Shown here: positions 1 through 32,000 of the stretch, one piece after another
How positions within the stretch are numbered: the first letter of the stretch is position 1
Layout of the letters: each line of letters starts with the position of its first letter
Assembly: GCA_048886185.1 (NCBI GenBank)
Contig: JBHLKY010000007.1
Span: 180,001-212,000, forward strand
DNA length: 32,000 nucleotides
Reading direction: 5' to 3'
DNA from: Candidatus Hermodarchaeota archaeon
GTDB taxonomy: Archaea > Asgardarchaeota > Heimdallarchaeia > Hodarchaeales > Hodarchaeaceae
Position numbers and translations under genes: made by a program
The notes under the pieces: generated by a model
The model's input: only the letters and a program-made list of their open reading frames with translations
Database searches by the model: none
What the model was told of the DNA's origin: nothing

Positions 1-1
1 T

Positions 2-118
2 ATAAATCTCGGAATATTAGCCAATGGTTACTATATTGTGGACATTAAGAGTGTGAGTATCTACGGGAAGATAGAAGTTCGAACTAATGTTAAGGAATTT
101 TCTGTTGGCAGCAATTAG
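2..118 (+). CDS. 3' end of a gene entering from the left (partial); beta-rich, possibly Ig-like C-terminal domain
   Basis: Frame 2 open from the window edge: INLGILANGYYIVDIKSVSIYGKIEVRTNVKEFSVGSN*, TAG at 116-118, followed by a pyrimidine/T-rich tract. Confidence 0.5.
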   Translation: MNLGILANGYYIVDIKSVSIYGKIEVRTNVKEFSVGSN

Positions 119-261
119 TCGTATCTATCCACTTAATCTTCTCTTCTTTTTAAAATTAGGGACTCCCCAGCTTTATTAAACATATTAACTACTATAATTA
201 GAGACTTTCTCTTTGATTCAGACTAATGTATGAATAAAAAAGCAAGAATTTTTGACAAAAA

Positions 262-960
262 TCATAATTCTTGAATATTATGTTGGAGTGTTTGAAAAAG
301 CTCATTTAGAAGCTGAACATATGTAGGATGGATAGAATTAACACATTTTAGAAATTCATACAACAATCCCATGCTTAATCTCTTTTCATCAATAATTTCT
401 TCGTGTACCAATAACCATTTCCCAAAGATTCTAAAGAAATGTTCATCTGAATCAATATAACGTTTTGGAATCTCTGGATAATTATCAGGGAGTTTAAAAC
501 CAATAATGTCAGCGAATTTCTGAAATTCCTCGAATTGTTCTTTATAGTTTTCAATGCTGTCATCACTGCTAGTAATAAAAAGATTCCTTGCAGTTCGACC
601 GAAATACTTTGTTTTATTGCGTCTATAAGGGCCTTCGTGCAAAATAGCAACTAGTTTGATTAATCCAAGTTCAACAAGGACATCTAAGTGAAAATAGAGA
701 GTGGATTTACTCAATTTTATATCTTTCATTAATCCTCTTTTAATTTCAGAAACATTCAGAGCACGACGTACCTGAAAATTTCCATCAGGTGATTCCTCGT
801 CTATTCCTTTCCTTAATAGTCTTATTATGTCTCTTCTAACAGGATGAGAGTAATATTTTTCCTTTGAAACATTAACAAACTTAGATGCTGGTAGATTCTT
901 CCAATATTCAAAGAGTTTTTGACGATCTTTTGTCATTAGTTGTCTTTCCACTGCTTTCAT
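262..960 (-). CDS. Winged-helix (ArsR-like) transcriptional regulator
   Basis: HPVRRDIIRLL..ALNVSEIK..SKSTLYFHLDVLVELGLIK wHTH pattern; paralog of 10010..10744; divergent from AKR operon. Confidence 0.8.
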   Translation of the reverse strand: MKAVERQLMTKDRQKLFEYWKNLPASKFVNVSKEKYYSHPVRRDIIRLLRKGIDEESPDGNFQVRRALNVSEIKRGLMKDIKLSKSTLYFHLDVLVELGLIKLVAILHEGPYRRNKTKYFGRTARNLFITSSDDSIENYKEQFEEFQKFADIIGFKLPDNYPEIPKRYIDSDEHFFRIFGKWLLVHEEIIDEKRLSMGLLYEFLKCVNSIHPTYVQLLNELFQTLQHNIQEL

Positions 961-1050
961 ACAGATAGTACTTTATTATTTATCAGTGTTTATTTCATTT
1001 TTGATTATTTTGTCATAAAGGAAAGATATTTAGACCTCGGGACTTCTCAT

Positions 1051-1101
1051 TACGTTTCGATATGATTCGAATTGTCACGATTCGAACTTAGTCGAAACGT
1101 A
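1051..1101. promoter_or_regulatory. Nested palindromic operator: two TTCGA-N6-TCGAA sites inside a 51-bp inverted repeat
   Basis: tacgtttcga (1051-1060) is the exact reverse complement of tcgaaacgta (1092-1101); inner TTCGAA at 1066-1071 and 1081-1086; lies between divergent regulator and AKR. Confidence 0.6.
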
Positions 1102-1146
1102 TCCAAAAGCATCTATTATGATACTACAAATAGAAGATGTGATAGA

Positions 1147-2184
1147 ATGAAATACAAACTATTGGGAAAAAGCGGATTAAGAGTTTCAGAACTTAGTTTA
1201 GGAACAATGACCTTTGGAGAAGATTGGGGATGGGGGAGTTCAAAAGAAGTAGCAAAACAAGTTTTTCAGAAATTTTCTGATAAGGGTGGAAATTTCATTG
1301 ATACTGCCTGTAATTATACCAAAGGAACAAGTGAGAGATTTATTGGAGAATTCAGTGAAGGCGATCGTGATCGTTATGTAATTGCTACCAAATACACTTT
1401 ACACGATTATCGCTGGAAAAAAGATCCTAATGCAGGGGGAAATCATCGTAAAAACCTACTCCGAACTGTTAAAGAAAGTTTAGAAAGACTTCGGACTGAT
1501 TATATTGATTTACTTTACTTACATATGTGGGATTATACCACACCAGTTCATGAGGTCATACGAACACTAGACGACTTAATTAGTTCTTCTAAAGTTAATT
1601 ATATTGGTATATCAGATACCCCTGCATGGATAGTCTCTCGTGCTAATACTATGGCGGAAATAAGAGGATTAAATCCTTTTATAGCTTTTCAATTTCCATA
1701 TAATCTTTCTTTTCGAGACCCAGAGAGAGATATCATCCCTATGTGTAATAAATTAGATTTAGCTATGACTACTTGGGCACCTTTAGGTGCTGGTTTATAT
1801 ACAGGAAAATATACAAGAAAAAATCAGACTCCAGGAAGATTAACGGAGGGAAAATGGGGTGTTCCTTCAGAAGACAGATTGAAAATTGCTGCAGAAGTAG
1901 ATAAAATCGCTGATGAAATAGGATGTTCCTCAGCTAATGTTGCTCTCAATTGGATAAGAAAACAGGATGGATTATTTATCCCTATATTTGGGGTAACTTC
2001 TTTAGAACAATTGGAAGATAACTTGCAGTGTTTAGACTTTGAGATAGCGGATGAACATTGCAAACGCTTGGCTGACCTAGTTGATTTCAAGTTTGGTTTT
2101 CCCAAGGGCTTTCTCTTGGGGAATAAGGATCTTTATCACGGGGAGACATACGATTTGTTACATAATCATCGTGGATATGAATAA
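1147..2184 (+). CDS. Aldo/keto reductase
   Basis: MKYKLLGKSGLRVSELSLGTMTFG start (ATG 1147 preferred to the track's 1072), FIDTACNY, IATKY, LRTDYIDLLYLHMWD: D/Y/K/H tetrad present. Confidence 0.95.
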   Translation: MKYKLLGKSGLRVSELSLGTMTFGEDWGWGSSKEVAKQVFQKFSDKGGNFIDTACNYTKGTSERFIGEFSEGDRDRYVIATKYTLHDYRWKKDPNAGGNHRKNLLRTVKESLERLRTDYIDLLYLHMWDYTTPVHEVIRTLDDLISSSKVNYIGISDTPAWIVSRANTMAEIRGLNPFIAFQFPYNLSFRDPERDIIPMCNKLDLAMTTWAPLGAGLYTGKYTRKNQTPGRLTEGKWGVPSEDRLKIAAEVDKIADEIGCSSANVALNWIRKQDGLFIPIFGVTSLEQLEDNLQCLDFEIADEHCKRLADLVDFKFGFPKGFLLGNKDLYHGETYDLLHNHRGYE

Positions 2185-2195
2185 AAGGTGAGATT

Positions 2196-3113
2196 ATGAT
2201 CAAAATCGGAAAAACTATGGTAGAGGAGTCAGTAAATAGAGAAACTTTCATAGCTATAATCAAAGAAATGAACTTAAAACCTCCTGTCGTCATCAAACCT
2301 AATTGGGGTTTTTCCGTCTGTTTTACTGAAGCGATGATTTTAGATTGGGTTCTTTCTGCAGTCAACAGCGAAGCACTAGTGGTAGAGAGCTATGGATGGG
2401 CGAGAACTGAAGAAGCTCTTAAAACAGGAGAATGGGGTTCTTTTAAGCAGGATGACCTCCGAAAGAGCGATCAATGGTTTCTGGAATACTCTGGTATCGG
2501 TAAGGTGCTGAAGAAACATGATGTGGAGTTCTTGAACATAACAGAGGAGAACTGGGGGAATAGAACAACAGATCCTGATATGATTAGAGACATTGTTGAA
2601 AAAAAGTATCCTCCTCTTGAGCGGACCGAGTTCTATAATTTTGTCCCTGAGAGACTTTCCGAGTTGAGGGGAGCCGATCTAATTAGCCTTGCTAAGCTAA
2701 GACTCTTGGAGGAACCAATGATAGTGTCTTTTTCTGTGAAAAACTTCTTTGGTATGATCCCAGGCCCAGATCGGAGCAGATTTCATGGGAAAAAGCATAG
2801 TTTGTTAAACCAAAGTATTGTAGACATCTATAAAGTCTATGATTCTTTATTCAATATCTATGGGGTTGTCGAAGCCATATTTACAGCATCTTTGAGAGAC
2901 CCTAATACTTTGGAGTGGGAAACTCACGAGAATCCTGGTTTTGTTTCGGCATCTGCAGATCCCATTGAGTTAGACGCCTTTGTAAGCTCTCTTTTAGAAA
3001 TAAATCCAGACAACATTGGATATCTCAAGTTAGCTGCAAAAGTCTTTGGCGGATGGAGCGAGGAAAGTGTCACACATGGCTTGGATAGCGGAATTAAGGT
3101 TCTCACAACATAG
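2196..3113 (+). CDS. DUF362 family protein
   Basis: VVIKPN, VVESYG and VKNFFGMIP motifs, DPIELDA near C-terminus; GGTGA RBS upstream; 11 nt after AKR. Confidence 0.7.
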   Translation: MIKIGKTMVEESVNRETFIAIIKEMNLKPPVVIKPNWGFSVCFTEAMILDWVLSAVNSEALVVESYGWARTEEALKTGEWGSFKQDDLRKSDQWFLEYSGIGKVLKKHDVEFLNITEENWGNRTTDPDMIRDIVEKKYPPLERTEFYNFVPERLSELRGADLISLAKLRLLEEPMIVSFSVKNFFGMIPGPDRSRFHGKKHSLLNQSIVDIYKVYDSLFNIYGVVEAIFTASLRDPNTLEWETHENPGFVSASADPIELDAFVSSLLEINPDNIGYLKLAAKVFGGWSEESVTHGLDSGIKVLTT

Positions 3114-3121
3114 AAAAACAG

Positions 3122-4501
3122 GTGAATTTTAACATGATTATTTACAGATTTTTAGGAATCCAAGATTTGTCACAAGAAACGAGATCATTATTGAAAACCT
3201 TTTTCTCTTTTACGTTAATTAACTCGTTATTAATGAGCATATCGGGGACATTTTTTACCCTATATGCTATAGATAAGATTGGTTTCGCCTTAACAGGGAC
3301 AATGATGGCAGTTGTACTGTTAACCCAATTCATTTTTGATTATCCTTCAGGATCACTTGGGGATTATATTGGTCAGCGATGGGTACTAACTATTGGTTAT
3401 TTTTGTTTTGGGTTCGGTTTTCTCATGCTCAGTGTTGCAGAAAATTTTTCTCATTTCCTAGTTATTGCCATTGCCAATGGTTTGGGAAATGCTCAATTTT
3501 CTGGGGCCCTAGACACTTGGTTGGATTCTAATTATAAAAAAGTTGATTCTATTGATACTGATCGAAAAATCTACGGATTTGCTCGTTCACAAGTAAATAC
3601 ACTAAACAATCTAGCCTTGGCAGCAGCTTTTATGGTAGGTGGATTTCTCTCTACGACTTTTTCTCGTAAAGCTGTTTTTTCTCTTCAAATTTGGCTTTCT
3701 TTAATAATGGTTATTATTGTTTTACTTAATATCAAAGATATTTCGATGGTAAAAAGCGAAAAAGACGTTCAAATTCCGAAGAATGAGAGTACAAATTCCT
3801 ACCTCACATACCTCAAAGGAGGACTGCGATTTATGTTGTCAAGTAAAGCTGCGTTCTTTCTTATTTTGGGTATTGGGATTCTTACTAGCACTTGGTGGAT
3901 TTGGGGTTCTTTAATTCTTTTTCCGCTATATTTCGGGTATACTGGAGATGATATGGGTGCCAATTTCCTTAGAACGATTATTATGCTTAATGGTGTACCT
4001 ATCGGATTATTCGTCGCAAAATACAGCAAAAAGTTTTCAAGTGATCATTATCCAAAATTTCTTTTCACATTTTTATGTTTATTTTTTCCAGCCATAATCA
4101 GTCTTCTAGTCCTTGTTCCTTTAAAAAATGAAGTTAGTTTAATTGGATTTTTGTCTACAGTAATTATAATCAATATAAGTGTCAGTACGATATATCGAAT
4201 TGCAGAAGTCCTTCGAATGCGCTTACTGGTAGATTTGGTTCCATCTGAGTATAGAAATTCAATCTATTCTTTGATTCCTACCGTTACTTCGTTGTTTGGT
4301 ATTCCTCTGCTTCCCATTTCAGGCCAAATAATCGATAATTTTGGTTTACTTGCAGGTGTTTTTGTAATTCTTGCAGTATTTAGTACTGGATTCTTGCTAA
4401 TTTCCTTGGGAATTCGTTTTATGAAATCAAGCGCAAGCATCTCTCACTTAGATGGTTCAATAACGGTAGAAAAACCTGAACAATTTGAGGCTGTTAATTG
4501 A
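3122..4501 (+). CDS. MFS transporter
   Basis: About 12 hydrophobic segments, FDYPSGSLGDYIGQRWVL motif-A-like loop; paralog of 8365..9711. Confidence 0.9.
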   Translation: MNFNMIIYRFLGIQDLSQETRSLLKTFFSFTLINSLLMSISGTFFTLYAIDKIGFALTGTMMAVVLLTQFIFDYPSGSLGDYIGQRWVLTIGYFCFGFGFLMLSVAENFSHFLVIAIANGLGNAQFSGALDTWLDSNYKKVDSIDTDRKIYGFARSQVNTLNNLALAAAFMVGGFLSTTFSRKAVFSLQIWLSLIMVIIVLLNIKDISMVKSEKDVQIPKNESTNSYLTYLKGGLRFMLSSKAAFFLILGIGILTSTWWIWGSLILFPLYFGYTGDDMGANFLRTIIMLNGVPIGLFVAKYSKKFSSDHYPKFLFTFLCLFFPAIISLLVLVPLKNEVSLIGFLSTVIIINISVSTIYRIAEVLRMRLLVDLVPSEYRNSIYSLIPTVTSLFGIPLLPISGQIIDNFGLLAGVFVILAVFSTGFLLISLGIRFMKSSASISHLDGSITVEKPEQFEAVN

Positions 4502-4565
4502 AACCTGTTGAGATAATCATCTTAACTGGGTTACTAAAATGTAAAGAATAAAACACTAAAATACG

Positions 4566-5129
4566 CTAATCCGTTTGTGTCTTCCCGAAGGAAAAGGCAT
4601 CCCCAAGCATATCCCCAATCGTCCAATATTTGTTATCAGGTTGCGAAAATGTAAACGGATTAATTTTCCTTATGTCTAATCTTCCCTCATGTAAATATTG
4701 TTCTTCTGTGTAAGCAGCAATAACCTCACCAAGTACTAAAGCTATTCCAGGTAGTTCAATTATGTCATAAACACAGCATTCCAAAGTTAGGGGACATTCC
4801 TGAACCATTGGTACTGATTGTACTTTCCCATAAAAGATTTTGAAGAGCTTTGATTTATCAACCTTCCTTCCAGATACAATACCACAATAGTCAGCTTTCT
4901 TTGCTAAGTTTACACTAGGAATATTAATACTAAAGGTTTTATTTTCCCTTATCCCCTTGAGAGTATATTGCTTCTTTCCAAAAGCTATACCCCAGATTGG
5001 TGGTTTATTATTAAGACGATTAAACCACGCAACAGTCATAAAATTAGGATGATCGTCTACAAGTGCTCCAACAATCGCGACAGGCATTGGAAATGGGGAA
5101 ACAGTTGGCTCTATTTTAATCTTTGACAT
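4566..5129 (-). CDS. Flavin reductase-like (flavoredoxin) FMN-binding protein
   Basis: PFPMPVAIVG..NFMTVAW..FSINIPS..DYCGIVSGRKVDK..ECPLTLEC..GEV; ATG at 5129 preceded by GGTGGAG RBS. Confidence 0.9.
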   Translation of the reverse strand: MSKIKIEPTVSPFPMPVAIVGALVDDHPNFMTVAWFNRLNNKPPIWGIAFGKKQYTLKGIRENKTFSINIPSVNLAKKADYCGIVSGRKVDKSKLFKIFYGKVQSVPMVQECPLTLECCVYDIIELPGIALVLGEVIAAYTEEQYLHEGRLDIRKINPFTFSQPDNKYWTIGDMLGDAFSFGKTQTD

Positions 5130-5249
5130 ATTACTCCACCATTTAAACAACTAATTGTATTTAGTCTATAATATAATTTGGTATTTATTCATATTCTACT
5201 AATCAAAGGTAGTAATATGAAAGTTTGGAAACTAATTAACTAAATTTGT

Positions 5250-5456
5250 TTATCGTCGTTTTCTTATTGCTGCAATGATTGGTAAAAGTATTCCAAAAAA
5301 GATCGGAACTAAAATAATTATGGGAAAATCCGATTCATTAGATGTGGAGCTTGTTCCTGAGCCTCTCAGTTGAAATCCAATAAAAAATAAAATGAATATC
5401 ACAATACCGACAAATAATAAGAATATTCCCGTAATGATCCGGAATTTATTTGGCAA
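5250..5456 (-). CDS. Small two-TM membrane protein
   Basis: 68 aa, two hydrophobic helices joined by a Ser/Thr/Gly loop, basic C-terminus (RKRR); TTG start. Confidence 0.55.
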   Translation of the reverse strand: MPNKFRIITGIFLLFVGIVIFILFFIGFQLRGSGTSSTSNESDFPIIILVPIFFGILLPIIAAIRKRR

Positions 5457-5967
5457 ATCGCTTCAACTCGAGAAATAACGCATTTACTAATTATGAATGT
5501 TGATGTAGTTATCAACTATAAAAAAAGAGTGGTTACAGAATAGATTGATTCTAGAAAATTAAGCAAATTAAATAAATACATATGCCAATTCCTTGAATTG
5601 CAGGTATTAGTACTGAAAAAGATGATAATCAAATAATATTGTTCCTTACTTTTAATTCCAACAGATTATTTTTCTACTTGATTTCAACCACTAATTTCCT
5701 ACATATTTTATCATTAAGGTATAATTTTTGGATTAATCTTTTCAATCATCAACGTTATATTCCAATTATTGGATTCATTTCTTTAGATAGCTGTAACAGT
5801 AGAATCAGTTCAATAGAAGTCAAATTATTCACGATTGCCCTTTAAGAAAGATACAGAAAGAAAATTATTACTCATATTAAAATGAGTTAATGGAACAGAA
5901 ATAGTGTAATATTCATCAGAAAGGAGAATATTATGCATTAGAAGATGTTTCATAAGGTGAAATGTAT

Positions 5968-6075
5968 ATGGCATCAAACGAGTCCTTTCTAGGTATTTTA
6001 TTGATTTTTGGAATTTTATTGTTGAATTTGTTTATACTCGTGCTAGTAAAGTTTATTAGAAAGGTAACTAGATAG
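5968..6075 (+). CDS. Unannotated single-TM micro-protein (35 aa)
   Basis: GGTGA at 5956-5960, ATG 5968; MASNESFLGILLIFGILLLNLFILVLVKFIRKVTR*. Confidence 0.45.
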   Translation: MASNESFLGILLIFGILLLNLFILVLVKFIRKVTR

Positions 6076-6103
6076 TTAAACGCTTCACAGGATTGAAAAG
6101 TGA

Positions 6104-6208
6104 ATGGACAACTTAATTCGTCGTCTAATACTATTTGGAATTAGTTTAGTGCTGTTTATCATATTCTTATTTGGATTAATATTATTTAATGGGTTCAGGG
6201 GGTCTTAA
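6104..6208 (+). CDS. Unannotated single-TM micro-protein (34 aa)
   Basis: MDNLIRRLILFGISLVLFIIFLFGLILFNGFRGS*, 28 nt after the previous micro-ORF; weak RBS. Confidence 0.35.
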   Translation: MDNLIRRLILFGISLVLFIIFLFGLILFNGFRGS

Positions 6209-6315
6209 AAAAGGAAGAACTAATGTTTAAAAATTGTATTCAGAGAATTGAGTATTAGTAGTCAATTGCATTAAAGGATAAATTATAATGTTTGCCGAAA
6301 TCAGGCGATAGAAGG

Positions 6316-7116
6316 ATGAATAAAATGGAAGAACTCCCCAAAGGATTAGCGAATTCTGGCGCAATAGAGATTGCAAAAAAACTGGAATCAATTTCGGGAG
6401 GAAAAATACTAGATGTGGCAACTCAAAGCGGTGGTTTTATTAACACTTTGATGAAAACGCTGAAAAATTTTGATTCATTTATTGGTATTGATATATTGTT
6501 TAAAGATGTCGAATCATTAGAGAAGGAATTTGAGAACAAACCTGTAGAATTTGTAGAAATGAATGCTGAAACCCTAAATTTTGTAGATAATTCCTTTGAT
6601 ACTGTTACAATATCTCATTCTATTCACCACCTAATGGAAAAAGAGATGGTTCTTTCAGAAATGAAGCGTGTTTTAAAACCTGATGGTCACTTTATTATTC
6701 AAGAACCTTTTAGTGACGGTGAACAGTCTGCTGCTCAGCACAGCGATATTCTTCAGCATCATTGGGGGGCAAAAATAGATAAATTACTTAATATTCCTCA
6801 CAGAAATACTTTTACTAGAACAGAAATCGAAGAAATAATAGCAGAACTACGATTGAGAGACCTAGCAGTTATAGAATCGACTCATTATGTTAAATGCCTT
6901 TTTTGCAACGATAAATTTGAATGTGAAGATCCAAAGAATGAAAGAATTATTAAATTCATAATTTCGGAGATTGATAGTGACCTTGAACGATTAATAAAGA
7001 TAAAAGACCACCCAGAATTTGAAGAGCTAAAAGAGGAAGGAGAAAGACTGAAGGAACGTGTACAGAGAATAGGATCAGCTTCAGCTTCTCATTTGTTCAT
7101 TATTGGAAAAAAGTAG
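6316..7116 (+). CDS. Class I SAM-dependent methyltransferase (Methyltransf_11/UbiE-like)
   Basis: KILDVATQSG motif I, FIGIDI, MNAETLNFVDNSFDTV, SIHH, EMKRVLKPDG; ATG 6316 or TTG 6292. Confidence 0.9.
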   Translation: MNKMEELPKGLANSGAIEIAKKLESISGGKILDVATQSGGFINTLMKTLKNFDSFIGIDILFKDVESLEKEFENKPVEFVEMNAETLNFVDNSFDTVTISHSIHHLMEKEMVLSEMKRVLKPDGHFIIQEPFSDGEQSAAQHSDILQHHWGAKIDKLLNIPHRNTFTRTEIEEIIAELRLRDLAVIESTHYVKCLFCNDKFECEDPKNERIIKFIISEIDSDLERLIKIKDHPEFEELKEEGERLKERVQRIGSASASHLFIIGKK

Positions 7117-7172
7117 ATTCTTCTTCCCGTTTTTAAGGTGTCCAAAAACCAATACCCATCGGAGAGATAGTG

Positions 7173-7421
7173 ATGCATATGGGAGAAGTTGAAGAATTCA
7201 TTAAGGATAAGATTAGTCAGCCAGAAAAGGTTCAAACTGATACTTACTATTGATGAAAGGTTGAATACACTTATAAAGTAGTTATCGTGACCGAATTCAT
7301 GTATTATCTGGATAATCCACCATATAAGTACAAAAACAAAAGGATGATTATAATTAATGATAACAGTAAATTTATTGATGAGACACCTAAAGAAGACTCA
7401 AATGATCCTTTACCCTTTTAA
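7173..7421 (+). pseudogene. Interrupted ~80-codon frame, function unknown
   Basis: Single frame from ATG 7173/7179 to TAA 7419-7421 broken only by TGA-TGA at 7251-7256. Confidence 0.3.
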
Positions 7422-7491
7422 GATAGATTGACCATATCAAGAAAAGTTTAATTAATCACAAAAACAATATTTCTTATACTCCGTACGAGGA

Positions 7492-7872
7492 ATGTGTGGA
7501 AAAGAGATGAAGGATAAAGATAGAGTAAAAGAGAGATTAATACTATCAGAGACAGACATGAGTGTGTTAGCAGATCGTGCTCTTATCTTACTATCCTTTA
7601 AAGATACACATACTCAAAATTTAAGGTTTATTTTAAATCTCTTGGGAATTCGGACTCGTGAAGATAAACAGGCAATCTTAAACGAGATTTTTCGGCTTAT
7701 CCGAAAAGGTATTGTCTATATTCCCGCGGGATTGCCCCAATTAATAGATCAAAAATCTCAATTCAATATTGATGGACTTAAAGAGATTGAGAATATTGAT
7801 CTGTGTCTTCTTTGTTCTTATGATCAATTGATTAAAGAAATTGAGAAGGAGATAGCTAAATATCACCCTTAA
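7492..7872 (+). CDS. Uncharacterised protein, possible wHTH-like fold, CxxC near C-terminus; paralog of 10877..11290
   Basis: 78/97 identical residues to the 10877 ORF core, with many synonymous nucleotide differences. Confidence 0.8.
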   Translation: MCGKEMKDKDRVKERLILSETDMSVLADRALILLSFKDTHTQNLRFILNLLGIRTREDKQAILNEIFRLIRKGIVYIPAGLPQLIDQKSQFNIDGLKEIENIDLCLLCSYDQLIKEIEKEIAKYHP

Positions 7873-7942
7873 AAGAATAGAATGTTACGGTTTTCTCTTA
7901 CTTTTCTTTTCCCTGAAACATTATTTAACAACTCTTTTTGTT

Positions 7943-8230
7943 TCAGGAATCCTTCGAAAAAAGAAGTGACTTAATCCAACGATCTTTAGGTTCATAACTG
8001 CCTGATGTGAAATAACCACTCAAAAGAAAAAATGCTGACATAAAGATTGAGGAATTTATTACTGTAATGATTGTTTATAAAATCGATGTGAGAGGATCAT
8101 TCAATCCTTCGTAATATGTGGTATTGCAATATCAAGAACCACTTGTACTATTTGTAATAGCAGTATAATGTAAAACGATGTGAAAAGTTAGAAATACTTT
8201 CAAGTAATCGAGATAACGAATATACGATGA
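7943..8230 (-). pseudogene. Acyltransferase family 3 (OpgC/MdoC-like) 5' remnant
   Basis: One frame reads RYLDYLKVFLTFHIVLHYTAITNSTSGS*YC..NDPLTSIL*TIITVINSSIFMSAFFLLSGYFTSGSYEPK; stops at 8134-8132 and 8077-8075; no start codon; ends after about 95 codons. Confidence 0.7.
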
Positions 8231-8364
8231 AAGTGTCTGAAATCCTTGTTAAATAACTCTGTTGATTGCTCAACAGACCATTTGTTATCTTGTTTTTGAA
8301 TTAAAAGATTTTTTTACTATCATCAACCATTATATTCTTGAAAATCCAATATTCGTTCCTAAGG

Positions 8365-9711
8365 CTATACAGCAACTGAACTTGGTTGTACTGTTTTTGA
8401 TTTCGCCTTGTACTGTAAATTTGATTTATAATAGTAAATACCAAAATAAATCAATATTGCGCCAGCTATACCGACACCAAATGCAGTCGCAACTCCAATT
8501 ATTATACCAGATTTCTCAATGAAAACTCCTGATATTGGAAGTAGAAAAACTCCAAAAATTGAGATTAGACTTGGTATCAAAGAATAAACTGCATTTCGAT
8601 TTTCAGGTGGAATCATATCAATTAGGATTCTCTGGCGTAAAGTTGCCCCCAAGTCAAATAAAGTGGGAATTGCTCCATTCATTAAGAGAATTGTACCGAT
8701 GCATGCCAAAATATTTAATTCGTTGTTTAGAGGTGCTAGAGAAGTTAGTATAATAAATCCTGGAAAAAATATTAAAACGAATAAAAATGTTACGTGTGGT
8801 ACTTTATCACTAGTGAGTCGTCTGCTAACTTTTGCCGTATAAAGAGAAATTGGTACTCCAATGACAAAAACAATTGTACGAAGTAATGATGCTAGACTAT
8901 CTGAACCAGTATATCCAAAATAAATCGGAAATAACAGTAAATTCCCCCATATGGTAAAGGAAGAAAAGAAAATTGCAGATCCTATTATAAAGAAAAAAGC
9001 TGCCCTACTAGCAAAAAGAAACTTGATACCACCAACAAAATGTTTGAAATATGCATTTGAAGATTTATCTGGAGTTTCCGATAGGGTTCCTGTTTGGGCA
9101 TCTTTAATAAAACTAAGTATTAGAACTATCATGAAACCAGCCATAAATGCTTGTACCCAGAAGACAAATTGCCTAGATATATTGGTAGCCAAGGTTCCTC
9201 CTATCAAGAAAGCAAACGTTGAAGCTACTCTATTTGTTGTCACTATTCGGGCACGACTAAATCCATAAATCTTTCTTTCAGGATCAGCTTCTCCAACCAC
9301 TTTCTGATAATTATTGTCCAACCAAGCGTTAATTGCTCCTGAAGCTTGAGCATTTCCCAAACCATTAAAGAATGCAATTGTTAAAAAACTAGTAAACGAC
9401 TCTGCAAAAACTAGCATGAAAAAGGCGGCACTATAACAAGTATATGCAATGGCTAGAATCCAACGTTGTCCAAGCCAATCCCCAAGCGAACCACTAGGAT
9501 AATCTGTGATTAACTGGACAAGTAGCATGAAGGAGACTGTAAGGCTTGCTTGAGTAAAACCAATGTTATCAATTGTAAATAGGATGAAAAAAGTGTTTGA
9601 AAGAAGTAAAACAAATGTGTTAAGCATTTGAAAGACAAGAAATATATGAATAAATCGTTTTCCCATTATCGGGAGTTCAGTAATGCCCAAAAATTCGTTT
9701 AATAATCTCAT
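8365..9711 (-). CDS. MFS transporter
   Basis: About 12 TM segments, TDYPSGSLGDWLGQRWIL; paralog of 3122..4501. Confidence 0.9.
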   Translation of the reverse strand: MRLLNEFLGITELPIMGKRFIHIFLVFQMLNTFVLLLSNTFFILFTIDNIGFTQASLTVSFMLLVQLITDYPSGSLGDWLGQRWILAIAYTCYSAAFFMLVFAESFTSFLTIAFFNGLGNAQASGAINAWLDNNYQKVVGEADPERKIYGFSRARIVTTNRVASTFAFLIGGTLATNISRQFVFWVQAFMAGFMIVLILSFIKDAQTGTLSETPDKSSNAYFKHFVGGIKFLFASRAAFFFIIGSAIFFSSFTIWGNLLLFPIYFGYTGSDSLASLLRTIVFVIGVPISLYTAKVSRRLTSDKVPHVTFLFVLIFFPGFIILTSLAPLNNELNILACIGTILLMNGAIPTLFDLGATLRQRILIDMIPPENRNAVYSLIPSLISIFGVFLLPISGVFIEKSGIIIGVATAFGVGIAGAILIYFGIYYYKSNLQYKAKSKTVQPSSVAV

Positions 9712-9764
9712 TTTCTGTTCCCCATATCTTTTTCAGTGAATATGATTGTAAGGTGCATTTTTTA

Positions 9765-9814
9765 CCATTCAAATTATAATTGAATGGGTATCCATTCAAT
9801 TCTTATTAGAATGG
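9765..9814. promoter_or_regulatory. Two tandem CCATTC-N11-GAATGG operator palindromes
   Basis: CCATTCAA..TTGAATGG at 9765-9787 and CCATTCAA..TAGAATGG at 9792-9814 upstream of the MFS gene. Confidence 0.65.
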
Positions 9815-9945
9815 AAATAGATTTAAAAGATTTGGGTTGCGGTAATAAAGAATCCTTATAAACATGAAAATTAAACCAAAAAATGAATCGTACATAATTC
9901 AAAAACTATATTTGGAATAAAATCTTTATTAATATCATGTGTGAG

Positions 9946-9969
9946 CCATTCAACTTAACTTTTGAATGA
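9946..9969. promoter_or_regulatory. Third, degenerate copy of the operator (CCATTC-N12-GAATGA)
   Basis: CCATTCAActtaacttTTGAATGA about 40 nt upstream of the wHTH start at 10010. Confidence 0.5.
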
Positions 9970-10009
9970 TTTTACATTTTACATTGGTATCTTTAATAGG
10001 AAATAGATC

Positions 10010-10744
10010 ATGGTAGATCATCAAAATGAGTCATCAGTAGTCATTTGTCGGGGATCATTCAAAGATTGTCCAGAGTTATATTCTTTTCATGAAAATATGC
10101 CTAAATTCAAATTTATCGATACCCCCAAAGATACGAATGATTCTCATCCTGTACGGCCAGCTATCATGGCGATTCTTCGTGAAGGTGTTATTGATGCTGG
10201 TACCAATGATAATGAAAAACCACGTCAGCGTTATGCACTCAATGCTCGTGAAATTAAAAACTTATTAGGTAAGAATAGAAACTCGAAAATTAGCAAAATT
10301 AGTTACACTAACCTCTATTTCCACTTAAACACGCTTAAAGATGTTGGCCATATCAAAGTGGTAGCTGAAGTAATTGAACGGAATCATCGAATAGCTTATT
10401 ATGGGCGGACTGCTCGTGTTATCTTAATAAGTGATTCTGAAGCTGAAAAACAGAAATATAAGAAAATTTTTGGAGAACTTGGAAAGCTAGCTAAAACTCT
10501 TCAACCTGGAATCAAAATTGAGGGCCTTAGAACTCTACATAAAGATTTTCAAGCGTACAAATATACAAAAACGAAAGAAATGGCTCTTTGGCTTGCTGAA
10601 AATGAAGAAGTAATTCGAAAAGAAAAATTAGATATTTCTCTCCTCTTCAATGGTTTGAAAGTCCTTGACACGCTAGATCCTGAATATAGGATTCTGTTGG
10701 ATATTTTAATTAGGATTTTTCCAAAAGAATTGACTCAAGTTTAA
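10010..10744 (+). CDS. Winged-helix (ArsR-like) transcriptional regulator
   Basis: HPVRPAIMAIL..ALNAREIK..SYTNLYFHLNTLKDVGHIK..YYGRTAR; paralog of 262..960; divergent from MFS. Confidence 0.8.
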   Translation: MVDHQNESSVVICRGSFKDCPELYSFHENMPKFKFIDTPKDTNDSHPVRPAIMAILREGVIDAGTNDNEKPRQRYALNAREIKNLLGKNRNSKISKISYTNLYFHLNTLKDVGHIKVVAEVIERNHRIAYYGRTARVILISDSEAEKQKYKKIFGELGKLAKTLQPGIKIEGLRTLHKDFQAYKYTKTKEMALWLAENEEVIRKEKLDISLLFNGLKVLDTLDPEYRILLDILIRIFPKELTQV

Positions 10745-10876
10745 CAAAAACATGAATAACTCCACGATAGGAATTTTTTTACCTTATTAATGATTTTAGA
10801 ATATATTATCTAGCTATACTTTTATGTGCCATTAAATACTGAATAAAAACAGTCTATAGAAATATCGTCTTTTCTT

Positions 10877-11290
10877 TTGAACCTAAAGGAAATAAAAAGT
10901 GTAAATAATATGGATAAAAGGAATGAGCTTCATCAAGAAATTACATTAACTGAGGCTGAAATGAATCAGTTAGCAGATCGTGCTCTTATCCTTTTGTCCT
11001 TTAAAGATACTGACACCCAAAATCTTAGGTTCATTTTAAATCTATTAGGAATTCGTACTCCTAAAGAGAAGAAGGCAATTTTAAAAGAGATTTTCCGCCT
11101 TATCAGAAAGGGTATTGTCTATATTCCCGCGGGGTTGCCTCAATTGGTTGATTCTGGATCTCATTTCAATATTGATGATCTCCAAGACATTGACAACATT
11201 AATCTATGTCTTTTATGTCCATATGATAAGTTAATTCTTGAAATCCAGAAGGAAATCGCAAAAATAAGAGAAAAATCTACTGAACAATAA
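10877..11290 (+). CDS. Uncharacterised protein, paralog of 7492..7872 (start may be ATG 10910)
   Basis: Shared DRALILLSFKDT..FRLIRKGIVYIPAGLPQL..LCLLC core. Confidence 0.8.
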   Translation: MNLKEIKSVNNMDKRNELHQEITLTEAEMNQLADRALILLSFKDTDTQNLRFILNLLGIRTPKEKKAILKEIFRLIRKGIVYIPAGLPQLVDSGSHFNIDDLQDIDNINLCLLCPYDKLILEIQKEIAKIREKSTEQ

Positions 11291-11362
11291 AGACATATAT
11301 CCAGAATTTCTTCGGTATATTTTTAAGATGAAATCATCTTCATTTTGATGTTTTTATAGATA

Positions 11363-12142
11363 GTGATTTTAATGGAAGAGTACCGCAAATTTCTCAAAGC
11401 TCATGATTGGGATGAAACTCCAGATTTAAGATCTGACCAGCAGAAAAAAGTACCACCACCTCCATTTCAGAAACCGTGTCCAGAAATAAGTGTAATTATT
11501 GACTTGATTTCCCCAGTGAAGCTCACATTGAGGACTATATCTTTGTTTACAGCAGTTAAAAATCGAAAAAGTCGTCGAAGCTTCACAAACGAGCCATTAT
11601 CCTTAGAAGAACTATCTTTTTTACTTTGGGTTACTCAGGGAGTTAGGGAAATTGATTTAGATCAGCGTCATGGAAATATTAAAACTACAAAACGCACAGT
11701 CCCCTCAGGTGGCTCACGACATCCTTATGAGACCTATTTAGCAATAATTCGAGTTAGTGGCATTCAATCAGGAATATATCGATATCTCGCAATAGAGCAT
11801 AAGCTTTGCTTGATCTCTCTCGCGAACTCTGACCTTCCTGAAAAATTAACTGAATCGTGTCATAATCAAAAATTTGCGGGTAGGGCAGCTGTTGTATTCA
11901 TCTGGGCTGTGATTCCATACCGAATAGAGTGGCGTTATAGTATTGCTGCTCATAAGGGTATTGCTATAGAGGCTGGGCACATCTGTCAAAATCTATATCT
12001 TGCTTGTGAAGCAATTAATGCTGGAACTTGTGCAATAGCAGCGTATGATCAGAAAAAAATAGACTCTATTATTGGTGTTGACGGAGAGGATGAATTTACT
12101 GTTTATATAGCTCCTGTAGGAAAAATTAAACAACATAAATGA
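11363..12142 (+). CDS. SagB/ThcOx-like nitroreductase-fold FMN enzyme
   Basis: RKSRRSF, LSLEELSFLLW, RTVPSGGSRHPYETY, GIYRY, EAGHICQNLYLACEA, GTCAIAAY. Confidence 0.9.
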   Translation: MILMEEYRKFLKAHDWDETPDLRSDQQKKVPPPPFQKPCPEISVIIDLISPVKLTLRTISLFTAVKNRKSRRSFTNEPLSLEELSFLLWVTQGVREIDLDQRHGNIKTTKRTVPSGGSRHPYETYLAIIRVSGIQSGIYRYLAIEHKLCLISLANSDLPEKLTESCHNQKFAGRAAVVFIWAVIPYRIEWRYSIAAHKGIAIEAGHICQNLYLACEAINAGTCAIAAYDQKKIDSIIGVDGEDEFTVYIAPVGKIKQHK

Positions 12143-12160
12143 GGCAGACTAGTTGCGATT

Positions 12161-12400
12161 TTAATGAAGGTCAGTTGATTTTTTGATTTTTCTTTTGAAG
12201 AATACTAGAGAACTAAATAAGATTATTATTATGGGTAAATGATAAAAGGGAGTTATTTTTGATTGAGATGTTAAATTTTTAGAAGTGATAAGTATTTGAT
12301 ATGAAGTAGATGAGCTAGCAATGGTTGTTGGGGGTATATCCGAGGTTTTTGGAGGAATATAACCTACTGCTGGGATCCATCCAAAGTATTGCTTAAGTTT
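12161..12400 (-). pseudogene. Possible orphan C-terminal tail of a surface protein (S/T/P linker + TM + basic end)
   Basis: PPKTSDIPPTTIASSSTS..TPFYHLPIIIILFSSLVFFKRKIKK; the upstream part of the frame is antisense to the deacylase gene. Confidence 0.3.
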
Positions 12401-12431
12401 TATAATAATCTTCTTTCTAAACACTTTCCCT

Positions 12432-14060
12432 ATGGTGAGAAAAATCGACAAATATGATTTGATTATTCGTAATGGAACGATATATAACGGAAGTGGAAAT
12501 CCTCCATTCCTTGGAGACATCGCTGTCAATAATGATCGGATCGCTATTATCGGATCCGTGGATCAAGGTTCTGCAAGGCTTGAAGTTAATGGTACAAACT
12601 TAGCAGTTGCTCCTGGATTCATCAATATGCTCAGTTGGGCTACTGACTCTTTGATTGAGGATGGTCGATCTTGCAGTGATCTGATGCAAGGGGTTACTCT
12701 TGAAGTTTTTGGGGAGGGATGGTCAATGGGACCATTAAATGAACCTATGAAGCAAGAGATGGTTGAACGGCAAGGGGACATTAAATACGATATTTCTTGG
12801 ACAACTTTAGCAGAATATTTGGATTTCTTAGAAACCAAAGGAGTTTCACCCAATATTGCTTCTTTTATTGGAGCTACCACAGTCCGAATTCATACACTGG
12901 GGTATGAAGATCGTGAACCGACTCCTGAAGAAATGGATCAGATGAAACGATTAGTCAACCAGGCTATGCAAGAGGGAGCTCTTGGTGTTGCTTCTGCCTT
13001 AATTTATCCACCCGCGTTTTATGCTACTACTGAAGAATTAATAGAATTGTGTAAAATTGCAGCCAAATATGATGGATTATACATTAGCCATCTTCGTAGT
13101 GAGGGAGCCCAATTTCTTGAGGCTCTTGATGAATTTATAGCTATTGTAAAAGCATCAAATGTTCGTGGTGAAATCTATCATTTCAAGGCTGCGGGGAAAA
13201 ATAACTGGCGCAAACTTGATTTAGCCATTCAGAAAATAGATAATGCGAGAAATTCCGGGCTTCAGATCACTACAGATTGTTATACGTACACTGCTGCATC
13301 CACTGGATTAAACACATTGATCCCTCCTTGGGCTCATGAGGGAGGATATAAAGAACTGATTAAACGTTTGAAAAATCCAAAAAAGCGGAAGCAAATCATT
13401 GAAGAAATCCTAACTCCCACAAATAAGTGGGAAAATCTTTATTTAGAAACTGGTCCAGAAAGAATTCTTCTTGTATCGTTTAAATCTGAAAAGCTTAAAC
13501 CATTAACCGGTAAAACGCTAGCAAATATAGCAGAAGATTATAAGAAAGCTCCTCTTGAAACGGTAATGGATTTAATTATAGAAGATGAAAGTCGAATAGG
13601 AACAGTTTATTTTATGATGTCTGAAGAGAATGTGAGGAAGAAAATACAGATTCCATACATGTCATTTGGGTCTGATGGAGGTTCATTAGCTCCAGAAGGA
13701 AATTTCTTGAAATCAAATCCCCACCCGAGATCGTACGGGAATGTTGCGAGATTACTCGGAAAATATAGTCGTGAGGAAAAGATTATATCATTGGAAGATG
13801 TTATTAGAAAATTAACTTCACTACCAGCCGATAATTTGAAGATCAAAAATAGGGGAGCCCTGAAAAAAGGGTATTATGCTGATATCGTTGTCTTTGATCC
13901 ATTGAAGATAATAGATCACGCAACTTATGAAAATCCCCATCAATATGCTTCAGGGATGATTCATGTATTTGTTAATGGTGTTCAAGTGTTAAAAAATGGT
14001 GAACACACTAATGCCACTCCCGGAAGAGTAGTCAGAGGGCCCGGTTGGAAAGATGATTAA
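12432..14060 (+). CDS. N-acyl-D-amino-acid deacylase (D-aminoacylase) family amidohydrolase
   Basis: DLIIRNGTIYNGSG, VAPGFI, QGVTLEV, YISHLRSE, IYHFK, GSDG, HPRSYG, KLTSLPA, GYYADIVVFD, HVFVNG. Confidence 0.9.
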   Translation: MVRKIDKYDLIIRNGTIYNGSGNPPFLGDIAVNNDRIAIIGSVDQGSARLEVNGTNLAVAPGFINMLSWATDSLIEDGRSCSDLMQGVTLEVFGEGWSMGPLNEPMKQEMVERQGDIKYDISWTTLAEYLDFLETKGVSPNIASFIGATTVRIHTLGYEDREPTPEEMDQMKRLVNQAMQEGALGVASALIYPPAFYATTEELIELCKIAAKYDGLYISHLRSEGAQFLEALDEFIAIVKASNVRGEIYHFKAAGKNNWRKLDLAIQKIDNARNSGLQITTDCYTYTAASTGLNTLIPPWAHEGGYKELIKRLKNPKKRKQIIEEILTPTNKWENLYLETGPERILLVSFKSEKLKPLTGKTLANIAEDYKKAPLETVMDLIIEDESRIGTVYFMMSEENVRKKIQIPYMSFGSDGGSLAPEGNFLKSNPHPRSYGNVARLLGKYSREEKIISLEDVIRKLTSLPADNLKIKNRGALKKGYYADIVVFDPLKIIDHATYENPHQYASGMIHVFVNGVQVLKNGEHTNATPGRVVRGPGWKDD

Positions 14061-14099
14061 GTGTACAGTACGATATCCTGAAGAAACAATTTGAATGAC

Positions 14100-14402
14100 T
14101 CATTCAGTTACAGCATCAAAGTACGTTCGAGGACGGCCTCGGTGTTTACGATCCTCAGAGTAATCTTTCACATACCCCTTGACCGTCAGTCGCATTAAAC
14201 TATCATATAGTGTTGAACGTGCGATTCCAGTAATTTTTGTCAGTCCACTTCGTGTTATAGGCCCTTCAGCTCTAACAATATCTAAGATTTTCCGATCTAT
14301 CTCATGGATAATAGCTGGTCGTTCTTTTACTTTCGAATCTGTTAATTTTGAAGAAGATAGATCCTTTCTTTCTACAATTTTCATCATTTGATTGCTTGAC
14401 AT
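14100..14402 (-). CDS. Small TrmB/MarR-like winged-helix protein
   Basis: ILDIVRAEGPITRSGLTKITGIARSTLYDSLMRLTVKGYV..GRPRTYF. Confidence 0.85.
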   Translation of the reverse strand: MSSNQMMKIVERKDLSSSKLTDSKVKERPAIIHEIDRKILDIVRAEGPITRSGLTKITGIARSTLYDSLMRLTVKGYVKDYSEDRKHRGRPRTYFDAVTE

Positions 14403-14418
14403 TCATAACAACCTATAT

Positions 14419-14532
14419 TTTTCATGATGAAAATGAGATTGTGAATATTACAAATAGTATAAAGATGTTCGAAAATGCCATTTTCCTAGTGAATCTGTCA
14501 TAATTCATAGAATATGAAAGGTTCATCATGAA
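14419..14532. promoter_or_regulatory. TTCAT..ATGAA palindromes in a divergent promoter region
   Basis: TTTTCATGATGAAAA 14419-14433 (perfect arms), TTCATAgaaTATGAA 14504-14518, TTCATcATGAA 14522-14532. Confidence 0.45.
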
Positions 14533-14613
14533 AAATGACATCAAAGCTTACCTTCCACAATCAAAACTCTTATATATTTGGTAAATCTTACCTTTATACG
14601 GTAAGACTAAAAT

Positions 14614-15111
14614 ATGCAAAGACCTGATTTTCTCTCGGATTATGAGTTTGAGGTACTACGGCTAACTAACGAAGGAAAAAATGCCGACGAAATCGCACAA
14701 TTATTGAAAAGGAAGAATGCTGGTAGTATCTATAAAACAAGAGTAGTAGTCTGGAGGAAAATCGAGGAACAGTTGAAGAATATTGCTAAGAGTCTACGAT
14801 TAGATCCTGATCTGACTCGGATGCCTAAAAATTCTGGATTGCTAGTTTCTTACGATTGGACCAATGATACGAAGGTATATATCATTTTTACAACTGATGA
14901 AGGAATTTTAGCTTGGTATGAGCATCACTGTTCTAATAAATGCCAACCTAAGTGTCAACAGACTCTTGATCTGATTATAAGAGAACGAAATATTGTATTA
15001 AGCAAAGAACAGACTTCTTTACCTATTCTCGAACAATTTCGTTTCGTTTTTTCAGAGATTCAGGTGAAAGGATGGGTGATACAGCAATCCAAGGTTCACA
15101 AAGGTGATTGA
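14614..15111 (+). CDS. LuxR/sigma70-r4-like HTH regulator with a His/Cys-rich C-terminal domain
   Basis: LSDYEFEVLRLTNEGKNADEIAQLL N-terminus; WYEHHCSNKCQPKC; overlaps the start region of the next gene. Confidence 0.65.
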   Translation: MQRPDFLSDYEFEVLRLTNEGKNADEIAQLLKRKNAGSIYKTRVVVWRKIEEQLKNIAKSLRLDPDLTRMPKNSGLLVSYDWTNDTKVYIIFTTDEGILAWYEHHCSNKCQPKCQQTLDLIIRERNIVLSKEQTSLPILEQFRFVFSEIQVKGWVIQQSKVHKGD

Positions 15112-15784
15112 CATCATGAATGAAACATCTCAAGTTAAAATTATAAAAGGAGAAGGAACATATCCAACACCTGAAGTACGTCGAATCTATCCATCACGAG
15201 CTCTTCTGTGGAAATTTTATCTCACTACATTCCTCATTTGGATTATAGTAAGTATAGGATTTATCCTACTCGGATGGTTTGTACAGTTTGTGATGGACGA
15301 ACCTAAACCCACGAATTTCCAAAATCTGTTTATAATGATCTATTGGGCTATAAGTATTGCTATTATACTCCCTTCAATAATTCTTTTACCATTATATGTT
15401 AATAGAATGGAGTATATAGTTCATGGTAACGAAGTGATTGTTAAAAAAGGATTAATCAATAAAACAGTCAAGTATTGTCCTTATCGAACGGTTACTAATA
15501 TCTCAACAACTGCTGGACCTTTCGATCGTCTTTTTGGTATAGGGTGTGTTAATATTCAAACTGCAGGTAAGGGTGGGGCAACTGGTCCTGAAGAAAAGTT
15601 GGAAGGCTTACCACTATATCATGAAATTCGTGATTATATTCTAAGACAGCTTCGAATCTATTATACAGCTATCTCGGGAGAATTAATACCTACCGCCAAA
15701 GAAACAGATTTATTAACAATACAACGAGAGATAATCAACGAATTGAGAGAGATAAAACAATTATTGAAAAATGAAAAGAATTAG
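15104..15784 (+). CDS. bPH_2 (YdbS/DUF304-like) PH-domain membrane protein 1 (start probably ATG 15116)
   Basis: Two TM helices then Y.V..NEVIVKKGLINKTVKYCPYRTVTNIS..GPFDRLFGIGCVNIQTAG. Confidence 0.85.
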   Translation: MIDIMNETSQVKIIKGEGTYPTPEVRRIYPSRALLWKFYLTTFLIWIIVSIGFILLGWFVQFVMDEPKPTNFQNLFIMIYWAISIAIILPSIILLPLYVNRMEYIVHGNEVIVKKGLINKTVKYCPYRTVTNISTTAGPFDRLFGIGCVNIQTAGKGGATGPEEKLEGLPLYHEIRDYILRQLRIYYTAISGELIPTAKETDLLTIQREIINELREIKQLLKNEKN

Positions 15785-15792
15785 GTGGTTAA

Positions 15793-16470
15793 ATGGTGAA
15801 AGAAAATACAATTCAAAATGGAAAACCATTCTATCCTGTTTCTGCATTCAGGAACAAATTATTCTTGTATATTATAACAACATTCGTTGCTATAACAGGC
15901 GTAATTATAACTTTTGGAGGAATAATTACATTTTTTGTGAGTCTAGATAATGATTCATCTGAGGATAACTTTGGAAAATGGCTAGTAGAATACAGTCAAG
16001 ATCTCATATTATTGTATTTAATCATCAGTATGATGTTGATGCTTCTTACTGCTATCTTAGTGGTATATTACGTACGAAATATAGAATATATTATTGATGA
16101 CACTGAAGTTATAGTCAAAAAAGGAATCATCAATAAAACTATAACACATGTCCCGTTCAGAACGATTACCAATGTTAGCTCTCGCTACGGACTCTATGAT
16201 CGAGTTTTTGGAATAGGTACCTGTGAAATAGAAACCGCAGGAAAGTCAGGACAACAAACTGGTCCTGAAGAGAAAATTGAAGGGATAGTTAATTTTAAGG
16301 AAGTAAGGGACGTAATTCTGAAGGAACTTCGTAGGTTTCGGGGACAATATGCAACTACGACTGAATTTGAACATCCAGATTACCCAGAGGAGTCAATCGG
16401 AGATATTGTCCTTCAGAAGGAGATTCTCGACGAACTACGTCATATAAAAGAGATTCTCTCTAAAAGATAA
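15793..16470 (+). CDS. bPH_2 PH-domain membrane protein 2
   Basis: Two TM helices then EVIVKKGIINKTITHVPFRTITNVS..YDRVFGIGTCEIETAG. Confidence 0.85.
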   Translation: MVKENTIQNGKPFYPVSAFRNKLFLYIITTFVAITGVIITFGGIITFFVSLDNDSSEDNFGKWLVEYSQDLILLYLIISMMLMLLTAILVVYYVRNIEYIIDDTEVIVKKGIINKTITHVPFRTITNVSSRYGLYDRVFGIGTCEIETAGKSGQQTGPEEKIEGIVNFKEVRDVILKELRRFRGQYATTTEFEHPDYPEESIGDIVLQKEILDELRHIKEILSKR

Positions 16471-16481
16471 TTGATTGTTAG

Positions 16482-17159
16482 GTGATGAAAAATATGTATT
16501 CTGAAGAAATTGTAAAAGGAAAACCTTTTTATCCGCTTTCTGCTTTACGAAACAAGTTTATTCTTTATATATTGACCGCTTTCGTAATAATCACAGCAGT
16601 TATTGTGGGATTTGCTTTATTCATAGGATTTATGGGTGGATTTGACAGTGATCCCTCTGGGGATGATTTTGGACGTTGGATTTCAGCTTCTTGGCCAACA
16701 ATTTTACTAGTTTATCTTCTTATATGGTTTATATTGATTCCAATTCTTATTGTCTTGGTAGATTATTACGTAAGAACAATGGAATTTACGATTCTTGACA
16801 ATGAGGTTATCGTAAAGAAAGGAGTGATCAATAAAGAGGTAAAACACATCCCATTCCGCACTATTACAAATGTTAGCTCTCGCTACGGGCTCTATGATCG
16901 AATCTTCGGTATTGGTACCTGTGAAATAGAAACTGCTGGGAAATCAGGACAACAAATGGGTCCTGAAGCCAAGATTGAAGGAATAAATAATTTTGTGGAA
17001 ATCAGGGATCTCATTTTAAAAATACTTCGCCAATTTCGTGGTCAATATGCTACAACAACAGAACTAGAACCATCTTCTACATTACCACCCTTACAAAAAG
17101 GATTTCATGGAGAAATGCTAGCTGAATTGCGGGAAATAAAGAGGATCCTTACTGATTAG
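16482..17159 (+). CDS. bPH_2 PH-domain membrane protein 3 (start possibly ATG 16494)
   Basis: Two TM helices then EVIVKKGVINKEVKHIPFRTITNVS..YDRIFGIGTCEIETAG. Confidence 0.85.
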   Translation: MMKNMYSEEIVKGKPFYPLSALRNKFILYILTAFVIITAVIVGFALFIGFMGGFDSDPSGDDFGRWISASWPTILLVYLLIWFILIPILIVLVDYYVRTMEFTILDNEVIVKKGVINKEVKHIPFRTITNVSSRYGLYDRIFGIGTCEIETAGKSGQQMGPEAKIEGINNFVEIRDLILKILRQFRGQYATTTELEPSSTLPPLQKGFHGEMLAELREIKRILTD

Positions 17160-17327
17160 TTGGACTCTCCACTACATTCCGCATTAATTCTCTTTAAAAA
17201 TTAAAGATTTAAAACCTGAATAGAAAACCAAGAGTACTCAAATTCACCTTTATGATATTGTTATATGGTAGATTAACGAAAAAGGTTGATTCTCTCAAAT
17301 AATGATAGTATAATTGGAGTGTAACAT

Positions 17328-18140
17328 TTGAACATCATTGAAATTGAAAATTTAACTAAAAAATTTAAAAATACCATAGCACTTGATAATGTCTCTTTGA
17401 CAATACAAAAAGGAGAGGTTTTTGGATTATTAGGGCCAAATGGAGCTGGTAAGACAACACTAATTCGGTTATTAATTGGTCTGATAAAACCAACCTCTGG
17501 TAATGCCCGTATTAAATACAATGGATTAGGGCCCTTTGACATTAGGAAAGACATAATGGATATCAGGAAAAAAGCAAGCTTACTACCTCAGGAGGCTGAA
17601 GTATATGAAAATTTGACTGCAAAAGAGAATATTATGTATTACGGTCAAATTTACGGCAATGTACCTAATGGAGAAGTCCGAAGACGTACTGAAGAATTAA
17701 TTGACATGATTGGTCTTCGGGGTCGAGAGAACGATGTCACAAAGGAATTTTCTGGAGGGATGAAAAGAAAAGTTCTGGTAGCTCGCGCTTTAGTGATGGA
17801 TCCAGTTTTAATTTTTCTAGATGAACCTACTACTGGTATTGATATATTGGGGGCTCGTACGGTACGCAACCTAATTAAAAGACTGGCTAAAGAACTGCAC
17901 AAGACAGTTATCTTAACAACACATGATTTAACGGAAGTAGAAGAGCTCTGTGATCGTGTGGGTATTTTAGTTAAGGGAAGACTTGCTGCAATAGGAACAC
18001 CTGATGAACTTGAGGAACAATTTACAAAAGCTCACTTAGAGGATGTATTTATCGGATTAACAACAGGAGAAGGTGTTTTAGAGGAAGCTTTGGATGAGCC
18101 AAAAAGGGGCTTCTTTTCTAGTATTTTAAGGAGAAAGTGA
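17328..18140 (+). CDS. ABC-2 type exporter ATP-binding subunit
   Basis: Walker A GPNGAGKTT, signature FSGGMKRK, Walker B IFLDEPT, H-loop TTHD; GGAG RBS + TTG start. Confidence 0.95.
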   Translation: MNIIEIENLTKKFKNTIALDNVSLTIQKGEVFGLLGPNGAGKTTLIRLLIGLIKPTSGNARIKYNGLGPFDIRKDIMDIRKKASLLPQEAEVYENLTAKENIMYYGQIYGNVPNGEVRRRTEELIDMIGLRGRENDVTKEFSGGMKRKVLVARALVMDPVLIFLDEPTTGIDILGARTVRNLIKRLAKELHKTVILTTHDLTEVEELCDRVGILVKGRLAAIGTPDELEEQFTKAHLEDVFIGLTTGEGVLEEALDEPKRGFFSSILRRK

Positions 18141-19480
18141 AAAATATGAGTACAGTCAAGCAAATAATGGCTTTAGTTAAACAGGAGTTACAAAGTGCAC
18201 GACGTACACGATATGTGATCTTTACGTTTGTCTTAATGCCACTTTTTATGTGGGGTATGCAGGGTGGAGTACAGATGCTCCTAGGTTTTGTAATGGGCTC
18301 CTCCCAAGAAGGAGTGACTATTTATTTTGTCAATTATGATGAAGGAAATGCAACTTTTGATCTCAATCTTGGAGATCAATTTCTTGATAGACTTCTGAAT
18401 TCTACCCAAACTAATACTTCTATTTTGTACAAGGCTAAAATCAATCATACAAAGTATGCTAATATGGACTATAATGATTTATACCAGAAAATCCACAGTT
18501 CTGAAACAGCTAGTGATTATACTCCATGTATTATAATTCCTAAAAACTTCACACAGGTATATTTGGACTTTAATATTACAGAGGGTGATATTCCTCCTGT
18601 TGTAGAGTTATACTCTCTTCCAGGTGGAATCCTTGGATCTTCTATGCTTGAAGCTGGTGTATATTCAATAGTTTCTCAATTTAATATTGTTGAATATCAT
18701 AAACTTGTAGGTTTTGCCCCTTCGCCTGTTCTTTTCGCAAAAGAAGAGGGGGCTGCTTCTATTTATGGTATTGGATTTGTTGGAATGATATCAATTATGG
18801 TAGCTGTTATTGCGCCAGCTCCATTCGTGTCGACATCTTTTGCTGGAGAAAGAGAAAAGAAGACAATGGAATCACTTCTTGCTTTGCCTATTTCTCGTTT
18901 TAATATACTTTTCTCAAAGCTTCTTGCTGGAATGGCCCTTATTGCAGTTTTTTCATTAATGAATATTCTTGGATTGTTTTTATTTTCAGCAATGATTGAT
19001 GTTGCTTCGGGTTCTATTGGTTCAGAGGAATATTCCTCCATCTTTGCAGTCGAACCATCACCAATTCTGTTGGTTCTAGTCGTTTCTATGATGTTTCTTT
19101 CGGCGTTTGTTGCCATCGGGATAGGTATATCCTTGGCAAGTTTAACTAAGGATGTACGTTCCGCGGAATCTATGTACAACATGTTCATGATGCTTCCTGC
19201 TATAGGGGTCGGTATGATTGCTATGTTTGGGGGAATCCCAGAACGAACTTTTGGTGGTGCTGGGATCTTTCTATACATCATTCCTTGGGCTCACTCAATT
19301 GCTATTTTGTCTAAGGGATTATATCCTCAAACTTATGCATCTAGTGCCTTAACACGTAATTTACCCGGAGGTGGAATTCCTATGGATCTAGTTATCCACT
19401 TTGGATTCTTGGTCATAGTGATTCTAGTCTGCTTATTCATTGCGTCTAAAGTATTTGAGCGTGAGGGGATTCTAACTTAA
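18137..19480 (+). CDS. ABC-2 type exporter permease (NatB-like)
   Basis: N-terminal TM, large extracytoplasmic domain, FAGEREKKTMESLLALPISRFNILFSKLL, further TMs; 4-nt overlap with the ATPase gene. Confidence 0.9.
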   Translation: MKNMSTVKQIMALVKQELQSARRTRYVIFTFVLMPLFMWGMQGGVQMLLGFVMGSSQEGVTIYFVNYDEGNATFDLNLGDQFLDRLLNSTQTNTSILYKAKINHTKYANMDYNDLYQKIHSSETASDYTPCIIIPKNFTQVYLDFNITEGDIPPVVELYSLPGGILGSSMLEAGVYSIVSQFNIVEYHKLVGFAPSPVLFAKEEGAASIYGIGFVGMISIMVAVIAPAPFVSTSFAGEREKKTMESLLALPISRFNILFSKLLAGMALIAVFSLMNILGLFLFSAMIDVASGSIGSEEYSSIFAVEPSPILLVLVVSMMFLSAFVAIGIGISLASLTKDVRSAESMYNMFMMLPAIGVGMIAMFGGIPERTFGGAGIFLYIIPWAHSIAILSKGLYPQTYASSALTRNLPGGGIPMDLVIHFGFLVIVILVCLFIASKVFEREGILT

Positions 19481-19501
19481 TTCTCTTCCCCCTCTTTTTT
19501 T
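19481..19501 (+). terminator. Pyrimidine/oligo-T tract after the permease, between convergent genes
   Basis: ttctcttccccctcttttttt immediately after TAA 19480; archaeal-type terminator by analogy. Confidence 0.4.
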
Positions 19502-19515
19502 ATATAGAAGAAAAC

Positions 19516-20283
19516 TTATTTTTTCTTCAAATAATTGTAAACAGCATCGAAAGCGTCGATCCATGCTGAAATTCCTTTTTGTCTAAGTAAAACGGTTAAA
19601 CCATACTCAGTTATGCCTCCTGGAGTAGCTAGGGTGTCAAGTATTACATCTAGATCTTTGTTTGGTTCATTTAATGCCATGTTCACAGTACCTCGTACTG
19701 TTTCAAGTACTAAGTTTCTGGCTATAGATTGAGGTACACCTTTGAGAGCTACCCAAGAAATTGTTTCATTCAATAAAACAAACATCCAAGCATAAAATGC
19801 TCCAATCACGCTTGCATGAGTAAATTCTGATTCATTTTGGAGTATATGAACTGTACCTAAAAGACTAAATATCTCTCGAGCATATACATTGTCTGGAAAA
19901 AGTAATGTTGGACTCTGATTGATCGCAGCACAAGATATAGGTAATGCTCGAATAACTTTAGCTGGTATTGTTACGGATTCTAACTTCTTAAGTGATAATC
20001 CGATTGCTACAGAGATTACTGTTTGATTAGTTCGAAATTTGAGGTTCTTTGCAACTTTTATGGTATCATCAGGACGAGTAGTTAAAATAACTATATCAGA
20101 ACTATTAACAACTGATTCATTATTCTTTGCTACTTTTACTCCGAATTGGGTCGCTAATTTTGAGGAAATTTCTCGATTCCGAGGTGAGAGAATAATTTTG
20201 ATGTCTTTTGATGCTTTCTTCAGACCTTCTACTAAATAGCTAGCTAGATGTCCTACCCCAATGATCCCAACCTTTTCAATCAT
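19516..20283 (-). CDS. Divergent pyrroline-5-carboxylate reductase-like NAD(P)H oxidoreductase
   Basis: Rossmann GIIGVGHLA, LSPRN, DIVILTTRP, RALP, ATPGGIT; ATGA overlap with the upstream B12 gene. Confidence 0.8.
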   Translation of the reverse strand: MIEKVGIIGVGHLASYLVEGLKKASKDIKIILSPRNREISSKLATQFGVKVAKNNESVVNSSDIVILTTRPDDTIKVAKNLKFRTNQTVISVAIGLSLKKLESVTIPAKVIRALPISCAAINQSPTLLFPDNVYAREIFSLLGTVHILQNESEFTHASVIGAFYAWMFVLLNETISWVALKGVPQSIARNLVLETVRGTVNMALNEPNKDLDVILDTLATPGGITEYGLTVLLRQKGISAWIDAFDAVYNYLKKK

Positions 20284-22049
20284 TTGTTAACTTCCTGAGC
20301 ACATTCAATTAATATTTTTAACATATCCTCTATATGATGACAAACATGTACTCCTAAATCCTTCAATTGCTGTGTAACATCAATTGGAATGCTTGTTTTA
20401 TCATCATCAATAATTTGGTTTAGCTTCCCTCCTATAAAAATTGGGATATCTAATTCAATCAACGCCATCTCCTTGCATAGTGCCTGTGAATAGTCAAGGG
20501 CAATTCCGTTGTATGTACTGACGGCAATGAAGTCTGAATCAGCTTCTTTGGCTCGCTTGGCAAGAATATTGGGATCAACACTGACCCCAACGTCAATTAT
20601 AGGAATTTTTAATCGTTTTAGGACTTCTACAAGAAGAATTTTTCCATATTCATGAACATCAGTACAAGCGACACAGATCTTAAATTGTGCCTCGTTTAAT
20701 ATAGCTTTGTCAGATGGATTTATGAGAGCGAGTAATTTTTTACTCTTCTCCTCCAATTCAGCTATTGTAGAAACTTTTACAACGGGTTTTCGGTAACGCA
20801 ACATGTGTTCATGGGGCTCTCCAGGACCAAACAATTCTTCTAACCGTTTGGCTCCAATTCGACGGATGGACAGAAGTAATTCGAAAGGGTCATTAATATC
20901 AATACCAGCTTTGCTCAATCCATCTAAAACTCGTTTTTTAAATTCTTTACCTGCCTTAACTAGTTGGTTTGTTATCCTATCCACCCTTTTCATATCAAAT
21001 AAGTCTTGAAATCCATCCGATCGGTGTATTAATCGGTTTGCAAAAAGATGTGCGTCGATAATTTCTTTAATTTCAGGGATCCTTTTTGCTTCTGTCACAG
21101 GAATAGGATTAATTCCATGGCCAGTTGGGAGTTTAAGTTGAGCAATGATATCGACTAATAAATAACTTGCAAGATTAGCATAATTTTCAACTTCATTTTC
21201 AACAAAGATGGTTGTATTGCCATATATCATGCTTCCAGGTGTTTTTGTAACCTTATAAAGTGCCCTTTGGAACGCTAGCCGCTTTTTAGGATCTGAAAAT
21301 GTGTGACCATAACAATGAGAAACCTGACCTCCAATAAGGTCCTCAATGATATGCCGTTCAATTAATACTGCCCCAATACTACAAGCCATATCACAAAAGA
21401 GAGCAGCAAATCCATCATCCAGATTTGAATGAATCATAACTTCAACTGGTTGAGCTGCACATAGAGCTAAAGCCTTAATTGTCTCTACTGTTGTACTCAC
21501 GTCATCATCCCACTTTGGCATACGAAAGGTGAAATATTGGCCAATATTCCCAATACTAGTTGATCCTGCTTTCAGAGCAGCAATTGTATTCTCAACTGCT
21601 GCTGGTGTTCCAATAACAAAGTCTCCAAAATGAGGTGCAACTGGTGCAGAGTGAGTTAAATCAATGAAGCTTTCAGGTTTGCTTAGAATTAATCCTGTTC
21701 CTCGAGGCATGTTTTCTCGGAGATTTAATGGGTACCCCATACTCCAATCCAAACAAATTCCATAACGATCTATTCTATAACCAGCAGTAGAAATATGATT
21801 ATAGATTTTCGTGTACGCTAATTTAGTCTTTGTAGGACTACGATATCCTATCTGTCCGTGAAGCATGATTGACCTTTCAGATGTTTGCTGGCGCTTATAA
21901 TCACTCTCTGATTGAACATCATATTTAGTTAAGAAAGGGCAAGAACCAACTGTTACTGACTGACTTAGTTGTTCTGCTTCCCCTAAAATATCATTTATAT
22001 CAGGTAGCTCCTTTTCTGGAAGGATTTGAGTTCGTTCAAGATTTCTCAT
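20280..22049 (-). CDS. Cobalamin-binding enzyme: large N-terminal catalytic domain plus C-terminal B12-binding Rossmann domain; reaction unknown
   Basis: TDVHEYGK (DxHxxG), IDVGVSVDP, FIAVSTYNG, IFIGG; no CxxxCxxC radical-SAM motif. Confidence 0.8.
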   Translation of the reverse strand: MRNLERTQILPEKELPDINDILGEAEQLSQSVTVGSCPFLTKYDVQSESDYKRQQTSERSIMLHGQIGYRSPTKTKLAYTKIYNHISTAGYRIDRYGICLDWSMGYPLNLRENMPRGTGLILSKPESFIDLTHSAPVAPHFGDFVIGTPAAVENTIAALKAGSTSIGNIGQYFTFRMPKWDDDVSTTVETIKALALCAAQPVEVMIHSNLDDGFAALFCDMACSIGAVLIERHIIEDLIGGQVSHCYGHTFSDPKKRLAFQRALYKVTKTPGSMIYGNTTIFVENEVENYANLASYLLVDIIAQLKLPTGHGINPIPVTEAKRIPEIKEIIDAHLFANRLIHRSDGFQDLFDMKRVDRITNQLVKAGKEFKKRVLDGLSKAGIDINDPFELLLSIRRIGAKRLEELFGPGEPHEHMLRYRKPVVKVSTIAELEEKSKKLLALINPSDKAILNEAQFKICVACTDVHEYGKILLVEVLKRLKIPIIDVGVSVDPNILAKRAKEADSDFIAVSTYNGIALDYSQALCKEMALIELDIPIFIGGKLNQIIDDDKTSIPIDVTQQLKDLGVHVCHHIEDMLKILIECAQEVNK

Positions 22050-22311
22050 ATTGTATTACCTTTATCACGATAGTTCGATTTTGAATTTTAGTGTTGTAGT
22101 AGTTTATTATCTTTTTATATTGAGGAATTTGATATATTAGAATAAGAGATAATTCTTATCATTTTTAACTTTCAAAACATTCTCTTGAAATTGACTTTTA
22201 TTCTACAGGTTATGTTTGGTACAGATTGTAATCCTTCTGAGCTGTTCATGAACAACCATATCTCCCTTTATTAAGCTCATTACTAATATCGCAAAGTAGA
22301 GTTTAATTACT

Positions 22312-23757
22312 TTGATCTATGAAAAGAAAATGAAATCACTACTTATTCTCCTGGTGAAAATCTTATTGAGAAAACTCCAATATAAATCCATTATGTTCTT
22401 TGTTACATTTTTTGCTTTTTTATTATTTAATGTCCATTTAGGGAATTTAAAGACATCTTCACAAGCTGTTATTTCAGAGGCTTCCTCTGAACTTTACTTA
22501 ATTCAATGGAACACAATCCTTATCATGAGAGATCTGCAAACTCCTCGTTCTCTTATCCAAACAAATGATGGAAATTATTTAGTTATTGGAAACAGGTACC
22601 CCACTCCGTCTGAATCATGTTGTCCTCTTCCTCAAAGTGATATATTCCTTATGAAAATAGCATCAAATGGGATGATAAAAGAAATCAACATCTATGGAGA
22701 TGATAATATTGCTATTGATTCAGGTAACATCGTCATCGAAACAGAAAATGGATGGGTTATCGCTGGGCATACAAATGCACCTCCAGCAGTTGGAATGGAT
22801 TTTATGCTTTTGAAAATTGATCTTGAAGGTAAACAAATGTGGAAACGTACTTATAACAGAAGTACGGAAGGTGAGATTCGTTCATTTATACGAACTGCGG
22901 ATCAAGGTTTTGCTTTGTTGGGTTTATCCTCACCTAGGACTCCAATCCCTACTGATGAAACCATGTGGCTGCTTAAGACCGATAATGATGGTGTAGTTCA
23001 ATGGAATCGAACTTATGGTCAGAATTTTACTGAGTATACTAGTATGATTCAATCTGAGGATGGTGGATTTGTTTTTACAAGCTATGATGGATATCTAATG
23101 AAAACAGATATGAGTGGAGAGATTCAATGGCAGAAAGAGATTGGGGGAACCTTATTCTCTTTAACCAGTGTTGAAGATGGAGGTTTTGTCCTATTTGGTT
23201 CTAAATTTAATCATCCTTGGCTTATAAAAACAGATTCTTTAGGAATTATGGAATGGAATAAAACTCTCCCATTTAGTATTGAAGGTGAGTATGTATTTAG
23301 TAAAAATAGAACTAAAATATTGAATATTATTTCTTCTTCTGACAGTGGTTTTATATTAACAGGTACCAGTGTTCCTGTTCCTGATGGAGGGATTATAAAT
23401 AATTCAAATGTATGGATAGCAAAAACTGATAGCAATGGAATCATAGAATGGAGTCATGTATTTGAAATAGAGTCTTTTGCTAGTATCCAAGCTGTGATTC
23501 AGAATAATGAAGGCGATATCGTATTGACAGGTGAAAATAAGCGCTATCCTTGGATTATAAAGATTGACCTTCCCCCATTTGCGCCTATTAATCCTTCTGA
23601 AACAGTTAATATTGCACCAACGATCTCTCTAGATATTGATCATCCAACAACCACTAGTACAAATCTGAAATCTGCAACAATCTCATTCCCAGAGATCTAT
23701 CTTATTCTTTTAGTTGTTAGTATCATTGGGTTTTGGAAAAAGAACCACAAGGTTTAA
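22312..23757 (+). CDS. Secreted/surface protein with repeated LxKTDxxGxxxWxxT motifs (beta-propeller-like) and C-terminal membrane anchor
   Basis: N-terminal hydrophobic segment; repeats LLKIDLEGKQMWKRTY, LLKTDNDGVVQWNRTY, LMKTDMSGEIQWQKEI, LIKTDSLGIMEWNKTL, IAKTDSNGIIEWSHVF; Thr-rich linker + TM + KKNHK; exact start uncertain. Confidence 0.75.
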   Translation: MIYEKKMKSLLILLVKILLRKLQYKSIMFFVTFFAFLLFNVHLGNLKTSSQAVISEASSELYLIQWNTILIMRDLQTPRSLIQTNDGNYLVIGNRYPTPSESCCPLPQSDIFLMKIASNGMIKEINIYGDDNIAIDSGNIVIETENGWVIAGHTNAPPAVGMDFMLLKIDLEGKQMWKRTYNRSTEGEIRSFIRTADQGFALLGLSSPRTPIPTDETMWLLKTDNDGVVQWNRTYGQNFTEYTSMIQSEDGGFVFTSYDGYLMKTDMSGEIQWQKEIGGTLFSLTSVEDGGFVLFGSKFNHPWLIKTDSLGIMEWNKTLPFSIEGEYVFSKNRTKILNIISSSDSGFILTGTSVPVPDGGIINNSNVWIAKTDSNGIIEWSHVFEIESFASIQAVIQNNEGDIVLTGENKRYPWIIKIDLPPFAPINPSETVNIAPTISLDIDHPTTTSTNLKSATISFPEIYLILLVVSIIGFWKKNHKV

Positions 23758-23930
23758 TATCTTCTTAGAAATAATTATTTTCATTAATGGCTCAAATTTT
23801 CAGAAGATCTTTCTAAATGATCAATTTGGCAACATAGATTTTCCTAAACGGCTTTATTATTTGTGTTAATTCTAAAGACTTTTATTAATAAAGTAATGAT
23901 AAAAAAATTGTTCAATGGTCGAATCTGAGG

Positions 23931-24098
23931 TTATGCATAATTCTCTATTCTTTTTCTAACTTCCCGTAATTTTTCAAAACTATAACTGGTAATATTATGT
24001 TTTAGGTTGTCGTGTGATTGAATTTTTTTTATTGCTTCGTCCATTGAAGGGGCGATTATATTTCTTCCACACATATTACAGTGGTATATTTTTGCCAT
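23931..24098 (-). CDS. Unannotated 55-aa DUF1059-like Cys2His2 Zn-binding micro-protein
   Basis: MAKIYHCNMCGRNIIAPSMDEAIKKIQSHDNLKHNITSYSFEKLREVRKRIENYA*: CxxC...HxxxxH; below the ORF-track length cutoff. Confidence 0.65.
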   Translation of the reverse strand: MAKIYHCNMCGRNIIAPSMDEAIKKIQSHDNLKHNITSYSFEKLREVRKRIENYA

Positions 24099-24437
24099 TC
24101 TTTAATCTCATCTTCTGGAGAGTGATATCTCCAAATTAATAGGTATTAATTCATGTATAAAAATCTTTCCATTAATGAAATTGGGTGAATAACAGATTCC
24201 CATTATTATAAGAAATTTTTATACTGTAAATTAAATTATATATTAAATTATAGCTTTTAGATAAAAAATAGGGAAATTTATCAGTTTATAACAGTTATTT
24301 CATTTTTGGATTGAATTTCCTATTTCCTCATTTATTTTCAACCTCCTTAATATGTCTTTAATCAACCCCTTATGTTTGTAAAGAGAATTAATAGAATTAA
24401 AGTTAGTTGATATCATTTAATCCAACAAAAAATCATC

Positions 24438-25787
24438 CTATACCAAATTTTGTTTAGTAATTTTTTCGATTAAATCGATGAAGAATTGGCTTTCAATTCC
24501 TAGGTCTCCTAGTTCTTGGATGAGTAATCTATATGTTGGATGATTTGGCTTGAAAAGACCATTCAATCTTTGAAAAAGCTTCTTCGAGATAAATAACGAC
24601 AAATCAGAGTCTATTAAAGCATTATGCAGGTTTTTAATTGCTAGAGTAACCCCATTAATTAGTTGAACCTGATTTGTTCTTTTCATAATGTATGTGACCT
24701 TTTTACTTCTTGTAATAGCCCATCCTGGATATTTAGGGTTTCTAAAGGGAGATTTTTGTCGTTCGGAGTCCTCTAAATTTGACTTGGACAATTTATAAAA
24801 GCTTGGTTGAAACAAACCAAAGTCAATTTCCTTTAATGTCTTTTTGTGTGCATAAGATACAATTAGATAATTTCCACAATGACGATCCCAAGAGCCACAA
24901 ACGGAGTCAAACACCAACATTCTACCAAGATTTTCGGCATCATCTCTGATCAATTCTTCAATGTCATTTCTTGTTACTGCGCAAAAACTTATACATGCAG
25001 GAGTAAGTGGTTCAATCAGAAGATCCGAATTTTTAGCAAAGGATTGAAAAATAGATGAGCGATTGTTAAAAAGTAACAAAGCATGTCGAGGAACATTTAA
25101 TCCAATTATTTTTCCGATCTGTATTATTTGCAACTCTAGATTAGGATTATCTATATATTCTTTCTTTGGTAATGCTTTTACAAATAATCCTTGGTTCTTA
25201 AGAGATGAAAATAAGAAATAAGTCGGATGAAAACTATCCTTATTTTCTCTGAAAAACAGTAAACGAGAATGCTTCCTCGAAGGGATTAAGGATGAGACTT
25301 TTTGAAAGAAAAAGATGATACTTTGATAATAACTTAGTGATTTTTGACGCATACTTAAAACAAGGTAAGAGCCAATATATCCATGAATTAAATTATATTT
25401 TTTAAAAATAGTCATGTCGTGTGCAGAAATATGATTCATATCAAGAAATAATGCAAAAAAGGAAGAATAACTGCTCCATTGAATAGCAAAATGTAGATTT
25501 TCCTTGGTTTTCTTCCCTGAAACTTCATTGAGAGTCAAAAATAATTTTTTTCGAAAATATCTTTTATTGGTTAAAGGATTACTGTTTTCAATTCTCATGC
25601 TTGTTGATATCTTTTGGGGGATGGAGATATTTTTCAACTTCATAAAAATGCCTTTAGCTTTGATGTTTGATAGAAAACCCTGAGTATTTTTTTCAAACTC
25701 TGTTTCCCTCATTAAATTTTTCATTTGATTTTTTTCTATAGAACGATCCATAGGGCACAATGGTTTTTGTTTCACCCCAATATCCAA
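24438..25787 (-). CDS. Atypical kinase of the PI3K/PI4K-HipA-like superfamily
   Basis: LFVK (beta3 Lys), NLE..GKIIGLNVP (alphaC Glu), FDSVCGSWDRHCGNYLI (catalytic loop), EIDFG; N-terminal ~190 aa unassigned and start uncertain. Confidence 0.7.
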   Translation of the reverse strand: MDIGVKQKPLCPMDRSIEKNQMKNLMRETEFEKNTQGFLSNIKAKGIFMKLKNISIPQKISTSMRIENSNPLTNKRYFRKKLFLTLNEVSGKKTKENLHFAIQWSSYSSFFALFLDMNHISAHDMTIFKKYNLIHGYIGSYLVLSMRQKSLSYYQSIIFFFQKVSSLIPSRKHSRLLFFRENKDSFHPTYFLFSSLKNQGLFVKALPKKEYIDNPNLELQIIQIGKIIGLNVPRHALLLFNNRSSIFQSFAKNSDLLIEPLTPACISFCAVTRNDIEELIRDDAENLGRMLVFDSVCGSWDRHCGNYLIVSYAHKKTLKEIDFGLFQPSFYKLSKSNLEDSERQKSPFRNPKYPGWAITRSKKVTYIMKRTNQVQLINGVTLAIKNLHNALIDSDLSLFISKKLFQRLNGLFKPNHPTYRLLIQELGDLGIESQFFIDLIEKITKQNLV

Positions 25788-26641
25788 TAAGCCTTTTATA
25801 TTTATTTATTTGCTTTACAAGCACTTTTGACTGTCCTACCTTAAGAATTACAGGCTAATTATTATTAGATTAATTTATCCATTATTTTGTGGGAAACTGC
25901 CTTTTATTTTGTTCTTATTCCGATGAAAATTTATTTATTCTTGAAAATTTCTAATTAAAACAGTCATCCTTGATAATGTACATGGAATACTAATCAGTAA
26001 TACAAGTAATCCGGTTTACCGCTTATCCCTATTAAGAATATACTACTATTATTGAACATAAATATTTCTTACTTAAAATCATGTCTAAATCCCACTCTAA
26101 ATTGATCATATAAATAATAGGAAGAATAATTCGATGAAATCATTATTAAAACACTGATAAAAATAATGATCCAGCTCAAAAGAGAATAGGAACGGCTGTA
26201 TTTAGAATTTATAATGATGAACCTTTTTTTAATCCTGGAACAATTCCTATTTACATTTTATTTATCATGATTATAATTATATTTTCTTTTATTAGGATTG
26301 TTTTATTCATAGAATTCAGATAAATTTATAGGTTAATATCCTGAAAGAATTTAACTATAGGTTGGATTAAATGTTGATTAGATCAAGAAAAGCATTTGCT
26401 GGGGTATATATTGTTATCTCAGACTTATGATTTCATTGCCTTTACTTTCTATTTTCACTTTTTGATTTAAAAAGCCTGAATGACAATAATCTTTCATAAG
26501 TCTTCTTCTTTTCTATAATAGGCTGCGGTTGTTCTAAATATAAGTTCATAAGATGAGTAGAATCCTTTAATCTCTACCAACCTCCCTTTCTATCAGAGTG
26601 AATACACGAGAGAACCCAACCATTGAAATTGCCATTAATTT

Positions 26642-27499
26642 TCATATTAGTGCATCAAACACAGTTGTAGGTCGTCCAGTGTGACTTCTCTTCTCTTTAT
26701 ATTCAACTACAAATCCTTTCGCTATCAATCGTTGTAAGCTATCATAGATTGAGCTACGTGCAATGCCTGTTAATTGAACCATTTCAGGACGAGTAAGCGG
26801 GCCATAAGCGACTAAAATCTGAAATATATCCTGATCTAAGTCTTTTGTTATTTTTAGTTGTTCTTGGGCTTGTGAAACTTTTTGTTTAGTTGATGTTAAA
26901 TTAAATAACAGAACTTTAAGAATAAGAGAATCAGGACCAATTCCTAGCGATGCTAATTCTTGCAGAGATTGCCTTTTAATCATGGTTATAATATCTAGCA
27001 TAGGTGTTGTTTCAGGTAATTTAAAGAATTGACGTAGGGTATTTATTTCAATATAAAGCTGATATAATCGTTTAAAATCAATCTTTATTTCCTGTATTGC
27101 ATCCTCTGTAAGCTTTTTTGCTTCTTTTTCCTTAGTTCCTAAGCGTGATATCGAATCAGAGGCGTATTTCAGTTTTTCACTGGCATTCTTTAGATTTTTT
27201 TCTTTGATATCCGATATTGCGTCGTCGATGATTTTTTTGATGTCTTCCTCGTCCGCAGCAAAGGAAAGATTTACAACATTTTGAATCTCTATTAATTTTT
27301 GAAGGAAATAATAGTGCTGCTTAATGGGGTATAAGGAGGGAAGTCCTAAATCTTCCTGCATTTTTTGAAGAGATTTCCATGTTGTAAGAACATTTTCTTC
27401 AGAATCCATACCTTTTAAGCTTAACAGGTTTTTTAGTTCTTCCAGTTCTTTATCAGACGATTCATCAGATTCTGATGATACGATTATGTTACTGGGCAT
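26642..27499 (-). CDS. Helical/coiled-coil N-terminal domain fused to a C-terminal TrmB-like wHTH
   Basis: C-terminus GPLTRPEMVQLTGIARSSIYDSLQRLIAKGFV..GRPTTVF; K/E/L-rich helical N-terminus. Confidence 0.8.
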   Translation of the reverse strand: MPSNIIVSSESDESSDKELEELKNLLSLKGMDSEENVLTTWKSLQKMQEDLGLPSLYPIKQHYYFLQKLIEIQNVVNLSFAADEEDIKKIIDDAISDIKEKNLKNASEKLKYASDSISRLGTKEKEAKKLTEDAIQEIKIDFKRLYQLYIEINTLRQFFKLPETTPMLDIITMIKRQSLQELASLGIGPDSLILKVLLFNLTSTKQKVSQAQEQLKITKDLDQDIFQILVAYGPLTRPEMVQLTGIARSSIYDSLQRLIAKGFVVEYKEKRSHTGRPTTVFDALI

Positions 27500-28226
27500 G
27501 ATTTCGCATCTACTTCAGATTTAGGCCATATTATCTTCTCAAAATAATGCAACAGGACTTTCAAGGAATGGTATAGAAATGACTATAATAAAATTTTCTT
27601 TTTAAAAGGTTGTCTTTACCCAAAATTAATAGGGTATCAAACTGTTGTTTCATTGATTGCAAAATATGAAAATTTAAAAAAAGCAATAAAGAAACGACAG
27701 CTCTACTTGTAAATGAAAAATTGTGAAAAATGTAATCCAAACCAAATTACTGAGTGAAAAGGGATGGAAAAAGGAAATAATAGGCTAGTAGTTCCCCTTA
27801 TTTATATAGAGTGATTTCTATCTTCCACTAATGTAATTAGGTAGGGAAGTTTTGTTTTTTCTGTTTTTAGCCTCATAATCGATCCTTTGGTTTAGTTCGT
27901 GCACTTTGTGTTTAAGGTTTTACCTTTACGATGATTATATTATTTTTCTCACCCGGCTTAGTCTTATTTTTTTTGTTACAGTGATGGGGTGTGTTTCACT
28001 GTTTTTCTTTTTTGAGGTTGTAAGGAAAATGAAGAAATAGAAGTAGCAACTAAACTAATTCTTATGTTACAGATCTACAATAATCTACGTTTAACGCAAA
28101 AAAAAGTTCACATATGTCGTTCCAATCTCTTTTTACTACTTTAAAATGGAAAAAATAAATCTATAGAACATCCATTAAAAGTATTTAGTGTGTACTCAAA
28201 ATATTAAATGAAAAAAGGTTAAAATT

Positions 28227-29129
28227 ATGTTTGAAATAATTGATGGTTTTAAAAAGGGATTTGAAACCTGGAAACTAGTTTGGGTTAGACAAATATTTGT
28301 CCAGATGATTCTAGGTTTTTTAGCATTTTTTATAATTACACCTTTTGGTTTTTTAATAGCAATATTTGGTGCAAATGAAAGTTTTAGCTTGACTGTAGAG
28401 AAAGGTACCTTCATAATCCCTGTTTTTATCGAGCTGCTGATGGAGAATATAGGCTTTTGGGTCTCAGTTTTCTCAACATTCTTTGTATTAATAATTATTG
28501 CAACAATTATAATTGGTATAATTCAAAATACAGCTCACCAAAGAACAGAAAAAGACGATGTTAGGTTTGAAGATAATTTTAAGGAAATTATCCCATTAAT
28601 CGTCCCATTAGCGATTGTTGCTTTCGTGATGATCATTGTCATCGGAATTCCATTACTAATTACTAGTGAGATTTATCACTTACTTGATGATCCTAATGCA
28701 CCTATAGTATATAGTTTTCCATTATTTGATTCAAGTGTGGATCTTACTCTTTTAGATATCATTGCTGAATTAGCATTTCTTGTTTTAATCATTCTATTAA
28801 TTGGTCCTTACTTTCTTGCAATTAGTAAAGTTGTCATAGATAAAGCAGGAATAAACAGTATAGTTGGAAGCTGGAAATTATACTTTCAGAAATTCATTAC
28901 TGTTATAATTGCAATGATTCTTGTTTTAATTATTGGTTTAATTTCCTTTGTTGTTATTCTCTTACCTGTAAACGGTATTGTTGTAGCAGGTAACACAACA
29001 CCAACAGATCTACCATTACTTTTTTCTAGTATCTTCTTGATGATGATATTAGGTGTTGTAATACTATTTATTGTCACCAACTGGCTTGTTACATCGTTAT
29101 ACTGTTTTTACAAGGAACTTACAGAATAA
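28227..29129 (+). CDS. Polytopic membrane protein of unknown function
   Basis: 300 aa, about 6 hydrophobic segments, no recognisable catalytic motif. Confidence 0.7.
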   Translation: MFEIIDGFKKGFETWKLVWVRQIFVQMILGFLAFFIITPFGFLIAIFGANESFSLTVEKGTFIIPVFIELLMENIGFWVSVFSTFFVLIIIATIIIGIIQNTAHQRTEKDDVRFEDNFKEIIPLIVPLAIVAFVMIIVIGIPLLITSEIYHLLDDPNAPIVYSFPLFDSSVDLTLLDIIAELAFLVLIILLIGPYFLAISKVVIDKAGINSIVGSWKLYFQKFITVIIAMILVLIIGLISFVVILLPVNGIVVAGNTTPTDLPLLFSSIFLMMILGVVILFIVTNWLVTSLYCFYKELTE

Positions 29130-29588
29130 CTACCGCGAATGAAGAGTAACAACTGAATATTAAATGTAACTGAAGTAAGATACAATAGGGAGCCATCTTA
29201 ACTTCCACGTGGGAGTATACCATCATAAGGAAAGGTTGGATAAATGGTTATCCCATATTTTCTTCTTAAGATGAAATATAATGGTGCAATTAATTTTATT
29301 TTTGTTTCATGTATTCATTAATAAAAATAACTTCATATCTCCCCGAATACATTTCAGTGACTATTTTACATCCTTTATATTAAAAAACAAAGCTTCATAA
29401 CTGCTAGTGTCCTTATTCAGTTGGCCCTAAATTACTTAAGCTAAGAAGAAATAATAAATTAATAAATTATTGAATAGAGTTACATTTCTTAAGAAGAATC
29501 CCAGACAATTATAGGGAATTTGAATCAAACAAAAAAAATATGTTCATTTTCTTTTATTAATCTAGATTGAAATCAGGTGTTGATATAT

Positions 29589-30623
29589 TTGAGGTATTTG
29601 AAACTTCCCAACCAGAATGTCTATACTTTTCTTGAAAAATTAAGATCCCACGGTGAATTTTTCGGGCCAATTAAAATCTCTGAAAAATTCTATGATTTTA
29701 GAGAAGTTGAAGATGTTAGTTCAGTCGAATTACACTACAATCGAACAATCACACCTCCACGAAAATACTTTCATCCACCACAAGAAAAAATGTTCTTCTT
29801 TAATAGAGAGAATGTTGAATTGCAAGATATTTTTCAACCTACAACTAAGAAAATAGTTTTGTTTGGTCTTCATCACTGTGATATTGTTGGATTACGGATA
29901 ATAGACACTAGGTTCATTGATGATCAACCTGATCCATATTATCTTCAACGTCGAAAAAATGGAATTATTATTGGATTATCCTGCTTACCTGATGAATACT
30001 GTTTCTGTAATGTACGAAGAGTGGATTTTGTAGATATTGGATTCGATCTTTTTCTCCACGAAGTTCCAGACGGCTTTCTTTTAAGAGTCGGGTCTGTACG
30101 TGGACATAAAATTGTTGATCCAATTGAAGAGTTGTTTCAAAAAGTTTCAAAAAGTGACGTCGTGAATTTAACACTTTTTGAGCAGAAAAGGGAATCTCTT
30201 TTCACTTTAAAGGGCAATTGGGACAATCTAAGATACTTGCTCGAATTGAAGGCAGACCATTCCTTATGGTCCAGAGAAAGTGAGTCCTGTGTTGGATGTG
30301 GAAATTGCACCCTTGTATGCCCAACCTGTCGCTGTTACGATGTAAAAGACATTCCAAGTTTAGATGGAAAAACAGGTGAGAGAATAAGATTTTGGGATAG
30401 TTGTCAATATAGATCACACGGATTAGTAGCAGGGAACCATAATTTTCGGGAGACAAAAATAGATCGTTTTGAAAATCGTTATATGTGTAAAAACGCGTAT
30501 TGTAAGGAACTCACAACTGCCTATTGTGTGGGGTGTGGTCGTTGCACATTTTTTTGTCCCACGGGGATTAACTATAAGGAGAATTTAGTTGAAATTAGAT
30601 CGTCTATTGAGGATGTACATTAA
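29589..30623 (+). CDS. hydB: Group 3b [NiFe] sulfhydrogenase beta subunit (4Fe-4S dicluster)
   Basis: CVGCGNCTLVCPTC and CVGCGRCTFFCP, WDSC, SHGLVAGNHNFR; TTG 29589 (MRYLKLP) 9 nt after GGTG preferred to GTG 29577. Confidence 0.9.
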   Translation: MRYLKLPNQNVYTFLEKLRSHGEFFGPIKISEKFYDFREVEDVSSVELHYNRTITPPRKYFHPPQEKMFFFNRENVELQDIFQPTTKKIVLFGLHHCDIVGLRIIDTRFIDDQPDPYYLQRRKNGIIIGLSCLPDEYCFCNVRRVDFVDIGFDLFLHEVPDGFLLRVGSVRGHKIVDPIEELFQKVSKSDVVNLTLFEQKRESLFTLKGNWDNLRYLLELKADHSLWSRESESCVGCGNCTLVCPTCRCYDVKDIPSLDGKTGERIRFWDSCQYRSHGLVAGNHNFRETKIDRFENRYMCKNAYCKELTTAYCVGCGRCTFFCPTGINYKENLVEIRSSIEDVH

Positions 30624-30625
30624 AG

Positions 30626-31486
30626 ATGACTCAAATCTTAAAAAATCCATACCAAACCTACAAGTCACGGTTATTACGTGTCTATAATCTTACAGAACAT
30701 GAAAAACTCTTTCTCTTTAGATTCGAGGATGAAAAAATTGTACTAGATTTTCATTTTTTACCTGGTCAGTTTGTTGAATTTTCCTTACCAGGATTAGGTG
30801 AAGTTCCGATTTCAATCTGTTCGTCACCAATGAGAGTTGGATTCTTTGAGTTGTGCATTCGTAAAACTGGTAGAGTCACTGAAAAAATACACGAATTAAA
30901 GCCAGGAAATCTAATTGGTATTCGTGGACCCTATGGAAATGGATTCCCAATGGAACAATTCTGGGATCGAGACTTATTACTTGTGGCTGCTGGTCTTGGC
31001 ATGGCTCCTCTGCGGTCAATTTTCCTTTATGCGATTGATAATAGGTGGAAATTCGGTAATATCACAATTATTAACTCCGCAAAACTAGGGAAAGACTTAC
31101 TTTTTAAGAAAGAACTTGTGGCAATGAGGGACATTGCGGAAGCTGAACAAATACAGATAATTCAAACAACAACCAGGGATGATTCTTGGACTGGTTTAAA
31201 AGGTCGTGCGTCTGAACATTTGGAAGGAGTGAATATTAATCCTAAAATATGTTCAGTGGCATTATGTGGGCCACCAAAAATGTACAAATCAATGTTTGAA
31301 AAAATGATTGAACTTGGATATAATCCTAGGCGTATTTTTGTGACTCTTGAACGAAAGATGAAGTGTGGGACAGGGAAATGCGGACATTGTAACATCGGTA
31401 ATGCTACATCATGGAAATATATTTGCAAAAATGGCCCAGTGTTTGATTATTATGACATAATTTCAACCCCGGGGTTGTTAACATGA
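30626..31486 (+). CDS. hydG: Sulfhydrogenase gamma subunit (FAD/NAD(P)-binding, 2Fe-2S)
   Basis: PGQFV, GEVPISICS, RGPYGNGFP, VAAGLGMAPLRS, CGPP, ERKMKCGTGKCGHC..CKNGPVF. Confidence 0.92.
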   Translation: MTQILKNPYQTYKSRLLRVYNLTEHEKLFLFRFEDEKIVLDFHFLPGQFVEFSLPGLGEVPISICSSPMRVGFFELCIRKTGRVTEKIHELKPGNLIGIRGPYGNGFPMEQFWDRDLLLVAAGLGMAPLRSIFLYAIDNRWKFGNITIINSAKLGKDLLFKKELVAMRDIAEAEQIQIIQTTTRDDSWTGLKGRASEHLEGVNINPKICSVALCGPPKMYKSMFEKMIELGYNPRRIFVTLERKMKCGTGKCGHCNIGNATSWKYICKNGPVFDYYDIISTPGLLT

Positions 31487-32000
31487 AGATTTCTCAAGAT
31501 ACACAAGTAAAACTGAAGTTTGGGATTTATTCTCTTACTTCATGTTATGGTTGTCAATTAAAGATCGCGACACTTTCACGAATACTTGATGTTGTTAATT
31601 CAGTTGATGTTAGATGTTTCTATATGTTGAACTCTGATAGTTCTATCAATGAATCGGTGGATATTGCGGTCGTTGAGGGATCAGTAAGTACAGAAAAAGA
31701 TCTGGTAGAATTAAAGGAAATTAGAAGTAATACAACAAGATTGATAGCAGTTGGCGCTTGTGCAATAAATGGGGGAGTTCAAAGTTGGGTGCATAATGAA
31801 AAATCTTATGCAGATTTATATAACTGTGTCTATGGGGAAGCTCGGATCAAATATCAAGGATTAAAAGCCCATCCTATCGATAACTATGTAAAAGTGGATT
31901 TCTATTTACCAGGATGCCCTCCAGAAGAAGGAGAAATTATGTATTACCTTAGTACTTTTCTTTTCGGTACATGGCCAGAAACAAAGGATTATCCAGTATG
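31483..32000 (+). CDS. hydD: Sulfhydrogenase delta ([NiFe] small) subunit, truncated by the window end
   Basis: ATGA overlap with hydG; LTSCYGCQL, VEGSVST, AVGACAINGG, PGCPP, DYPVC; frame open to the end; missing from the ORF track. Confidence 0.9.
   Translation, partial: MKISQDTQVKLKFGIYSLTSCYGCQLKIATLSRILDVVNSVDVRCFYMLNSDSSINESVDIAVVEGSVSTEKDLVELKEIRSNTTRLIAVGACAINGGVQSWVHNEKSYADLYNCVYGEARIKYQGLKAHPIDNYVKVDFYLPGCPPEEGEIMYYLSTFLFGTWPETKDYPV

Follow-up and report, generated by a model that had tools for sequence, protein, structure and literature searches.

A candidate single-chain AdoCbl-dependent enzyme family encoded with a divergent P5C reductase paralogue in Asgard archaea and bacteria

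In the genome of a Candidatus Hermodarchaeota archaeon, the gene of a large cobalamin-type protein overlaps with the gene of a P5C-reductase-like protein, which raises the question of what reaction such a pair might carry out. The stretch of contig JBHLKY010000007.1 that was analysed, 32,000 nucleotides in length, is referred to here as the window. An earlier note on this DNA had described a 589-aa protein whose gene overlaps by ATGA with a P5C-reductase-like gene; both open reading frames, the second of 255 aa, were present exactly where it had placed them, and the overlap was seen at 20280-20283.

Layout and distribution of the gene pair

The locus comprises the following features.

20280..22049 (including the stop codon), minus strand: gene of the 589-aa single-chain B12 enzyme (P0001), from the ORF list and its translation
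20730..22049, minus strand: TIM-barrel substrate domain and C-terminal helical region, residues 1-440 of the B12 enzyme
20283..20693, minus strand: predicted Rossmann-type cobalamin-binding domain, residues 453-589 of the B12 enzyme
20643..20660, minus strand: base-off/His-on cobalt-ligand motif, codons D464-V-H466-E-Y-G469
19516..20283, minus strand: gene of the predicted 255-aa ProC-like NAD(P)H imino-acid reductase (P0002)
20280..20283, minus strand: ATGA overlap of the B12-gene stop codon and the reductase-gene start codon, read directly in the sequence
22050..22311, minus strand: AT-rich 262-bp intergenic region 5' of the pair, the presumed promoter, read in the sequence

The 262-bp intergenic region is common to the pair and a divergent beta-propeller gene. 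The neighbours of the pair in the window encode an ABC-2 transporter, bPH-domain proteins and the beta-propeller protein; a functional link to them was rejected because synteny is restricted to Asgard loci and their orientation is convergent or divergent.

ProC-like genes at homologous loci were detected by tblastn. Among the 84 loci with room for such a gene, 59 carried it immediately downstream on the same strand, and in most homologous loci the B12 and ProC-like genes overlapped (-3 to -10 nt). The paired loci were scattered over the whole family tree, and the identities of both proteins to the copies in the window co-varied (Spearman 0.87, n = 55). The coupling proposed from this one locus is thus conserved across phyla and domains, beyond chance, and the two genes appear to move together between genomes as one mobile module. 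The Asgard copies branch among bacterial ones, which suggests that the Asgard lineage acquired the pair from bacteria by horizontal transfer; their sister clade in the family tree is that of Pseudemcibacter. Cultured carriers of the pair are Pseudemcibacter aquimaris, Tistlia consotensis and Pacificispira spongiicola. In the unpaired clades an SDR gene often abuts the B12 gene where the ProC-like gene is missing, suggesting that the B12 enzyme forms a product with a C=O or C=N that can be reduced.

Sequence, fold and cofactor of the 589-aa protein

More than 1,488 clusters of homologues with 60-72% identity were found, named only "cobalamin-dependent protein". Members occur in 314 of some 186,000 species genomes; even between archaea and several bacterial phyla, identities of 60-72% hold. 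The claim that the protein matches no characterised enzyme was upheld by sequence searches (Pfam, NCBIfam, PDB profile), and no characterised family member was found in the published literature.

The C-terminal signature on which cobalamin binding had been proposed was located in the translation at residues 463-470 (TDVHEYGK), 511-515 (STYNG) and 538-542 (FIGGK); the DxHxxG ... SxL ... GG pattern of a Rossmann B12 domain of the base-off/His-on type is present. A pattern search revealed a single DxHxxG in the protein; K470, which follows it, corresponds to the lysine of the MetH-like DxHxxGK. In an alignment of 40 family sequences D464, H466, G469, S511, G540 and G541 were invariant; of these, D464, H466, G540 and G541 also show no variation in the sister subfamilies, 65% of whose sequences retain G469. 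The B12-binding model PF02310 scored 30.5, slightly short of its gathering threshold of 32.1. A CxxxCxxC cluster motif, which had been reported absent, was not found in the protein by pattern search, and a radical SAM or B12-radical SAM enzyme was rejected on this ground.

The AF2 model of the protein (pLDDT 90.6) contains a TIM-barrel substrate domain of the GlmE type, and its nearest folds are GlmE and KamD. The layout of an AdoCbl mutase that the earlier note had assigned was therefore recovered as a GlmE/KamD-like barrel with a His-on B12 domain. This relationship lies beyond the sequence searches: the B12 enzyme gave no match to PF06368 (Met_asp_mut_E) at E <= 0.01 and none to PF09043 (Lys-AminoMut_A), the family profile reached only B12 domains in the PDB and neither GlmE nor KamD, and both were absent among the best 150 matches of this profile in a library of 1.84 billion proteins. 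PF06368 genes (GlmE) were found neither in the genome itself nor in the 81 Asgard genomes searched. A more distant structural neighbour is an Atlas cluster combining PF02310 and PF06368 (544 aa, Bacillota; TM 0.69).

The PLP-binding lysine of KamE and OraE is located about 11 residues past the cobalt-ligand histidine (1XRS, 3KP1). In the B12 enzyme the corresponding residue (H466+11) is L477, a nearly invariant leucine in the family alignment, in agreement with the claim that no PLP lysine is present. With leucine where lysine would be expected, a PLP-dependent aminomutase of the KamE/OraE type was rejected, and because of this missing lysine the enzyme is probably PLP-independent. The barrel of 440 residues holds about 140 invariant residues. 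Clade-specific invariant residues of the predicted pocket include two Arg, three Asp and four His, a set that would suit a zwitterionic amino acid. R70 and R95 do not vary within the family and might correspond to some of the substrate-binding residues of GlmE, Arg66, Arg100, Arg149 and Glu171.

Comparison with known mutases revealed clear differences. The barrel of glutamate mutase (GlmE/MutE with GlmS/MutS and GlmL/MutL; 1CB7, 1I9C, 6H9E) shares only 9% identity with that of the B12 enzyme. Its barrel and B12 subunits are separate, whereas the Asgard enzyme is one fused chain, and its partner is methylaspartase, whereas the Asgard enzyme is paired with an imine reductase in a genome without MutL. 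Lysine 5,6-aminomutase (KamDE; 1XRS, 8T0V) and D-ornithine 4,5-aminomutase (OraSE; 3KP1) differ from the B12 enzyme in that the latter lacks both the PF09043 match and the PLP lysine. The 2-methyleneglutarate mutase of Eubacterium barkeri is reportedly a single-chain AdoCbl mutase of comparable length whose B12 domain also lies at the C-terminus; the nicotinate-fermentation context of that enzyme is absent around the Asgard pair.

The motifs and the structural model point to cobalamin binding, with AdoCbl as the likely cofactor. Reactivase-type neighbours are typical of AdoCbl radical enzymes, and AdoCbl radical chemistry is suggested because sister subfamilies sit beside MutL/GlmL-type (PF13941) reactivase-like genes, as well as aminotransferases and an SDR. 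In the host genome a CobA-type adenosyltransferase is encoded beside methylmalonyl-CoA mutase, indicating that the host can make and uses AdoCbl. A reactivase gene (PF13941) was found neither in the window nor in the 96%-complete genome, the window contains no accessory reactivase or chaperone (GlmL/MutL, MeaB), and a PduO-type adenosyltransferase was not found in the same 96%-complete genome.

The ProC-like reductase and the genes around the pair

The 255-aa protein consists of F420_oxidored and P5CR_dimer domains and has the two-domain P5CR fold (NADP Rossmann and dimerisation domain). Its best NCBIfam matches are P5C-reductase models, of which it does not reach the equivalog cut-offs: it scored 117 against 196.75 for TIGR00112 and 162.6 against 254 for NF005063. 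Four other B12-paired reductase homologues were also below every ProC cut-off. The canonical proC of the same genome is located on another contig and scored 271.8, above the cut-off. The 255-aa reductase is a dedicated P5CR paralogue of a distinct subfamily and not the housekeeping ProC, an identity that was rejected on the grounds of these scores and of the canonical gene elsewhere. In comparison with ProC and PYCR1 (3TRI, 5UAU, 2AHR), with the former of which it coexists, the SPGGTT motif is kept as TPGGIT, whereas family-specific motifs, (A/L)P..., SPT and GAFYGW, stand in place of MPN and GSGPAY. Such changes would suit a substrate that is an imino acid close to that of ProC but not the same. 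A complex prediction for the B12 and ProC-like proteins, entered as alignments, gave a score of 0.00 without controls and is evidence neither for nor against an interaction.

Most loci, the one in the window included, have no informative neighbours beyond the pair, and each informative neighbour family is present in only 6-7 of the 84 loci. Among them are proline-racemase-family genes with Ser/Cys or Ser/Thr catalytic pairs, the former being of the 4-Hyp epimerase type and the latter of the trans-3-Hyp dehydratase type (PMC4113996). Further neighbours in some loci are arginase, M24/DoeA-like hydrolases and enolase-superfamily genes; in Pseudemcibacter, genes of the lysine-ketoglutarate reductase/saccharopine dehydrogenase type follow the pair. 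Regulator genes of the LysR and GntR types adjoin it in many loci. In NCBIfam searches none of the PhyH, M24, enolase-superfamily and proline-racemase-family neighbours scored above cut-off, one arginase being the only exception. As a substrate class, these occasional neighbours suggest cyclic imino acids derived from proline, ornithine or lysine. The proposal of a proline-, ornithine- or lysine-like substrate thus stands insofar as enzymes of hydroxyproline, ornithine and lysine metabolism adjoin the pair in some bacteria; a simple conversion of hydroxyproline to proline is unlikely to hold for all members. Seven loci have PhyH oxygenase genes fused into the operon; there a plain hydroxyproline-to-proline route would be a futile cycle, and the substrate is therefore probably something other than hydroxyproline.

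Proposed reaction and its alternatives

Taken together, we consider it fairly probable that the proteins represent an uncharacterised, widespread family of single-chain AdoCbl-dependent radical enzymes working with a dedicated P5CR paralogue on an amino acid, and the B12 reaction that the pair probably performs on it would be one not described so far. In the proposed mechanism, the GlmE/KamD-like TIM barrel would hold the substrate over the base-off/His-on cobalamin in the fused C-terminal Rossmann domain, and the 5'-deoxyadenosyl radical would take a hydrogen from an amino acid bearing carboxylate and amine, probably a compound of the proline, ornithine or lysine type that is activated by hydroxylation or in another way. 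Through a radical 1,2-shift or an elimination, this may then yield a carbonyl or imine existing as a cyclic delta-1-imino acid, and the ProC-like enzyme would use NAD(P)H to reduce the latter to a product resembling proline or pipecolate. We infer this order of steps, the B12 enzyme acting before the reductase.

A more specific version, in which the B12 enzyme would be a hydroxyproline (or hydroxylysine) dehydratase and as such the B12 counterpart of HypD, is put forward only tentatively. In this case the enzyme would dehydrate or deaminate a hydroxy-amino acid, such as 5-hydroxylysine or one of the hydroxyproline isomers, to a cyclic imino acid. To our knowledge, the AdoCbl eliminases described all bind the cofactor base-on and have a different architecture, and a His-on eliminase would be unprecedented. 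It is accordingly a speculative suggestion that the enzyme might be the first AdoCbl eliminase on a base-off/His-on GlmE-type scaffold, an oxygen-tolerant counterpart of HypD with a private P5CR paralogue reducing its product. The gene of HypD, the glycyl-radical trans-4-hydroxy-L-proline dehydratase, lies next to that of P5CR, which reduces the resulting cyclic imine to proline; the HypD paper states that Hyp dehydration is without precedent in B12 enzymology (PMC7077986). A B12-dependent hydroxyproline dehydratase was likewise not found in the published literature. The Asgard pair resembles the HypD system in that the genes of a radical enzyme and a P5CR lie side by side with the same pathway logic, and in that hydroxyproline-family genes adjoin some members of the B12 family. 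It differs in that the radical enzyme is unrelated in fold, cofactor and oxygen sensitivity, and in that the reductase belongs to a divergent P5CR subfamily.

It is also conceivable, though rather doubtful, that the B12 enzyme truly isomerises a cyclic amino acid or imine, as a mutase that shifts the carbon skeleton or the amino group, with the ProC-like enzyme acting earlier or oxidatively. In one such route, P6C or P5C formed in the catabolism of lysine or ornithine would first be reduced, giving pipecolate or proline, which the B12 enzyme would then rearrange; in another, the cyclic imine would supply the C=N pi-system that PLP gives in aminomutases. The nearest folds, GlmE and KamD, are indeed mutases and not eliminases, the base-off/His-on mode is that of all known mutases, and with the PLP-lysine position unconserved an aminomutase-like shift would need a substrate-borne imine. 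Moreover, the P6C-making enzymes encoded after the pair in Pseudemcibacter, sister to the Asgard clade, would fit such a route, and NAD(P) dehydrogenases likewise follow the aminomutase operons of ornithine and lysine fermentation. However, known mutase pathways have no subsequent P5CR-type imine reductase, the enzyme that replaces ProC is again of a reductase type (SDR), which is a better fit to a reducible product, and none of the candidate rearrangement products is known as a common metabolite. That the B12 gene comes first in the pair says nothing for or against an isomerase.

A corrinoid (methylcobalamin) methyltransferase with fused barrel and corrinoid domains, for instance one demethylating an N-methylated proline derivative, appears improbable. 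The B12 domain does score best against MetH (NCBIfam; PDB profile E 8e-12) and shares its DxHxxGK, an MttB-family gene lies divergently upstream at one locus (L005), a dimethylglycine-dehydrogenase-like gene is nearby in three loci, and an MtaB cluster appears in the Atlas list with a low feature score of 0.77. The demethylation that the earlier note had offered as an option is disfavoured by the GlmE/KamD-like fold and by the reactivase genes beside the sister subfamilies. Least probable of all, and very unlikely, is ordinary proline biosynthesis or salvage by a housekeeping P5C reductase next to an unrelated B12 protein or a non-catalytic cobalamin sensor. The best NCBIfam matches of the reductase and its fold, identical to that of P5CR, would be in keeping with it, but the genome has a canonical proC above cut-off on another contig and all B12-paired reductases tested fell under every ProC cut-off. 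ATGA coupling and adjacency in 59 of 84 loci across phyla rule out chance neighbours, and the density of invariant residues in the barrel indicates a catalytic protein rather than a sensor.

The known isomerase and eliminase reactions that depend on AdoCbl number only about a dozen, and additions to them are rare. As a clean two-gene unit with carriers among cultured bacteria, the pair can be tested directly, and solving the reaction of the family would add a B12 chemistry and assign a function to genes whose annotation goes no further than "cobalamin-dependent protein" or "pyrroline-5-carboxylate reductase". If the B12 enzyme were such an eliminase, B12 enzymology would gain a new class of reaction, and hydroxylated amino acids would be recycled by a new and widespread route in microbes of marine, soil and sediment habitats, Asgard archaea among them. 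The pair would also explain one more cobalamin demand in marine and sediment microbes.

The B12 protein and its coupled reductase

The earlier note had described, from the sequence, an orphan cobalamin enzyme translationally coupled to a ProC-like imine reductase, and both reading frames were recovered with their overlap:

20280-22049, minus strand: gene of P0001, the B12 protein (ORF, 589 aa)
19516-20283, minus strand: gene of P0002, the ProC-like reductase (ORF, 255 aa), overlapping the P0001 gene
20280-20283, minus strand: ATGA, common to the P0001 stop and the P0002 start

The B12 motifs of P0001 (DVHEYG, residues 464-469; STYNG, 511-515; GG, 540-541) and the P5CR-type domains of P0002 (F420_oxidored and P5CR_dimer) were likewise borne out, and no CxxxCxxC was found on searching the P0001 sequence. 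The two genes encode real, intact enzymes. Pfam detected in P0001 the B12-binding domain alone (residues 463-546, 30.5 bits versus the gathering cut-off of 32.1), and weak NCBIfam matches to MetH and GlmS were confined to the same stretch.

The AlphaFold2 model of P0001, built with 40 homologues, was confident (pLDDT 90.6, pTM 0.91). Foldseek searches with this model revealed methylmalonyl-CoA mutase, ornithine aminomutase, GlmE and KamD (E 1e-13 to 1e-6), in agreement with the mutase-like layout noted earlier, and its Atlas structure neighbours were Met_asp_mut_E and Lys-AminoMut_A clusters, together with barrel-only (split) forms. At the level of sequence, neither P0001 alone nor a family profile matched any barrel in the PDB, and the earlier failure to assign the protein to a characterised enzyme was thus upheld. 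The profile of the barrel alone retrieved 507 clusters at E <= 0.001 from 1.84 billion representatives, the best 150 of them all scoring at least 120 bits. In published structures, the PLP-binding lysine of KamE/OraE lies 11 residues past the cobalt-ligand histidine; the matching position in P0001 is a conserved leucine, in line with the earlier note, which had seen no obvious PLP-lysine insert. Because of these fold matches, the missing sequence match and the leucine, P0001 is predicted to be a single-chain enzyme of AdoCbl-mutase architecture, probably PLP-independent, whose barrel lies outside every named family.

P0002 and four other B12-paired homologues scored under every ProC cut-off, and the host genome has a canonical proC on contig 2, which reaches 271.8 bits on TIGR00112 against a cut-off of 196.75. 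P0002 keeps the carboxylate-binding SPGGTT loop in the form TPGGIT, and family-specific motifs replace MPN and GSGPAY. These scores, the separate canonical proC and the motif pattern mark P0002 as a dedicated paralogue whose substrate is probably a carboxylated cyclic imine; this imine may differ from P5C.

The best-matching homologues put the window in an Asgard archaeon of the Heimdall/Hodarchaeales group. Ten B12-binding domains were found in the host assembly (4.84 Mb, 96% complete), and the organism thus makes heavy use of cobalamin. A CobA-type adenosyltransferase adjoins methylmalonyl-CoA mutase, and neither a PduO-type adenosyltransferase nor a MutL-type reactivase was found in this 96% complete genome. 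Another pair of the "dehydrogenase plus B12 barrel" kind lies on contig 3 (about 14.4-17.4 kb; L102:67-2954), where the genes of an Octopine_DH-family protein (388 aa) and of a 574-aa protein overlap by 4 nt. The latter combines a B12-binding domain at its N terminus with a weak GlmE-like match at its C terminus (PF06368, 15 bits), the reverse of the domain order in P0001. Imines are also substrates of opine dehydrogenases.

In the window, a plus-strand block (14614-19480) converges on the pair. It comprises an ORF of 165 aa, a tandem run of three paralogous membrane proteins with bPH domains (15104-17159) and, at 17328-19480, an ABC-2 transporter; synteny of this block with the pair extends to other Asgard loci, though not to bacteria. 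On the minus strand, a 449-aa protein (24438-25787), whose sole match is a faint one to PI3_PI4_kinase well under the cut-off (E 0.0086, 16.5 bits), might be noteworthy in an Asgard archaeon, and a 285-aa protein (26642-27499) carries a C-terminal TrmB/Lrs14/Sta1-like winged-helix domain of an archaeal-type regulator.

Distribution of the family and recurrence of the pair

A word-index search assigned more than 1,488 protein clusters to the P0001 family. The best 120 of these share 60-72% identity over the full length; Asgard archaea, Chloroflexota, Acidobacteriota and Alphaproteobacteria are among their sources. The sole names that they carry are "cobalamin-dependent protein" or, wrongly, methylmalonyl-CoA mutase B12 subunit. 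Literature searches found no paper characterising the family. With each species represented by a single genome, the family was located in 314 genomes; within the host phylum (81 genomes searched) it was restricted to the host's own genus. Maximum-likelihood analysis grouped the eight Asgard sequences in a single clade (SH-aLRT 97) nested among bacteria, with Emcibacteraceae/Kordiimonadaceae as sister group (support 99). This nesting indicates that the module was probably moved by horizontal transfer.

Pairing was counted by tblastn with several ProC-like queries at 84 loci with room for a partner. The partner proposed in the earlier note recurs: a ProC-like gene was directly downstream on the same strand at 59 loci, within a few kb at five more and absent from 20. 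Overlaps of 3 to 10 nt were usual, and adjacency occurred in all parts of the tree, having been lost at least eight times. The identities of both proteins to the window copies co-vary (Spearman 0.87, 55 loci), a figure to which shared ancestry contributes. Chance adjacency to a housekeeping ProC is excluded in practice.

Gene neighbourhoods and conserved residues

Additional neighbour types recurred in 6-7 of the 84 loci each. PhyH-type Fe/2-oxoglutarate oxygenases, often with a divergent GntR regulator, occurred at seven loci; five abut or overlap the B12 gene start and one follows the reductase. Compact three-gene operons in which the genes of PhyH oxygenase, B12 enzyme and ProC-like reductase overlap or abut, in many cases beside a divergent GntR/FCD regulator, are the following:

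L056:9114-12543
L057:9175-12507
L070:9196-12540
L083:9103-12555
L067:3327-6702

Their oxygenases were weakly similar to ectoine hydroxylase and halogenase models (39-53 bits). Other recurrent neighbours were AIG2/GGACT-like proteins, M24/DoeA-like hydrolases, arginase (one copy above the rocF cut-off), enolase-superfamily enzymes and proline-racemase-family enzymes with Ser/Cys, Cys/Cys or Ser/Thr catalytic pairs. In the work of Zhao et al. (PMC4113996), a 4-hydroxyproline epimerase cluster had the Ser/Cys pair and a trans-3-hydroxyproline dehydratase the Ser/Thr pair. Locus L066 has the order SDR, two proline-racemase-family genes, ProC-like, B12, ceramidase-like amidase and enolase-superfamily gene; in Pseudemcibacter, the pair is followed by M17 peptidase and lysine-ketoglutarate reductase/saccharopine dehydrogenase-type genes. 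These contexts all concern proline, hydroxyproline, ornithine/arginine or lysine, whose catabolism runs through cyclic imino acids.

At loci without ProC, the B12 gene frequently adjoins an SDR, the Chloroflexota clade being one example, and the B12 product is therefore likely to carry a C=O or C=N that can be reduced. In some gammaproteobacterial members lacking ProC (L039:11788-12693; L048:2344-3285; downstream genes of L051 and L055), a phosphatidylserine-decarboxylase-family (pyruvoyl) protein or an enoyl-CoA hydratase lies directly downstream of the B12 gene, which suggests changed functions in these clades. One bacterial metagenome contig (L005:6353-7801) has a B12 gene without a ProC-like partner and a non-Pyl MttB-family methyltransferase gene divergently upstream, the sole context hinting at methyl transfer.

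Sister subfamilies (165-290 bits versus the barrel profile) adjoin MutL/GlmL-type or hydantoinase-A/MutL-like genes, as well as class III aminotransferases, SDR, aldehyde dehydrogenase and amino-acid transporters. AdoCbl radical enzymes typically have such reactivase genes nearby. Divergent barrel subfamilies at L092:1742-7238 and L093:1238-12013 comprise a split 427-aa barrel-only form and tandem full-length paralogues beside MutL or hydantoinase-A/MutL-like, class III aminotransferase, SDR, aldehyde dehydrogenase and Orn/Lys/Arg decarboxylase genes, and probably belong to separate unknown amino-compound pathways.

Residues conserved throughout the superfamily include D143, D212, D220, E231, T279 and E320 in addition to the B12 motif. 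Those invariant solely in the ProC-paired family include H64, R70, D101, W102, H140, N168, H207, N209, D211, Y247, Y296, D300 and H311, and R95 does not vary within the family and is partly retained beyond it. This mix would suit a zwitterionic amino acid.

Proposed reaction of the pair

We favour, as the probable general scheme, a B12 radical step whose carbonyl or imine product is reduced by a private P5CR paralogue. After AdoCbl homolysis, a hydrogen would be abstracted from an amino-acid substrate, and the resulting radical would undergo a 1,2-shift or elimination to a carbonyl or imine, cyclising or already cyclic, which P0002 would reduce with NAD(P)H. The same logic operates in HypD, the glycyl-radical trans-4-hydroxy-L-proline dehydratase, with P5CR. 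HypD genes occur near P5CR genes, and the HypD authors considered hydroxyproline dehydration to be without precedent in B12 enzymology (PMC7077986). That P0001 is specifically a hydroxyproline or hydroxylysine eliminase seems unlikely, and the operons with a fused PhyH gene speak against a mere reversal of proline hydroxylation, at least in the members concerned.

The leading alternative is a true mutase whose substrate would be a cyclic amino acid or imine, the reductase working earlier or in reverse; we regard it as conceivable, though rather improbable. A methyltransferase role for P0001 is very unlikely, being disfavoured by the fold, the reactivase neighbours and the absence of methyl-transfer partners. 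There is reasonable support for placing the pair in the class of AdoCbl radical enzyme plus imino-acid reductase, and the reaction that it would carry out is apparently one undescribed so far.
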